A stretch of 64,000 nucleotides of DNA from Gammaproteobacteria bacterium (lineage in GTDB: Bacteria > Pseudomonadota > Gammaproteobacteria > Steroidobacterales > Rariloculaceae). Both the position numbers and the translations under genes were made by a program. This document shows positions 1 through 64,000 of this stretch, piece by piece. Positions within the stretch are counted from its first letter, which is position 1. Every line of letters begins with the position of its first letter. The notes below the pieces were generated by a model. It was not told where the DNA came from. It did not search any database and was given only the letters and a program-made list of their open reading frames with translations. The stretch is from positions 6,646 to 70,645 of the forward strand of contig DASQOL010000030.1 in assembly GCA_035644475.1 (NCBI GenBank), written 5' to 3'.

Positions 1-2
1 TG

Positions 3-962
3 CTCGTCGACGGCACGCCGCGCGTCGTCGTTCTTGGCGATTCCAACGTCCAAGCGGTGTTCTCGGCTCTCGAGGACACGTTTCCCGAGCAACTAGAGAA
101 GAATCTGATCGCCGAGCTCGGCAGTAGTGTCGAAGTCGTCAACGCGGGCGTCGTGGGTTACGGGCCGGACCACTATCTGCTACGGATGATGCTCGACTTG
201 GAGTCGCTGCATCCGGACGCGCTCGTGATCAACGTGTTCGCCGACAACGATCTCGGCGACGTGCTACGTCACCGCCTTTTCGATCTGCGCGACGGGGAGC
301 TAGTCCCACGCAAGGATCGTTTCATTCTGACGCCGTGGTCCTTCCCGCAGCGGGTTCAGCGTTTCGCGGGAACACGCTTGCTGACCAAGGTGGCAAACAA
401 AATTATCGCGCCCTTACTGCCCCGGCCCGACGGCGAGCCGCGAACGGATGGGCGCACCGATCGCATCGGCGCGCTAGAGGAACTCACGGCGCTGGAATCT
501 CGCAACTATGGCACTCCGGGCTCCGAGATCCTGCTCGTCGACCATTACGATATCGATGTCGCCGTGAACCCGAATGGCGAATCGGCCCGTTTAAAGGTAC
601 AGCTGATGCGAGCCCTGGCCGCCGAGATTACGAAACGCGCAGCGCGTGCGGGAACACCCTTGCTAGTCGTCGTCGAGCCGTCGCGTGTCGATCTCACGAT
701 GGCCGACTCGGTGAACTACGCGGCGCTGACCGAGCGATATCCGGAATACGACCGGCGCCGTCTCAGCAGCACGATAGCCACGATTTTCGCCGAGCAGGGG
801 GCTGACGTCGTGAATCTCTATGACGTCTTCTTGGCCAACGATGCCGACACTCTCTACTTCGCGGGCGCCGACAGTCATTGGAACGATCACGGCCAGCAGG
901 TGGCAGCGCGCGCTGTGGCACCGCGCGTCGCGGAATTCCTACGGCAGAAGCACCGGCACTAA
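3..962 (+). CDS. SGNH/GDSL-family hydrolase; the 5' end runs off the window edge
   Basis: The frame is open from nt 3, upstream of the listed GTG at 57. It reads LVDGTPRVVVLGDSNVQA (block I GDS motif). A C-terminal GADSHWNDHG matches the block V DxxH motif. Stop at 960-962. Confidence 0.6.
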   Translation, partial: LVDGTPRVVVLGDSNVQAVFSALEDTFPEQLEKNLIAELGSSVEVVNAGVVGYGPDHYLLRMMLDLESLHPDALVINVFADNDLGDVLRHRLFDLRDGELVPRKDRFILTPWSFPQRVQRFAGTRLLTKVANKIIAPLLPRPDGEPRTDGRTDRIGALEELTALESRNYGTPGSEILLVDHYDIDVAVNPNGESARLKVQLMRALAAEITKRAARAGTPLLVVVEPSRVDLTMADSVNYAALTERYPEYDRRRLSSTIATIFAEQGADVVNLYDVFLANDADTLYFAGADSHWNDHGQQVAARAVAPRVAEFLRQKHRH

Positions 963-1061
963 CGGTGCGTAACGGCGGCACGCGGACAGACCGCGTAGCC
1001 CGGCCATGGGCCCCCGGCTGGGTTCGTGCCGATTGCTTGATCCGCAATACGCGATGCCGCC

Positions 1062-1443
1062 GCAGCAGATCTCAGTTCGCGTTCAGTGCCGTAGGCGGGA
1101 TCGGGGTAGCGGGAGGTCTGTAGCCGCCTTTGAGCGATGCGGCGATGCTCCAACCCGGATTGCCGCCGGCCTGGAACTTGTACGCGCCGACGTCGCGCGC
1201 TCCGTTGCGCGGCGTTCCGAATCACGATCGGCTGGTCAGCCGTGCCGAACGCCGTGGTCAGGAACCGAGAGTCGAAGGAATAGGTGCCCCCGCGCGGCAC
1301 GAGCTCATCGCCCGGCCGGAGCGCTGCGATCGCGGCACGCACATCGGCGCCCGGGCCGATCTCGACGGTGGTTCGCCCCGGCGAATGGCGGCAAACCGAG
1401 CAACCAACGCCGCGGCGGCTCGCCGTGGGGCTCGCGGCAACAT
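1062..1443 (-). pseudogene. Possible decayed remnant of a right-handed beta-helix (pectate-lyase-like) protein gene
   Basis: Three minus-strand frames each hold one plausible piece. The first is [20 protein letters not shown] (signal-like). The second is TTVEIGPGADVRAAIAALRPGDELVPRGGTYSFDSRFLTTAFGTADQPIVIRNA, typical of the N-terminal region of beta-helix proteins. The third is RNGARDVGAYKFQAGGNPGWSIAASLKGG...NAN-stop. No single frame gives a full-length protein. Confidence 0.3.
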
Positions 1444-1483
1444 TCCGGAATCGGCTGGTGGCGTGCGTCGCCGGGTGAGTCAG

Positions 1484-2323
1484 TCAGTCGCTCAACGAGC
1501 TCCGCACACTCCGCAACTCGTCGGCATACTCCTCCATCACTCCGAGCGCCCGATCCCCGGCCGCGACGCCGAGCCGCCGCAGGGCAGGGTAGTGCGTCGT
1601 GTCTTGCCGATTGCTCGACAGCAACTTCGCCGCAATCAACACGTCCGTAAGCGTCACGTCCCCATCGAGCTCGAGCTCGAGCTCATCCTGATGCTCCACC
1701 GCGCTCTGCAGCGCCTCGGGCAGTCCCCAACTCTCGAGGATCGCCTTGCCGATCGAAGCGTGCCAACTATTCACCACCTCGCGGAACTCGGCTTCTGAAA
1801 GCTCCTCAGCCTCCTTCGACCGCATGATGATGTACAGCCGCCCGAGCACGTGCAGCAACCCGGTGAGCAGCGCCTGATCGGGATTCAGCCGCGTGCAGCG
1901 CTTCGCGATTACGAAGCACGCGGACGCGATCTCGAGGCTCTCCTTCCAGGCGTTCTCGAGCTCCTTCTGCGCCGCCGGCGTATAGGTGTCCTTGCGCCGC
2001 AGTTGCCGCATGGCGAACGCGACCGCGACGCTGCGAACCATGTTGAAGCCCATGCGGCTCACGGCCTTGCGCAGATCGGTGACGTCCTGATCCATGCGCC
2101 GGAATTCGGCCGAGTTCGCGATCTTGAGCAGCCGCGCCGCGAGCGCGGGCTCCGAGCTCAGGATCCTCACGATGTCGTCGGTGTTCGTGTCCGGCGATTG
2201 CAACGCCCGCTGGATGCGCAGCACGGCTTCGGGAAAGCCCGGCAGCTCCATGTGCTGGTCGCGCAAGTCCTGCGCGAGACGCTCGACGAAGCCAAACCCG
2301 ACGGCGTTGGCCGAAGTTGACAT
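1484..2323 (-). CDS. HDOD domain signalling protein
   Basis: MSTSANAVGF...LPGFPEAVLRIQRALQSPDTNTDDIVRILSSEPALAARLLKIANSAEFRR plus LLHVLGRLYI are HDOD hallmarks. The start is placed at the internal ATG (2323), because the longer ORF would overlap the divergent neighbour. Confidence 0.8.
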   Translation of the reverse strand: MSTSANAVGFGFVERLAQDLRDQHMELPGFPEAVLRIQRALQSPDTNTDDIVRILSSEPALAARLLKIANSAEFRRMDQDVTDLRKAVSRMGFNMVRSVAVAFAMRQLRRKDTYTPAAQKELENAWKESLEIASACFVIAKRCTRLNPDQALLTGLLHVLGRLYIIMRSKEAEELSEAEFREVVNSWHASIGKAILESWGLPEALQSAVEHQDELELELDGDVTLTDVLIAAKLLSSNRQDTTHYPALRRLGVAAGDRALGVMEEYADELRSVRSSLSD

Positions 2324-2391
2324 AACGGTCCTCTCCAAAAGCGGCGATCGCTTTGCCAATATCGGCTCGAATTGGAATACCTTAATCAGGG

Positions 2392-2994
2392 ATGCCCGCA
2401 TTGGACCATTTGCCGCCGCTGCAGGGGCTCGTGCTGGCCGGAGGCCGGAGCAGCCGCATGGGCCGCGACAAGGCCGCGCTCGACTTCCACGGCGAGCCGC
2501 AGGTGCACTGGGCCTACCGGTTGCTCGGCCCGCATTGCTAGGGCGTCTGCGTCTCGGTGCGCGCGGACCAGCGTGCGGAGCCGGTCTTCGCGGGGCTCGC
2601 CCTCGTCAGCGACGACGGCGCCGCGGAGGGGCCGGCGGCCGGCCTGCTGGCCGCCCGGCGGTTCGCGCCCGGCTCCGCCTGGCTCGCGCTCGCGACCGAC
2701 ATGCCTCTGGTCGACCCCGCGACCCTCGCCGCCTTGGTCGCGGGCCGCGACCCGCAGGCGGTCGCGACGGCCTTCCTGCACGCCGACGGCACGCCGGAGC
2801 CGCTCTGCACGATCTGGGAGCCGCGGGCCCGGCAATTGCTCGAGCGGGCGGCGGCGACCGGGTCCGCGTCGCTGCGGCGTCTCCTGGGCGGCGCCAGGCT
2901 GTTGGCCGCCCCCGATCCCGCGCGCCTCGCGAGCGTGAACTCCCCGGCCGAGGAGGCGGCGGCCCGCGGGCGGCTCCGGTCGCAGGACGGTTGA
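2392..2994 (+). pseudogene. MobA-like NTP transferase (molybdenum cofactor guanylyltransferase family) interrupted by an in-frame TAG at 2539-2541
   Basis: ATG 2392 gives MPALDHLPPLQGLVLAGGRSSRMGRDKAALDFHGEPQVHWAYRLLGPHC-TAG. The same frame continues GVCVSVRADQ...LALATDMPLVDPATL...EPLCTIWEP. LAGGxSxRMGxDK is the family nucleotide-binding motif. The track only lists the downstream piece (2557..2994). Confidence 0.65.
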
Positions 2995-3162
2995 TGTAAA
3001 TTAGGGGTTCTCCCTTGGCTCGCAACTGTGCGAACATGAGAGCTGAACGCAGTACCTGCTCATGCAAAAACATAAGGTTACGCAGCTCTCGAACGTAACC
3101 GTTGAACGCGCGCGGCGCTGCACCCGCGGCCGATCAATCACAACAACTCAAGAGAGCCAGAC

Positions 3163-5265
3163 ATGGTGGCGGAGTACCAAGATCGAACCGTGATGCGCGC
3201 GGTCGACGCGCCGAAGCCTCCGGCGCCCGCGAAGGTTCGCGACATCCTCGAGTACCGCACAGGGCTCGACGATACGCTGCCGCCGACTCCGCTGCGGGAC
3301 CTGCTGTCGGCGAGTGGCGCGAACGTCTTCGTGTTGTCCGTCGACGCGGAGCTGCAAGAGACCGTGCAGCGCGCCGGCGGCGATCAATATCCCGTCTACA
3401 CGGTCGCCGACTGGGGCGAGCTGCGCGCGGCGATCGAAGGAGGGCGCTGCGGCATCGCCGTGCTCGACGCCGCATTGCTCGGCCAGGCGCTTGCGCGGCG
3501 CATCGCGGAGCTCGAGCGATTCGAGGATCGGCTCGTCACGCTCGTCGCCGCGGATCGCACCGACGCGCAGAACCTGATCGGCTTCTTGTCGGATCGCAAG
3601 ATTCATCGGCTGCTGATCAAGCCTCCGGCGCTCGGTATCACGCGGTTGCTGCTCGAATCGGCGGTGAGCCGCTGCATCCAGCTGCGCGAGCGCGCCGAGT
3701 CGCCCGGTTCCGTTACCACGCAGAGGACCGAGGTCCGGCCGCGCGCGGCCGCCGCGATTCGCTCGGGCGCGTCTCGGCTGCCCTCCTGGTTGCTGGCGAC
3801 CGCATTGGTCTCGCTCATGATCGGCGCGGTGCTCGTCGCGAGCTTCAAGCCCCTATGGCCGAGCAGTCCGAGCGGACAGCGCAGCGACGCCACTGACGTT
3901 CGGGGGGCCGTCGCGCCCGTCGGTGCGGCCGTCGAGACGGCCCCTGCGGCCGATCGCTTCGCCGACCTGCTCGCGCGCGCCGACCGCGCTTTCAGCGAAG
4001 GCCGCTTGACCGAGCCGTCCGGAGACAACGCGCTCGACTACTACCTCACCGTTCTCGCCGTCGATCCGTCGCACTCCCTCGCGCGCGAACGCCTCACGAT
4101 GGTTCTCGATGCCCTGTTCGCACAGGCGGAAGCGGGGCTGCTCGACAACTCGCTCGAAGTCGTCGCCGCGGCGCTCGCGGCCGTGCGTCGCGCGGACCCG
4201 CAGAGCGGCCGACTCGCGTTCCTCGACGCCCAGCTCGAGCGCGCGCGCGCGGCGAACAAGGCGTCGGCAGCGCTGCGCGCATCGACCGCGTCGGCGCCGG
4301 CGGCGGAGCCCGCCGCCCCGCCGGCCGAAGCCGCCGTCCGGCGTCCGCAGCAGGGAGAGCTCGACAGCCTGCTGACGATTGCCGCCGCCCGCATGCAACG
4401 GGGCCAGCTCGTCGAACCCGCAGGCGACAGCGCGCGCGACTACATCGCGCGCGCCGCGCAGTTGAGCCCCTCCGACGCGGGCGTCGCGCGCGCACGCGCG
4501 GACCTGTTGTCGGCGCTCGTGACCTCCGCTGGCGCGGTGCTCAAGGCGGGCAACGTGGACGCTTCCGCGGCGCTGCTCGACGAAGCGCGCAAGCTCGGCG
4601 CCAAATCGGACTCGCTGGCGCTCGTGGACGGCGAAGTGGTCGCGACGCGCGCGGCGCGGGCCGAGCAGCGGCGCGCGGCGATGCTCGCGACGGCGCGTGA
4701 GCGGCTCGCGAGCGGCGCGCTGATCACGCCTGCCGGCGGAAGTGCGCTCGATCAACTGCTCGCGCTGGAGGCAGACTCGCCCGATTCCGCCGAAGCGCGT
4801 CCTGTGTGGGCGGAGCTCATGCAGGCGATCACCTCGAACGCGACCGCGGCACTTGCCCGCGGCGATTCGGCGGGCGCCGACGGGTGGATCGCGGCGCTTG
4901 CCCGCTCCGGGCGCGACACCGCCAACGCCGACGCGCTGCGCCGCCAACTCGACACGATGCGCTTGCGGCAGCAATACCTCGCGAACTGGTCGCCGTCGAG
5001 CGAGCTCAGCCTGTTGAGCTACGCGAGGCCCGTCTATCCGCGCGAGGCGCAGATCGACGGCGTCGAAGGTTGGGTGGACCTCGAGTTCATCGTCGACCTC
5101 AACGGCAGGCCGCGCGAGCTCCGCGCGGTGGAGAGCCAGCCGAACGGGCATTTCGAGCGCGCCGCGCTCGCCGCCGTGGCCCAGTACCAGTACGAGCCGT
5201 TCGTCCGGGGCGGCGAGGTTTTCGAGCGCCGAGTGCGGCTACGCATTCGCTTTACGCTCCAGTAG
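3163..5265 (+). CDS. Membrane protein with an N-terminal receiver-like domain, one TM helix, three Ala-rich helical repeats and a TonB C-terminal domain
   Basis: The C-terminus YPREAQIDGVEGWVDLEFIVDLNGRPRELRAVES...AALAAVAQYQYEPF is a TonB_C signature. Residues ~54-170 look receiver-like (VFVLSVDAE, GIAVLDAALL, RLLIKP). The TM helix is LPSWLLATALVSLMIGAVLVASF. Three repeats carry EPSGDNALDYY / EPAGDSARDYI / TPAGGSALDQL. Confidence 0.75.
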   Translation: MVAEYQDRTVMRAVDAPKPPAPAKVRDILEYRTGLDDTLPPTPLRDLLSASGANVFVLSVDAELQETVQRAGGDQYPVYTVADWGELRAAIEGGRCGIAVLDAALLGQALARRIAELERFEDRLVTLVAADRTDAQNLIGFLSDRKIHRLLIKPPALGITRLLLESAVSRCIQLRERAESPGSVTTQRTEVRPRAAAAIRSGASRLPSWLLATALVSLMIGAVLVASFKPLWPSSPSGQRSDATDVRGAVAPVGAAVETAPAADRFADLLARADRAFSEGRLTEPSGDNALDYYLTVLAVDPSHSLARERLTMVLDALFAQAEAGLLDNSLEVVAAALAAVRRADPQSGRLAFLDAQLERARAANKASAALRASTASAPAAEPAAPPAEAAVRRPQQGELDSLLTIAAARMQRGQLVEPAGDSARDYIARAAQLSPSDAGVARARADLLSALVTSAGAVLKAGNVDASAALLDEARKLGAKSDSLALVDGEVVATRAARAEQRRAAMLATARERLASGALITPAGGSALDQLLALEADSPDSAEARPVWAELMQAITSNATAALARGDSAGADGWIAALARSGRDTANADALRRQLDTMRLRQQYLANWSPSSELSLLSYARPVYPREAQIDGVEGWVDLEFIVDLNGRPRELRAVESQPNGHFERAALAAVAQYQYEPFVRGGEVFERRVRLRIRFTLQ

Positions 5266-5576
5266 CCGCCAGGCCTCCGTCGCGTCATGGCGCCCGGGGC
5301 CGGGCGTCGCGACCCTCGGCCGCCCGGCCGGCGCCAAGGCCTGCCGCGCGAGCCTGGAAATGTGCTGTAACCCCCGGAAAGCGCAAAGCTTTGCGCGGCC
5401 CTTGGCGGATGCCTCCGGCACGGTTATCCTGCGAAAGAACAAGAACACCAGCCTACCCACCAGTTGGTCTTTGAGGGCGCGCTGTCAGGCTCGGAGCTGA
5501 TGGAAGCCATGGGTAGTCCCGTCTGTCGGCGGCGGTTTCTTTAAGCGCTGGCTGTGGCAGCGTCGCCCTCTCCCCT

Positions 5577-5646
5577 GGGTCTGACCCCATTTCGCGTGAC
5601 CCCCCGCGGCCTTGCGCGGCGGGTCGTGCGAAATGGGGTCAGACCC
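5577..5646. repeat. 70-nt hairpin-forming inverted repeat with 19-bp perfect arms
   Basis: GGGTCTGACCCCATTTCGC (5577-5595) is the exact reverse complement of GCGAAATGGGGTCAGACCC (5628-5646). The 32-nt spacer is itself partly self-complementary (CCGCG...CGCGG). Further TGACCCC copies flank it. Confidence 0.7.
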
Positions 5647-5764
5647 CAATTGCGCGGGGGTGCCTGACCCCGGTTGCACCGCGCTCACCCGCTCCTCACA
5701 CTTCGTCTCTTGCGAAGCGCGCGTCTGTCGCTAGTCTTTCGCGTTCCAACGGAAGGATCCCGCG

Positions 5765-6937
5765 TTGACCACGAAAGTACCGCTGCTCGATCTCAAGGGC
5801 CAATACGCGCCGCTGCGCGCCGAAATCGAACAGGCGATTCGCGAAGTCTGCGACAGCCAGCGCTTCGTGCTCGGCCCCCGAGTGACGGAGCTCGAAAAAC
5901 GGATCGCGGCCTACTCGCAAGCGACGCACGGTATCGGCATGTCGTCCGGAACCGACGCACTGCTCGTCGCGCTAATGGCGCTCGACGTCGGACCCGGCGA
6001 CGAGGTGGTCACGACGCCGTTCACGTTCTTCGCGACCGCGGGCGTCGTCGCGCGCCTCGGGGCGCGGCCGCTCTTCTGCGACATCGATCCGCTGACCTTC
6101 AATCTGTCGCCTGAGGCCGTCGCCGCCACGCTCGCCACGCAGTGCGAGCAGGTGGGAGATCGACTCGTCAATCGCCGTACGGGCGGCGTCGTCAAGGCAC
6201 TGATTCCTGTCCACTTGTACGGTCAGATGGCCGACATGGATGCGTTGATGGCGATTGCCCGCCGGCATCGCCTCGCGGTCGTAGAGGACGCGGCGCAAGC
6301 GATTGGGGCGGCGCTCGCGGACGGCCGGTGCGCGGGCAGCATCGGCGACGTCGGCTGTTTGTCGTTCTTCCCCACCAAGAATCTCGGGGCGTTCGGGGAC
6401 GCGGGGATGTGCGTCACGCGCAGCCACGGGTTGGACGAACGGATGCGGATACTGCGCGTGCACGGGGGCGAGCCGAAGTACTTTCACGGCGTCATCGGCG
6501 GCAACTTCCGCCTGGACGAGATCCAGGCGGCGGTGCTGCTGATCAAGCTCGAGCACCTCGACGCTTGGACGGCGGCGCGGCAAGCCAACGCGGCGCACTA
6601 TGACGCGTTGTTCGCCGAAGCTGGTCTCACGGAGCAGGTCGCGTTGCCGTACCGCAAACCGGGCGAGCGCCACATCTTCAACCAATACGTCATTCGCGTC
6701 GCGCATCGCGACGAGCTGCGGGCGGATCTCGAGGCTCGGGGTGTGGGAACCGAGGTCTACTATCCGCTGCCGCTGCACGAGCAGCAGTGCTTTGCGTACC
6801 TCGGCCACGCGCCGAGTGACTTCCCACACGCGCACGGGGCGGCCGCGGAGGTTCTTGCGCTGCCGATATATCCCGAGCTCGAGATCGAGCAACGCGAGCA
6901 CGTGGTCCGGGAGATCGCGGCGTTCTTCGGCGTCTAG
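5765..6937 (+). CDS. DegT/DnrJ/EryC1/StrS-family sugar aminotransferase (PLP-dependent)
   Basis: VPLLDLKGQYAPLRAEIEQAIREVCDSQRFVLGPRVTELEKRIAAY...GMSSGTDALLVALMAL...VVTTPFTFFATAG is typical of the family. TTG start preceded by GGAAGGA. Confidence 0.85.
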   Translation: MTTKVPLLDLKGQYAPLRAEIEQAIREVCDSQRFVLGPRVTELEKRIAAYSQATHGIGMSSGTDALLVALMALDVGPGDEVVTTPFTFFATAGVVARLGARPLFCDIDPLTFNLSPEAVAATLATQCEQVGDRLVNRRTGGVVKALIPVHLYGQMADMDALMAIARRHRLAVVEDAAQAIGAALADGRCAGSIGDVGCLSFFPTKNLGAFGDAGMCVTRSHGLDERMRILRVHGGEPKYFHGVIGGNFRLDEIQAAVLLIKLEHLDAWTAARQANAAHYDALFAEAGLTEQVALPYRKPGERHIFNQYVIRVAHRDELRADLEARGVGTEVYYPLPLHEQQCFAYLGHAPSDFPHAHGAAAEVLALPIYPELEIEQREHVVREIAAFFGV

Positions 6938-6968
6938 GCATGTATTCGCGCGCGGAAGCGGCGGACCA

Positions 6969-7002
6969 CGGCAAAACCCCCAGCGACACTCGGGTTTTGC
7001 CG
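6969..7002 (+). terminator. Stem-loop downstream of the aminotransferase gene (11-bp stem, no U-tract)
   Basis: CGGCAAAACCC (6969-6979) pairs with GGGTTTTGCCG (6992-7002) around a 12-nt loop. The following sequence is not T-rich, so terminator function is uncertain. Confidence 0.3.
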
Positions 7003-7066
7003 CCCCGTCGGCCGGACTGTGACGCGCACAATTTCGTTTCCGAAGCACTTGTGGCAGCATCGGCCG

Positions 7067-8482
<1,416 letters not shown>

Positions 8483-8573
8483 CCCCGAAAAATAGGGACA
8501 TGTTGCCTTTTTCGGCGAAGCCCTCGGACAACCGATGGCGGGTCGCCGAAAAATGCAACATGTCCCTATTTTC
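8483..8573. repeat. Short copy of the AAAATAGGGACATGTT palindromic element; likely a bidirectional terminator-like hairpin
   Basis: GAAAAATAGGGACATGTTGC-C-TTTTTCGGCGA (8487-8518) pairs with TCGCCGAAAAA-T-GCAACATGTCCCTATTTTC (8543-8573) around a 24-nt loop. It fills exactly the space between the prsR-like stop (TGA 8480-8482) and the glrR stop (8574-8576). Confidence 0.85.
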
Positions 8574-9947
8574 TTACCGGCTGTCTTTGAACTGCTCGGG
8601 GTTGAGCTGGTGGCGGCCGAGCAGCTTGTAGAAGTCGGTGCGGTTGCGCTTCGCGAGACGCGCCGCCTGACTTACGTTGCCGCCGGTAATCTGCAACAGC
8701 TGCGAGAGGTAGTTGCGCGTGAATTCGTCGCGCGCTTCCGAGAACGACGGCAGCGCGTTGGCTTGCTCGCCGAGCGCGCTTCGCACCTGCTCCGTCGAGA
8801 TCACGCGCGTCGGGGATAACGCGACGTTCTGGCGTACCACGTTGTAGAGCTGACGGATGTTGCCGGGCCAGTGGCTCGCCACCAGGAGCTCGACGGCCTC
8901 GGGCGCGTACACCTTGCGCTCCTGACCCGACTCCGCCGAGATCTGTACGAGGAAGTGGTCGACGAGCAGCGGAACGTCCTCGCGCCGCTCGCGCAGTGCA
9001 GGCAGCTGGATGTTGACGACGTTCAAGCGATAGTAGAGGTCCTCGCGGAACGCGCCCTTGATCATGAGGTCTTTCAAGTCCTGGTGCGTTGCCGAGATCA
9101 CGCGCGTGTTGACCTTGACGGCGTCGGTGCTGCCGACGGGCCGAACCTGCTCCTCTTGCAGCACGCGCAAGAGCTTCACCTGCAGGCGCATCGGCATGTC
9201 GCCGATCTCGTCGAGCAGCAGCGTGCCGCCGTGGGCCGCCTGGAACAAACCCTTGTGGGTGCGGTGCGCGCCGGTGAACGCGCCTTTCTCGTGACCGAAG
9301 AGCTCCGACTCGAGCAGATTCTCGGCCATCGCGCTGCAGTTGATCGCTACGAACGCGTTGTCCTTGCGCGTGCTCGCGCGATGGATCGCGCGCGCCATGA
9401 GCTCCTTGCCCGTGCCGGACTCGCCCGTGATCAGCACGCGCGTGTCGCCGCTTGCCACCATGCGCGCCTGCTGTAGACACGCCTCCATAGCGGGGCTGCG
9501 CGTGATGATCTCGGCGCTCCACTCGTCCTCGCTCTTCGGGAGGCCCGAGACCTTCATGGCCTTCTCGACGTACTCGAGCAGCTGCTGCTTGTCGACGGGC
9601 TTCGTGAGAAAGCCGAACGCGCCGCTTTGCGTCGCCTCGACGGCGTCGGGGATCGTGCCGTGCGCCGTCAACAGCAACACGCAGAGCCCGGGTCGCTGCC
9701 GTTGGATCTCCTTGAGGAGCGCGATGCCGTCCATGTTCTCCATGCGGAGGTCGCTGATCACGAGATCCGGTCGAAACCGGGACAGCGCCGCGAGCGCCTC
9801 CGCTGCGCTCTCGACCGCCTCGACGTCGTAGTGCTCGGCACGCAGCCGGATGCTCAAGAGTCTGAGCAGTCCCGGGTCGTCATCGACTAAGAGGATCCTT
9901 CCTCGCGGCAGATCGTGGCCCGCCGGCCTATTTTGGATTTGCACCAT
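8574..9947 (-). CDS. glrR: Sigma-54-dependent response regulator GlrR/QseF type
   Basis: [19 protein letters not shown]...[14 protein letters not shown]...[53 protein letters not shown] and the C-terminal [35 protein letters not shown] closely track E. coli GlrR as I recall it. The ATG at 9947 is preceded by GAAAGGGAAA. Confidence 0.85.
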
Positions 9948-10560
9948 TTTCCCTTTCTCGAATTGAACGCTCGATATTGGTGATGGCATCCAGCTTGGCG
10001 CGCGCTTCGTCGAGCTCGATCTGGAGCTGCTTGTTTTCCTCGAGCGCGGCCTGCAGCCGTTGCGCGCTTTGGTCGTTGCGTGCGGCGGTGGCCGCCACGG
10101 CCGCGCGCTGCAGGCGTTGCGCTTCCGCGTCCAGGATCAACCTTTGCTCTACTTCTTTCAAGTGAACCTGCGCGAGGATGCGCTCCTCCGGCAGCAGGGC
10201 GTCGCGGTCCGCGAGGAGCTCGCCGAGCAGCCGCTGTGCTTCGCGCGGGTTCGCCGACGGGTGTCCGGGCGTCGCGAGCGCGAGCGCGAGGTTCAGGCGG
10301 TTCGTCGTCGTCGGCGACGCTTCCACCGCGTCCTCGGCGGCGCGAAACGCATCCGCTTGCGCGACCGCGTCGCCCTCGACGAGCGCGCGGAGCGTCTCGA
10401 GATAGACCGCGAGGGTATCGGCATTCGGCGACCGGGCCGGACCGTTACCCGCCGTCTCCGCTGTCCGCGGCTCGGGGCCCCGATTGCCGAAGAGCCCGCC
10501 CGTGGAGCTGCAAGCCCCGAGTAAGAGCGTGACCACGAGCGACGCCGTGAGCTTAGCCAT
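9928..10560 (-). CDS. qseG: Lipoprotein of the QseG/YfhG type (accessory component of the GlrK-GlrR system)
   Basis: Lipobox in MAKLTASLVVTLLLGAC. The C-terminal coiled coil LEENKQLQIELDEARAKLDAITNIERSIRERE resembles the E. coli QseG tail (..KLENLTDIERQL..). It sits between the kinase and regulator genes and overlaps both. Confidence 0.65.
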   Translation of the reverse strand: MAKLTASLVVTLLLGACSSTGGLFGNRGPEPRTAETAGNGPARSPNADTLAVYLETLRALVEGDAVAQADAFRAAEDAVEASPTTTNRLNLALALATPGHPSANPREAQRLLGELLADRDALLPEERILAQVHLKEVEQRLILDAEAQRLQRAAVAATAARNDQSAQRLQAALEENKQLQIELDEARAKLDAITNIERSIRERENGANPK

Positions 10561-12037
10561 TCACCACCGCAAGTGCGCGCTTGTCGGCGGCCCGACGCAG
10601 CGGCAGACGTACCTGGAAATGTGCGCCGGAGTACTCGCTGTCCTGCACGATGCACACCGAGCCGCCGTGCGCCAGCACGCACTCCGCGACCACCGAGAGC
10701 CCGATGCCGGTGCCGCCGACGGGGCCTCCCTGCGGGCGCCGGCCCTGGTAGAAGGCCTCGAAGATCCGCTCGCCGTCGTCGGGATGCACTCCCGGGCCGG
10801 TGTCGGCGACGTCGATCACGAGGTCGGTATCGTCCATCCCCGCGTTGATGTGGATCGCGCCATCGTTCGGCGTGAACTTGATCGCGTTCGACAGCAGGTT
10901 CTCGAGCACGAGCTTGAGCTTGCCCTCGTCGGCACGCACGGTGATCGGGCTCACGTTGAGCCTGAGCTTGATCTTCCTGTTCGAGATCACGAGCCTATGC
11001 TGGCTCAGCACGCCGAACACCATCGGCTTGAGCTCGAACTCCGCGAGCTCGAGCTGCGCGGTCTGAGTCTGCCAAGCGCTGAACATCAGCAAGTTCTCGA
11101 TGAGCTTTTGGAGCTTGACGCCGTTGTCGCGGAGAATTCCCGTGACTTCCTGCTGCTCCCGATCGAGCTGACCCACGGACCCGTCGAGCAGCAGCTCCGT
11201 GCCTTCGCGAATGTTGGCGAGCGGCGTCTTGAGCTCGTGCGACATGTGCCGAAGGAACTTGTTCTTCTCGTCGGTCGATTCCTTGAGGCGATGCCGCAGC
11301 CATTCGAGCTGCCGGCCGAGAGTCTCGATGTCGTTCGGGCCGCTGACGGTGATCGGCCGGCTGAAATCGCCTTCGCCGAGCTCGCGGATCGCGCGGTCGA
11401 CCTGGCGCATCGGGCGGCCGACGAGCAGCAGGAACAGCACCACGAGCACCAGCGTGCCGGGGATCAGCGCCGCGGACTGCCAGGCGATCGCCTGCTGCGC
11501 GGAACGCGTCTTTTCCTGAAGCCTGTTCAGGCGCTCGTTGACCTCGAGGCGCATGCCGAGGGCGACGTCGCGCGCGGTCGAGTTGAGCATGCTGAAATCG
11601 TTGACGATCGCGTCGAGCGCTGCTTGCGTCGGCGGACCGTTGCGCAGCTCGCGGTGCAGGTGTCGCGACTGCCCAACGAGCTTCTGCAGCTGATCCCCGA
11701 TCGTGCCGTTGGACGGCAGCGCGGAGAGCAGCGCGACGCTCTGCTCGAACGCGGCCTGATCGGCGTCGTAGAAATTGAGCCGGTCCGACGCCGACGCGAC
11801 GTTGTCCTTCAGCTCGACGTAGGTGCGCGCGTTGCGCTCCATCGTGTTCAGGAGGCTCGAGATCTTTTGGTTCTCGAGGGTCGTGGTCGAGCTGTCGGAG
11901 AGCACGGCTTCGCTCTCGGCTGCGAGCTGCCCGAGCTTGAACCACGCGTTGCCGATCGCCACCAAGAGGGGCAGCGTGACGAACCCGAGGCCGAGCAGCA
12001 CCAAGCCCAGCAGGGTTCGGGGTCGCCAGAATTTCAC
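10553..12037 (-). CDS. glrK: Sensor histidine kinase GlrK/QseE type
   Basis: Two TM segments and a HAMP domain are followed by the H-box FLRHMSHELKTPLANIREGTELL. The ATPase motifs are NLLSNAIKFT, DTGPGV and GTGIGLS. Its stop overlaps the qseG-like start (ATGGCTAA). Confidence 0.8.
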   Translation of the reverse strand: MKFWRPRTLLGLVLLGLGFVTLPLLVAIGNAWFKLGQLAAESEAVLSDSSTTTLENQKISSLLNTMERNARTYVELKDNVASASDRLNFYDADQAAFEQSVALLSALPSNGTIGDQLQKLVGQSRHLHRELRNGPPTQAALDAIVNDFSMLNSTARDVALGMRLEVNERLNRLQEKTRSAQQAIAWQSAALIPGTLVLVVLFLLLVGRPMRQVDRAIRELGEGDFSRPITVSGPNDIETLGRQLEWLRHRLKESTDEKNKFLRHMSHELKTPLANIREGTELLLDGSVGQLDREQQEVTGILRDNGVKLQKLIENLLMFSAWQTQTAQLELAEFELKPMVFGVLSQHRLVISNRKIKLRLNVSPITVRADEGKLKLVLENLLSNAIKFTPNDGAIHINAGMDDTDLVIDVADTGPGVHPDDGERIFEAFYQGRRPQGGPVGGTGIGLSVVAECVLAHGGSVCIVQDSEYSGAHFQVRLPLRRAADKRALAVVNG

Positions 12038-12055
12038 GGGGCCAGTCCCATGCCG

Positions 12056-13054
12056 TTACGAGCTCCAGTGCCCCGCCGCGAGCTTGCGTTCCCACGCGAG
12101 CGACGTCGACACGATCTTGGCGAGGTCGTCGTGGCGAGGTTGCCAGCCGAGGGTGTGGCGGATTCTGGAGGCGCGCGCGACCAGTGACGGCGGATCGCCG
12201 GCGCGACGCGGCGCTTCCCGTTTCGAGATCGGGTGTCCCGCGACCGTTTCGACCATGCTTATGAGCTCGCGAACGCTATAGCCGCGGCCGTAGCCGCAGT
12301 TCAATGTCGTGGATTCGCCGCCCCGGCGCAAGTAGCCCAAGGCCTTGAGGTGCGCGTCCGCGAGATCTTCGACGTGGATGTAGTCGCGGACACCGGTGCC
12401 ATCCGGCGTGGAGTAGTCGGTGCCGAAGATCGCGACGTGGTCGCGCTTGCCGACCGCCACCTCGCAAGCGACCTTGGTCAGCAGCGTAGCCTTCGGAGTG
12501 GCCTGGCCGATGCGTCCCATGGGATCGGAGCCGGCCACGTTGAAATAGCGGAGCGCGACGTAGGTCAGCGGATTGACGGCGGCGACGTCGCGCAGCATCC
12601 ATTCGGTCATGAGCTTCGAGAGCCCGTAGGGGTTGATCGGCATCGTCGGGGTGTCTTCCGAGGCTTCGCCGTCGGCCGGGATGCCGTACACCGCGGCCGT
12701 CGACGAGAACACGACGTGCCGGACGCCCGCCTTGAGCGCTTGCTCGAGCAGCGTGCGGCTCGCGCAGGTGTTGTTGCGGTAGTACTTGAGCGGATCGGCC
12801 ACCGATTCCGGCACGACGGTATGCGCGGCGAAGTGCATGACGGTGTCGATCTCGTAGCGGCCGAATAGCTTCTCGAGCGCCTTCGCGTCGCCGGTGTTGC
12901 CCACCACGAGCTCGCCATGCAGCACCGCCTGCTTGAAGCCCGTGGACAAGTCATCGAGCACCACGACGGCCTCGCCCGCCTCGCCGAGTTGGCGCACGAC
13001 GTGCGAGCCGATGTAGCCCGCCCCACCGGTGACCAGAATTGTCTTGTCGCTCAT
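12056..13054 (-). CDS. galE: UDP-glucose 4-epimerase
   Basis: MSDKTILVTGGAGYIGSHVVRQL (Rossmann GxxGxxG), NPYGLSKLM (YxxxK) and the full-length GalE-like sequence. Confidence 0.9.
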   Translation of the reverse strand: MSDKTILVTGGAGYIGSHVVRQLGEAGEAVVVLDDLSTGFKQAVLHGELVVGNTGDAKALEKLFGRYEIDTVMHFAAHTVVPESVADPLKYYRNNTCASRTLLEQALKAGVRHVVFSSTAAVYGIPADGEASEDTPTMPINPYGLSKLMTEWMLRDVAAVNPLTYVALRYFNVAGSDPMGRIGQATPKATLLTKVACEVAVGKRDHVAIFGTDYSTPDGTGVRDYIHVEDLADAHLKALGYLRRGGESTTLNCGYGRGYSVRELISMVETVAGHPISKREAPRRAGDPPSLVARASRIRHTLGWQPRHDDLAKIVSTSLAWERKLAAGHWSS

Positions 13055-13306
13055 ATGTTTAACGAAGTGACATAATCAATCGAAGAGTGTAGCAGGTCCG
13101 CCCGGCCGTACCGGGATACCGGTCGCAGTTTGCATCCCGCGGATCGCCCCGGTCCCAAGGCGCGCGATGCGCGGGCGGTCTTCGTTGCGTCGCGTGACGC
13201 ATACACGTCTGCCCGAGCGCAGCCGAAGGTACGATCCGAGCGTTATGGGCCAGCCACCGCCGCACGGCGGCTCGCCGCTTTCTGTGTCGGACAGGGGAAT
13301 AGTCGC

Positions 13307-15088
13307 GTGGACAGGCTCGGTACGAGAGTTGCCGCTGCGCAGCTCGCGTTGGTGATCCTCTTCGCCGCCGGTTGCGGCGGCGGCGGGGACGGCGACGGCG
13401 GGTCGGGCGGCTCGTTTGCCGGCGCGCCGCCGCCTCCGCCCCCGCCGAGCTCAGGCGGCAACGTGACCATCAGCGGCAAGGTGACCTTCGATCTCGTCCC
13501 GAGCATCGCCGGTTTCGGTCTCGACTACGGGCACGCAACCCCCAAGCCGGCGCGGGGCGTTTCGGTCGAGCTCCGCAGCGGCGCGGGCGTGCTCCAGACC
13601 ACGGTGACGGACGCCTCGGGCGGTTACTCGTTCAGCGTGGCTCAAGGCCTCGGCGTGTCGATCCGGGTGCGTGCGGAGATGGTGCGCAGCGGCACGCCCG
13701 GGTGGGATTTCCGCGTCGTCGACAACACCAGCGGCGATGCGCTCTACGTGCTCGCCGGCGCGCAGTTCAATACGGGCACGGCGGACGTCACCCGCGATCT
13801 GAACGCTCCCTCGGGTTGGGACGGCGCGAGCTACACGAGCGCGCGCTCCGCGGCGCCGTTCGCCGTCCTCGACGTCGTCTACGATTCCGTTCAGCTCGTG
13901 CTGAGCGCGCAGCCGAGCATCAGCTTTCCCGCGCTGCGTCTCTATTGGAGCCCGAGCAACAAGCCGACGGTCGGCGCAAGCGGGGCGCCCGATCCCGCGA
14001 CGGGCGAGATCGGCTCGAGCTTCTTCACGACCGGCTCGCAGACCGCCGTCGGCATTTTTCTGCTCGGCGCGGCGGATGACGACACCGACGAGTACGACCG
14101 TCACGTGATCGCGCACGAGTGGGGCCACTACCTCGAGACGATGTTCTCGCGGTCCGACAGCATCGGCGGCCCGCACGCGCTCGGCGACCAGCTCGACATG
14201 CGCACGGCTTTCGGCGAAGGCTGGGGCAACGCGTTCTCCGGGATGGCGACGGCCGACAGCATCTACTCCGACTCCGGCGGCGCCGGTCAACGGCATGGGT
14301 TCTCGTTCGACATCGAGGGTCCGGCGTTTCCCGGTCGCGTGAACCCGGCGCCCGGTTGGTACAGCGAGGAGTCGGTTCAGGAGCTGCTCTACGACTTGTT
14401 CGACGCGCACATAGACGCGGGCGGCGACCACACCGCGGTCGACGACGTGGCGCTCGGCTTCGGCCCCGTCTTCGCCGTGCTCACCGACCGGCAACGCACG
14501 AACGTCGCGCTGACCTCGGTGTTCCCGTTCCTGAACGGGCTGCGCTCCGATCGGCCGGCTGAAGCCGCTTCGATCGACGCGCTCGCCGCCGCGCAGAGCA
14601 TCGCGAAGGCGAGCGACGATTACGGCAGTGCCGAGACGAGCTTCGGCCACCCCGAAACCGGGGACTTCCACAAGGTGTACTCGCAGCTCACGGTCGGCGG
14701 GCCCGCCGTCAACGTTTGCAGCCTCGACTCGTTCAAGAGCAACGTCACTGGCTCGACCAACAAGCTCGCCTCGCGCCGGTTCCTCAAGGTGGACGTGCAG
14801 AACGCGGGGCCGCACACGTTCACGGCGCGCGCCGTTGCGCCGATCGGCGGCGCCGCGGATCCGGACATGGTGCTGCATCGCGCTGGAGTGGTGGCGATGT
14901 CGGACAGCGCGCCGACGGCGCAATGCACCTCCGCCACTCCGGCGCAGTGCAGCGAGGCCTTCACGCAGACGCTGTCCGCGGGCGCTTACGTCCTGGAGGT
15001 CTACGAATGGACGAACACGAACTCCGCGGACGATCCGAGCCCGCCGCTCGGCCGCACGTGCTTCGACGTGACGGTGGCGTCGCCATGA
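13307..15088 (+). CDS. Secreted lipoprotein zinc metalloprotease (HExxH) with a carboxypeptidase-regulatory-like N-domain and a pre-peptidase-C-terminal-like domain
   Basis: GTG 13307 is preceded by AGGGGA. Lipobox LALVILFAAGC, followed by a Gly/Pro-rich linker. HEWGH is encoded at 14114-14128 (VIAHEWGHYLE). VTISGKVTFDL...VTDASGGYSFSV is CarboxypepD_reg-like. The C-terminal AADPDMVLHRAG...YVLEVYEW is PPC-like. Confidence 0.6.
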   Translation: MDRLGTRVAAAQLALVILFAAGCGGGGDGDGGSGGSFAGAPPPPPPPSSGGNVTISGKVTFDLVPSIAGFGLDYGHATPKPARGVSVELRSGAGVLQTTVTDASGGYSFSVAQGLGVSIRVRAEMVRSGTPGWDFRVVDNTSGDALYVLAGAQFNTGTADVTRDLNAPSGWDGASYTSARSAAPFAVLDVVYDSVQLVLSAQPSISFPALRLYWSPSNKPTVGASGAPDPATGEIGSSFFTTGSQTAVGIFLLGAADDDTDEYDRHVIAHEWGHYLETMFSRSDSIGGPHALGDQLDMRTAFGEGWGNAFSGMATADSIYSDSGGAGQRHGFSFDIEGPAFPGRVNPAPGWYSEESVQELLYDLFDAHIDAGGDHTAVDDVALGFGPVFAVLTDRQRTNVALTSVFPFLNGLRSDRPAEAASIDALAAAQSIAKASDDYGSAETSFGHPETGDFHKVYSQLTVGGPAVNVCSLDSFKSNVTGSTNKLASRRFLKVDVQNAGPHTFTARAVAPIGGAADPDMVLHRAGVVAMSDSAPTAQCTSATPAQCSEAFTQTLSAGAYVLEVYEWTNTNSADDPSPPLGRTCFDVTVASP

Positions 15089-15606
15089 CGCGCCGCGCTA
15101 CACGGCTCGCGGCGGCGATGCTCGCGTGCGTCTGCGCTGCGGCCAGCGGCGCGCCGCGCCCGCAGGCTAGCCCGCCGACGAGATCGCCCGGCAAGCCCAC
15201 GGCGCCGATCACGATCGAGTTCGCGCTGGCGGCAGAGCCCGCGGTCGGCGCCGTGCTCGAGGTCTCGATCGAGGTTCGCGCCTCGGCCGAGGTCCGCGAC
15301 CTCGCGCTCGACGTTCGGGCGGCGGACCCGGAGGCGCTGCTCGTCGCCGCGCAAGCGCCGGTGGCGGGGAAGCCGGGCGCCTGGACCGTGACTGTCGTGC
15401 CGCTCGCCGACGCGACGTCGTATCTGAGCGTCACGGCGCAGGGAACGATCGGGGACGCGACGCAGACGCGCTCCGTCGCCATCCCGCTGCGGGTCCCCGC
15501 CGCGAAGCCGACGGCGCAGGCGGCGCGTGCGCCCGCCGCCGCGGGGGAGGGCGAGGGAGTGGTTCTTCTGCCCGCGGTCGAGACCGTTCGGCCGGCACCC
15601 AAGTAA
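15085..15606 (+). CDS. Small secreted protein of unknown function, translationally coupled to the protease gene
   Basis: ATG 15085 overlaps the upstream stop (ATGA). The signal peptide is MTRRATRLAAAMLACVCAAASGA. The mature part is beta-rich and Ala/Val-rich with no recognisable motif. Confidence 0.5.
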   Translation: MTRRATRLAAAMLACVCAAASGAPRPQASPPTRSPGKPTAPITIEFALAAEPAVGAVLEVSIEVRASAEVRDLALDVRAADPEALLVAAQAPVAGKPGAWTVTVVPLADATSYLSVTAQGTIGDATQTRSVAIPLRVPAAKPTAQAARAPAAAGEGEGVVLLPAVETVRPAPK

Positions 15607-15636
15607 TCCGACTCACCAGGGAACGGTCGGCAAGTC

Positions 15637-18600
15637 ATGGCGAAGGATCGCTTTCGAAGCAACATCGCGGCGGCGCTGGCCGGTCCTTCGGCGCGCGATA
15701 GCTTGCTCGAGGTGCTCGCCGGCTACGACGGCGCTCCGGAGTCCCTGAGCCCGGCGGGTCCGTCGCTTCACGCGATCCTCGACAACGTCAAGGATCCGAT
15801 CGTCACCGTCGGCGCCGACGGCCGCGTGCTCGGCGCCAATACCGCCGCCGGCCGCCTGTTCGCGACGACGCCTGCCGAGCTCGTCGGCGGCGACGTCGCG
15901 GCGCTCATTCCGCAGCTCGTGCCGGCCCGCCCGGCGCTCGAGGCGCTCGCCGAATCCGTGGCCGACACCTTCGTGGACGTCGCGCCCGCGCTAGTCGAAG
16001 CGCGCCGCGCCGGCGGCCAGCGCTTCACGGCCGAGGTGTCCGTCAGCAAGGCGCAAGGCGGTGCCGACGGTCAGTGCTTCGTGATCTGCATGCGCGACGT
16101 GACCGAGCGTCTGCAAGACGAGCAGGCGCTGCGCGAGAGCGAGGCGCGCTATCGCGCGCTCGTCGAGAACTCCCCCGAGGCGATCGTGGTGCTCGACGTG
16201 GACCAAGACCGCTTCGTGGACGCGAACGAGAACGCGGCGAGGCTCTTCAAGCTCACCCGCGACGAGCTGTTGCGCGTGGGCCCGCGTGCGATCAGCCCCG
16301 AGCTCCAGAGCGACGGTCTGCCGTCGTTCGGCCTGCAGCGCGGCTACGTGGACCGCGCGCTCAAGGGCGGGCGGCCCGTATTCGAGTGGCTGCACCGCGA
16401 TTCCGCCGGCGCCGAGATTCCGTGCGAGGTGCGGTTCATCCGCTTGCCGTCGTCGCAGCATCGGCTGATCCGCGCCAGCGTCATCGATATCGCCGCGCGG
16501 CGGCACGCCGACACGCTGGCCTACGGCGAGCGGCGGGTGCTCGAGCTCATCGCCGCGAACGCGCCGCTCGAGCGCACGTTCCAGGCCGTCGTCCGGCTCG
16601 TGGAGCAGCTGCATGCGCCGGTGGGGGCGGCCGTGATGCTGCTCGAGAACGACACGCGGCGGCTCAAGCTCGCGGCGGCCAGCGGGTTGCCCGAGCCGGT
16701 CGTCGCCGCGCTCGCCCTGGTGCCGGTGGGTCTCAAGACTAGCGCGTGCAGCGCCGCGGCCTCGCTCGGGCGCCAGGTCGTCGTGCGCGACATCGCGACC
16801 GACCCGTTGTGGTCCGAGCTCGCGCAAGTGCCGACGGTGCACGGAGTGCTGGCCTGCTGCTCGACGCCGATCGTCACGGCGGGCGAGAGGATTCACGGCA
16901 CGCTCGCGCTCTATTTCGATGCCGTGCGCAGCCCGAAGACGGAAGAGCTCGACCTCGTCACGCGACTCACGCAGCTCTTGGGGATAGCGATCCGACGCAA
17001 GGAAGACGAGACGGCTCTCCGCGAGAGCGAGGCGCGGTTTCGCGCGCTGTTCGACAACGTGGTCGACGGCGTCTTCCAGGCGAAGCCGAGCGGCGAGATC
17101 CTGTCGGTGAACCCGGCGTTCGCGCGCATGCTGGGCTACGACGATCAGCTCGAGCTCGGCGCGCGCAACATGGCCGAGCTCTTCGTCGAGCCGCGGGAGC
17201 GCGAGCGGTTGGTCGCGGAGCTCAAGAGCTACGGCCGCGTGCGCAATTTCGAGTATCAGCTGCGCAAGCGCGACGGGCGGTTCATCGTGGCGATCGAGAA
17301 CTCGCGAGTCGTCGTCGACGCCGAGGGCCGGGCGCTCTATTTCGAGGGCACCGTCACCGACATCACGCAGCGCAAGGCCGCCGAGCGCGCCCTGTTCAAC
17401 GAGAAAGAGCGCGCCCAGGTGACGCTGCAGTCGATTGGCGACGCGGTCGTCACCACCGACGCCGACGGCAACGTCGAGTATCTGAACCCCGTGGCCGAGA
17501 AGCTCACGGGCTGGCAGCGGCACGAGGCGCAGGGCCGGCCGATCGACGAGATCATCAGGCTCACGGACGAGTCGAGCGGCGCGGTCGTCGAGAACCCGGT
17601 GTTGCGCTGCCTGCGCGAGGGCCGCGTGGTCGATCTCGCGGACGACGTCGTGCTGGCGGGCCGCGACGGCAGCGGCATTGCGATCCAGGACTCGGCCGCG
17701 CCGATTCAGGACCGCGCCGGGGTCGTCGTCGGGGCCGTGATGGTGTTTCACGACGTGAGCCACGAGCGGCAGCTGCATCGCAAGCTCGCCTACTACGCGA
17801 GCCACGACTCGCTCACGGGATTCATCAACCGCCGTGAGTTCGAGGAGCGCCTGTCCGGCGCGCTGCAGGCCGTGCAGAAGGATCCGGCGCGCTCGAGCGC
17901 GCTGCTCTACATGGACCTCGATCAGTTCAAGGTCGTCAACGATACGTGCGGGCACGCCGCGGGCGACCTACTGCTCCGCCAGCTCGGCGACGTACTGCGC
18001 GCGAATGTTCCTGCGGGCGGCACGCCGGCCCGTCTGGGCGGCGACGAGTTTGCGGTATTGCTCGCCGACTGTACGTTGCAGCGCGCGACGGAGATTGCGG
18101 AAGGGCTCAGGGCCGCGATCGCGGCCTTTCGCTTCGCGTGGCGCGACAGCTCGATGCAGGTTGGCGTCAGTATCGGCATCGCGCCGATGGAGGCGGCGAG
18201 CGAGAGCGTCGGCAGCCTGATGAGCGCGGCCGACGTCGCTTGCTACGTGGCGAAGGACTTGGGCCGCAACCGGATCCACGTCTACGAGGAAGGTGACGCG
18301 GCCGAGCGGCACCAAGAGATGCTGTGGGTCGCGCGGATCACGCGCGCGCTCGAGGAGGAGCGGTTCGAGCTCTACTATCAGCCGATCGTGCCGATCGGTC
18401 GCGTTCAAGCTCCGGCGAATGCCGCCGACGAGGGCGGCGAAGGCGCCGCTTGGCCGCACTACGAGCTGCTGCTCAGAATGCGCGACGAGCGCGGCGAGCT
18501 CGTCATGCCCACCGCCTTCATCCCCGCGGCGGAGCGCTACAACTTGATGCCGAGCCTCGATCGCTGGGTCATCAGCCACACGCTCGAGACGCTCGTCTAT

Positions 18601-19134
18601 CGCGGCGAGCCGGGCACCGCGCCCTATACGCTAGCGATCAATCTTTCGGGCACGACTCTCAACGACGCGCGCTTTCTCGACTTCCTGCTCGACGAGCTCA
18701 CCGCGGCCGCGGTGCCGCCCGGCGCGCTGTGCTTCGAGATTACGGAGACCGCGGCGATCGCGAGCCTGGGGCAGGTCGTTGGCTTCATGCGCGCGCTCAA
18801 GAGCCGCGGCTGCCGGTTCTCGCTCGACGACTTCGGCACGGGGCTGTCGTCGCTGACCTATCTCAAGAACCTGCCTGTCGACTACGTGAAGATCGACGGC
18901 CAATTCATCCGCAACGTGACGCGCGACCCGGCCGACGAGTGCGTCGTCGAGGCGATCGCGCGCATGGCGAAGGCCTTCAAGATTCAAGCGATCGCCGAGC
19001 GCGTCGAAAGCCGCGAGGTGATGCGGCGGCTCGGCGAGCTCGGGGTGTCCTTTGCGCAGGGCTTCTTCATCGCCGTGCCGCAATCCGTGGCCGATCTGCC
19101 GATTCGCCCCGGGCGGGATCGAATCCGCGCCTGA
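15637..19134 (+). CDS. Multidomain c-di-GMP signalling protein (PAS-PAS-GAF-PAS-PAS-GGDEF-EAL)
   Basis: RLGGDEFAVLL is an intact GGDEF motif. The EAL-domain motifs are YYQPIV, ELLLR, EITETAAI, SLDDFGTGLSSL, VKIDGQF and QGFF. There are several PAS-like blocks and a GAF-like block (ACCSTPIV..GTLALYFD). Confidence 0.9.
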   Translation: MAKDRFRSNIAAALAGPSARDSLLEVLAGYDGAPESLSPAGPSLHAILDNVKDPIVTVGADGRVLGANTAAGRLFATTPAELVGGDVAALIPQLVPARPALEALAESVADTFVDVAPALVEARRAGGQRFTAEVSVSKAQGGADGQCFVICMRDVTERLQDEQALRESEARYRALVENSPEAIVVLDVDQDRFVDANENAARLFKLTRDELLRVGPRAISPELQSDGLPSFGLQRGYVDRALKGGRPVFEWLHRDSAGAEIPCEVRFIRLPSSQHRLIRASVIDIAARRHADTLAYGERRVLELIAANAPLERTFQAVVRLVEQLHAPVGAAVMLLENDTRRLKLAAASGLPEPVVAALALVPVGLKTSACSAAASLGRQVVVRDIATDPLWSELAQVPTVHGVLACCSTPIVTAGERIHGTLALYFDAVRSPKTEELDLVTRLTQLLGIAIRRKEDETALRESEARFRALFDNVVDGVFQAKPSGEILSVNPAFARMLGYDDQLELGARNMAELFVEPRERERLVAELKSYGRVRNFEYQLRKRDGRFIVAIENSRVVVDAEGRALYFEGTVTDITQRKAAERALFNEKERAQVTLQSIGDAVVTTDADGNVEYLNPVAEKLTGWQRHEAQGRPIDEIIRLTDESSGAVVENPVLRCLREGRVVDLADDVVLAGRDGSGIAIQDSAAPIQDRAGVVVGAVMVFHDVSHERQLHRKLAYYASHDSLTGFINRREFEERLSGALQAVQKDPARSSALLYMDLDQFKVVNDTCGHAAGDLLLRQLGDVLRANVPAGGTPARLGGDEFAVLLADCTLQRATEIAEGLRAAIAAFRFAWRDSSMQVGVSIGIAPMEAASESVGSLMSAADVACYVAKDLGRNRIHVYEEGDAAERHQEMLWVARITRALEEERFELYYQPIVPIGRVQAPANAADEGGEGAAWPHYELLLRMRDERGELVMPTAFIPAAERYNLMPSLDRWVISHTLETLVYRGEPGTAPYTLAINLSGTTLNDARFLDFLLDELTAAAVPPGALCFEITETAAIASLGQVVGFMRALKSRGCRFSLDDFGTGLSSLTYLKNLPVDYVKIDGQFIRNVTRDPADECVVEAIARMAKAFKIQAIAERVESREVMRRLGELGVSFAQGFFIAVPQSVADLPIRPGRDRIRA

Positions 19135-19229
19135 TCCGCGCCGCCGATTTGGCGTCGCTGCGACCCTGTGCGGCGAGAGTCTCGCGAAGGCCCTTCGAGG
19201 TACGACCGCCGCCGTCGCGCGCATCGCGT

Positions 19230-20294
19230 ATGATGGCGGCACTTCCCGTCACGCTTCGTCCCATGAGCTCGCACCGACTCTGCGTCGCACCGATGATGGA
19301 CCGCACGGACCGGCACTTCCGGTACCTCTTGCGGCTGCTCGCGCCGCACGCGCGCCTGTACACCGAGATGATCACCGCGCGCGCGCTCCTTCATGGCGAC
19401 GCGCGACGGCTGCTCGAGTTCGACGCGGCCGAGCATCCGGTCGCTCTGCAGCTCGGCGGCAGCGAGCCGCACGAGCTCGCCGTCGCGGCTCGGCTCGGCG
19501 CCGACGCGGGTTACGACGAGATCAATTTGAACGTCGGCTGCCCGAGCGATCGGGTTCAGGCGGGCTGTTTCGGCGCGGCGCTGATGCGCACGCCCGGCGT
19601 CGTCGCCGACTGCGTGGCCGCCATGGGCGCCGCCGTCGCGGTTCCGATCACGGTCAAGACGCGGCTCGGCGTCGACGAGCACGACTCGTACGAGTTCCTT
19701 TGCGAGCTCGTCACGCGCGTGATCGGCGCCGGGTGCGGCACGCTGATCGTCCACGCGCGCAAAGCTTGGCTCAAGGGTCTCAGTCCGAGAGAGAACCGCG
19801 AGATTCCGCCGCTCGACCATCCTCGCGTCCATCGGCTGAAGGCGGACTTCCCGGGGCTTTGCGTCGTGATCAACGGCGGGCTCAAGTCGACCGCCGAGTG
19901 CGTCGCGCAGTTGGCGCGCGTCGACGGCGTCATGCTCGGCCGGGCGGCCGTGGACGACCTCGCGCTGCTCGCCGAGCTCGACGCGCTGATCTTCGACGTC
20001 GCGCCGCGACGGCTCGACGTCGCGCTCGATCATTTCCTGCGTTACGTCGACCGCGAGCTCGCGCGGGGCACGCCGCTGCGCTCGATGACGCGGCATCTGT
20101 TCGGTCTGCGCGCGGGCCGGCCCGGCGGCCGGCGTTGGCGCCGCGAGCTCACGCACCTGCCGCACGGATCGGCCGGGCTCGAGCGCTTGCACTCTCTCGC
20201 GGCCGATGTGGCGGCGTCGGAGCCACGGGATCCGAGACCCGCTGCGGCTGCGTCGCGCGAGGTCGCGGTTGAGCCCGCGTTCAACTGGTCCTAG
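19230..20294 (+). CDS. dusA: tRNA-dihydrouridine synthase A
   Basis: HRLCVAPMMDRTDRHFRYLLRLLAPHARLYTEMI...HPVALQLGGSEP...INLNVGCPSDRVQAGCFGAALM is the DusA signature. The start is ATG 19230, or alternatively ATG 19263. Confidence 0.85.
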   Translation: MMAALPVTLRPMSSHRLCVAPMMDRTDRHFRYLLRLLAPHARLYTEMITARALLHGDARRLLEFDAAEHPVALQLGGSEPHELAVAARLGADAGYDEINLNVGCPSDRVQAGCFGAALMRTPGVVADCVAAMGAAVAVPITVKTRLGVDEHDSYEFLCELVTRVIGAGCGTLIVHARKAWLKGLSPRENREIPPLDHPRVHRLKADFPGLCVVINGGLKSTAECVAQLARVDGVMLGRAAVDDLALLAELDALIFDVAPRRLDVALDHFLRYVDRELARGTPLRSMTRHLFGLRAGRPGGRRWRRELTHLPHGSAGLERLHSLAADVAASEPRDPRPAAAASREVAVEPAFNWS

Positions 20295-20371
20295 CTCGCG
20301 AGCGCCCTGCACGGCCGAGCGCGATCTCGCTACAATCCGGCAGACAAGATCAACGACGACGAGGTGCCGGG

Positions 20372-21193
20372 GTGAGCGCGAATCCGAAGAAGAAGGTGTC
20401 AGGCTCGATGGCGGAGCGGGCCGACGTCCACGAGCTCTACGAGCTGTCGGTCCAGGCCGTCGACGTCGAAGTCGAGTTTCTCCAGGACACGTTCCGCGCG
20501 CTGCGCGGCCGCGAGGCCGTGAGCTTTCGCGAGGACTTTTGCGGCACCGCGAGCGCCTCGTGCGAGTGGGCCCGCAGCGGCGCGAATCGGCACGCGGTGG
20601 GCGTCGACGTCGACGCAGCCGTGCTCGATTGGGGCCGCCGCAACCGCGTGGCGCGTCTGCCCGAATCCGCCCGCGCCCGGGTGAAGCTCTTGAACGACGA
20701 CGTGCGCAACGTCGACACGGATCCCGTCGACCTCGTCGGTGCGTTCAACTTCAGCTACTACTGCTTCAAGACGCGCGCCGAGATGCGCCACTATTTCTCG
20801 CGCGTGCGCGCGGCGCTCGAGCCGGACGGCGTGTTCTTCCTCGACGCGTTCGGCGGCCCGGACGCATCGGATATCCAGAAGGAGAAGACCAAGCTCGACG
20901 GCTTCACGTACGTCTGGGATCAAGCCGTCTTCGAGCCCGTGACGAACCGCATCGTCTGCCACATCCATTTCAAGTTCCCCGACGGATCCAAGATCAAGAA
21001 GGCCTTCACCTACGACTGGCGGCTGTGGACGTTGCCGGAGCTACGCGAGCTCCTCGAGGAGGCCGGCTTCCGCAAGAGCCGCATCTACTGGGAGGGGGAC
21101 GACGGCGAAGGCGGCGGCAACGGCGAGTTTACCGAGCACGCGACGGGAGAAGCGGATCTCGCTTGGATCGCATACATCGTCGCCGAAAAGTGA
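20372..21193 (+). CDS. Class I SAM-dependent methyltransferase (unknown substrate)
   Basis: FREDFCGTASASCEWARSG..AVGVDVD is a variant motif I plus an acidic loop. DLVGAFNFSYYCF and FFLDAFGG are Rossmann-fold methyltransferase blocks. The start is uncertain (GTG 20372 or ATG 20408). Confidence 0.6.
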   Translation: MSANPKKKVSGSMAERADVHELYELSVQAVDVEVEFLQDTFRALRGREAVSFREDFCGTASASCEWARSGANRHAVGVDVDAAVLDWGRRNRVARLPESARARVKLLNDDVRNVDTDPVDLVGAFNFSYYCFKTRAEMRHYFSRVRAALEPDGVFFLDAFGGPDASDIQKEKTKLDGFTYVWDQAVFEPVTNRIVCHIHFKFPDGSKIKKAFTYDWRLWTLPELRELLEEAGFRKSRIYWEGDDGEGGGNGEFTEHATGEADLAWIAYIVAEK

Positions 21194-21303
21194 CAGCCCG
21201 GTTCGGCGTCCGCGGCCGAGCATGAATGCACTACGGCACGTGACTGCTCGTCGATGCATCGACCACGAAAGTTGCAGCGCGGCGTCGGCCTGCGCCATTG
21301 GCG

Positions 21304-21309
21304 TATAAT
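21304..21309 (+). promoter_or_regulatory. Candidate -10 hexamer (TATAAT) for the cyclase-FHA gene
   Basis: A perfect TATAAT lies in an otherwise GC-rich spacer, ~40 nt upstream of ATG 21351. There is no convincing -35 at 17-bp spacing. Confidence 0.3.
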
Positions 21310-21350
21310 CGCCGGCGGCTCCCCTCGGATGCGCACTCAAGAAGGAAGCC

Positions 21351-22253
21351 ATGGGTAAGGACATCGAGGTTGCGATTCTGTTCGCCGACGTGGTGGGCAG
21401 CACGCAGCTTTACGAGCAGCTCGGCGACGCCAAGGCACGCGAGATGGTGGGGCGTTGCCTCGACATCATGCGCGAGGCCACGGAAGCCAACAAAGGCACC
21501 GTCATCAAGACGATGGGCGACGAGGTGATGTCGACCTTCCCGACGCCCGACGACGCCATGAACGCGGCCAAGCGCATGCAGGAGAAGATCTCCACCGACT
21601 CCGAGCTCGCGCACGAGAACGGCCACGTCGCGATCCGGATCGGTTGCCACTTCGGGCCGGTCGTGCAGGAGCAGCGCGATATCTTCGGCTCCGCGGTCCA
21701 TACGGCGAACCGCATGACGAGCCAGGCCAAGGCCAAGCAGATCATCACCACGCTGTCGACGGTGGAACGGCTGTCGCCCGAGTGGCAGTCCACCGCGCGG
21801 CAGATCGACATCGCGACCGTTCGCGGCAAGGCCGACGAGGTGGTGCTCTTCGAGGTGCTGTGGCAGCCCGAGGAAGCCACGAGCATGCTGCCCACCGTGG
21901 GCCTCGGCCGCAACAAGAGCGTCCGGCCGAAGCGCCTCTCGCTGCGCTATCAGGGCCGTGAGGTGACGGTCGGCGAGGGCCGCAAGAGCGCGACGCTCGG
22001 CCGCGCGGAAGACAACGACGTCGTCGTCAAGGGCAATCTGATCTCACGCGTGCATGCCCGCGTGGAGGCGAGCCGCGACAAGTTCACGCTCGTCGACGAG
22101 AGCACCAACGGCACGTTCGTCCAAACCAACGCCGGCGAGGAAATCTTCGTGCGCCGCGATAGCACCCAACTCACAGGCGAAGGCGTCATCGGCCTCGGCC
22201 GCGTCGCGCAGCCCGGCACGGCCTTAGCCGTCCACTACGTAGTCGAAGAGTAG
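21351..22253 (+). CDS. Class III adenylate/guanylate cyclase domain fused to a C-terminal FHA domain
   Basis: VAILFADVVGSTQLYE, VIKTMGDEVMSTF and GCHFGPVV..DIFGSAVHTANRM are cyclase catalytic blocks. ATLGRAEDNDVVV..ISRVHARVE...DESTNGTFV is the FHA GR..S..H..NG pattern. A strong RBS (AGAAGGAAG) precedes the start. Confidence 0.8.
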   Translation: MGKDIEVAILFADVVGSTQLYEQLGDAKAREMVGRCLDIMREATEANKGTVIKTMGDEVMSTFPTPDDAMNAAKRMQEKISTDSELAHENGHVAIRIGCHFGPVVQEQRDIFGSAVHTANRMTSQAKAKQIITTLSTVERLSPEWQSTARQIDIATVRGKADEVVLFEVLWQPEEATSMLPTVGLGRNKSVRPKRLSLRYQGREVTVGEGRKSATLGRAEDNDVVVKGNLISRVHARVEASRDKFTLVDESTNGTFVQTNAGEEIFVRRDSTQLTGEGVIGLGRVAQPGTALAVHYVVEE

Positions 22254-22292
22254 CGACGGGCAGTTCCCGTTCCGTCGGCTGACCCCGAGCGT

Positions 22293-24035
22293 TTAGGTGA
22301 GGGCGCTCAGCACCTTCCGGTGCTCGGCCTCGAGCTCCTTCGGCAGTCGGTCGCCGAACTCGGCGAAGTACTCGGCGATGTGCTCCATCTCCGCACGCCA
22401 TTGACCGCGGTCGACCGCGAGCAGCTGCTCGAGAGTACCGTTCGACACCTCGAGGCCCTTCAAGTCGATGTCACCCGGCTTCGGCAGGTAGCCGATGGGC
22501 GTTTCGACGGCGGCGACCTTGTTGTCGCAGCGCTCGATGATCCAGCGCAGCACGCGCAGGTTCTCGCCGAACCCCGGCCACAGGAACTTGCCGTTGGCGT
22601 CGCGGCGGAACCAGTTGACGTGGAAGATCTTCGGCAGGCTCTGCGAGCGCTTGGCGAAGCTCAACCAGTGCGCCCAATAATCGCCGTAGTTGTAGCCGCA
22701 GAATGGCTTCATGGCCATCGGGTCGCGGCGCACCACGCCGACCTTGCCGGTCGCGGCCGCGGTGGTCTCGGAGGCCACGCTCGCGCCGACGAGCACGCCG
22801 TGCGCCCAGTCCTTGGCCTGGTAGACGAGCGGCGCGAGCTCGCGGCGGCGGCCGCCGAACACGAGCGCCGAGATCGGAACGCCCTCGGGGGCTTCCGCGA
22901 GCTTCGAGTAGCTCGGGTTTTGCTTGGCTGACACCGTGAAGCGCGAGTTCGGGTGAGCGGCAGGACCGTTCGCGGCCGCGTAAGGCCGGCCGACCCAGTC
23001 CGTCACCGGCGCGCCTTCGCCTTTCTCCTCCCACCACGGGTCGTTGTTGGCGGTCAGCGCGACGTTCGTGAAGATCGTGTCCTTGCCGATCATCTCGAAC
23101 GCATTGCGGTTGGTTTGGGGGTTGGTGCCCGGCACGACGCCGAAGTAGCCGGCCTCCGGGTTGATGGCGCGGAGCTGGCCGTCGGGACCGAGATGCATCC
23201 AGGCGATGTCGTCGCCGAGCGTCCAGACCTTCCAGCCCTTCTGGCTCGCGGGTGGGATCAGCATCGCGAGGTTGGTCTTGCCGCACGCCGACGGGAAAGC
23301 GCAGGCGAGGTAGTGGGTGTCGCCGGCAGGGCTCTGCACGCCGACGATCAGCATGTGCTCCGCGAGCCAGCCCTCGGTGCGGGCCTGATAGCTCGCGATC
23401 CTGAGCGCGTGGCATTTCTTGCCGAGCAACGCGTTGCCGCCGTAGCCCGAGCCGTAGCTCATGATCGCGAGCTCCTCGGGGAAGTGCATGATGTAGCGGC
23501 GTTCCGGATCGAGCTCGCCCGTCGAATGCAGGCCTCTGACGAAGGTTTTGTCTTTTTCGATTCGTTTGAGCGCGGGTTTGCCGATCCGCGTCATTAAATA
23601 CATGTTCGCGACGACGTACGCGCTGTCGGTGATCTCGACGCCGCAGCGCGCGTACGGCGAGTCGATCGGCCCCATGCAGTACGGAATCACGTACATCGTG
23701 CGGCCGCGCATGCTGCCGGCGAAGCACGACTTCATGAGGTCCTTGGCCTCGTCCGGCGGCATCCAGTTGTTGTTCGGACCGGAGTCCGTCTTGTCCCGGG
23801 CGCAGACGAAGGTCAGGTGCTCGACCCGTGCGACGTCCTCGGGGTCGGACCGGTGCAAGTAGCAGCCGGGATAGTGTTGCTGGTTGAGCTCCAGCAGCGT
23901 GCCGCTGTCGAGCATCTCGTCGAGCAGCTTGCGGTATTCCTGGTCGGTGCCATCGCACCAGTGGATTCGGTCGGGTCGTGTAAGCTCGGCTACCTCAGCG
24001 ACCCAGTCGCTGAGACTCTTGAGACGCGTCGTCAT
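22293..24035 (-). CDS. pckG: Phosphoenolpyruvate carboxykinase (GTP)
   Basis: MTTRLKSLSDWVAEVAELTRPDRIHWCDGTDQEY...; FPSACGKTNLAML (kinase-1a); WMHLGPDG; the YFGVVPGT region. The longer 831-aa ORF extension is Arg-rich noise. Confidence 0.9.
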   Translation of the reverse strand: MTTRLKSLSDWVAEVAELTRPDRIHWCDGTDQEYRKLLDEMLDSGTLLELNQQHYPGCYLHRSDPEDVARVEHLTFVCARDKTDSGPNNNWMPPDEAKDLMKSCFAGSMRGRTMYVIPYCMGPIDSPYARCGVEITDSAYVVANMYLMTRIGKPALKRIEKDKTFVRGLHSTGELDPERRYIMHFPEELAIMSYGSGYGGNALLGKKCHALRIASYQARTEGWLAEHMLIVGVQSPAGDTHYLACAFPSACGKTNLAMLIPPASQKGWKVWTLGDDIAWMHLGPDGQLRAINPEAGYFGVVPGTNPQTNRNAFEMIGKDTIFTNVALTANNDPWWEEKGEGAPVTDWVGRPYAAANGPAAHPNSRFTVSAKQNPSYSKLAEAPEGVPISALVFGGRRRELAPLVYQAKDWAHGVLVGASVASETTAAATGKVGVVRRDPMAMKPFCGYNYGDYWAHWLSFAKRSQSLPKIFHVNWFRRDANGKFLWPGFGENLRVLRWIIERCDNKVAAVETPIGYLPKPGDIDLKGLEVSNGTLEQLLAVDRGQWRAEMEHIAEYFAEFGDRLPKELEAEHRKVLSALT

Positions 24036-24098
24036 GGATGAAGGATCTAGCCCGGGTAAATGATGGAGCGCCGTAGTATACCGTGCGGCAGCTTGGGA

Positions 24099-24698
24099 AT
24101 GCGTGAGCCGCAACCCGCGCCGTTGCTGCGCTTGCGACCTGTGGCTCGTGTCGTGCGAGCAGCACGTTCGAGCCGCGGACGGCGGCCGGGGCTCGGCGGC
24201 GCAGCGCGTCTCGGAGTCCTCGCGCTCGCCGCCCTGGCGGCGGCAGGAGCGGCCGCGCAACGCGGCGGCGAAGGGGCGGCGTCCGGGCTCGAGGTCCGCA
24301 CGCTGGTCGAGAAGCTCGCGGCGGGAGCCGGCGGGGCCGGCGCGCCGCTCGTGGCGCTGCCGCCGACGGTCGCGCCGGAGCCCGGCGACGAGCTCGTCTA
24401 TACCGTGAGGTTCAAGAACGCGAGCGGCAGGCTCGTCGACGACGTGCGGATCACGAAGCCCATTCCCGCCGAGGTGCGTTACGTTGCAGGTAGCGCGTCC
24501 GGCCCGGGTTGCGAGGTGTTGTTCTCGGTGGACGGGGGGCGGATCTTCGGTCAGCCGAACGAGCTCTCGGTGGCCGTCGAGGACGGGAGGCGCCGCGCCG
24601 CCGGACCCGACGACTACACGCACATCCGCTGGCGCCTCCGAACGCCGTTCGCCGCCGACGCGACCGGGTTCGTGCGGTTCCGCGCGGTCGCCCGCTGA
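24099..24698 (+). CDS. Secreted protein with a DUF11-like conserved repeat domain
   Basis: Signal-like LGVLALAALAAAGAAAQ. PGDELVYTVRFKNASGRLVDDVRITKPIPAEVRYVAGSASG resembles the DUF11/TIGR01451 repeat. The start is uncertain (24060/24063/24099). Confidence 0.45.
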   Translation: MREPQPAPLLRLRPVARVVRAARSSRGRRPGLGGAARLGVLALAALAAAGAAAQRGGEGAASGLEVRTLVEKLAAGAGGAGAPLVALPPTVAPEPGDELVYTVRFKNASGRLVDDVRITKPIPAEVRYVAGSASGPGCEVLFSVDGGRIFGQPNELSVAVEDGRRRAAGPDDYTHIRWRLRTPFAADATGFVRFRAVAR

Positions 24699-24768
24699 GT
24701 TTCTGGGCGAACCGCCTAGGATCCGCCGCTCGCGCGCGCCCACGTTCGGGCTATAGTGGCCCCTCTCC

Positions 24769-26706
24769 ATGCTCGACCTTGCCGACATCTTCAGCCCGGG
24801 CGGCGCGCTCGCCGCACGCCTGCCGGGTTTCAGCTATCGCGAGGCGCAGGAGCGGATGGCGCAGCTCGTCGCGGCTGCGCTCGACAGCGGCCGGCACGTG
24901 GCGATCGAAGCCGGTACGGGCATCGGCAAGACCTTCGCCTACCTGTTGCCCGTGCTGCTGTCGGGCCGCCACGCGATCATCTCGACCGGCACCCGCACGC
25001 TCCAAGATCAGTTGTTCGCGCGCGATCTGCCGCTGCTCGGCGCCGTCGTGGGCCGGCCGGCGCGCGTGGCTCTGCTCAAGGGCCGCAACAACTATCTGTG
25101 CTGGCACCGCCTGGAGAACGCGCGGCACGACGGCACGCGCGACGCGGAGACCGTGGCGGCGCTGCGCGCGCTCGCCGAGTGGGGCCGCGCCAGCGACAGC
25201 GGTGACCTAACGGAGCTCGAGGACCTCGCGGAGGATCACGCGCTGCGCTCCACGGTCACGTCGACCGTCGACAACTGTCTCGGCAGCCGTTGCGAGCACT
25301 ACGACAGCTGCTTCGTCGTCGAGGCGCGCCGGCGCGCGCAGGCGGCCGACATCGTGATCGTCAATCACCACTTGCTGCTCGCGGACCTGGCTCTCAAGGA
25401 AAACGGCTTCGGCGAGCTCTTGCCCGGCGCCGACGCAGTGATCGTCGACGAAGCCCATTTGTTGCCCGACATCGCCCAGCAGTTCTTCGGCGTCACGCTC
25501 GGCACGCGCGAGCTCGAGGCGCTCGGCCGCGACTTGTACAGCGAAGCGCTGACCGCGGGCGTCGGCGCGGAAGTCGGGGAGGCGCTCGGGTCGCTCGGCC
25601 GGCTCATCTTCGGGCTGCGGCACGCCGCCGCGCCGGCAGCGGGGCGCTTGCCGTGGCCCGCGGCACCCGCGGCGCTCCGCGACGCGCTTGCCGACGGCCG
25701 GCAGGTGCTCGACGAGCTCGCCGCGTTGCTCGAGTCGCTGGCGGACGCGAGCGCCGGCCTCCGGCAATGCGCGGAGCGCTGCGCCGACGGCGCCGCGCGT
25801 CTGCGTACGATCGTCGTCGCCGACGCGGACCTGGGCCTCCGCTGGGTCGACTGCGGGGCCGGCAACGTCGCCGCGCATTGGACGCCGCTCGACGTCGGCA
25901 CGGCGTTGGCTGCGAGGATCGAGGCTCAGGGCGGCGCCTGGGTGTTCGCCTCGGCGACGCTCGCCGTCGGCAACGACTTCGCGCACTTCCTCGGCCGCGT
26001 CGGTCTGCGCGACGCGCTCACGACGGTGCTGCCGAGCCCGTTCGACTACGCGCGCAATGCGCGCGTCTACATACCCCAGGGTCTGCCCGATCCCAGCGAT
26101 GAGGTCTACGTCGAGAGCCTGATGGCCGCGGCGTGGCCACTCGTCGAAGCCGCGGGTGGCGGCGCGTTCCTGCTGTTCACGAGCTACCGCGCGCTGCAGC
26201 GCGCGCAGTCGTGGATCGAGCGCCAGGCGTTGCCGGGGCGGTTGCTCGTTCAGGGCCGCGGCTCGCGCAGCGAGCTCCTGAACGACTTTCGCGCGGAGGG
26301 CAACGCGATTCTGCTCGGCACGGGCAGCTTCTGGCAGGGCGTCGACGTGCGCGGCCCGGCGCTGCGGCTCGTGCTCATCGACAAGCTGCCGTTCGCCGTG
26401 CCGAGCGATCCGCTCGTGCAGGCGCGCATCGAGGCGATCCGCCGCGTCGGCGGCGATCCGTTCAACGAGTTTCAGCTGCCGCACGCGGTGCTCGCGCTCA
26501 AGCAGGGAGCGGGGCGTTTGATTCGCGACTTCGACGATCGCGGCTTGATCGTGCTCGGCGACCCGCGCTTGCGCAGCCGCTCCTACGGACGCACGTTCCT
26601 CGCGAGCCTGCCGCCGATGCCGCTCTTGGAGGAGCTCGGCGACGCGCTCGAGTTCGCGGCTACGCTCGCCGCGCCCCGCGAGCTGCCGGCCGCGGCCGCG
26701 TCATGA
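24769..26706 (+). CDS. yoaA: ATP-dependent DNA helicase, YoaA (DinG/XPD family, Fe-S)
   Basis: GFSYREAQERMAQLV..VAIEAGTGIGKTFAYLLP; LLKGRNNYLC; the Cys cluster NCLGSRCEHYDSCF; VIVDEAHLLPD (DEAH). It is colinear with E. coli YoaA as recalled. Confidence 0.85.
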   Translation: MLDLADIFSPGGALAARLPGFSYREAQERMAQLVAAALDSGRHVAIEAGTGIGKTFAYLLPVLLSGRHAIISTGTRTLQDQLFARDLPLLGAVVGRPARVALLKGRNNYLCWHRLENARHDGTRDAETVAALRALAEWGRASDSGDLTELEDLAEDHALRSTVTSTVDNCLGSRCEHYDSCFVVEARRRAQAADIVIVNHHLLLADLALKENGFGELLPGADAVIVDEAHLLPDIAQQFFGVTLGTRELEALGRDLYSEALTAGVGAEVGEALGSLGRLIFGLRHAAAPAAGRLPWPAAPAALRDALADGRQVLDELAALLESLADASAGLRQCAERCADGAARLRTIVVADADLGLRWVDCGAGNVAAHWTPLDVGTALAARIEAQGGAWVFASATLAVGNDFAHFLGRVGLRDALTTVLPSPFDYARNARVYIPQGLPDPSDEVYVESLMAAAWPLVEAAGGGAFLLFTSYRALQRAQSWIERQALPGRLLVQGRGSRSELLNDFRAEGNAILLGTGSFWQGVDVRGPALRLVLIDKLPFAVPSDPLVQARIEAIRRVGGDPFNEFQLPHAVLALKQGAGRLIRDFDDRGLIVLGDPRLRSRSYGRTFLASLPPMPLLEELGDALEFAATLAAPRELPAAAAS

Positions 26707-27380
26707 AGCTGCTCGGCATCGAGACTTCGAGCGCGGCCGGCTCGGTCGCGTTGCGGCTGCCGGAGGGGATCGCCGTGCGGACGATCGCGACGCCTCGCGA
26801 GCAGACCGAGCGGTTGCTCGCGCTCGCGGACGAGTTGCTCGCCGACGCCGGGCTTACGCTCCGCGCGCTCGACGGGATCGCCTTCGGCCGCGGGCCGGGC
26901 TCGTTCTCGGGCCTGCGCGTGGCCGCGGCCGTGGCCCAGGGTTTCGCGGCCCCGAGCGGCGTGCCGCTGCTGCCGGTGTCGAGCCTGCTGTGCCTCGCGC
27001 AAGGGGCGTTTCGAACGGCCGGGGCGCGCCGTTCGCTCGTCTGCGTCGACGCGCACATGGGCGAAGCGTATTGGGGCGAGTTCGAGGTGCGCGACGGCCT
27101 TGCCGAGCCGGCCGGTCCGGAGCGGCTCGGGGCGCCCGCCGAGATCGCGCCCGCTTGGGCTGCCGGCTGGACCGCGGTCGGCGACGGCCTCGCCGCGCAC
27201 CGGGCGGCGCTCGAGGCGCTCGCCACCTCGGCTGAGCGCGTGCTGCCCGACTTGAAGCCCGCCGCGGAGGACCTGTTCCCCCAGGCGGAGCGCGACCTCG
27301 CGGCCGGCCGCGCCGTGGGGGCCGCCCAGGCGCTGCCGGTGTACCTGCGCGAGCACACGGCGTGGCGGCGCAGCTCTTAA
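26703..27380 (+). CDS. tsaB: tRNA t6A37 biosynthesis protein TsaB
   Basis: MKLLGIETSSAAGSVAL...LDGIAFGRGPGSFSGLRVAAAVAQGFA. The ATG overlaps the yoaA stop (ATGA). Confidence 0.85.
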   Translation: MKLLGIETSSAAGSVALRLPEGIAVRTIATPREQTERLLALADELLADAGLTLRALDGIAFGRGPGSFSGLRVAAAVAQGFAAPSGVPLLPVSSLLCLAQGAFRTAGARRSLVCVDAHMGEAYWGEFEVRDGLAEPAGPERLGAPAEIAPAWAAGWTAVGDGLAAHRAALEALATSAERVLPDLKPAAEDLFPQAERDLAAGRAVGAAQALPVYLREHTAWRRSS

Positions 27381-27441
27381 CCAGACTGTAATATTGGTCG
27401 ACTCTAATGGGCGCGAAGGGATCTCACCCGATGAGCGGCCG

Positions 27442-28134
27442 ATGACCCAGAAGAAAATCCTCGTGGTCGAGGACGAGCAACCGATTCGTGACATGCTCTC
27501 GTTCAATCTGGGGCGGGCGGGTTACGAAGTCCGGCCCGCGGGCGACGGGCACCAGGCACGCGCGGCGATCGCGGACGGCCATCCCGACCTCGTGCTGATG
27601 GACTGGATGCTGCCGGACATCAGCGGGCTCGAGCTCACCCGTCAGCTCAAGCGCGACCCCCACACGCGCGAGATCCCCGTGATTATGTTGACCGCGCGCG
27701 TCGAGGAAGACGATCGCGTCGCGGGCCTCGACGGCGGCGCCGACGACTACATCGTGAAGCCGTTCTCCCAGCGCGAGCTGCTCGCGAGGATCCGTGCGGC
27801 GTTGCGGCGCTCGACCGTGGCCGAGGGCGAGGTCGTGAACGTCGGCCAACTCAAGCTCGACGCGGCGAGCCACCAGGTCACCGTGAACGGAGCGGAGATC
27901 GCGCTCGGCCCCACGGAATACCGTCTGCTCGAGTTCTTCATGCATCACCCCGACCGGGTCTACAGCCGGGCGCAGCTGCTCGACCGCGTCTGGGGCGGCA
28001 ACGTCTACGTCGAGGAGCGCACGGTCGACGTGCACATCCGCCGGCTGCGCAAGGCGCTCACCCCCTACGGATACGATAAACTGATTCGTACCGTACGCGG
28101 CGCGGGCTACCGGTTCTCACCCGGGCAGACGTAA
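27442..28134 (+). CDS. phoB: Phosphate regulon response regulator PhoB
   Basis: MTQKKILVVEDEQPIRDMLSFNL..DLVLMDWMLPDISGLE..IPVIMLTAR..DDYIVKPFS plus a winged-helix C-terminus VDVHIRRLRKAL...IRTVRGAGYRF. Confidence 0.9.
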   Translation: MTQKKILVVEDEQPIRDMLSFNLGRAGYEVRPAGDGHQARAAIADGHPDLVLMDWMLPDISGLELTRQLKRDPHTREIPVIMLTARVEEDDRVAGLDGGADDYIVKPFSQRELLARIRAALRRSTVAEGEVVNVGQLKLDAASHQVTVNGAEIALGPTEYRLLEFFMHHPDRVYSRAQLLDRVWGGNVYVEERTVDVHIRRLRKALTPYGYDKLIRTVRGAGYRFSPGQT

Positions 28135-28145
28135 ATGCAGCAGAC

Positions 28146-29459
28146 GTGACTCTACCGAACCGTTGGGCCTCACAATTTGCAGCGTTGGCCGGTTGGCTCG
28201 GCGCGGCTCTATTGCTCGGTTGGTGGTTCGGCGGCAGCGGTTGGTGGCTCGCGGGTGCGTTCGCGGCGTATGTCGGTCACGTCCTGCGCAACGTCTTCCT
28301 GCTCGACCGCGTCCTCGACGGGCACGCGCGCGTGCCCCTGTTCGCGACGCGCGGCCTCTGGGCGGAGATCTTCGCGCGTATCGACCGCGTCCGCGCCAAG
28401 GCGCGTAACCGCAAGAAGAAATATCACAGGCTGCTGCGCGAGGTTCGCGAGAGTACGGGCGCGCTCAGCGACGGCGGCATCATATTGAATGCGGACCACG
28501 AGATCGTCTGGTTCAACCCGGCGGCTACGCGGCTGCTCGGCCTGAATCCAGCGACGGACATCGGCAACCGCCTCGACAACCTGCTGCGCCATCCCGACTT
28601 CGTCGCGTATCTCGCCGAGCCGACCCCGGAGCCGATCACCGTACCGGCGCCGCGCGAGGACGTGGGTTGGCTCACCGTGCAGATCATCCCCTACGGCAAG
28701 GACCAGCGCCTCGCGATCGTCCGCGACATCACGCGCGAGGTGAGCCTCGAGCGCACGCGGCGCGACTTCGTGGCCAACGCGTCGCACGAGCTGCGCTCGC
28801 CGCTCACCGTGATCAGCGGCTACCTGGACTCGCTCGCCGACGACGCGGAGATTCCGCAGAGCTGGCACGCACCCGTCGGAGAGATGCAGCGTCAGGCGGA
28901 GCGCATGACGCGAATCCTGCGCGACTTGATCGAGCTCACGCGTCTCGAGTCCGCCGACGAAGGCGCGCCCCCCGAGTTCGTCGACGTGATCGCGATGCTC
29001 AAGCTCATCGCTCGGGAGTTTCAGGCGGCGGGCCACCGCCCTTCCGTGAGCCTCAAGATCGAGGCCGACGTCGCGCTGCTCGGCAGCGAGTCGGAGCTGC
29101 ATTCGATCTTCTACAACATCGTGAACAATGCCGTGCGCTTCACGCCGCCGGCCGGCTCCGTGCAGATCGTGTGGAAGACCGAGGGCGACGCCGCCGTGTT
29201 CGAGGTCATCGACACGGGTATCGGCATCCCCGAGGAGCAGATCCCGCGGATCACGGAGCGCTTTTACCGCGTCGACCCGGGGCGCTCGCGCGCGAGCGGC
29301 GGCACCGGCCTCGGTCTCGCGATCGTCAAGCACGCGTTACAGCGACATGAAGGCACGTTGGGCATCCGCAGCGTCGAGGGCGAGGGCAGCGCGTTCAGCT
29401 GCTCGTTCCCGGCCTCGCGGGTCGCGTATCGCGGCGGAGCGACTCAAGTCGCACTATAG
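28146..29459 (+). CDS. phoR: Phosphate regulon sensor kinase PhoR
   Basis: Two N-terminal TM helices and a PAS-like region. The H-box is FVANASHELRSPLTVISGY. The ATPase motifs are NNAVRFT, DTGIGI and GGTGLGLAIVKH. It lies adjacent to phoB. Confidence 0.85.
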   Translation: MTLPNRWASQFAALAGWLGAALLLGWWFGGSGWWLAGAFAAYVGHVLRNVFLLDRVLDGHARVPLFATRGLWAEIFARIDRVRAKARNRKKKYHRLLREVRESTGALSDGGIILNADHEIVWFNPAATRLLGLNPATDIGNRLDNLLRHPDFVAYLAEPTPEPITVPAPREDVGWLTVQIIPYGKDQRLAIVRDITREVSLERTRRDFVANASHELRSPLTVISGYLDSLADDAEIPQSWHAPVGEMQRQAERMTRILRDLIELTRLESADEGAPPEFVDVIAMLKLIAREFQAAGHRPSVSLKIEADVALLGSESELHSIFYNIVNNAVRFTPPAGSVQIVWKTEGDAAVFEVIDTGIGIPEEQIPRITERFYRVDPGRSRASGGTGLGLAIVKHALQRHEGTLGIRSVEGEGSAFSCSFPASRVAYRGGATQVAL

Positions 29460-29510
29460 CCGCGCGAGACTCCGTACTATCATTGGCCGGCTGAACCAAG
29501 GACCAAGGCG

Positions 29511-30251
29511 ATGGAAGTCGAAGACCTAGGGCACCACATCTCGAGGAAGTTCAACGAGGACCTCGAGCACGTGCGCAGCTCTGTCCTGGCCATGGGCGGC
29601 CTCGTCGAGGAGCAGCTCGACCGCGCGATCAAGGCGCTGACCGACGCCGACAGCGAGCTCGGTCTCCAGGTCGCCGAGGACGACATCAAGGTCAACCGCA
29701 TGGAGGTCAGCATCGACGAGGAGTGCAGCCGCATCCTCGCCACTCGCGCTCCGACCGCCAGCGACCTGCGGCTCGTGATCGCCACGCTGAAGACCATCAC
29801 CGACCTCGAGCGGATCGGCGACGAGGCCGAGAAGATCGGCGTGCTCGCCGCGCGGCTCGCGAGCGTCGAGCGTCCGTCCACGAACTACCGCGAGCTCCGC
29901 AACCTCGCGCGCCACGTGAAGGCGATGGTGCACGGCTCGCTCAACGCGTTCGCGCGTCTCGACACCAAGGGCGCGCTCGAGGTCGTCAAGGCCGACGACG
30001 CGGTCGACGAGGAGTACGAGTCGATCTATCGCCAAGGCATCACGTTCATGATGGAAGACCCGCGCACGATCTCGCGGATCATGGACTCGACCTGGTTGGC
30101 GCGCGCGCTCGAGCGCATCGGCGACCACGCGAAGAACATCTGCGAGTACGTGATCTTCATGGTTCACGGCAAGGACGTCCGCTACACCGGTGTGAAAAAC
30201 ATCGAGGCGGAGGTAGAGCAGGGCACCCGCAGGCAGGAGACCCGGTCCTGA
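29511..30251 (+). CDS. phoU: Phosphate signalling complex protein PhoU
   Basis: ISRKFNEDLEHVRSSVLAMGGLVEEQLDRAIKAL and duplicated ERIGDEAEKI / ERIGDHAKNI motifs. Confidence 0.9.
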   Translation: MEVEDLGHHISRKFNEDLEHVRSSVLAMGGLVEEQLDRAIKALTDADSELGLQVAEDDIKVNRMEVSIDEECSRILATRAPTASDLRLVIATLKTITDLERIGDEAEKIGVLAARLASVERPSTNYRELRNLARHVKAMVHGSLNAFARLDTKGALEVVKADDAVDEEYESIYRQGITFMMEDPRTISRIMDSTWLARALERIGDHAKNICEYVIFMVHGKDVRYTGVKNIEAEVEQGTRRQETRS

Positions 30252-30754
30252 TCTCCTCGCGGGCACAGCGACGGGCGTGGAACGCCCTCGGCGTCGGCAT
30301 CGTCGTCGCGCTCATGGGCTACGCGCTCTACACCGAGTACGGGCCGCTGCACCTCGAGCCGTGCCCGCTTTGCGTCTTCCAGCGCATCGCGATGATCGCG
30401 CTGGGCGTCGTGTTCCTCGCCGGTGCGCTGCACGCGCCGCGCGGCGTGGGCGCGCGCGTGTACGGAGTGCTCGGCGCGCTCGTCGCGGCTACGGGCGCTG
30501 GGATCTCGAGCTGGCACGTGCACGTCCAACATTTGCCGCCGGAGAAAGTGCCATCGTGCGGGCCGGGCCTCGCGTATCTCTGGGATGCGTTTCCGCTGCG
30601 CGACGTGTTGAACATGGTGTTCAACGGGTCGGGCGAGTGCCACGAGGTCAACTGGCAATTCTGGGGGCTCGCGATGCCGACCTGGGTGCTGATCTGGTTC
30701 GTGGCGCTCGGCGCGTTGAGCGTCCTGGCGAACTGGACCCGCGTCGCGCGCTAG
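30248..30754 (+). CDS. dsbB: Disulfide bond formation protein B; the start codon is unresolved (possibly CTG overlapping the phoU stop)
   Basis: WNALGVGIVVALMGYALYTEYGPLHLEPCPLCVFQRIAMIALGVVF contains TM1 and the CxxC. A second Cys pair is present (PSCGPG...GECHE), and there are four TM segments. No ATG, GTG or TTG precedes TM1 in frame. Confidence 0.75.
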   Translation: MISSRAQRRAWNALGVGIVVALMGYALYTEYGPLHLEPCPLCVFQRIAMIALGVVFLAGALHAPRGVGARVYGVLGALVAATGAGISSWHVHVQHLPPEKVPSCGPGLAYLWDAFPLRDVLNMVFNGSGECHEVNWQFWGLAMPTWVLIWFVALGALSVLANWTRVAR

Positions 30755-30909
30755 CGTCACGCACACCGAGCGGGCGTCCGCCCGATTGCCCGTCAATAGG
30801 GCGCCCGGTGTCACTCTCCTTCGCGACGAACAGGCAGTCATGGTGGTTGCTCACCGATGGCGCGGGTGGCGAGCCCTGCTTGCTCGGCGTTGCCGCGTCG
30901 CGACTAGAT

Positions 30910-30939
30910 CAAGGACGGCGTCCTTGCTAAAGTAAGGAC
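30910..30939 (+). promoter_or_regulatory. Putative VapB operator: a palindrome plus a third half-site abutting the vapB ATG
   Basis: CAAGGAC-ggc-GTCCTTG (30910-30926) is followed by TAAAGT (a possible -10, 30928-30933) and another AAGGAC (30934-30939) directly before ATG 30940. Confidence 0.4.
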
Positions 30940-31233
30940 ATGGCGAAGATCACGAGCAAGCTCCAGGTCACGATCCCGAAGCGCATCGCCGACGAGTACG
31001 GCATCGCTCCGGGCGATGAGGTCGAGTTCGTGCCCGCGGGCGACACCATCCGCCTGGTTCCGGCCGGGCGTCGCGCGAGTGAGTCGTTGAGCAAAGAGGA
31101 GCGGCTGCGGCTCTTCGACGAGGACACCGCGCGGCAGCGGCAGCACGAAAAGGGGATGGACCTTCCGGCCGAGTCTCCCAGCGAGCGCGACTGGCGACGA
31201 GAGGATCTGTACACGCGTGGCAAGCCTCGTTGA
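30940..31233 (+). CDS. vapB: AbrB/SpoVT-fold antitoxin (VapB type)
   Basis: MAKITSKLQVTIPKRIADEYGIAPGDEVEFVPAGDTIRLVP is a swapped-hairpin (AbrB/MazE) DNA-binding motif. The gene is small and overlaps the PIN gene. Confidence 0.75.
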   Translation: MAKITSKLQVTIPKRIADEYGIAPGDEVEFVPAGDTIRLVPAGRRASESLSKEERLRLFDEDTARQRQHEKGMDLPAESPSERDWRREDLYTRGKPR

Positions 31234-31747
31234 TACCAACCTGCTCGTGTACCGCGTCGATCCTCGCGATCGGGCCAAGCAACGCAGAGCGGACGAGATC
31301 TTGCGCGCCGGCCAGCTCGACGACAGCGTGGTACTGGCGCACCAATGCATCGTCGAGTTCGTCGCCGCGGTGATCCGCCCGCGTAGAGACCTCGGCGGCG
31401 CGCCGTTGCTGCCGCTCGAGGAGGCGCGCGTAAGAGCGGAGCATCTCACGGCACAGTTCCCGGTTCTCTATCCGACGCGAGATGTCCTGCGCACGGCGCT
31501 GCGTGGCACGGCGATGTACGGTCTATCCTGGTTCGACGCTCATTTGTGGGCGTACGCCGAGGTTTACGGTGTTGCGGAGATTCTCTCCGAAGACTTCGCG
31601 CACGGCCGCCACTACGGCAGTGTGCGCGTGGTCGATCCGTTCATGACGGGCGATGGCGTGCACGAGCTCCCGGCGCTGTATGCGGCGCAGAAGCAGGAAG
31701 GCAGGGCGGCGGCGAAGGCGCGCGGCATGCGTGCGCGGAGGCGGTGA
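31217..31747 (+). CDS. vapC: PIN-domain ribonuclease toxin (VapC type)
   Basis: SLVDTNLLVY (first acidic residue), ..VLAHQCIVEF.., SWFDAHLWAYAE and EILSEDF (further acidic residues). The GTG start overlaps vapB by 17 nt. There is a basic C-terminal tail. Confidence 0.75.
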   Translation: MASLVDTNLLVYRVDPRDRAKQRRADEILRAGQLDDSVVLAHQCIVEFVAAVIRPRRDLGGAPLLPLEEARVRAEHLTAQFPVLYPTRDVLRTALRGTAMYGLSWFDAHLWAYAEVYGVAEILSEDFAHGRHYGSVRVVDPFMTGDGVHELPALYAAQKQEGRAAAKARGMRARRR

Positions 31748-31767
31748 TGCGCGTGCGCGCCGCGGCG

Positions 31768-32910
31768 TCAGCGCGAGGCGTCTGACCCCGCCAACAGCAG
31801 CTCCGCGATCCTGAAGTACATGCGCTCGAGGCGGTCGAGATCGGCGGCCGCGACGTGCTCGTTCACCTGGTGGATCGTCTTGTTGATCGGCCCGAGCTCG
31901 ATCACGTCGACGCCGTAGGGCGCAATGAACCGGCCGTCCGATGTGCCGCCGCTCGTCGAGAGCTCCGTCGTGAGCCCGGCTTCTTCCGCGATCGCTTGCT
32001 GCACCGCGGCCGTCAACTTGCCGGGCCTGGTCAGGAACGGCTCGCCGGCGACTCGCCAGCGGATCTCGTAGGAGATGCCGAGCTGCTTCAGCAACGCCTC
32101 GATGTGCGCCGACAGCTGCGCGTGCGTCCAGACGGTGGAGTAGCGCAGGTTGAAGCGGCACTTGAGCTCGCCCGGCACGACGTTCGGCGCGCCCGCGTCG
32201 CTCTGCACGTTGACCATCTGGAACGTCGTCGGCGGGAAGTGCTCGTTGCCGCCGTCGACCGGCTCGCGCGTGATCGCGGCCACAAACTTCGCGAGCGCGT
32301 GGATCGGGTTGTCGGACTGCAGCGGATAGGCGACGTGGCCCTGCACGCCGCGGATCGTCATGATGCCCGACAGGCTGCCGCGCCGGCCGACGCGCACCGT
32401 GTCGCCGAGCCGCTCCGCGCTCGACGGCTCGCCGACGACGCAGTATTGGAACGTCTCGCCGCGCTGCGCGAGCGTCTGCATGACCTTGAGCGTGCCGTCG
32501 TCGGCCGCGCCTTCCTCGTCGCTCGTGATGAGCATGCCGAGCGATCCGCCATGCTGCGGATAGCGCTCGGCGAAGCGCCGGCACGCGTTGATCATGGCGG
32601 CGAGGCTGCCCTTCATATCCGCGGCGCCGCGGCCGACGAGCTCGCCGTCGACGACGGCCGCGGCGAACGGATCCACGCGCCACTGCTCCGCCGGCCCGGG
32701 CGGCACGACGTCGGTGTGGCCGGCGAACACGAGCGCCGGCGCGGCGCGGCCCCGCCGCGCCCAAAGGTTGTCCACCGGCCCGAAGCGCAGCCGCTCGACG
32801 CCGAATCCGGCAGCGCGCAACAGGCCTTCGATGAGCTCCTGGCAGCCCGCATCCGCGGGCGTGACCGACGGGCGGCGGATCAGCTCGCGCGCGAGCTCTA
32901 ACGTGTCCAC
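31768..32910 (-). CDS. dapE: Succinyl-diaminopimelate desuccinylase
   Basis: MDTLELARELIRRPSVTPADAGCQELI...FAGHTDVVPPG...GRGAADMKGSLAAM...ITSDEEG is the M20 DapE pattern. Confidence 0.9.
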   Translation of the reverse strand: MDTLELARELIRRPSVTPADAGCQELIEGLLRAAGFGVERLRFGPVDNLWARRGRAAPALVFAGHTDVVPPGPAEQWRVDPFAAAVVDGELVGRGAADMKGSLAAMINACRRFAERYPQHGGSLGMLITSDEEGAADDGTLKVMQTLAQRGETFQYCVVGEPSSAERLGDTVRVGRRGSLSGIMTIRGVQGHVAYPLQSDNPIHALAKFVAAITREPVDGGNEHFPPTTFQMVNVQSDAGAPNVVPGELKCRFNLRYSTVWTHAQLSAHIEALLKQLGISYEIRWRVAGEPFLTRPGKLTAAVQQAIAEEAGLTTELSTSGGTSDGRFIAPYGVDVIELGPINKTIHQVNEHVAAADLDRLERMYFRIAELLLAGSDASR

Positions 32911-33114
32911 GCGCGGGCTCCGAACCGGATTTGTAACATCGCGGATAAGTCGTCTGCTTTCATTCGCTTAATCGCGCCGCAAGCGAGTAACGGCGGGCTC
33001 GGCGACGATTCCTGCAATAATTCCTTAACATTGTCTGGCTAGGCTGCCAAGGCCAACATGCTAACCCTAGAACGGCCTTTCTCAGGGCCGCGCCCGTCAC
33101 GTCGAGGAGGATCC

Positions 33115-34197
33115 ATGGGGAATCGAGCCCGGCAGTACTCGCGCCGTTCGTCCTGGCCAATGCTCGCGGTCGCCTGCTTCGTAGCCGCGGGCGCTTGCTC
33201 GAACGGCCAGGCGCAGGCGGTTCGAGACTATATCAGCATCGTCGGCTCCTCCACCGTGTATCCGTTCGCCACCGTCGTCGCCGAGCAATTCGGCCGCAAG
33301 AACCCGAAATTCAAGACTCCCAAGATCGAGTCGACCGGCAGCGGCGGCGGTCTCAAGCTGTTCTGCGACGGCGTCGGAGTCCAACATCCCGACATCGCGA
33401 ACTCGTCGCGGCCGATCACCGCGTCGGAAGTCGCGACGTGCGCGCAGCACGGCGTCAAGGACATCGTCGAGGTGAAGATCGGCTTCGACGGCATCGTCCT
33501 CGCGAACTCGAAGGCGGCGAAGCAGCTGGATCTCACGCTGCGCGACGTCTATCTTGCGCTCGCGAAGACCGTGCCCGATCCCGCCAGCGGGAAGCTCGTG
33601 CCGAACCCGTACAAAGTGTGGTCGCAGGTCAACGCGGCGCTGCCGGCCGTCGACATCGAGGTGCTCGGCCCGCCGCCGACCTCCGGCACTCGCGACGCGT
33701 TCGTGGAGCTCGCGATGGACGGCGGTTGCAAGGCGTTCCCGTCGATCGCGGCTCTCGCCGCAGACGCTCGCAACGCCGCATGCCGCACGATGCGCGAGGA
33801 TGGCGGCTACGTCGAGGCCGGTGAGAACGACAACCTGATCGTGCAGAAGCTCGAGGCGAACCCGCGCGCGATGGGCATCTTCGGCTACAGCTTCCTCGAG
33901 CAGAACGCCGACAAAGTGCAGGGTTCCCGCGTCAATGGCGTCGCGCCCGAGTTCGACACGATCGCCGACGCACGCTATCCGATCTCGCGGCCGCTCTTCT
34001 TCTACGTGAAGAAGGCGCACGTCGACCAGATTCCCGGCATCCGCGAGTACCTCCGCGAGTTCACCAGCGATTCCGCATGGGGCGAGTTCGGCTACCTCGC
34101 GGACAAGGGCCTGATCCCGCTGCAAGACAACGAGCGGCGCGCGGTGCTCGCCCAAGTGCAATCCCTCGAGACGCTGAAGCCCGCCGCCGCGCACTGA
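33115..34197 (+). CDS. pstS: Phosphate ABC transporter substrate-binding protein
   Basis: Signal peptide WPMLAVACFVAAGAC. ISIVGSSTVYPFATVVAEQF...ESTGSGGGLK...GPPPTSGTRDAF is the PBP-like_2 / PstS family pattern. It heads the pstCAB genes. Confidence 0.85.
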   Translation: MGNRARQYSRRSSWPMLAVACFVAAGACSNGQAQAVRDYISIVGSSTVYPFATVVAEQFGRKNPKFKTPKIESTGSGGGLKLFCDGVGVQHPDIANSSRPITASEVATCAQHGVKDIVEVKIGFDGIVLANSKAAKQLDLTLRDVYLALAKTVPDPASGKLVPNPYKVWSQVNAALPAVDIEVLGPPPTSGTRDAFVELAMDGGCKAFPSIAALAADARNAACRTMREDGGYVEAGENDNLIVQKLEANPRAMGIFGYSFLEQNADKVQGSRVNGVAPEFDTIADARYPISRPLFFYVKKAHVDQIPGIREYLREFTSDSAWGEFGYLADKGLIPLQDNERRAVLAQVQSLETLKPAAAH

Positions 34198-34236
34198 GGC
34201 GCACGGCAAGATCGCTGCTAAATAAGGAAGACCGGC

Positions 34237-35625
34237 GTGGCCTCCTCGACGCTCTTGCTCGCAGTCGTCGGCCTCGCGGTCCTCGCCTACTATCTCGGCC
34301 GCCAGCGCGCCGTTAGCGGCGTGCTCGGGGCGGGTCCCCGCGTCTACTCCCACTCCCTGCCGGGCTATCACGGCGGCTACGTCGCGCTGTGGTGCGTGCT
34401 CCCCGCGCTGCTGCTGCTCGCACTGTGGCAGATCTTCGAGCCGATCTGGTTGCGCGACACCGTGCTCGCGCAGCTGCCGGACGACCTGCGCGCGCTGCCG
34501 AGCCAGCAGCTCGGCCTCATCTACAACGACATTCGCAATCTCGTCGAAGGCAACGTGGTCTCGAGCAGCCCCAGCGCCGACATTCTCGCGGCCGCCTCGC
34601 GCTACGCGGCGCTGCGCCAGACGAGCCACGGGCTCGCGACGGGCGCCGTGCTCGTGCTCGGGATCGCGTGCCTCGCGTGGGCGTTTCGGCGCGTGCGGCC
34701 GGATTTCCGGGCCCGCAACCGCGTGGAGCGAGCGATCGAGTACCTGCTGATCGCCGCGTCGATGGTCGCGATTCTCACGACGATCGGCATCTTTTTGTCC
34801 GTGCTGTTCGAAGCGCTGCGATTCTTCCAGCAGGTCTCGCCGCTCGATTTCCTGTTCGGCCGAAGCTGGAGCCCGCAGACAGCGATCCGCGCGGACCAGG
34901 TCGGCTCCTCGGGCGCGTTCGGCGCCGTGCCGCTGTTCGCCGGCACGCTGCTGATCTCCGGAATCGCAATGCTCGTCGCCGTTCCCGTGGGGCTCATGTC
35001 GGCGATCTATCTGTCGGAGTACGCGAGCCGGCGATTGCGCGCCTATGCCAAGCCGATGCTCGAGATCCTGGCCGGCATCCCGACGGTGGTCTACGGCTAC
35101 TTCGCGGCGCTGACGGTGGGGCCGATTCTGCGCGCAGTCGGCGAGTCTTTGGGCCTGGAGGTCGCGTCGGAGAGCGCGCTCGGCGCCGGGCTGGTCATGG
35201 GCATCATGATCATCCCGTTCGTCTCGTCGTTGTCCGACGATGTGATCACCGCGGTGCCGCAAGCGCTGCGCGACGGCTCGTACGGGCTCGGCGCCACTCG
35301 CTCCGAGACGATTCGCCACGTCGTGCTGCCGTCGGCGCTGCCCGGCATCGTCGGCGCCGTGCTGCTCGCGGTCTCGCGGGCGATCGGCGAGACCATGATC
35401 GTGGTGATGGCGGCCGGGCTCGCGGCGAACCTCACCGCGAATCCGTTCGAGGCGGTGACTACCGTGACGGTGCAGATCGTGACGCTGCTGGTCGGCGATC
35501 AGGAGTTCGACAGCCCCAAGACGCTCGCCGCGTTCGCGCTCGGTCTCGTTCTGTTCCTCGTGACGCTCGCGCTCAACGTGATCGCGCTGCGCGTCGTGCG
35601 CCGCTACCGGGAGCAGTATGAGTAG
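34237..35625 (+). CDS. pstC: Phosphate ABC transporter permease PstC (long form)
   Basis: Multi-TM protein. EAA-type loop region ...LSEYASRRLRAYAKPMLEILAGIPTVVYG...ALRDGSYGLGATRSETI. The position is second in the operon. Confidence 0.85.
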   Translation: MASSTLLLAVVGLAVLAYYLGRQRAVSGVLGAGPRVYSHSLPGYHGGYVALWCVLPALLLLALWQIFEPIWLRDTVLAQLPDDLRALPSQQLGLIYNDIRNLVEGNVVSSSPSADILAAASRYAALRQTSHGLATGAVLVLGIACLAWAFRRVRPDFRARNRVERAIEYLLIAASMVAILTTIGIFLSVLFEALRFFQQVSPLDFLFGRSWSPQTAIRADQVGSSGAFGAVPLFAGTLLISGIAMLVAVPVGLMSAIYLSEYASRRLRAYAKPMLEILAGIPTVVYGYFAALTVGPILRAVGESLGLEVASESALGAGLVMGIMIIPFVSSLSDDVITAVPQALRDGSYGLGATRSETIRHVVLPSALPGIVGAVLLAVSRAIGETMIVVMAAGLAANLTANPFEAVTTVTVQIVTLLVGDQEFDSPKTLAAFALGLVLFLVTLALNVIALRVVRRYREQYE

Positions 35626-36910
35626 CACGCCCCGAACGTCGGTCAAGGAGGCCGTCGCCCGCGGTATCAGGCGCCGCTACGCCCAAGAGTCGGTGTTCCG
35701 CGCGCTCGGCCTCGGCGCGTTGCTCATCGGGCTCGGGTTCCTGGCGTTCTTCTTCTACACCTTGATCGCGAACGGCTACACGGCGCTCGCGCAGACTCGC
35801 CTTCGGCTCGACGTTGCGCTCGACGCCACGGTCATCGACCCTACCGGCTCGCGAGATCCCGCCGTGCTCGAGGGGGCGGACTACCAGAAGCTCGTACGCG
35901 ACGCACTGGGTGCACGCTTCCCGGAGGTCACGGCGCGCGGCGACCTGCGCGCGCTCTTCGCGCTCGTGAGCCCGGGCGCGGGGCTCGAGATCCGGCGGCT
36001 CGTGGTGGCCGATCCACGCGCGATCGGCACGACGCGCAGCGTCTGGGTGCTCGCGGACGACGATGTCGACGTGCTGGTCAAAGGCCACGTGAGCCGCGAC
36101 CTGCCGGAGGTCGACAGGCGCATCACCGACCGCCAGCTGGAGTGGCTGTCGCGCCTCGAGAGCGAGGGTCGCGTTGCGTTGCGCTTCAATCGCTACTTCT
36201 TCTTGTCCGGAGACTCGCGCGATCCCGAGCTCGCCGGCATCTGGAGCGCGACCGTCGGCTCGTTCTATATGCTGCTCGTGACGCTCGTGTTGTCGTTTCC
36301 GCTCGGCGTTGCCACGGCGATCTATCTCGAGGAGTTCGCCCCTCGCAACCGCTGGACGGATCTCATCGAGGTCAACATCAACAACCTCGCGGCGGTGCCG
36401 TCGATCGTGTTCGGTTTGCTCGGGCTCGCGGTCTTCATCAACGAGTTCGGATTGCCGCGATCCGCGCCGCTCGTCGGCGGCTTGGTGCTGTGCTTGATGA
36501 CGTTGCCCGTGATCATCATCGCGTCGCGCGCCGCGCTGACGGCGGTGCCGCCGTCGATTCGCGAGGCCGCGCTCGGCGTCGGCGCTTCGAAGATGCAGAT
36601 GGTGCTGCACCACGTGTTGCCGCTCGCGCTGCCCGGCATGTTGACCGGCACGATCATCGGTATGGCGCGCGCGCTCGGCGAGTCCGCGCCGCTCCTGATG
36701 ATCGGGATGGTCGCGTTCATCGTCGACACGCCGGAGACGCCGCTCGATCCCGCAACCGCGTTGCCCGTGCAGGTCTATCTCTGGGCCGACAGCCCGGAGC
36801 GCGCCTTCGTCGAGCGGACGTCGGCCGCGATCATCGTGCTGCTCGTGTTCTTGTTGATGATGAACGCCGCCGCGATATTGCTACGGAAACGTTTCGAGCG
36901 GCGTTATTAG
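35618..36910 (+). CDS. pstA: Phosphate ABC transporter permease PstA (long form)
   Basis: YLEEFAPRNRWTDLIEVNINNLAAVPSIVFGL...IREAALGVGASKMQMV. It overlaps the pstC end. Confidence 0.85.
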   Translation: MSSTPRTSVKEAVARGIRRRYAQESVFRALGLGALLIGLGFLAFFFYTLIANGYTALAQTRLRLDVALDATVIDPTGSRDPAVLEGADYQKLVRDALGARFPEVTARGDLRALFALVSPGAGLEIRRLVVADPRAIGTTRSVWVLADDDVDVLVKGHVSRDLPEVDRRITDRQLEWLSRLESEGRVALRFNRYFFLSGDSRDPELAGIWSATVGSFYMLLVTLVLSFPLGVATAIYLEEFAPRNRWTDLIEVNINNLAAVPSIVFGLLGLAVFINEFGLPRSAPLVGGLVLCLMTLPVIIIASRAALTAVPPSIREAALGVGASKMQMVLHHVLPLALPGMLTGTIIGMARALGESAPLLMIGMVAFIVDTPETPLDPATALPVQVYLWADSPERAFVERTSAAIIVLLVFLLMMNAAAILLRKRFERRY

Positions 36911-36973
36911 ATGTTTGGTCGAGCTGACGCTCTCCGGGCCGCGGTGCCGCCGTTCATCACATTGGGGTAGACT

Positions 36974-37873
36974 GTGACTCTCGCTGCAAAAAAACTGAGT
37001 GACACGTTGTCCGAGGCCGCACCACAAGTCGCAGCCGGGTTGTCGGCGCAACCCGTGCAGCAAGTGAAGCCGGTGGCCGAGGAAGGCTATCGGACCGTCG
37101 GCGATTTCACGGCGGCGAAGCCGGTCATGCAGGCACGCGGCGTCGACGTGTTCTACGGCGACAATCACGCGATCCAGAAGGTCAATCTCGACATCGGCTT
37201 GAACGAGGTCATCGCGCTGATCGGACCGTCGGGTTGCGGCAAGTCGACGTTCATCCGCTGCCTCAATCGGATGAACGACACGATCGAGTCCGCGCGCTTC
37301 ACGGGCGACATCACGCTCGACGGCGAGAACATCTACGCGCGGCAGATGGACGTCGTGATGCTGCGTGCGCGCGTCGGCATGGTGTTCCAGAAACCGAATC
37401 CGTTCCCGAAGTCGGTGTACGACAACGTCGCCTACGGCCCGCGCATCCACGGGCTCGCGCGCGACCGCGCCGAGCTCGACCGCATCGTCGAGACGAGCCT
37501 CGAGCGCGCGGGCCTCTGGAACGAGGTCAAGGACCGGCTCGAGGAGCCCGGCACGGGTCTGTCCGGCGGTCAGCAGCAGAGGCTCTGCATCGCGCGGACC
37601 ATCGCGGTGAACCCCGAGGTGATCCTCATGGACGAGCCGTGCTCGGCGCTCGATCCGATCGCCACGGCGCGCATCGAGGATTTGATCGACGAGCTCAAGC
37701 AGAACTACGCGATCGTGATCGTCACGCACTCGATGCAGCAGGCCGCGCGCGTGTCGCAGCGCACGGCGTACTTCCATCTCGGCAAGCTCATCGAGGTCGG
37801 CGACACCGACGAGATCTTCACGAACCCGCGGCACAAGCTCACGGAAGACTACATCACGGGACGATTCGGCTGA
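36974..37873 (+). CDS. pstB: Phosphate ABC transporter ATP-binding protein
   Basis: [19 protein letters not shown] (Walker A), [13 protein letters not shown] (signature), [12 protein letters not shown] (Walker B) and the TGRFG C-terminus. The N-terminal extension makes the start less certain. Confidence 0.9.
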
Positions 37874-38072
37874 GGGAGCGCCCGGCACGGCGAACGAGCT
37901 CGAGGAGTCGTCGTTAGCGGCGAGCCCGAGGCGACGGGTTCGACTCCGGCGGCCGCCTTATAGCATAGCGGCGGCATATCCCGAGAGGTCCAAAGGTCGC
38001 TCCTGTCAGCGCCGCCAGGCTCGTATGCTCGCCGCAGCGGCTGCCGAGCGATGGCCGCCGCGCGGAAGCTTG

Positions 38073-38996
38073 ATGCCGGCGCCCTCCATACGTGTCAGTT
38101 CGCTCGTGCCGGCAGCGGCGCTGCTCGTGCTCTGCCGCGCCGGAGCGCAAGACCTCGAGCCGCGTCAGTATTCCAACGTGCCGGTCGGCATGAACTTCCT
38201 GATCGCGGGCTACGCGTCGTCGGACGGCGGCGTGCTGTTCGACCCGTCGATCGTGCTCGACAACGCCCAGCTCGGCATCGACGGCCCCGTGGTGGGCTAC
38301 GCGCGCGGGCTCTCGCTCGGCGGGCTCTCGGCCAAGGTCGACGCCGGCGTGTCCCGTGTCTGCATGTCGGGGTCCGCGGATTTCGAGGGGCAGCGCGTGA
38401 GTCGCTCGAAATGCGGCCTCACGGACGCGAAGGCGCGGCTGTCCGTGAACTTCGTCGGCGCGCCTGCGTTGACGGCGCCGCAGTTCGCGAGCTATCGCCA
38501 GGGCTTCATCCTCGGTGCGAGCTTGCAGCTCGGCGTACCGGTGGGCGACTACACGCCGGCCGACCTGATCAACATCGGCGCGAATCGCTGGTCCGGGAAA
38601 GCCGAGATCGGGTTCTCGAAGGCGCTGCCGCGACGCTGGGTGCTCGAGCTGGCGCTTTCCGGCACGTTTTTTGAGGCGAACGGCGAGTTCAGAGGCAGCA
38701 GCAAGCGCGAGCAGGATCCGATCTACGCGCTGCAGCTGCACGCGGTTCGGAGTCTGCCGTCCGGCGTTTGGATCTCGGTGGACTCCACTCACTACCGGGG
38801 CGGCCAGACCAGGACGGACGGCGTGGAAAATCCGAACCAGCAGTCGAACGACCGGCTCGGGTTGACGGTGTCCGTGCCGATCAACCGCGCCCAGTCGATC
38901 AAGCTCTACTACAGCAGCGGCGTCACGGTGCGCACGGGCACCGACTTCGATACCGTCGGCGCGGCCTGGCAGTACCGCTGGGGCGGTCGGACCTGA
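38073..38996 (+). CDS. Outer-membrane beta-barrel channel of the 'transporter / MetA-pathway phenol-degradation-like' family
   Basis: Signal peptide MPAPSIRVSSLVPAAALLVLCRAGAQ. DLEPRQYSNVPVGMNFLIAGY... and alternating beta-strand patterning to the end (AAWQYRWG) fit my recollection of this family (PF13557-like). Confidence 0.6.
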   Translation: MPAPSIRVSSLVPAAALLVLCRAGAQDLEPRQYSNVPVGMNFLIAGYASSDGGVLFDPSIVLDNAQLGIDGPVVGYARGLSLGGLSAKVDAGVSRVCMSGSADFEGQRVSRSKCGLTDAKARLSVNFVGAPALTAPQFASYRQGFILGASLQLGVPVGDYTPADLINIGANRWSGKAEIGFSKALPRRWVLELALSGTFFEANGEFRGSSKREQDPIYALQLHAVRSLPSGVWISVDSTHYRGGQTRTDGVENPNQQSNDRLGLTVSVPINRAQSIKLYYSSGVTVRTGTDFDTVGAAWQYRWGGRT

Positions 38997-39009
38997 GCAC
39001 TCGCGCGGA

Positions 39010-39840
39010 TCAATCGTCGACGGTGCGCAGCAGCTCGTTGAGCGAAGTCTTGCCGCGCGTCTTCTCGTCCACCTTCTTGACGATCACGGCGCAGTAGAGC
39101 GAGTACTTACCGTCCTTCGACGGCAGGTTGCCCGCCACCACCACCGAGCCCGCCGGCACGCGCCCGTAGTGGATCTCGCCGGTGGCGCGGTCATAGATCC
39201 GCGTGCTCTGGCCGATGTAGACGCCCATGCCGAGCACGCTGCCGCGCTCGACGATCACGCCCTCCACGACCTCCGAGCGCGCGCCGATGAAGCAGTCGTC
39301 CTCGATGATCGTGGGCGCGGCTTGAAGCGGCTCGAGCACGCCGCCGATGCCGGCGCCGCCCGAGAGGTGCACGTTCTTGCCGATCTGCGCGCAGCTGCCG
39401 ACCGTCGCCCAGGTGTCGATCATCGAGCCCTTGTCGACGTAGGCGCCGATGTTGACGAACGACGGCATCAGCACCACGTCGGACGCGACGAACGCGCCGC
39501 GGCGCACGATCGCGTCCGGCACCACGCGCGTGCCGGCGCGCTTGAACTGCTCGGCCTCGTAGCGCGCGTATTTGAGCGGCACCTTGTCGAAGAACTTGGT
39601 GTGTCCGCCGTCGATCACGCGGTTGTCGTTCAGCCGGAACGACAGCAGCACGGCCTGCTTGAGCCATTGGTTCACCACCCAGCCGTCGTCGCGGCGCTCG
39701 GCGACGCGCAGCGTGCCCTCGTCGAGGCCGGCGATGCACTCGTCCACGGTCTGCCGGAGCTCCGGCTCCGCGCGGCCCGGTCCGAGCTCGGCCCGGCGGT
39801 CCCACGCGCGCTCGATCACTTCCTTGAGGTTGGTGCCCAT
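39010..39840 (-). CDS. dapD: 2,3,4,5-tetrahydropyridine-2,6-dicarboxylate N-succinyltransferase
   Basis: [19 protein letters not shown]...[15 protein letters not shown] plus hexapeptide repeats ([36 protein letters not shown]). Confidence 0.9.
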
Positions 39841-39854
39841 GCTTGTCTCCCGCG

Positions 39855-42533
39855 TCACGAGCTGCGCGCGTCCGCGAGGGCTTCGCGCAGCGTTCTACCC
39901 AGCCGTTCCGACTGCGCTTCGTCGAGCGGCCTGTGATCGGTCGTCGTCACGAAGAACACGTCCTCGGCGCGCTCGCCGACGGTCGCGATCTTGGCGTTCT
40001 GCAGGGCCACGCGCTCTTGGTCGAACACCTTCGCGACCTGGAACAGGAGCCCGGGCCGGTCGCCGGCGACGAGCTCGATGATCGAGCGCGGGTTCTGCGG
40101 ATCACGCGAGATCGATACTTGAACCGCCGTCGAGAACATTCGCACCTGGCGCGGCGCGCGCCGCGTGACCTTGAGCGTGTCGCCGCTGCCGCTCGTGAGC
40201 GCCTTGAGCAGGCGGTACTTGATCTCCTCGAGCCGCCGGCGGTCGCCGATTGGGCTGCCGTCGCTCTCGAGCACGCAATAGGTGTCGAGGCTCTGCGCCA
40301 CCAGCGGCACGATCCGCGCGTCGACGATCGTGAGGCCGAGCTCGTCGAGCACCGCGGTGGCGCGGACGAACGAGCGAGTCTCCTCGGGCGAGTAGACGGC
40401 CACCGACGTGAGGCCTTGCGACACGACGTCGTTGACGTCGACGATGATCGCGCCCGGGTTCGCGCTCTCGGCGAGCACGCGCGTGTGCCACGCGATCTCC
40501 TCGGGGCGGTGCCTTAAGAAATACTCCTCGGTGAACGTCGACCAGATCTGCTGCCAGCGCTCGGGCGCGAGCCCGGCCTGGGACAGGATTCGCTCGGCTT
40601 GCGCCTGGCGGCCCGTGATGAGCTCCTCCTTGTCGATCGGGTTCGACACGCCGCGGCGCAGCGCGCGGCGCGTCGACTGGTAGAGCTCCCAGAACAGCGT
40701 GTCTTTCCACGAGTTCCAGATCTTCGGGTTCGTTCCGCGCACGTCGGCTACGGTGAGCACGTAGAGGTAATCCAAGTGCGTCTGGTCGCCGACGGTGCGC
40801 GCGAACTCGTTGACCACGTTCGGGTCGTTCAAGTCCTTCTTCTGCGCCGTCAGCGATAGGAGCAGGTGATGCTTCACGAGCCACGCCACGATTCGCGCGT
40901 CGTAGCGGCTCATGCCGTGCTCGAGGCAGAACGCCTCGGCGTCCACGGCCCCGAGCTCGGAATGGTCGCCGCCGCGCCCCTTGGCGATGTCGTGGAACAA
41001 GCCGGCGAGGTACGCGACCTCGGGCTTCTCGAGCCGCTGCATCACCGCGCTGCACGACGGGAACTCGTTGTCGAACCGCGGCAGAGCGAAGCGCCGCAGG
41101 TTCTCTACGACGAACAACGTGTGCGCGTCGACGGTGTACGCGTGGAACAGGTCGTACTGCATGCGGCCGACCACGCGGCCGAACGCCGGGATGTAGAGCC
41201 CCAGCACTCCGTAGGTGTTCATCCGCTTGAGCGTGCGCGTGACGCCGTTCGGCGCGCGCAGGACGTCGAGGAATAGGCGATGGTGCCGCGGGTTCTGCCG
41301 GAACTCCTCGTCGATGAGCCAGAGGTGCTGCTTGACGAGCGCGATGGTGCGCGCGTTGACGCCGCGCAGATCCAGGTTCTGCTCGAGCAGCAGGAATATC
41401 TCGAGCAGCGCCGACGGCTCGCGCGCGAACACTTGCTCGTCCGACACCTCGAGATAGCCGTTGCGGCTCTGGAAACGCGGCCCGAGCGGCACGGGCGGCT
41501 CGTTCTTGTCGAGCAGGATCGCTTCCTCGAAGAGCTGCAGCAGCATCTCGTTCAGACGGGAGAGCTCCATCACCGTGCGGTAGTAGCGCTGCATGAGCTG
41601 CTCGACCGCGAGAGTGAAGCTCGCGTCCTCGTAGCCGAGCATCGCCGCGAGCTTCACCTGGTGGTCGAACAGCAGCCGGTCCTCGCGCCGGCCCGTGAGG
41701 AGGTGCAGCCCGAAGCGGATCTTCCAGAGGAATGCCTGCCCGGCCGTAAGGATCCGGAGCTGGCCCTCGGTGAGGAACTTGTGCTCGACTAAGTCCTCGA
41801 GGCGCTTCGCGCCAAAGTGCCGGCGCGCGAGCCAGCTGATCATCTGGATGTCGCGTAAGCCCCCGGGACTGCCCTTGACGTTTGGCTCGAGGTTGTAGGC
41901 GGTGTCGTGATAGCGCGCGTGGCGCGCGATCTGCTCGTCGAGCTTCGCGCGGAAGAACTCGGCGCTGTTCCACATGCGGTCGGTGCCGATCCGCACGGGG
42001 AGCTCGGCGAAGAGCTTCCCTGGGCCGTGCAGCAGCCGCGTCTCCATGAGCGTGGTGAGCACCGTCACGTCGCCGCGCGCCTGCGCCTCGCAGTCGTCGA
42101 GCGTGCGGACGCTGTGGCCCGGCTCGAGGCCGATGTCCCAGAGGAACGTGAGGAAGCGGCCGATGGCCTCGTCGGTGTTGTTCTCGGCGGCCTTGTCGAG
42201 CAGCAGCAGCAAGTCGATGTCGGAGTGGGGATGCAGCTCGCCGCGGCCGTAGCCGCCGACCGCGACGAGGTCCGCGCTGCCGCGCAGCTCGTCTGCGTAA
42301 TGGTCCCAGGCCGCGAGGATCACCTGGTCGACGATCTCGGCGCGCGCCCGGACGAGTGTTTCGATCGGTTCGTTGCGCTTGAAGCGCTCGCTCAGGCGCT
42401 CGCTCGCCTCGCGCAAGGCCTCGCGGAACGCGCCGACCGCCGTCGTGTCCCCGCGCAGCGCGCTCTCGAGCGCCGCGCGATCGATGAGCTCCCGCTTCGG
42501 TGCGTCGCTCCGTGGCTCTAGGCTCGTCGCCAC
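39855..42533 (-). CDS. glnD: Bifunctional [protein-PII] uridylyltransferase / uridylyl-removing enzyme
   Basis: Nucleotidyltransferase block [22 protein letters not shown], an HD domain ([19 protein letters not shown]) and two C-terminal ACT-like regions. It sits in the conserved map-glnD-dapD context. Confidence 0.9.
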
Positions 42534-42546
42534 GCTCAGAACCTAG

Positions 42547-43326
42547 TCACTGGGGTAACTTAGGGCGGTCGGCGGCGCCGAGGGTCAGGACCTCGTAGCC
42601 GCGGTCCGTGACGAGCACGGTGTGCTCCCACTGCGCGGACAACGAGTGGTCCTTGGTCACGACGGTCCAGCCGTCGGAGAGCAGCTTCACGTCGCGCTTG
42701 CCGGCGTTGACCATCGGCTCGACCGTGATCGTCATGCCGGGCACGAGCTCGACCCCGGTGCCGGGCTTGCCGTAGTGCAGCACCTGCGGGTCTTCGTGAA
42801 AGACCCGGCCGATGCCGTGGCCGCAGTACTCGCGCACCACCGAGAACCGCTGCTCCTCGACGAAGGTCTGGATCACATGGCCCACGTCGCCGAGCCGTGC
42901 GCCCGAGCGGATCGTGCGAATGCCGCGCCACATGGCCTCGAAGCACACGCGCGACAAGCGCTCGGCGATGATCGACGGCTCGCCCACGAAGAACATTCGG
43001 CTCGTGTCGCCGTGAAAACCGTCCTTGATGACCGTGATATCGACGTTGACGATGTCGCCGTTCTTGAGCACGCGGTCGCTCGGGATGCCGTGGCACACGA
43101 CGTGGTTGACCGACGTGCAGATCGACTTGGGGAAGCCGCGATAGTTGAGCGGCGCCGGGATCGCCCCGAGCTCTCCGACGATGTAGTCGTGGCAGACGCG
43201 GTCGAGCTCCTCGGTGGAGACACCGGCCTGGACGCGGCTGCCGATCATGTCGAGCACTTGGGCCGCCAGACGGCCGGCGACCCGCATCTTGTCCTGCTCT
43301 TCAGGCGTTTTGATCGTGATCGTCAT
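42547..43326 (-). CDS. map: Type I methionine aminopeptidase
   Basis: [25 protein letters not shown]...VCHGIP...[17 protein letters not shown]...GHGIG..FHE. The start is the internal ATG (43326). Confidence 0.9.
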
Positions 43327-43407
43327 CTTGGGATGGCAGGCTCGCGGGACCCGGATTGCGCAGGCCCGAGCACGCGGCTGCGGAGGGCTCGCGCGGGCGG
43401 GTCGACG

Positions 43408-43436
43408 TTGTTGCTGCAAGGGAGCTATGGTATAAA
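43408..43436 (+). promoter_or_regulatory. Candidate sigma-70 promoter of rpsB-tsf
   Basis: TTGTTG (43408-43413), a 17-bp spacer, then TATAAA (43431-43436). This is an AT-rich island in GC-rich DNA and leaves a leader of ~125 nt before ATG 43566. Confidence 0.4.
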
Positions 43437-43565
43437 GCGCGCGCCTCGGAGGCAACGAACGCTCCGAAGCAAATACACACACGTGTCGCAAACCGCCGGC
43501 GGGGTGCCCCGGAAACGGGGTCGTTGACGGGGACGCGTGGAGGATCAACCCAACAGGAGTGTTCC

Positions 43566-44471
43566 ATGACCGACGTATCCATGCGCCGGATGCTGGAAGC
43601 GGGTGTCCATTTCGGGCACCAAACCCGCTTCTGGAATCCCAAGATGTCGCAATTCATCTTCGGCGAGCGCAACAAGATCCACATCATCGATCTCGAGAAG
43701 ACGCTGCCGCTGTTCAAGCAGGCCAGCGAGTTCGTGCGCAGGCTCGTCGCCGACGGCGGTACGCTGCTGTTCGTCGGCAGCAAACGGGCGGCCAGGGAGG
43801 CTGTCGCGGTCGAGGCGGAGCGCTGCGGCATGCCGTACGTGAGCCAGCGCTGGCTCGGCGGCATGCTCACGAACTTCAAGACGATCCGCCAGTCGATCAA
43901 GCGCCTGCATCAGCTCGAAGAGACCACCGAGGCCGGCTCGAGCACGGAGTTTACGAAGAAGGAGCTCCTCGGCCTGGCCCGTGAGCGCGACAAGCTCCAG
44001 CGCGCCCTCGGCGGCATCAAGATGATGGACAACCTGCCTGACGCGGTCTTCATCATCGACGTGGGTCACGAGGAGATCGCGGTCAAAGAGGCGGGTAAGC
44101 TCAACATCCCCGTGCTTGCGATCGTCGACACGAACTGCTCGCCGGAGGGCATCGACTATCCGATCCCGGGCAACGACGACGCGATGCGCGCGATTCAGCT
44201 CTACGCGGCGGGCATTGCCGACGCGGTGCTCGAGGGCAAGTCCTCGATCCCCGAGGTGCCGACGGGCGACGACGAGTTCGTCGAGCTCGACGAGGAAGGC
44301 AAGCCCAGGGTCGAGCAGAAGCAGCAGCCCAAGAAGGCCCCGCCGAAGAAGCGCGGGCGCGTGACCAAGATCCGCTCGAAGGGTGCACCGTCGAAGGCTC
44401 CGGCCGACGAGGCCGGCGACGAGGCGGCCGACGCGCCCGACACGGACGGCGGCGACTCAGCGGCGCAATAG
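43566..44471 (+). CDS. rpsB: 30S ribosomal protein S2, with a charged C-terminal extension
   Basis: [41 protein letters not shown]... Confidence 0.95.
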
Positions 44472-44501
44472 CCGCGGCACAGTATTTAAGGAGGACTCGC
44501 C

Positions 44502-45380
44502 ATGGAAATCACTCCGGCGATGGTCAAAGAGCTCCGCGAGCGAACCGGCGCGGGCATGATGGATTGCAAGAAGGCGCTGGTCGAGGCCAGTGGCAACGCC
44601 GACGCCGCGGCCGAGGGGCTGCGCAAAGCCGGCCAGGCGAAGGCCGACAAGAAGGCGTCGCGTGTGGCCGCGGAGGGCCGCGTGGCGCTCAAGAGCAACG
44701 TGCCGTCCGGCCGCCATGTGCTCGTCGAGGTGAACTCGGAAACGGACTTCGTCGCGAAGGACGACAACTTCCGCGGTTTCGTCGAGCAGGTTGCCGACGT
44801 CGTGCTCGCGCAGGCGCCGAAGACGATCGAAGACCTGATGCGCGCCAAGCTCGGCGGGCAGACGGTCGAGGAGGCGCGCCTGGCGCTCGTCACCAAGGTG
44901 GGCGAGAACATCAGCGTGCGCCGCTTCGACGTGCTCGATACCAAGTCCTACGTGGGTAGCTACGTCCACAACGGCCGGATCGGCGTGCTGGTCGAGCTCG
45001 AGGGCGGCAACGCGGATCTGGCGCGCGACCTCGCCATGCAGGTTGCGTCGCTCGCGCCCCGCTACGTGTCGGGCGACGAGGTGCCCAAGGACGTTCTCGA
45101 CAAGGAGCGGGAGATCATCCTCGCGCAGACCGCGAACGAGAAGAAGCCGCCGGAGATCATCGCGAAGATGGTCGAGGGCAGGCTCCGCAAGTTCGTCGAC
45201 GAGATCACGTTGACGGGTCAGCCGTTCGTCAAGGATCAGGACAAGAAGGTCCGCGACCTGCTATCCGCCGCCAAGGCCAAGGTCACGCGGTTCCGGCGCT
45301 TCGAGGTCGGCGAGGGTATCGAGAAGAAGACCGCCGACTTCGCCCAGGAGGTCATGGCGCAAGTTTCGCAGAGCCGTTAA
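44502..45380 (+). CDS. tsf: Translation elongation factor Ts
   Basis: MEITPAMVKELRERTGAGMMDCKKALVEASGN... The RBS is AAGGAGG. Confidence 0.95.
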   Translation: MEITPAMVKELRERTGAGMMDCKKALVEASGNADAAAEGLRKAGQAKADKKASRVAAEGRVALKSNVPSGRHVLVEVNSETDFVAKDDNFRGFVEQVADVVLAQAPKTIEDLMRAKLGGQTVEEARLALVTKVGENISVRRFDVLDTKSYVGSYVHNGRIGVLVELEGGNADLARDLAMQVASLAPRYVSGDEVPKDVLDKEREIILAQTANEKKPPEIIAKMVEGRLRKFVDEITLTGQPFVKDQDKKVRDLLSAAKAKVTRFRRFEVGEGIEKKTADFAQEVMAQVSQSR

Positions 45381-45426
45381 TCTAGACCGCCAATCTAGGC
45401 CGTAGACATTGCCAGCCGAGGAGTCC

Positions 45427-46170
45427 ATGGCACAAGGTTCGCCCCCCTATCGGCGAATTCTCTTGAAGCTCAGCGGCGAAGCCCTGTTGGGTAGCCACCA
45501 GTACGGCATCGACCCCGCCGTCATCCGCAGGGTCGCAAGCGAGGTCGCCGAGGTCATCGGGCTCGGAGTCCAGGTGGGGCTCGTGATTGGCGGCGGTAAC
45601 ATCTTCCGCGGCGCCGGCTTGGCCGAGGCCGGTATGGACCGCGTCACGGCCGATCACATGGGCATGCTGGCCACGGTGATCAACTCGCTCGCGATGCAGG
45701 ACGCGCTCGAGCGGCAAGGGGCGGTCGCCCGCGTCATGGCCGCGCTGCAAATCCACGAGGTCTGCGAGGACTACATCCGCCGGCGGGCGATTCGCCACCT
45801 CGAGAAGGGTCGCGTCACGATCTTCGCGGCCGGCACCGGCAACCCGTTCTTCACCACCGACACCGCGGCGAGCTTGCGCGCCATCGAGATCGGCGCCGAC
45901 GTGTTGATCAAGGCGACCAAGGTCGACGGCGTGTATTCCGCGGATCCGATGAAGGACCCGAGCGCGACGCGCTACCGGTCGCTGTCGTTCGACCAGGTGC
46001 TCGATCAGAAGCTCAAGGTCATGGACGCCACCGCGATCGTCATGTGCCGCGACAACGATCTGCCTCTCATCGTGTTCAACTTGAACAACGCCGGCGACCT
46101 CATTCGAATCGTCAAGGGCGAGATGCTCGGCACGTCCGTGGCGAACCATCTGTCGCGCACCGGAACCTGA
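45427..46170 (+). CDS. pyrH: UMP kinase
   Basis: [13 protein letters not shown]...GGGNIFRG...[12 protein letters not shown]... Confidence 0.95.
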
Positions 46171-46204
46171 GCCCGGAGCCTGAACATGAGCGGTGGAAGG
46201 TAGC

Positions 46205-46762
46205 GTGATCAACGACATCAAGAAAGACGCGGACGTGCGCATGCAGAAGAGCGTGGCCGCGCTCAAAGAGGAGATGAAACGCCTGCGAACGGGGCGCGCG
46301 AACGCCGGCCTGCTCGAGCACGTGATGGTCGACTACTACGGCTCGAAAGTACCCGTGAAGCAGACCGCGAACATCACGGTCGAGGACGCGCGCACGATCG
46401 TCGTCACGCCCTGGGACAAGGGCAGCGTAAAGGCGGTCGAGAAGGCGATCATCGACTCCAATCTCGGGCTCAATCCGGTCACGGCGGGCCAGGTGATCCG
46501 CGTGCCGCTGCCGCCGATGACGGAAGAGCGCCGCAAGGAGCTCGTGCGAGTCGTGCGGCACGAGGCCGAGAACGGACGCGTCTCCGTGCGCAGCGTGCGT
46601 CGCGAGGCGCTGGCCGATCTCAAGGAGCTGCTGAAGGACAAGGAGATCACCGAGGACGACGATCGCCGCGCGCAAGAGGACATTCAGAAGCTCACCGACC
46701 GCCACGTAGGACAGATCGACGCGCTCTTGAAGGACAAAGAAGCCGAGATCATGGAATTCTAA
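46205..46762 (+). CDS. frr: Ribosome recycling factor
   Basis: The GTG start gives (M)[39 protein letters not shown]..., colinear with E. coli Frr. Confidence 0.9.
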
Positions 46763-46832
46763 CGAGCGTGCATGTAGCGAGCGTTTAGAACCCCACCGAG
46801 CTCTCATTCCCAAGCAGCACTTCGTCGACAAC

Positions 46833-47591
46833 ATGGCCGCCAATCCGGCTCAACGCAAAGCGAACGTTATCGCGCCGCAACACCTTGCAGTCATCATGGA
46901 CGGCAACGGCCGGTGGGCGCACCGGCGCGCGTTGCCGCGCCAAGCGGGGCATAGAGCGGGCATCAAGCCGGTGCGCGCGACGGTCGAGCTGTGCGCGCAG
47001 AGCGGTGTCGAGACCCTGACTCTGTTCGCGTTCTCGAGCGAGAACTGGCGGCGGCCCGTCGAGGAGGTTCGCGGCCTGATGACGCTGTTCGTGGACGCGC
47101 TCGAGCGCGAGGTCGCGGAGCTCGACTCGAATGGCATTCGCCTGAAGTTCATCGGCGATCTCGACGCGCTCAACTCCACGCTGCGGCGGACGGCCGATGC
47201 GGCCGTGCGCAAGACGGAGAGCAACACTCGCATGGACCTCGTGGTAGCCGTCGCCTACGGCGGACGCTGGGATCTCGCCCGGGCCGCGCGCAAGCTCGCG
47301 GCGGATGCGGCGGCCGGCAAGCTCGACCCGGAGAAGATCGACGAGGCGGCGGTCGCCGCCGCGCTGCAGACCGCCGCGTGCCCCAACGTCGACCTCCTGA
47401 TCCGCACGGGCGGCGAGAAGCGGATCAGCAACTTCATGCTCTGGGAAGTCGCCTACGCCGAAGTTTATTTCTCCGACGTCCTGTGGCCCGACTTCACGGC
47501 CGCCGAGCTGCGCAAGGCGTTCGAGTTCTATGCGCGCCGGCAGCGGCGGTTCGGCCGCACCGGGGAGCAGATCGAGGCGGTGGGTTGCTAG
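46833..47591 (+). CDS. uppS: Ditrans,polycis-undecaprenyl-diphosphate synthase
   Basis: HLAVIMDGNGRWA...LTLFAFSSENWRRP...LLIRTGGEKRISNFMLWEVAYAEVYF. Confidence 0.9.
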   Translation: MAANPAQRKANVIAPQHLAVIMDGNGRWAHRRALPRQAGHRAGIKPVRATVELCAQSGVETLTLFAFSSENWRRPVEEVRGLMTLFVDALEREVAELDSNGIRLKFIGDLDALNSTLRRTADAAVRKTESNTRMDLVVAVAYGGRWDLARAARKLAADAAAGKLDPEKIDEAAVAAALQTAACPNVDLLIRTGGEKRISNFMLWEVAYAEVYFSDVLWPDFTAAELRKAFEFYARRQRRFGRTGEQIEAVGC

Positions 47592-48379
47592 TCACGCGGG
47601 TCATTACCGGAGCGATCCTGGGCGGCGCCCTGATCGCCACGGTGTTGTTGTTGCCGACCCTGTACGCCGCGGCCGTTCTCGCGGCGTTGTGGTTGGCCGG
47701 CGCCTGGGAGTGGGCCGGCCTGGCGCGGCTGCGCGGGCCGTACCAGGCGGTTTACGTGGCCGTGGTCGCCGTAGGCATGGTGCTCTCGTTCCAGGCGAGC
47801 TCGCTGACGGCCACCCCGATGCTGACCGTCGCGATCGTGTGGTGGGCGGTGGCGCTGGCCGCGCTGCTCAGTGCGCCGCACACCTTCGGGATGCCCGCGG
47901 TCGCGGGCGTCGGCCTCGTGGTGCTGCTGCCGTCCTGGCTGCTGCTCGTGCAGCTCCACGGTGACGGGCCCTCGGGACCCGGGCTCGCCTTGACGGCGCT
48001 CGCAATCGTCTGGGCGGCCGACGTCGGCGCCTATGGCGTCGGCCGCCTGCTCGGGCGGGTGAAGCTCGCCCCCAAGGTCAGCCCCGGCAAGACCTGGGAG
48101 GGCTTGGGCGGCGGCGTCGCGCTGGCCGCGGCCGCGGCGTGGGTCGCGGCGCTTCTTCTGGCGCTGCCGCAGGTGGAGATGGTGATGCTCGGGATCGTGA
48201 CGGCCCTCGTGTCCGTCGTCGGCGATCTCACCGTCAGCATGTTCAAGCGCAACGTCGGCCTCAAGGATAGCGGGGCGTTGCTGCCGGGCCACGGCGGAGT
48301 CATGGATCGCATCGACAGCCTGACGGCGGCGGTGCCGGTCTTCATGCTCGGCATCCGTCTGGCCGGCATCGCAGCGTGA
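47585..48379 (+). CDS. cdsA: Phosphatidate cytidylyltransferase
   Basis: The TTG start overlaps the uppS stop. The protein is multi-TM. The C-terminal signature is SMFKRNVGLKDSGALLPGHGGVMDRIDS. Confidence 0.8.
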   Translation: MLVTRVITGAILGGALIATVLLLPTLYAAAVLAALWLAGAWEWAGLARLRGPYQAVYVAVVAVGMVLSFQASSLTATPMLTVAIVWWAVALAALLSAPHTFGMPAVAGVGLVVLLPSWLLLVQLHGDGPSGPGLALTALAIVWAADVGAYGVGRLLGRVKLAPKVSPGKTWEGLGGGVALAAAAAWVAALLLALPQVEMVMLGIVTALVSVVGDLTVSMFKRNVGLKDSGALLPGHGGVMDRIDSLTAAVPVFMLGIRLAGIAA

Positions 48380-48557
48380 CTTCAGGAACTTGCCGCGCCG
48401 TCGCGCGGTCTCTTGATCGAGACGACCGCGGGGATCCCAAAACGAGTTGTATCGGCGCCACCGGCAGGCTCGCCCTCTGCAACACGCCGGTGACCGGCTA
48501 GAATACCGGGCTTTGCCGGCCCCCCGAGGCTGCTCCGCGCTGCTGCTGGATGGATCA

Positions 48558-49934
48558 ATGCTAGACGTGGGTTTATCGATTCTCGCCTTCATCGTCGCGA
48601 TCGGCGTGCTCGTCTCGGTTCACGAGTTCGGCCACTTCTGGGTCGCACGCAAGCTCGGCTTCAAGGTGCTGCGGTTTTCCGTAGGGTTCGGCAATCCGCT
48701 CCTGCGCCGTCGCGGCGGGCCGCCCGACTTCATCGAGTATTGGTTGTCGTCGATTCCGCTCGGCGGCTACGTCAAGATGCTCGACGAGCGCGAGGCGCCC
48801 GTGGCCGACATCGAGAGCCACCGCGCTTTCAACCGCCGGCCGGTGCCGCAACGCATCGCCGTGCTGCTCGCCGGCCCCACGTTCAATTTCTTGTTCGCGA
48901 TCCTCGCGTATTGGGTGATGTTCGCGACGGGAGTGCCCGGCATCAAACCGGTGATCGGCTCCGTCACTGACGGCTCGGTCGCGGCCCGAGCCGGGCTCGC
49001 GCCGAACGACCGGATCGAATCGGTGGGCGGCCGGCCCACCGAGACCCTCGAGGGCGCGACGCTCGCGATCCTCGACGAGTTGCTCGCCGACGGCCGAATC
49101 GCTCTCACCGTTCGCGAGCCGAACGGCAACATCAAGAGCGCGATGCTCGACGTCCGCGGCCGCGAGGCCGAGCTCACCGAGCCGGCCGCTTTGTTCAGCG
49201 GGCTCGGCATTCGGCCAGGCCCCGTGTTACCGGCGGTGATTGCCGTGATCACGCCCGGCTCCGCTGCGGAGCGTGCGGGGTTCCAAGTCGGCGACGAGGT
49301 GTTGCGCGCCGACGGCGTCGCGATTCGTGGCTGGGAGCAATGGCGGGGGTTCATCCGCGAGCGGCCCGGCGCGACCGCGACGATCGACGTGCTCCGCGAC
49401 GGGCGCACGCTCACCGTGCCCGTCACGATCCCCGCGGTCGAGGACGGCGGCAAGACGGTCGGCCAGATCGGCGCCCAGGCGTCGGAAACCCTGCCGCCGG
49501 CGACGGTCGAGAGTCTGCGCGCGGAGCAACGCTACGGCGCTCTCGAGGCGTTGCCGCGCGGCATCCAGAAGACCTGGGACATGAGCGCGCTCACGGTGCG
49601 GATGCTCGCCAAGATGGTCGTCGGCGACGTTTCGTTGAAGAACGTCTCCGGCCCGCTCCAGATCGCGAGCTATGCCGGCGCAAGCGCGCAAGCCGGATTC
49701 AGCTCGTTCCTGGACTTCCTCGCGGTGGTCAGCATCAGCCTCGGCATTCTCAACCTGCTGCCGATACCGTTGCTCGACGGAGGCCAGGTCGTCTACCAGC
49801 TCGCGGAGTGGGTCAAAGGCTCGCCGCTTTCCGATCGCGCGATGGCGGTGGGTCAGCAGATCGGGGTGTTTTTCCTGATCGTGCTCATGAGCTTCGTCTT
49901 CTACAACGACATCACCAGAATGTTCGGCTCATGA
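48558..49934 (+). CDS. rseP: RIP zinc metalloprotease RseP
   Basis: LVSVHEFGHFWVARKLG (HExxH in TM1), two PDZ-like regions and the NLLPIPLLDGG motif. Confidence 0.9.
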   Translation: MLDVGLSILAFIVAIGVLVSVHEFGHFWVARKLGFKVLRFSVGFGNPLLRRRGGPPDFIEYWLSSIPLGGYVKMLDEREAPVADIESHRAFNRRPVPQRIAVLLAGPTFNFLFAILAYWVMFATGVPGIKPVIGSVTDGSVAARAGLAPNDRIESVGGRPTETLEGATLAILDELLADGRIALTVREPNGNIKSAMLDVRGREAELTEPAALFSGLGIRPGPVLPAVIAVITPGSAAERAGFQVGDEVLRADGVAIRGWEQWRGFIRERPGATATIDVLRDGRTLTVPVTIPAVEDGGKTVGQIGAQASETLPPATVESLRAEQRYGALEALPRGIQKTWDMSALTVRMLAKMVVGDVSLKNVSGPLQIASYAGASAQAGFSSFLDFLAVVSISLGILNLLPIPLLDGGQVVYQLAEWVKGSPLSDRAMAVGQQIGVFFLIVLMSFVFYNDITRMFGS

Positions 49935-52336
49935 CGTCGCGGCGTTTCGCGGAGCTTCTGCTGCTCGTAGCAGGAGTGGGTGCGGGCGGCACGGCGCTGG
50001 CGGCGATTCAGCCGTTCGTCGTGCGCAACTTCAGCGTCGAGGGCGCGCAGCGCATCGCCGAAGGCACCATCTACAACTACCTGCCGATCAACATCGGCGA
50101 TACGGTCGACGAGCAACGGCTGCGTGAATCCGTCCGCGCGCTGTTTCAGACCGGCTTCTTCCGCGACGTCGAGTTCCGCAAGGACGGCGACACGCTCGTC
50201 ATCGTGGTGCTCGAGCGACCGTCGATCCTGGAGTTCACGTTCGACGGCAACAAGGACATCAAGGACGAAGACCTCAAGAAGTCCCTCACCAACATCGGGC
50301 TCGCGACGGGCAAGACGTTCGACCAGTCGGTGCTCGACGAGGTCGTCCGCTCGCTCACCGAGGAGTACTACAGCCGCGGCAAGTACGCCGCCAAGATCAC
50401 GCCGAGCGTGGAGTTGCTCGAGGACAACCGCGTGCGCGTCTCGATCCAGATCGAGGAGGGCGACCGGGCGAAGATCCGCCAGGTGAACATCGTCGGCAAC
50501 ACATCGTTCGAAGACAAAGAGATCCTCTCCGCCTTCGAGCTGAAGACGGGCAACTTCCTCTCGTTCATCAAGAAGAACGATCGCTATTCGAAGCAGGCGC
50601 TCGAGGGCGATCTCGAGAAGCTGCGCTCGTTCTACATGGACCGAGGCTTCGCCGACTTCCATTGGGACGACGTGCAGGTCGCGATCTCCCCCGACAAGCG
50701 CGACATCTTCGTGACGATCGGCATCACCGAAGGCGACCGTTATACGATCTCTGACGTGAAGCTCGCGGGCGACATGGTCGTGCCGGAAGACCAACTCCGC
50801 GGGCTCATCCTCGCGCAGCCGGGGCAGACGTTCTCGCAAGGCCTGCTCACGCGCAGCGAGGAGTTCATGAATACGCGGCTCGGCCTCGACGGCTACGCCT
50901 TCGCGCAGGTCCGCGCCGTGCCCGAGCTCAACAAGGAAACCAAGGAAGCCTCGATCACTTACTTCGTCGACCCGAAGAACCGCGTGTACGTGCGGCGCAT
51001 CAACTACAACGGCTCGGACAGCGTCAACGACGTGGTCTTCCGCCGCGAGATGCGCCAGCTCGAGGGCGGCTATCTGTCGAATGCGCTCGTCGACCGCTCG
51101 CAAGTACTGTTGCAGCGGTTGCCGTACGTCAAGAAGGTGGAGCACGAGACTACGCCGGTTGCGGGCAGCCCCGATCTCGTGGATGTCGACTTCAAGATCG
51201 AGGAAGGATTGCCCGGGCAGTTCGGCGGCAGCCTCGGGTTCTCCGAGACCTACGGCCTCACGCTCGGCGGCAACTTCATTCACTCGAACTTCATGGGCAC
51301 GGGCAACCGCGTGGAGGTGAACCTCCGCGGCGGCCAGTATCAGAAGGTCTACGACATCAACTACACCGACGCCTATCGCAACATCGACGGGCTCTCCCGC
51401 ACGTTGTCGTTGACGTATCAGGACATCACGCAGTACACGTCGGCCACGTCGGACTTCTCCACCACGACGCTTTCGGGCGGCATCAATTGGGCGTGGCTGA
51501 TCCGCGACTTCCAACAGGTGCGCTTCGGTTTCGCGTATCAGGACGCGGAGCTCTTGACGAGCGCGTTCAGCTCGCAGCAGGCGCTCGACTGGGTGAGGAG
51601 CAACGGCAAGGTGTTCGAGCCGAACGACCTCGACAACGACCCCACCAACTGCGGAGTCTGCGGCACGAGAGTGAGGAGCTTGGAGCTCGTCGCGGGGTGG
51701 TCGTACAACTCGCTCAATGCCGCGCTGTTCCCGACGGCCGGCATGCGCTTGTACAGCTCGTTGAACGCGGCGGTCCCCGGCAGCGACGTGGAGTACTTCA
51801 TGGCGTCGCTCGACTTCACGAAGTACGTTCCGTTGGTCGGCCGCTGGCGTTTCCGCGCCCATAGCGAGCTTGCCTACGGCGACTCGTACGGCGCAACGAC
51901 CTCGCTGCCGCCGTTCCGCCAGCGCTATGCGGGCGGCCCGGGATCGGTGCGCGGCTTCAAGGAGAGCACGCTCGGTCCGCTCGACAATCTGCGCAACCCG
52001 TACGGCGGCAACTTGCTGTTCGTGAACCAGCTCGAGCTCATCATCCCCACGCCGGCGAAGATCGGCGGCTCGACGCGAATCGCGATGTTTTACGACTTCG
52101 GCAACGTCTTTTCGACGGGCGGTGTGAAGTTCTACGACAGGCTCGGCGACCCTATCGACTACCGTTTCAATTATGATAGGTTAAAGAAATCCGTCGGCAT
52201 CGGGGTCGAATGGCTGGCGCCCCTGGGCTTGCTGCGGTTCAGCTACGCGATCCCATTGAACGAAGACCAAGAAACGGATCGATACTTCAGCGACGACACC
52301 GAGCAATTCCAGTTCTCCATCGGCCAGGCCTTTTAG
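49931..52336 (+). CDS. bamA: Outer membrane protein assembly factor BamA
   Basis: The ATG overlaps the rseP stop (ATGA). The signal peptide is followed by POTRA repeats (VRNFSVEGAQRIAEGTIYNYLPINIGD...). The C-terminal barrel ends in FQFSIGQAF. Confidence 0.9.
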   Translation: MTSRRFAELLLLVAGVGAGGTALAAIQPFVVRNFSVEGAQRIAEGTIYNYLPINIGDTVDEQRLRESVRALFQTGFFRDVEFRKDGDTLVIVVLERPSILEFTFDGNKDIKDEDLKKSLTNIGLATGKTFDQSVLDEVVRSLTEEYYSRGKYAAKITPSVELLEDNRVRVSIQIEEGDRAKIRQVNIVGNTSFEDKEILSAFELKTGNFLSFIKKNDRYSKQALEGDLEKLRSFYMDRGFADFHWDDVQVAISPDKRDIFVTIGITEGDRYTISDVKLAGDMVVPEDQLRGLILAQPGQTFSQGLLTRSEEFMNTRLGLDGYAFAQVRAVPELNKETKEASITYFVDPKNRVYVRRINYNGSDSVNDVVFRREMRQLEGGYLSNALVDRSQVLLQRLPYVKKVEHETTPVAGSPDLVDVDFKIEEGLPGQFGGSLGFSETYGLTLGGNFIHSNFMGTGNRVEVNLRGGQYQKVYDINYTDAYRNIDGLSRTLSLTYQDITQYTSATSDFSTTTLSGGINWAWLIRDFQQVRFGFAYQDAELLTSAFSSQQALDWVRSNGKVFEPNDLDNDPTNCGVCGTRVRSLELVAGWSYNSLNAALFPTAGMRLYSSLNAAVPGSDVEYFMASLDFTKYVPLVGRWRFRAHSELAYGDSYGATTSLPPFRQRYAGGPGSVRGFKESTLGPLDNLRNPYGGNLLFVNQLELIIPTPAKIGGSTRIAMFYDFGNVFSTGGVKFYDRLGDPIDYRFNYDRLKKSVGIGVEWLAPLGLLRFSYAIPLNEDQETDRYFSDDTEQFQFSIGQAF

Positions 52337-52357
52337 TTCTTGAAGGACGAAACATTC

Positions 52358-53026
52358 ATGATCAGCACGCAGCTCGCTTCGGCCACTCCGCGTCGCCGGA
52401 GCATTTTCGGCACCGGCAGCGACTCGATTGCGAGGCTGGGCGCCAAGGCCTTGCCCTTCATCGCCGTGGCGTTCGGGGCCGCGCTCGCGTTCAACGCCGA
52501 TGCGCAGACGAACCTCAAGATCGGCGTGGTCAACGTCGGCAAGCTGCTCGATGCATCGCCTCAAGCGGTGGCGGTAGGGGACAAGCTCAAGACCGAGTTC
52601 GCGTCGCGGCAGAGCGAGATCCTCAAGATGGGGCAGGATCTGCAGGCCAAGAACGACCGGTTCCAAAAGGATCAGGCCGTGATGGGCGAGGAAGAGCGCG
52701 TGAACCTGCAGCGGCAGATTCGCGACGGCCAGCGAGACCTGCAGCGCACCCAGGACCAGTACGTAGAGGACTTGAACGCCCGGCGCACCGAGGAGAGCAA
52801 CAAGCTGCTGAGCGACATCGCGGCGCGCATCCGGACCTATGCGAGCGCGCAGAATTACGATCTCGTCCTCAGCGACGCCGTTTACGTCAGCGGCCAGCTC
52901 GACATCACAGCTGAAGTCCTCAAGGCGCTACAGGCAGACGCCGGGAAGCCGGGCGCAACGCGGCCGGGCGGTGCGGCACCGGCGCCGGCGCGGCCGAGCG
53001 GTGCGGCGCCGGCACCACCGCGCTGA
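52358..53026 (+). CDS. skp: Periplasmic chaperone Skp (OmpH)
   Basis: [18 protein letters not shown]...coiled-coil...[13 protein letters not shown]. There is a Pro/Ala-rich C-terminal tail. It occupies the conserved position between bamA and lpxD. Confidence 0.8.
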
Positions 53027-53076
53027 ACGGGCGCCGCCGTGCGGCCGCCCGACGATGCTCCGCGACGCTGACCGCC

Positions 53077-54123
53077 ATGACCGCGACCCTGCGCGAGCTC
53101 GCGGACCAATTCGGATGTGAGCTGCACGGCGCCGATCGAGCCGTGACCCGCGTCGGCACGCTCTCGGGGGCCGGCCCGGACGCCGTCACGTTTCTCGCGA
53201 ACGCCGCGTATCGCAAGCAGCTCGAGGCCACGCGCGCCGCGGCCGTAGTGCTCGAGGAGAAGCATCGCGCGGGCTGCCCGGTCGCGAGCCTCGTCCATCC
53301 GCAGCCCTATCTCACGTACGCCCGGATCGCGACCTACCTGAATCCTCCGCTGGTCGCCGTTCCCGGCGTCGCGGCGAGCGCCGTCCTCGCGGCGGGCGTG
53401 CGCGTCGCGCCGTCCGCGGAAGTGGGTGCGCAGGTCGTGATAGGCGGGGGCTGCGTGATCGGCGACGGCGCGGTCATCGGACCGGGGTGCGTGCTCGGCG
53501 CCAACGTCGCTGTCGGCGCGGGCTCGCGGCTCGTCGCGCGAGTGACGGTGCTCGACGACGTGCGCATCGGCGCGCGCTGCATCCTGCAGCCCGGAGCGGT
53601 CATCGGCGCCGACGGTTTCGGCTTCGCCCCCGACGCGGGCAAGTGGCTCAAGATTCCGCAATTGGGCGGCGTCGTCATCGGCGATGACGTCGAGATCGGC
53701 GCGAACACGTGCATCGATCGCGGCACGATCGACGACACCGTCATCGAGGATGGGGTGAAGCTCGACAATCTCGTGCAGATCGCGCACAACGTGCGAGTGG
53801 GCGCGCATACGGTCATGGCTGCGATGTCGGGTGCGGCGGGCAGCACCAAGATCGGCAAGCGCTGCATGGTGGGCGGCGGCGCCGTGATGATCAACCAGAT
53901 CTCCATCTGCGACGACGTGATGATCATGTTCCGCGGTGTGGTGACGAAGTCCATCGACAAGCCCGGCACCTATTCGAGCGCGTTGCCGGCGGACGAAGTC
54001 GGACGCTGGCGCCGCAACGCGGCGCGGTTCAAGAAGCTCGACGCGTTGGCGGAGCGAGTACGCGCCGCGGAGCGCGCCCTCGGCCTCACAGGAAAGACGA
54101 AAGCAGAACAAACCGATGACTGA
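53077..54123 (+). CDS. lpxD: UDP-3-O-acylglucosamine N-acyltransferase
   Basis: [18 protein letters not shown]... plus long hexapeptide-repeat LbH region and the conserved context. Confidence 0.9.
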
Positions 54124-54568
54124 CGACAAGACCATCGACATCAAAGGCATCCTCGAACGTCTGCCGCACCGTTTCCCCTTTCTCATGGTGGATCGCGTGC
54201 GCAGCGTGACCGCCGGCAAGTCGATCGTCGCGCTGAAGAACGTGACCGCGAACGAGGCACACTTCGAGGGGCATTTCCCCGGTCATCCGGTAATGCCCGG
54301 CGTGCTCATCATCGAGGCGCTCGCGCAGGCCGCGGGGGTGCTCGCGTGGGAGAGCGTGACGGACGAGGAGCGCCTCTGGATCCTCTACCTGGTGGGCATC
54401 GACAAGACGCGTTTCAAGCAGCCGGTGATGCCCGGTGATCAGCTCGTGCTCAACGTGGAGCTAGTGCAGCGCCGGCGGAACCTGTGGCGATTCGAGGGCC
54501 GCGCCGAGGTCGACGGCAAGGTCGTGGCTGCCACGGACCTTCTGCTCGCGGACGGGCCCAAACCTTGA
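54116..54568 (+). CDS. fabZ: 3-hydroxyacyl-ACP dehydratase FabZ
   Basis: [17 protein letters not shown]...[26 protein letters not shown]. Confidence 0.95.
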
Positions 54569-55335
54569 TCGATCCGCGAGCCGTCGTCGCCCCCGACGCG
54601 CGTCTGCACGAGAGCGTGACGGTCGGTCCGTACGCCGTCATCGGCCCCGACGTCGAGATCGGGCGCGGCACGCGCATCGAGCCGCATGCGGTGGTCAAGG
54701 GGCCGACGGTCATCGGCGAGGACAATCACATCTTTCAGTTCGCCTCGATCGGCGACGACCCGCAGGACAGAAAGTACAAGGGCGAGCGCACGATGCTCGT
54801 GATCGGCGACCGCAACACGATCCGCGAGTTCGTCACGATGAATCGCGGCACGGTGCAGGAGCAGGGCGTCACGCGCGTAGGCAACGACAACTGGATCATG
54901 GCGTACGCGCACGTCGCCCACGACTGCGTCGTCGGCAGCAACACGATCTTCGCGAACAACGCGTCGATCGCGGGACACGTGCACGTCGGCGACCACGCGA
55001 TTTTGGGCGGCTTCACCGCCGTGCACCAGTTCTGCCGGATCGGCGCGCATTCGATGACGAGCATGTTCAGTTATCTCACGAAGGACGTGCCCGCCTACAC
55101 GATGGTGTCGGGCCGCCCGGCCGAGCCGCGCGGCATCAACGCCGAAGGGCTGAAGCGGCGCGGCTTCACGCCGGAGCAGCTCCGTAACATCCGCGAGGCC
55201 TACCGAACGGTGTTCCGGCTCGGCCTGAATCTCGACGAGGCGATCGCTGACGTCGAGAAGCGCCTGCTCGAGCAGCCCGAGCTCCAGCTGTTCGTCGACT
55301 CGCTCCGAGCCGGCTCCCGCGGCATCGCCCGCTAG
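54565..55335 (+). CDS. lpxA: Acyl-ACP--UDP-N-acetylglucosamine O-acyltransferase
   Basis: The TTG start overlaps the fabZ stop (TTGA). (M)[32 protein letters not shown].. is a hexapeptide-repeat region. The C-terminal helical domain contains GLKRRGF..EQL..IREAYR. Confidence 0.9.
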   Translation: MIDPRAVVAPDARLHESVTVGPYAVIGPDVEIGRGTRIEPHAVVKGPTVIGEDNHIFQFASIGDDPQDRKYKGERTMLVIGDRNTIREFVTMNRGTVQEQGVTRVGNDNWIMAYAHVAHDCVVGSNTIFANNASIAGHVHVGDHAILGGFTAVHQFCRIGAHSMTSMFSYLTKDVPAYTMVSGRPAEPRGINAEGLKRRGFTPEQLRNIREAYRTVFRLGLNLDEAIADVEKRLLEQPELQLFVDSLRAGSRGIAR

Positions 55336-55810
55336 CGGAAAATAGGGACATGTTACTTTTTCGGTCCGGTGCTTCTTCGGCCGATCGGCGGTCGCGCCTC
55401 ACGATGGCCGGCGCTGGCGTCGCGGTGGCTGCGGTCGCACCTCGAACGAGACGTGTGACGCCTCCGCCGCGGCACGCGACTTCGCCGGCCTTCGGCCGGT
55501 CCCCTCGCCACGGCGCGTTCGCCGGGGTCCAAAACGCGGTCGCTTATTTGGTTCGCTTCGTAGAGCCGGTGTGCCGCCGCGTTTTGGATGCTCGCCTGCG
55601 GCTCGCCCCCGGGCGCTGCGCGCCCGGGCTCCGCGGCTCTCGGCGCTGTGGCTCGGCTCGTCGCTACCGCCGCGGCGGAGGCGTCACACGTCTCGTTCGA
55701 GGTGCGACCGCAGCCATTGCGCGCATCGCGCGGCCCAAAGTGAGCCACGAGCCGATCGGTGCCGGTCGAACGTTGGCGCGCGCGAAAAAGTAACATGTCC
55801 CCATCTTCTT
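55336..55810. repeat. Long copy of the AAAATAGGGACATGTT nested palindromic (foldback, MITE/ERIC-like) element
   Basis: The termini at 55336-55364 and 55783-55802 are inverted repeats. CCGATCGG occurs at 55381-88 and 55752-59. A perfect 47-bp inverted repeat lies at 55426-55472 / 55670-55716. An inner inverted repeat lies at 55528-39 / 55577-88. The termini and the CCGAT(G/C)GGCGGGTCGC segment match the short copy at 8483-8573. Confidence 0.85.
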
Positions 55811-56958
55811 CTGGGCTGCGCGTTGCGGTGGCGGCGGCCGAGGCTTCGGGCGATACGCTTGGAGCGGGGCTCATCGAGGCGTTGCGCGAGCGCGAGGCCG
55901 GCGCGGAGTTCTACGGCGTGGCGGGGCCGCGGATGATTGCGGCGGGGTGCGAGCCGTGGAATCGGGTCGAGGAGATCTCCGTGATGGGGTTTGCGGAGGT
56001 GCTGCCGCATCTGCCGCGGCTGCTCAAGCTGCGGCGCAACCTGATACGGCGGATCGAGGGCAGCGGCGCGAGCGTGTTCGTCGGCATCGACTCGCCGGAC
56101 TTCAATCTGCCGATGGCGAAGAAGCTGAAACGCGCCGGTATCCCAACCGTTCAATACGTGAGCCCCCAGGTTTGGGCGTGGCGGCAGTCGCGCGTGAAGA
56201 GTATCCGCGCGTCGGTCGATCTCGTGCTCTGCGTGCTGCCGTTCGAGACGAAGTTCTACGAGGAGCACGGCGTCCGTGCCAAGTTCATCGGCCACCCACT
56301 CGCGGACGCGATCCCACTCGAGGTCGACCGGCGCGCGGCCCGCGAGGCGCTTGGCGTGCCGTTCGACCGGCCGCTGCTCGCCGTGCTGCCGGGCAGCCGC
56401 CGTAGCGAGGTCGGCAGTCTCGCGGCGCCGTTCTTGGGCACGGCCGCGTGGCTCGAGCGCGCGCACCCCGGGCTCGAGATCGCGGTCGCGCTCGCGAGCG
56501 AGGCCGTGGGCCAGGTGTTTCGCGAGGCCGCGCGCGGCGTGGCTACCGCCAAGCCGCCGCACCTGATCGTCGGCCGCGCGCGCGAGGTCATGGCCGCGGC
56601 CGACGTCGTGCTCACGGCGTCGGGCACGGCGAGCCTCGAGGCCCTGCTGCTCAAGCGGCCGATGGTCGTCGCCCACCGGATCGAGCCCCTGACCTACTGG
56701 ATCGTGCGCCGGCTCGGTGTGGCGAAGCTGCCGCATTTCTCGCTGCCGAATCTGCTCGCGGGCCGCAACGTGGTGCAGGAGTTCGTGCAGGACCAAGTGC
56801 GGCCGGAGGTCTTGGGCCCCGCGCTTCTGTCGCTCCTCGAGACCCAAGAGCTCGGCCGCGGCTGGTATGATGCGTTCGCCACCATCCACCGACAATTGCG
56901 CTGCGACGCTAGCAGAACGGCCGCGCGCGAGGTGCTCGAGCTCGTACGGGGACGCTAG
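55795..56958 (+). CDS. lpxB: Lipid-A-disaccharide synthase
   Basis: MSPSSSGLRVAVAAAEASGDTLGAGLIEALRE... is colinear with the E. coli LpxB N-terminus (..[23 protein letters not shown]). The ATG lies inside the right terminal repeat of the palindromic element, and no SD is visible. Confidence 0.85.
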   Translation: MSPSSSGLRVAVAAAEASGDTLGAGLIEALREREAGAEFYGVAGPRMIAAGCEPWNRVEEISVMGFAEVLPHLPRLLKLRRNLIRRIEGSGASVFVGIDSPDFNLPMAKKLKRAGIPTVQYVSPQVWAWRQSRVKSIRASVDLVLCVLPFETKFYEEHGVRAKFIGHPLADAIPLEVDRRAAREALGVPFDRPLLAVLPGSRRSEVGSLAAPFLGTAAWLERAHPGLEIAVALASEAVGQVFREAARGVATAKPPHLIVGRAREVMAAADVVLTASGTASLEALLLKRPMVVAHRIEPLTYWIVRRLGVAKLPHFSLPNLLAGRNVVQEFVQDQVRPEVLGPALLSLLETQELGRGWYDAFATIHRQLRCDASRTAAREVLELVRGR

Positions 56959-56961
56959 GAC

Positions 56962-59900
56962 GTGAGCGGTTTCGTGCATTTGCGGGTGCACACCGAGTAC
57001 TCGCTCGTCGACAGCGTCGTGCGTGTCGACCCGCTGGTCGAATCGCTCGAGCGGCAGCGCATGGCCGCGTGCGCGATCACCGACCAGGGTAACGTCTCCA
57101 CCCTCGTCAGATTCCACAAGACTGCCGTGGCGCGCGGCATCAAGCCGATCGTCGGCGCCGACGTGTGGGTCGCCGAATCGGCCGACGACCGCGAGCCGTC
57201 GCGACTGGGGCTGCTCTGTCAGAACCGCGCGGGGTTCAAGCGCTTGAGCGCGCTGCTGACGAGGAGCGCCGCGCTCGGCCCGATCCGCGGCCGTCCGGCG
57301 ATCTTGCGCGACTGGCTCACGGTAGACGCGCTCGAGGGCCTCATCGGGCTCTCCGGTGCCCAGGCGGGCGAGCTCGGCAAGGCCTTGAGCGGCGGGGGCC
57401 GTGACGCGCGGGCGGCCGAGATCTTGGACTACTGGCGCACGCTGATGCCGGGCCGCTTCTACGTGGAGCTGCAGCGGCTCGGACGGCCGAACGAGGCGGA
57501 CTACGTGGCGCGCGCCGTCCACCTCGCCGCGGCGACGGCCGCCCCGGTCGTCGCCACCAATGACGTCTGTTTCCTGGAACGCGGCGACTTCGAGGCCCAC
57601 GAGACGCGCGTCTGCATCGGCCAGGGCGTGACGCTCGACGACTCCGCGCGGCCGCACGACTACACCGACGAGCAGTACCTGAAGTCGGCCGGTGAGATGG
57701 CCGCGCTGTTCGCGGACTTGCCGGAAGCGCTGCGCAACACGCTGGAGATCGCGAAGCGCTGCACGCTCGAGGTCGACCTGGGCAAGGTGTTCCTGCCGGA
57801 CTTCGCGACGCCCGACGGCCAGCCGCCGCGCGCCTACCTCGAGCAGCGCGCCCAGCAGGGGCTCGACGAGCGCTTGCGGCAGCTTGCGGTGCCCGAGCAG
57901 CACGTGCCGCGCTACCGCGACCGGCTCGCGGCCGAGCTCGGCGTGATCGCGAAGATGGGCTTCGAGGGCTATTTCCTCATCGTCGCCGACTTCATCGCCT
58001 GGGCGCGCGAGCACTCGATCCCGGTGGGTCCCGGCCGCGGCTCGGGCGTCGGCTCGCTCGTGGCCTATGCGCTGCGCATCACCAATCTCGATCCGCTCGC
58101 GCACGATCTTTTGTTCGAGCGGTTCTTGAATCCCGAGCGCGTCTCGCTCCCGGACTTCGACATCGACTTCTGCATCGAGGGCCGCGACCGCGTCATCGAC
58201 TACGTCGGCCGGCGCTACGGCCGCGAGCGCGTGTCGCAGATCGTGACCTACGGCACGATGGCGGCGAAGGCCGTGGTCCGCGACGTCGGCCGCGCGCTCG
58301 GGCATCCGTACGGCTACGTCGACCGCATCGCGAAGCTCATCCCGTTCGAGATCGGCATCACCCTCGACAAGGCGCTCGCGGACGACGCCGAGCTCCGCGG
58401 CATGTACGAGTCCGACGACGAAGTGCGGGGCCTGATCGACCTCGCGCGCCGGCTCGAAGGGCTCGCGCGCAACATCGGCACGCACGCGGGCGGCGTCGTG
58501 ATCGCGCCCGCGGCGCTCACCGAGTTCATGCCGCTCTACGCGATCGACACCGGGCTCCTCACCCAGCTCGACAAGGACGACCTCGAGGCAATCGGCCTCA
58601 TCAAGTTCGATTTCTTGGGGTTGAAGACGCTCACGATCATCGACAAGGCGGTCGCGGCGATCAACCGTGAGCGCGCGGCGCGCGGCGAAACGCCGATCGA
58701 CATCGACGCGATTCCGGTCGACGACGCGAAGACCTACGAGCTGCTCCGGCAATGCAAGACGACCGCCGTGTTCCAGCTCGAGTCGCTCGGCATGCGCGAT
58801 CTCATCAAGCGCCTGCAGCCCGATCGTTTCGACGACCTCACGGCCATCGTCGCGCTATTCCGCCCCGGCCCGATGCAGATGGCCGACGAGTTCATCAACC
58901 GCAAGCATCTGCGCGGCGTCGCCACGGACTACCTGCATCCGCGCCTCGAAGGGATCCTGAAGCCGACCTACGGCGTGATCCTCTACCAAGAGCAAGTGAT
59001 GCAGATCGCGCAGGTGCTCGCGGGTTACTCGCTCGGCGGCGCGGACCTGCTGCGGCGCGCGATGGGCAAGAAGAAGCCGGAGGAGATGGCGCTGCAGCGG
59101 GCGGTGTTCTCGAAGGGCGCGGTCGAGCGCGGCGTCGAGGAGGCGCGCGCGAGTCACATCTTCGACCAGATGGAGACGTTCGCCGGCTACGGCTTCAACA
59201 AGTCGCACGCGGCCGCTTACGCGCTGATCGCCTATCAGACGGCGTGGCTCAAGGCGCACTATCCCGAGGCGTACATGGCGGCCGTGCTCACCGCCGACCT
59301 CGACAACACCGATCGGCTCGTGGTGCTCAAGGACGACTGCAGGCGCTTCGGCATCAGCCTCGAGCCGCCCGACGTCAACACGTCGGTGTTCGCGTTCACC
59401 GTCCCCGGGCCGAAGCGCATCAGCTACGGCTTGGGCGCCTTGAAGGGTGTGGGGCAGATGGCCGTCGACGCGCTCGTCGCGGAGCGCGCGGCACGCGGCC
59501 CGTACAAGGACCTGCTCGACCTCTGCCGCCGCGTGGATCTGCAGAAGATCAACCGGCGCGTGCTCGAGGCGCTCGCGCGTTCGGGGGCGCTCGACGCTCT
59601 CGGAGCGAACCGCGCGACGCTGCTCGCGTCGATCCCCGATGCCTTGCAGCTCGCGGAGCGGGCGGGGCACGCGGCCGCGGCCGGGCAGGGCGGGCTGTTC
59701 GCCACCGACGATGTCGACACCACGATCGAGCTCACGACGCCGGTGCAGCGCGAGTGGACGAAACGCGAGCGCCTGCAAGGAGAGCTCGACAGCCTCGGGC
59801 TGTACCTCACGGGTCACCCGTTCGAGGACTACGCGGGCCACTGCGAGAAATTTACGAACAACCCGATCGCCGGCGTTCTCGGGCCGCCGCCGGCCGAAGG

Positions 59901-60426
59901 TGCGCAGTTCTTCACCCGCCGCGAGGTCAAGCTCGCGGGCGTGGTCACCGATATCCGTCGCCGCGGCAGCCGCGTGTTCCTGATGCTCGACGACAACACC
60001 GAGCGCATCGAGGTCGCACTGTTCGAGGAGGTGATCGCGCAGTGCAAGCAGCTCCTGTCGAAGTACGCGATGCTCGTCGTCGAAGGCGCTCTGCGTTACG
60101 ACGACTTCTCGAACGGCTGGCGCGTCGTCGCCAAGCGCGTGCGCACCGCAGACTCGATGATCGAGGAGAATGCGCGGCGTGTGACTATCCGTTGGTCGAG
60201 CCACACGGCGAACGGCTCGCTCGTCCGCGATCTCCAGCAGATCTTGAAGCCGTTTCTGCGCGGCAAGTGCGAGATTTGCCTGCGCTATCGCAACTCGACA
60301 GCGGAAGCCGAGCTAACCCTCGGCGACAAGTGGACGGTCTCGCTCACCCGCGAGCTGCGCGACAAGCTCACCGAGCTCTTGGGCGACGACAGCTACTCGA
60401 TCCACTACCTGAAGCACCCGCTCTGA
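56962..60426 (+). CDS. dnaE: DNA polymerase III alpha subunit
   Basis: (M)SGFVHLRVHTEYSLVDSVVR (PHP domain), ..GPGRGSGVGSLVAYAL.ITNLDP.., ..DFDIDF.. and the full length of 1154 aa. Confidence 0.95.
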   Translation: MSGFVHLRVHTEYSLVDSVVRVDPLVESLERQRMAACAITDQGNVSTLVRFHKTAVARGIKPIVGADVWVAESADDREPSRLGLLCQNRAGFKRLSALLTRSAALGPIRGRPAILRDWLTVDALEGLIGLSGAQAGELGKALSGGGRDARAAEILDYWRTLMPGRFYVELQRLGRPNEADYVARAVHLAAATAAPVVATNDVCFLERGDFEAHETRVCIGQGVTLDDSARPHDYTDEQYLKSAGEMAALFADLPEALRNTLEIAKRCTLEVDLGKVFLPDFATPDGQPPRAYLEQRAQQGLDERLRQLAVPEQHVPRYRDRLAAELGVIAKMGFEGYFLIVADFIAWAREHSIPVGPGRGSGVGSLVAYALRITNLDPLAHDLLFERFLNPERVSLPDFDIDFCIEGRDRVIDYVGRRYGRERVSQIVTYGTMAAKAVVRDVGRALGHPYGYVDRIAKLIPFEIGITLDKALADDAELRGMYESDDEVRGLIDLARRLEGLARNIGTHAGGVVIAPAALTEFMPLYAIDTGLLTQLDKDDLEAIGLIKFDFLGLKTLTIIDKAVAAINRERAARGETPIDIDAIPVDDAKTYELLRQCKTTAVFQLESLGMRDLIKRLQPDRFDDLTAIVALFRPGPMQMADEFINRKHLRGVATDYLHPRLEGILKPTYGVILYQEQVMQIAQVLAGYSLGGADLLRRAMGKKKPEEMALQRAVFSKGAVERGVEEARASHIFDQMETFAGYGFNKSHAAAYALIAYQTAWLKAHYPEAYMAAVLTADLDNTDRLVVLKDDCRRFGISLEPPDVNTSVFAFTVPGPKRISYGLGALKGVGQMAVDALVAERAARGPYKDLLDLCRRVDLQKINRRVLEALARSGALDALGANRATLLASIPDALQLAERAGHAAAAGQGGLFATDDVDTTIELTTPVQREWTKRERLQGELDSLGLYLTGHPFEDYAGHCEKFTNNPIAGVLGPPPAEGAQFFTRREVKLAGVVTDIRRRGSRVFLMLDDNTERIEVALFEEVIAQCKQLLSKYAMLVVEGALRYDDFSNGWRVVAKRVRTADSMIEENARRVTIRWSSHTANGSLVRDLQQILKPFLRGKCEICLRYRNSTAEAELTLGDKWTVSLTRELRDKLTELLGDDSYSIHYLKHPL

Positions 60427-60433
60427 GGCGATT

Positions 60434-61717
60434 ATGAGCCGCACATGCTCGCGCTCGAATCGGTCGCGCTTGTCGAAGGGAGCGCCGGTGACGGCGGCGT
60501 TTGCTCGGCTCGTCATTCTGCTCTGTGCCGCGGCAACGGCAACGGCCGCCGCGCAATCATCGAGCGTGCCGGATGTGCTCGCGCGCCTGCCGCCCGCGAG
60601 CGGCCGCGCGGCGATTCTCGTGGACGGCTCCGCCGCAGCGGCCGACGCGACGGCCGCGACTTGGGACGGCGCCGTCGCGGTGGCGGAGTGGCTGATCGCT
60701 CGATTGCCGGCCGATGCCGAATATCAAGTCATCGTGTTCGCGGACCAAGCTCGAGCCCTGCAGGCACCGAGCGGCACCTGGTTCGTGCGCGGCAGCGAGG
60801 CCGATACCAACGAGGTGTCGCGCGCGTTGCGCGCGAACGTCCCGCCGGTAGGTCAGCCGAATCTCGCGGCGGCGTTTTCCGCGGCTGCTGCGCTCGTGCC
60901 AAAGGTAGAGCGGATCTATTTGGTGGCCGCGGCGGCGCCGGGCCGCGAGCTGCCGGAAGCGAGGCGGTCCTCGCTGTTCGCGAACGCGATGAAGTCGCTG
61001 CCGAAGGCGACGCCGGTCGACACTCTGCTCTTGCCCTCGGTGAACGGCGACGAAGTGACGCGGTTCTGGTTTGCGTCCCTTCGGACGCGCGGATCCATGC
61101 TCGCGCTGCCGACGGACCGGCGCGGGAGAGCGTCGGCCGAGAGCGGTCCTCGCTTCGAGGCGGCGCATGCCGTCTTCGTCGTCGATACTTCGGGCAGCAT
61201 GGTTCAGCTCGCCTGGGAGCGTGTGCAGCGGGTCGTTCGCGAGGTGATCACGCGGTCCGCGAGCCTCGAAGACTTTCTCATCATCAACGACGAAGGACGC
61301 GCGCTGGAGGCTGCCCCCACGTGGACCGCAGTGAGTCCCGCCGCGGTCGAAAAAGTTGCGGGCGCCCTCGCTCGCTGGCAGGCCCATTCGGGCTCGGCCC
61401 CGACCGGCGGGATCCTCCGCGCCGTCGAGCTCGCGCGCAGCGTCGGGCCCACCACCATCTACGTGCTCGGCGACGACCTCGCGGTGTCGGTGCCGAAACC
61501 GAGACGGGTGGAGTGGTCCCTCGATCGGAGCCGCGAGGAACTGCTGGACGTCCTGAACAGGGACGAGGTCCGCGGCAACATCATCGTAAGCACGATCGCT
61601 TTTCCCACGATCTACGAGGCAACTGGAGAGCTCTATACGGCGGCGGGCTTCGCCGCGCTTCAGTACGAGCTCGCGGTGCGCACCGGAGGGTTCTTCGTCG
61701 GTCTGCCTGCGAGATGA
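60434..61717 (+). CDS. Secreted protein with two vWA-like halves: a degenerate N-terminal copy and a C-terminal copy with an intact DxSxS MIDAS motif
   Basis: The start lies 8 nt after the dnaE stop, with GAGG as RBS. The signal peptide is ARLVILLCAAATATAAAQ. Half 1 reads AAILVDGSAAAA...YQVIVFADQARAL...IYLVAAAAPG. Half 2 reads AVFVVDTSGSMV...DFLIINDEGRAL...SGSAPTGG...IYVLGDDLA. Confidence 0.6.
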   Translation: MSRTCSRSNRSRLSKGAPVTAAFARLVILLCAAATATAAAQSSSVPDVLARLPPASGRAAILVDGSAAAADATAATWDGAVAVAEWLIARLPADAEYQVIVFADQARALQAPSGTWFVRGSEADTNEVSRALRANVPPVGQPNLAAAFSAAAALVPKVERIYLVAAAAPGRELPEARRSSLFANAMKSLPKATPVDTLLLPSVNGDEVTRFWFASLRTRGSMLALPTDRRGRASAESGPRFEAAHAVFVVDTSGSMVQLAWERVQRVVREVITRSASLEDFLIINDEGRALEAAPTWTAVSPAAVEKVAGALARWQAHSGSAPTGGILRAVELARSVGPTTIYVLGDDLAVSVPKPRRVEWSLDRSREELLDVLNRDEVRGNIIVSTIAFPTIYEATGELYTAAGFAALQYELAVRTGGFFVGLPAR

Positions 61718-61842
61718 TGCCCGGCCGGCGATTGCCGGTGTGCCCGCGATGATCGCCGGGTGAGTTCCGCTATTCCGGTCCCCTTGTCACTCGCGGAGCG
61801 TTCCGGGTAAGGTGCCGGGTCAGGTGGGGTCGTCTGGTATGT

Positions 61843-62802
61843 ATGGATCTGAAATTCCTGGACTTTGAGCAGCCGATCGCCGAGCTGGAGGCAAGGATCG
61901 ATGCTCTGAAGTTCGTCGGGGAAGATTCGGAGCTCAACATCAGCGAAGAGATCGAGCGCCTCAAGAACAAGAGCGAGTCTCTGACCCGCAGCATCTTCTC
62001 TAGCCTCACGGCTTGGCAGATCGCGCAGCTCGCGCGCCATCCGCAACGGCCCTACACGCTCGACTACGTCGAGCGCTGCTTCACCGACTTCCAGGAGCTC
62101 CACGGCGACCGCATGTACGCCGACGACCATTCGCTGATCGGCGGCATGGCGCGCCTCGACGACAGGTCCGTCGTGGTCATCGGCCATCAGAAGGGCCGCG
62201 ACACGAAGGAGCGCGTTTGGCGCAACTACGGTATGGCGCGGCCCGAGGGGTATCGCAAGGCCTTAAGGCTCATGCGCCTCGCCGAGAAGTTCGAGCTGCC
62301 CCTGATCACGCTGATCGATACGCCGGGCGCTTACCCCGGCATCGGCGCCGAGGAGCGTGGCCAGAGCGAGGCGATTGCGCGCAATCTGTTCGTGATGTCG
62401 TCGCTGCGCGTGCCGATCGTGAGCATCGTGATCGGCGAGGGCGGCTCGGGCGGCGCGCTCGCGATCGGCGTCGCGGACCGCGTGCTGATGCTCCAATACG
62501 GCATCTACTCGGTGATCTCGCCCGAAGGCTGCGCGAGCATTCTCTGGAAGAGCGCGGAGAAGGCCGAGCTTGCGGCGGAGGCGATGGGTATTACGGCCGA
62601 GCGCCTGCATCGGCTCGGACTCGTCGACGAGGTGATCCCCGAGCCGCTCGGCGGCGCGCATCGCGATCCTCAGTGGACAGCCGACGCCGTCAAGGGCGCG
62701 CTCAAGCGCGCGCTCGGCGACATCGAGTCGCGGCCCGTCGAGACCCTGCTCTTGCAGCGCCGTCGCCGTCTCGCCGACTATGGGGCGTTCAAAGAGACCT
62801 GA
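61843..62802 (+). CDS. accA: Acetyl-CoA carboxylase carboxyltransferase subunit alpha
   Basis: [22 protein letters not shown]...[27 protein letters not shown]. Confidence 0.95.
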
Positions 62803-64000
62803 AGGTCGCTCGCCGCGGCCGGCGGAGCGTGCGACGGCTCGCCGCGACTCGCCCGCGCCGTCGCCGAGCGACCGGTTCCTCGCCGCGTTTCGCGACGCGA
62901 TCGAGCGATTCGCAACGGCCGGCCAGCTCCCGCGCTGCGTGGTCGCGTTCAGCGGCGGCCTCGACTCGACCCTGCTGCTTACCGCCCTGACGCGTCTCGG
63001 CCTGCGCCCGCCGCCGCGCGCCATGCACGTCGACCACGGTCTTCATCCGGACTCCGCATCATGGGCTCGGCATTGCGCGGACGTCGCCGGCGCGCTCGGC
63101 GTGCAGCTCACGGTCGAGCGCGTGAGCGTCGACGGCGCGAGCGGCTTCGGACTCGAAGCGGCGGCGCGCGACGTGCGCTATCGCGCGCTGGCCGATTCGC
63201 TGGCGCCGGGTGAGGTGCTGCTCACCGCCCATCACGCGGACGATCAGCTCGAGACGGTTTTGCTGCGTCTCCTGCGCGGAGCGGGAATCCGCGGCATGCG
63301 CGGCATCGGCGAGCTGACGCCGTTCGGCCGTGGGCTCCTCGCGAGGCCGCTGCTCGCGTTCACCCGCGCCGAGCTGCGCGCGCAAGCGGCGGCCTGGGGT
63401 CTCTCCTGGCTCGACGATCCGGCGAACCGGGACCTGCGCCACGACCGCAACTTCCTTCGCGCGAGCGTCGTGCCGGAGCTGCTCGCGCGGTGGCCTGCGG
63501 CCGCGGCCGCGGCAGTGCGCTTCGCGCAGGCGGCGAGCGACGCCGAGGCGATCCTCGAAGCCGTAGCCGCGGAGGACCTCGCGCGCTGCGACGATGCACG
63601 GCGCGTGCCGCGCGCCGTGGTTGCGGCGCTGGCCCCGCCGCGGCAGCGCAACTTGCTGCGCGAGGCGCTGCGCCGCGTCGGGCTGCCGCCGCCGAGCGCG
63701 GCGCGGCTCGAGGCGCTCAGGCGCGCGCTGCTCGACGCGGGACCTCGCTCGCGGCCGTGCGTCCGTTGGCCGGGCGGCGAGGGCCGCGTGTTCCGCGAGC
63801 ACTTGTATCTCATGGCGCCTTTGCCGCCGGCGTCGCCGCTAGGCGACCGGGCGCTGCTGCACGACCACACGGTCTGGTCGGGCCCCGAAGGGAATCTCTC
63901 GTTCGAGTCGGCAGACGCCGCCGCGGGGTTGCCCGAGTCCTGGCTCGACGCGGGCCTCACGCTCAAGTTTCGCGTGGGCGGCGAGCGCTTCCACGCGCTC
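62780..64000 (+). CDS. tilS: tRNA(Ile)-lysidine synthetase; the 3' end runs off the window
   Basis: This frame is absent from the ORF track because it has no stop before the window end. ATG 62780 overlaps the accA end. [14 protein letters not shown] is the PP-loop SGGxDS motif. [34 protein letters not shown] and WLDDPAN are also present. Confidence 0.8.

Follow-up and report, generated by a model that had tools for sequence, protein, structure and literature searches.

Transcribed imperfect palindromes of about 100–300 bp, among them ERIC/IRU and BOX, occupy intergenic and intercistronic positions and are tolerated within operons. The Correia elements (CREE) of Neisseria are recognized by their terminal repeats and core, an IHF site, a TA duplication and promoter-generating ends. 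These near-gene inverted repeats around a conserved core are co-transcribed, form a long hairpin open to binding or cleavage by RNase III, and can alter the expression of the neighboring gene (PMC2649163). In REPINs, conservation is lower in the spacer than at the ends, and compensatory changes keep the hairpin (PMC3116915). Homogenization of inverted-repeat arms by template switching has also been documented, mostly for short inverted repeats (PMC5941160).

The window analyzed here, a stretch of 64,000 nt from a gammaproteobacterial contig, carries lpxA and lpxB with 459 bp of self-complementary DNA between the lpxA stop codon and the lpxB ATG. A long nested palindrome had been predicted at this junction from the sequence, and all the described features were present, with small corrections. 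The insert is probably non-coding, self-complementary repeat DNA that was built up in layers at one operon junction. Family A would be the outermost layer, the arms of family C would lie inside the family-A spacer, and family B, of ∼195 nt, would sit at the apex of the C hairpin. The single MITE-like element of the original prediction was not upheld: at least two, and probably three, unrelated families are nested, and the terminal motif belongs to the outermost of them only. The features of the junction, and two related ones elsewhere in the window, were as follows.

54565–55335, plus strand: lpxA, 256 aa, from the ORF list; its stop codon TAG (55333–55335) directly abuts the repeat.
55336–55364, no strand: left unit of family A, REP-like, CGGAAAATAGGGACATGTTACTTTTTCGG, from the motif search and the family census in the related MAG.
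55365–55388, no strand: left remnant of a copy-specific family-A spacer, ending in CCGATCGG and common to the orthologous element of L086, L088, and L089.
55389–55473, no strand: left arm of the inner hairpin, with the family-C modules CCTCAC..GGCC and GGCTGCGGTCGCACCTCGAA; its last 48 nt are the perfect complement of 55669–55716.
55474–55668, plus strand: family-B core of ∼195 nt, multi-helix and conserved, from BLAST and pattern copies, alignment, covariation, and a covariance model.
55669–55751, no strand: right arm of the inner hairpin, perfect over 55669–55716 and beyond that imperfect, with GGCCCAAAGTGAGCC.
55752–55782, no strand: right remnant of the family-A spacer, beginning with CCGATCGG, from comparison with L086, L088, and L089.
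55783–55810, no strand: right unit of family A, CGAAAAAGTAACATGTCCCCATCTTC, in which the palindromic ACATGT contributes the lpxB ATG (55795–55797).
55795–56958, plus strand: lpxB, 387 aa, starting within the repeat (Pfam LpxB, E = 6.7e-106).
8486–8573, no strand: short family-A doublet, a ∼90-bp hairpin taking up all of the space between two convergent response-regulator genes.
19194–19228, no strand: intergenic fragment resembling a family-C arm, identical to 55696–55730 at 31 of 35 positions.

The predicted ends of the insert paired as a terminal inverted repeat of 26 nt (55338–55363 and 55783–55808; 92%), and both copies of CCGATCGG were found, at 55381–55388 and 55752–55759. Lying on either side of the inner element, these copies are self-complementary. 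The inner inverted repeat was indeed perfect, over 48 bp (55426–55473 and 55669–55716) rather than the 47 bp claimed, and was embedded in 82-nt arms with 83% complementarity; the innermost pair, TCCAAAACGCGG (55528–55539) and CCGCGTTTTGGA (55577–55588), was likewise present. The RNA fold of the whole region had a minimum free energy of −337.6 kcal/mol (z = −13.9 against dinucleotide shuffles), and none of 100 shuffles was as stable. Within the window, only t44 (43458–43549) reached an Rfam gathering threshold, with none at the lpxA–lpxB spacer, and a permissive Rfam scan of 55250–55900 returned chance-level matches only (E ≥ 3.3). The inner element had no match in the plasmid, phage, and viral collections. 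A protein-coding spacer (a 147-aa ORF on the plus strand and a 173-aa ORF on the minus strand) was rejected, the region being palindromic and the copies of family B having single-nucleotide indels in conserved blocks. The LpxB protein was identical on three contigs, and lpxA on the identical contigs gave Hexapep and Acetyltransf_11 Pfam matches.

Empty sites were found in relatives, in keeping with the idea of an inserted repeat. The closest relative and two outgroups had plain spacers of 32–61 bp and lpxB starts of their own. In L084/L085 (LpxB 91% identical), the spacer is 42 bp long and the protein begins with MSRLRV.., and L084 is the only plain junction in which a Shine-Dalgarno sequence (SD), GGAG, was seen before lpxB. 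L087 (79%) has a 61-bp spacer and a GTG-initiated SQLRI.., and P0010 (81%) a 32-bp gap with the start MSALRI.. in the gene table. Three further lineages (L086, L088, and L089; LpxB 85–88%) carry the same family-A doublet at the same site and have the copy-specific spacer and the C arms in common, with differing apices; depending on the lineage, the apex consists of 6 nt, ∼110 nt or the 195-nt core. A fourth further lineage, with a lpxA–lpxB gap of 332 bp, matches by length. The left spacer remnant predates the apex insertion, since the orthologous element of L086, L088, and L089 has the same sequence. At least four lineages have kept the outer layers, all with the start inside the stem.

We propose that the ancestor of this clade gained the outer layers, an event that would have removed the ribosome-binding site and start codon that lpxB had of its own. 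The B core would have come to the apex later, in the lineage of the window, either inserted there or copied by ectopic gene conversion from a paralogous hairpin with a core. Judged by LpxB identity, P0001, a lineage free of the insert, is nested adjacent to the window, so that one gain requires later loss or recombinational replacement, and a single-event history was contradicted by the LpxB tree.

Family C is a second set of repeat arms and makes up the middle layer, inside the family-A spacer. Its arm modules recur without the core in L086, L075, L088, L024, and L057, and at position 19194 of the window. “Empty” long hairpins were of the family-C type only (L086 and L075), and their role as pre-existing targets was rejected, none being found for GTTTC-type arms.

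The other copies anticipated by the original prediction do exist, as dispersed foldback repeat DNA in a related MAG and in soil metagenomes. Family A, which is scattered through the genomes of this soil lineage of gammaproteobacteria, is REPIN-like, an inverted doublet whose unit of ∼27 nt is GAAAAATAGGGACATGTTACTTTTTCG. In a related MAG from soil (DASUFK01), 63 stretches matched it, and one did so in another MAG. At ≤2 mismatches, about 156 units were counted, arranged as 66 inverted pairs versus 24 single units, and 62 of the 66 unique pairs span 72–93 nt. The units are conserved; the spacers are unalignable between copies yet self-complementary, and the stems adjoining the units are complementary as well (e.g., CGGCCGTG/CACGGCCG and CGCGCG/CGCGCG). 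The terminal motif occurred four times in the window against 0.00 expected, and the second copy predicted near 8558–8576 turned out to be a family-A sibling of ∼90 bp, the doublet at 8486–8573 (z = −8.7 for the folded segment 8478–8582). According to gene calls made with a home-made GC3 caller, only 3 of 64 doublets lay within predicted genes, and doublets were enriched between convergent genes (19/53 vs. 56/249 of all spacers) and depleted between divergent ones (5/53 vs. 51/249). A scan of 8350–8700 for the intrinsic terminator consensus found none, the T-run of family A being part of the stem and outside the model of the scan. Doublets frequently lie between closely spaced tandem genes, which disfavors strong termination by them.

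The lpxB start had been placed within the right terminal repeat, and ATG 55795 is indeed the one contained in the palindrome ACATGT of the right unit. The Pfam LpxB domain starts at residue 11 counting from this codon. Upstream of the domain, the only canonical in-frame starts are ATG 55795 and GTG 55759, both in the right arm and neither preceded by a GGAG-type SD. The reading frame is open from the ATG of the unit in the window and in L086, L088, and L089. A second gene also starts in a family-A unit: in L057, the domain of an FAD_binding_3 protein (FAD oxidoreductase) extends from residue 6 after the ATG of the unit, with no other canonical start between the two. About 25 of 64 doublets give the neighboring gene its TAG stop, and the SD or start of the next gene often lies 2–15 nt past the unit. 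In the right unit at lpxB, the T-run that is usually present has degenerated and is now coding sequence. Comparison of the junctions indicates that the lpxB ATG is a start codon exapted from the outermost repeat, the ATG within ACATGT having been adopted by the gene. The best reading of the insert is that of tolerated repeat DNA with an exapted start, not of a dedicated regulator of lipid A.

As to how lpxB is translated, we infer a coupling route. In a co-transcript, the insert would pair with itself and bring the lpxA stop, 1–2 nt before the stem, beside the lpxB start, which would lie at the stem base as well, ∼13 nt along the opposite strand. On terminating at lpxA, a ribosome would open this base and could pass to the lpxB start, coupling the translation of the two genes. 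The coupling is geometrically marginal, because unwinding from the lpxA stop would reach only ∼55345 and fall short of the partner of the ATG at 55349–55351.

Family B is distinct from family A. Positions 55427–55752 of the window matched L042 and L053 at 83%, and A units do not enclose either copy. Sixteen further family-B stretches were found in soil metagenomes. The covariance model scored ∼20 cores at more than 30 bits, against noise of no more than 23 bits, and when used to search for diverged cores it returned only the copies that BLAST already had, with one core in the window. The sense strand of that core is the plus strand of the window. All 13 complete copies (13/13) have a perfect closing stem with arms of 27–48 bp, Watson-Crick only, with no G:T and with a copy-specific sequence (arms ∼61% identical from copy to copy), and in one of them a 5-nt deletion in one arm is mirrored in the other. 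The striking preservation of the 47-bp repeat, emphasized in the original prediction, is real and needs a special explanation, but it is a property shared by every complete copy and not specific to this locus. Being family-wide, with a different arm sequence in each copy, arm perfection is no evidence of selection at lpx and points to concerted evolution at the DNA level. The family-wide pattern and the literature suggest that the arms may be kept perfect by replication template switching between them; selection on lpx expression would then not be required. A copy from the same metagenome (L079) has arms ∼98% identical to those of the window and is a possible conversion source for them. Unique B arms matched nothing else in ∼630 kb, and a role as guides or copies of other loci was rejected on that basis.

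Clear purifying constraint acts on the B core, which is biased toward the sense orientation and may serve a separate function that is relevant here. It is possible, though doubtful, that the core is a functional structured RNA, i.e., an element of 3′-UTRs or intercistronic regions with a role in, for example, the stabilization or processing of mRNA, with the long stem as part of the RNA; its position after lpxA would then, with the same doubt, reflect that function. The consensus fold comprises nine helices with 98.3% of cells paired, and contains 46 double-compensatory cells against 11.4 in shuffles (0 of 500 had as many), a significance that is overstated by the shuffle controls because the copies are related to one another. 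An RNA is also favored by four G:U pairs, invariant or nearly so, that pair on one strand only, by the restriction of covariance-model matches to the sense strand and by the conservation of the core (∼93% between copies) compared to that of the arms and internal loop (56–61%). Placement agrees with it too: 13 of 16 interpretable copies lie 46–134 nt downstream of a same-strand gene, and paired copies are always (+)(−) between convergent genes. However, the covarying pairs lack G:U intermediates and the closing stems lack G:T, which is the outcome of palindrome correction at the DNA level. The sense fold is better than the antisense fold by only ∼4 kcal/mol, in 9 of 12 copies, three of the interpretable copies are antisense or in divergent spacers, and no Rfam relative was found. 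The terminator consensus scan placed one chance-level site inside the core.

It is unlikely that family B represents a new class of mobile element, with a ∼195-nt head on a copy-specific perfect stem, combined with a lpxB-type route of termination and reinitiation over a 460-nt hairpin with a repeat-donated start. Such an element would act as RNA or single-stranded DNA, and its stem would be made at or after insertion, e.g., by inverted target duplication or by landing in the apices of hairpins. On the side of translation, palindromic repeats between stop and start would be self-excising spacers at the RNA level.

It had further been suggested that the hairpin could act on lipid A synthesis as a target of RNase III, as an attenuator or by gating translation. 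We consider it quite unlikely that the hairpin is a cis-regulatory RNA device selected for such a role, and equally that the buried lpxB start would set the LpxA:LpxB ratio. The start codon is predicted to pair within a very stable stem and has no SD, and no sigma70-like promoter was found within the insert by consensus scan, a kind of scan that is weak in high-GC organisms. Correia repeats can be RNase III substrates and affect neighboring genes (PMC2649163). The outer layers, with the ATG in the stem, have been kept in no fewer than four diverged lineages, a persistence that could be due to selection for a hairpin with a regulatory role instead of simple tolerance. Nevertheless, the same families occur at dozens of unrelated junctions, the closest relative and the two outgroups do without the insert, the apex differs in each lineage, and the family-wide perfection of the arms gives no sign of local selection.

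Family A is quite unlikely to be a classical MITE of the cut-and-paste kind, derived from an IS630/Tc1-like or other DDE transposon and making a TA target duplication, instead of a REP/REPIN-type element. The core, GGGACATGTTAC...GTAACATGTCCC, is bordered on both sides by TA, itself self-complementary, in nearly all copies, and terminal inverted repeats and a high copy number would also fit. The interiors of MITEs descend from a parent element, whereas those of family A are unrelated between copies. Moreover, the flanks beyond TA are inverted-complementary and not direct repeats, and the A-run and T-run outside TA are themselves conserved. No transposase-bearing full-length partner with family-A ends was found, and the single 787-bp pair (L061) encloses an ordinary gene. 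That the palindrome is a product of faulty assembly, a concern raised with the original prediction, can be ruled out for practical purposes: assemblers can create long palindromes and many family-B copies lie at contig ends, but three independent metagenome assemblies, one from ENA and two from JGI, agree at 100% identity over the 750 bp that contain the element and its flanks, and diverged orthologous versions from other lineages are present in four other assemblies.

The layered-repeat explanation makes this junction a case in which selfish palindromic repeats stack up within an operon of an essential pathway and the host survives, and it bears on how operons tolerate insertions. Here a repeat gives an essential gene its start codon, and the lpxB start has been retained though LpxB is only ∼85% identical across lineages. 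The same repeat provides the start of a second, unrelated gene and the stops of many neighbors. For annotation, starts and stops called beside such repeats can be wrong, and the repeats are points where contigs break. The family-B core is the part likeliest to repay further work.

Among known systems, family A resembles REP/REPIN sequences in its short and imperfectly palindromic unit, of which a genome has tens of copies or more, nearly all of them extragenic, and in its arrangement as mostly inverted, hairpin-forming doublets of near-fixed spacing, with single units as well. The poorly conserved spacer with compensatory changes is a further likeness (cf. PMC3116915). Family A differs from them in that the unit is unrelated in sequence to described REPs, that units routinely overlap the ends of genes (TAG stops, and an ATG start in two genes), and that other hairpin families are nested in the spacer. 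It also differs in that no RAYT/Y1 or other transposase was found in the ∼630 kb around all exact-match loci, either by tblastn with an approximate E. coli RayT probe or by a scan for the HUH...Y-x-x-x-N-P motif, the MAG being fragmented.

Like ERIC/IRU and BOX, the lpx insert is palindromic, intercistronic and tolerated in an operon, but it has no sequence match to them and no Rfam match, and it is a nest of several families instead of one unit. Family B fits template switching, known as quasipalindrome correction (PMC5941160), in that its arms are perfect within a copy and diverged between copies, and the same process would explain the indels mirrored in both arms and the strict Watson-Crick pairing. 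Unlike the mostly short inverted repeats of the documented cases, the arms here are of 25–48 bp and ∼195 nt apart. The B core combines three traits, a conserved fold backed by covariation, hypervariable and ever-perfect closing stems, and a sense bias just downstream of genes; no counterpart of this combination was found in Rfam, in the plasmid, phage, and viral collections or among the repeat families compared. With CREE/NEMIS, the lpx insert shares an inverted repeat around a conserved core and a position close to genes, but there is no sequence similarity and the host belongs to a different phylum-level lineage. In family B, a conserved core is joined to hypervariable arms, whereas CREE show the reverse, with terminal repeats that define the family.

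The spacer between lpxA and lpxB consisted of layered, dispersed palindromic repeat DNA with a REPIN-like outer layer. The gap was 459 bp long, from the TAG ending lpxA (55333-55335) to the ATG starting lpxB (55795), and all of it formed a single long imperfect palindrome, confirming the original prediction, with these paired segments:

55338-55363 with 55783-55808, terminal arms, 92% complementary
55392-55473 with 55669-55750, 82-nt arms, 83% complementary
55426-55473 with 55669-55716, perfect inner 48 bp of the 82-nt arms
55528-39 with 55577-88, inner pair

The perfect repeat, predicted as 47 bp, was thus one base pair longer, and the inner pair was present as described. The CCGATCGG pair (55381-88 and 55752-59) may be a target duplication, a pair that is also self-complementary. 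The RNA fold of the spacer reached -337.6 kcal/mol (z = -13.9), equaled by none of 100 shuffles. Three contigs assembled independently (one ENA, two JGI) encoded the exact LpxB protein and were 100% identical to the window across 750 bp spanning the element, ruling out the one-assembly artefact raised as a possible source. The terminal motif occurred four times in the window, with zero expected; the two remaining occurrences, one of them predicted near 8558-8576, formed a ~90-bp hairpin (8486-8573) that takes up all the space separating two convergent response-regulator genes. The next gene after lpxB was dnaE, 3 nt further on (56958-56962) and with rnhB absent from between them; the relatives examined all showed the same. 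A t44 RNA (RF00127, 65.7 bits) at 43458-43549 was an ordinary gammaproteobacterial feature, unrelated to the spacer.

The outer doublet, an inverted pair of units (family A), was searched for with the pattern TAGGGACATGTTRC(N)TTTTTCG in a collection of one genome per species, from which the window's own genome is absent. The scan returned 64 stretches, 63 of them in one soil MAG, Gammaproteobacteria bacterium SMAG_U1377 (DASUFK01), to which the window's coding DNA was ~81% identical. Allowing two mismatches gave 66 inverted pairs, 62 of which spanned 72–93 nt, and 24 single units. The conserved ~27-nt unit was GAAAAATAGGGACATGTTACTTTTTCG, while the sequence between units was unrelated among copies, yet usually self-complementary beside the units, a tendency also seen in a few bases outside them. 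A sister unit, GGGACATGCTGC, was also present, as were units arranged in tandem or nested. Some doublets (L016 56-228, L066 4862-5005; e.g., GGGACATGCTGGGACATGCTGG, CAGCATGTCCCAGCATGTCCCAGCATGTCCCC) carried a nested sister unit with a tandemly duplicated core, suggesting slippage within units. A perfect hairpin at window 5577-5646 on GGGTCTGACCCCATTTCGC (stem 19 bp, loop 32 nt), with relatives at L030 4961-5125 (GGGACTGTCCCCATTTTCGA), looks like a sister REP-like family.

Gene context was assigned with a simple GC3-based caller that recovers the window's known genes. Doublets were over-represented between convergent genes (19/53 vs. 56/249 spacers) and depleted between divergent genes (5/53 vs. 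51/249). In ~25 of 64 doublets in DASUFK01 (L004-L067), the stop of the neighboring gene was the unit's own TAG (TAGGGACATG; e.g., L006 5427, L008 1662, L030 2067, L048 1112). Other neighbors terminated with TGA or TAG immediately ahead of the A-run, and the hairpin's far side carried the mirrored complement, TCA or CTA. Between tandem genes, the doublet was often the entire spacer, the next Shine-Dalgarno (SD) or start lying 2–15 nt past it. The position between lpxA and lpxB is therefore typical of the family. A DusB-like gene in L060 started only 12 nt past a unit, leaving no room for an SD.

Judged by sequence, the interior of the spacer is a separate repeated element. Positions 55427-55752 matched L042 1924-2245 (83% over 328 bp) and L053 209-448, both in DASUFK01 and neither between family-A units. 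A metagenome scan with the invariant central 28-mer found 16 further stretches of this family (family B), many at contig ends, as expected because repeats break assemblies. A covariance model scored ~20 distinct cores above 30 bits. All were on the same strand, exactly one was in the window, and below them scores dropped cleanly to generic-hairpin noise (≤23 bits). Nothing similar occurred in plasmid, phage or viral collections, and the proposed Rfam search yielded no similar family. In every complete copy a perfect inverted repeat immediately enclosed the ~195-nt core; its arms were 27–48 bp long in 13 copies and 25 bp in a contig-end copy (L070), with zero G:T pairs. Arms were ~61% identical among copies, against 93% for the core, except one internal loop (56%), and L053 had an identical 5-nt deletion in both arms. 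In one subgroup the arms ended sharply at GTTTC...GAAAC. The other, including the window copy, had arms of the modules CTCACTTTGGCCG and GGCTGCGGYCGCACCTCGAA (family C), which occurred without any core in L086, L075, L088, L024, L057 and a fragment at window 19194-19228. That solo arm fragment, 35 intergenic nt just upstream of a DusA-like ORF and 31/35 identical to 55696-55730, had no partner or core nearby. GTGCCAG lay immediately outside the right arm of two GTTTC-type copies with unrelated arms (L082 5340-5352, L083 1355-1367), which may mean that the element prefers certain targets or that the mobile unit is slightly larger. The foldback-repeat reading was broadly right, although the element proved to be a nest of families. 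Selection, gene conversion or recent origin had been offered for the preserved 47-bp core; since arm perfection, strictly Watson-Crick pairs and mirrored indels are family-wide, selection at lpx probably does not account for it. A likelier cause of the perfect arms is concerted evolution at the DNA level, with template switching from one inverted-repeat arm to the other (PMC5941160).

It is a serious possibility, compatible with the reading of the spacer as layered repeat DNA, that the family-B core is itself functional as RNA or ssDNA, as its conservation, covariation and orientation bias would suggest. The consensus fold comprised nine helices in which 98.3% of cells were paired, vs. 33–52% with slid partners, and 46 double-compensatory cells vs. 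11.4 in column shuffles, none of 500 reaching 46. Four G:U pairs, invariant or nearly so, can form on a single strand, although that strand's advantage in folding energy was small (~4 kcal/mol, in 9/12 copies). Among copies with interpretable context, 13 of 16 lay 46–134 nt downstream of a same-strand gene. Paired copies were always (+)(-), between convergent genes, the adjacent pairs (L074 3309-3930, L082 4684-5340, L083 670-1355) having each copy sense to its upstream gene and unique perfect arms. Protein coding was excluded by single-base indels inside conserved blocks.

Empty sites, to which the original prediction had looked, were present among relatives:

Junctions between lpxA and lpxB, with LpxB identity to the window
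L084/L085, 91%: plain 42-bp spacer, GGAG SD, start MSRLRV..
P0010, 81%: 32-bp gap from the gene table, start MSALRI..
L087, 79%: plain 61-bp spacer, GTG start,.SQLRI..
L086, 85%: same-site family-A doublet, same copy-specific spacer (GGTCCG.G.CTTCTTCGGCCG), family-C arms, apex a 6-nt loop
L088, 85%: outer layers as L086, apex ~110 nt of unrelated sequence
L089, 88%: contig starts inside the element, right half with the same outer layers
P0008, 86%: 332-bp gap, length only
Window: same outer layers as L086, L088 and L089, apex the family-B core

The shared copy-specific spacer shows one ancient insertion, not parallel ones. The insert-free P0001 stands beside the window by LpxB identity, so later loss or recombinational replacement must be assumed. 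Without 55389-55759 the window has a normal-size doublet with ~90 nt between unit cores. The arms of L079 (same metagenome) were ~98% identical to those of the window. Ectopic conversion from one family-C hairpin to another would therefore be a simple way for the core to have arrived at the lpx apex.

The insertion replaced the lpxB start region, and lpxB now begins at the ATG that the repeat provides. The ancestral SD and start were gone, and in the window, L086, L088 and L089 the frame was open from the ATG that the right-hand unit carries within ACATGT. ATG 55795 in the window lay in this unit, as anticipated, its T-run decayed into codons (CATCTTCTTC); the Pfam LpxB domain began at residue 11, and the only other upstream canonical start, GTG 55759, was also in the right arm. 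A FAD_binding_3 oxidoreductase (L057 3480-4619, - strand) likewise started at a unit's ATG, its Rossmann motif beginning about residue 6 with no other canonical start between, and is on sequence grounds a second start-codon exaptation in a gene unrelated to lpxB. Self-pairing on the co-transcript may explain how the insert is tolerated: it would bring together the lpxA stop, which lies 1–2 nt ahead of the stem, and the lpxB start, ~13 nt along the opposite strand, and a ribosome terminating at lpxA could open the stem base, allowing reinitiation. This coupling is the weakest step, as unwinding would end a few bases short of the ATG's partner. The L057 gene shared this geometry: a stop immediately preceded its hairpin, and the start lay in the 3′ arm at the base, which suggests a general way for these genomes to live with the repeats. 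No sigma70-like promoter was detected in the insert, by a scan of a type unreliable in high-GC bacteria. It is possible that the spacer is an RNase III site, attenuator or gate dedicated to lipid A synthesis, for which Correia elements are a precedent (PMC2649163), but the repeat families occur everywhere, the insert is absent from the nearest relative, and each lineage has a different apex. The striking features of the spacer belong to the repeat families, not to the lpx locus.

That family A is a classical TA-duplicating MITE is weakened by its non-conserved interiors, by flanks that are inverted and not direct, and by the lack of a visible parent element. Worth following are the repeats as recurrent donors of start and stop codons, including the start of an essential gene, and the family-B core, whose stem is hypervariable yet perfect in every case. 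A cognate RAYT is one defining feature of REPINs; for family A none was found by tblastn probe or HUH/Y motif scan within ~630 kb around all exact-match loci. Conserved inverted units and a variable, self-complementary spacer agree with the published description of REPINs, in which the inverted ends are conserved, the spacer is less so, a hairpin can form and changes are compensatory (PMC3116915), and the lpx spacer is a variant of REPIN/MITE-like intergenic palindromes, already known as a kind.
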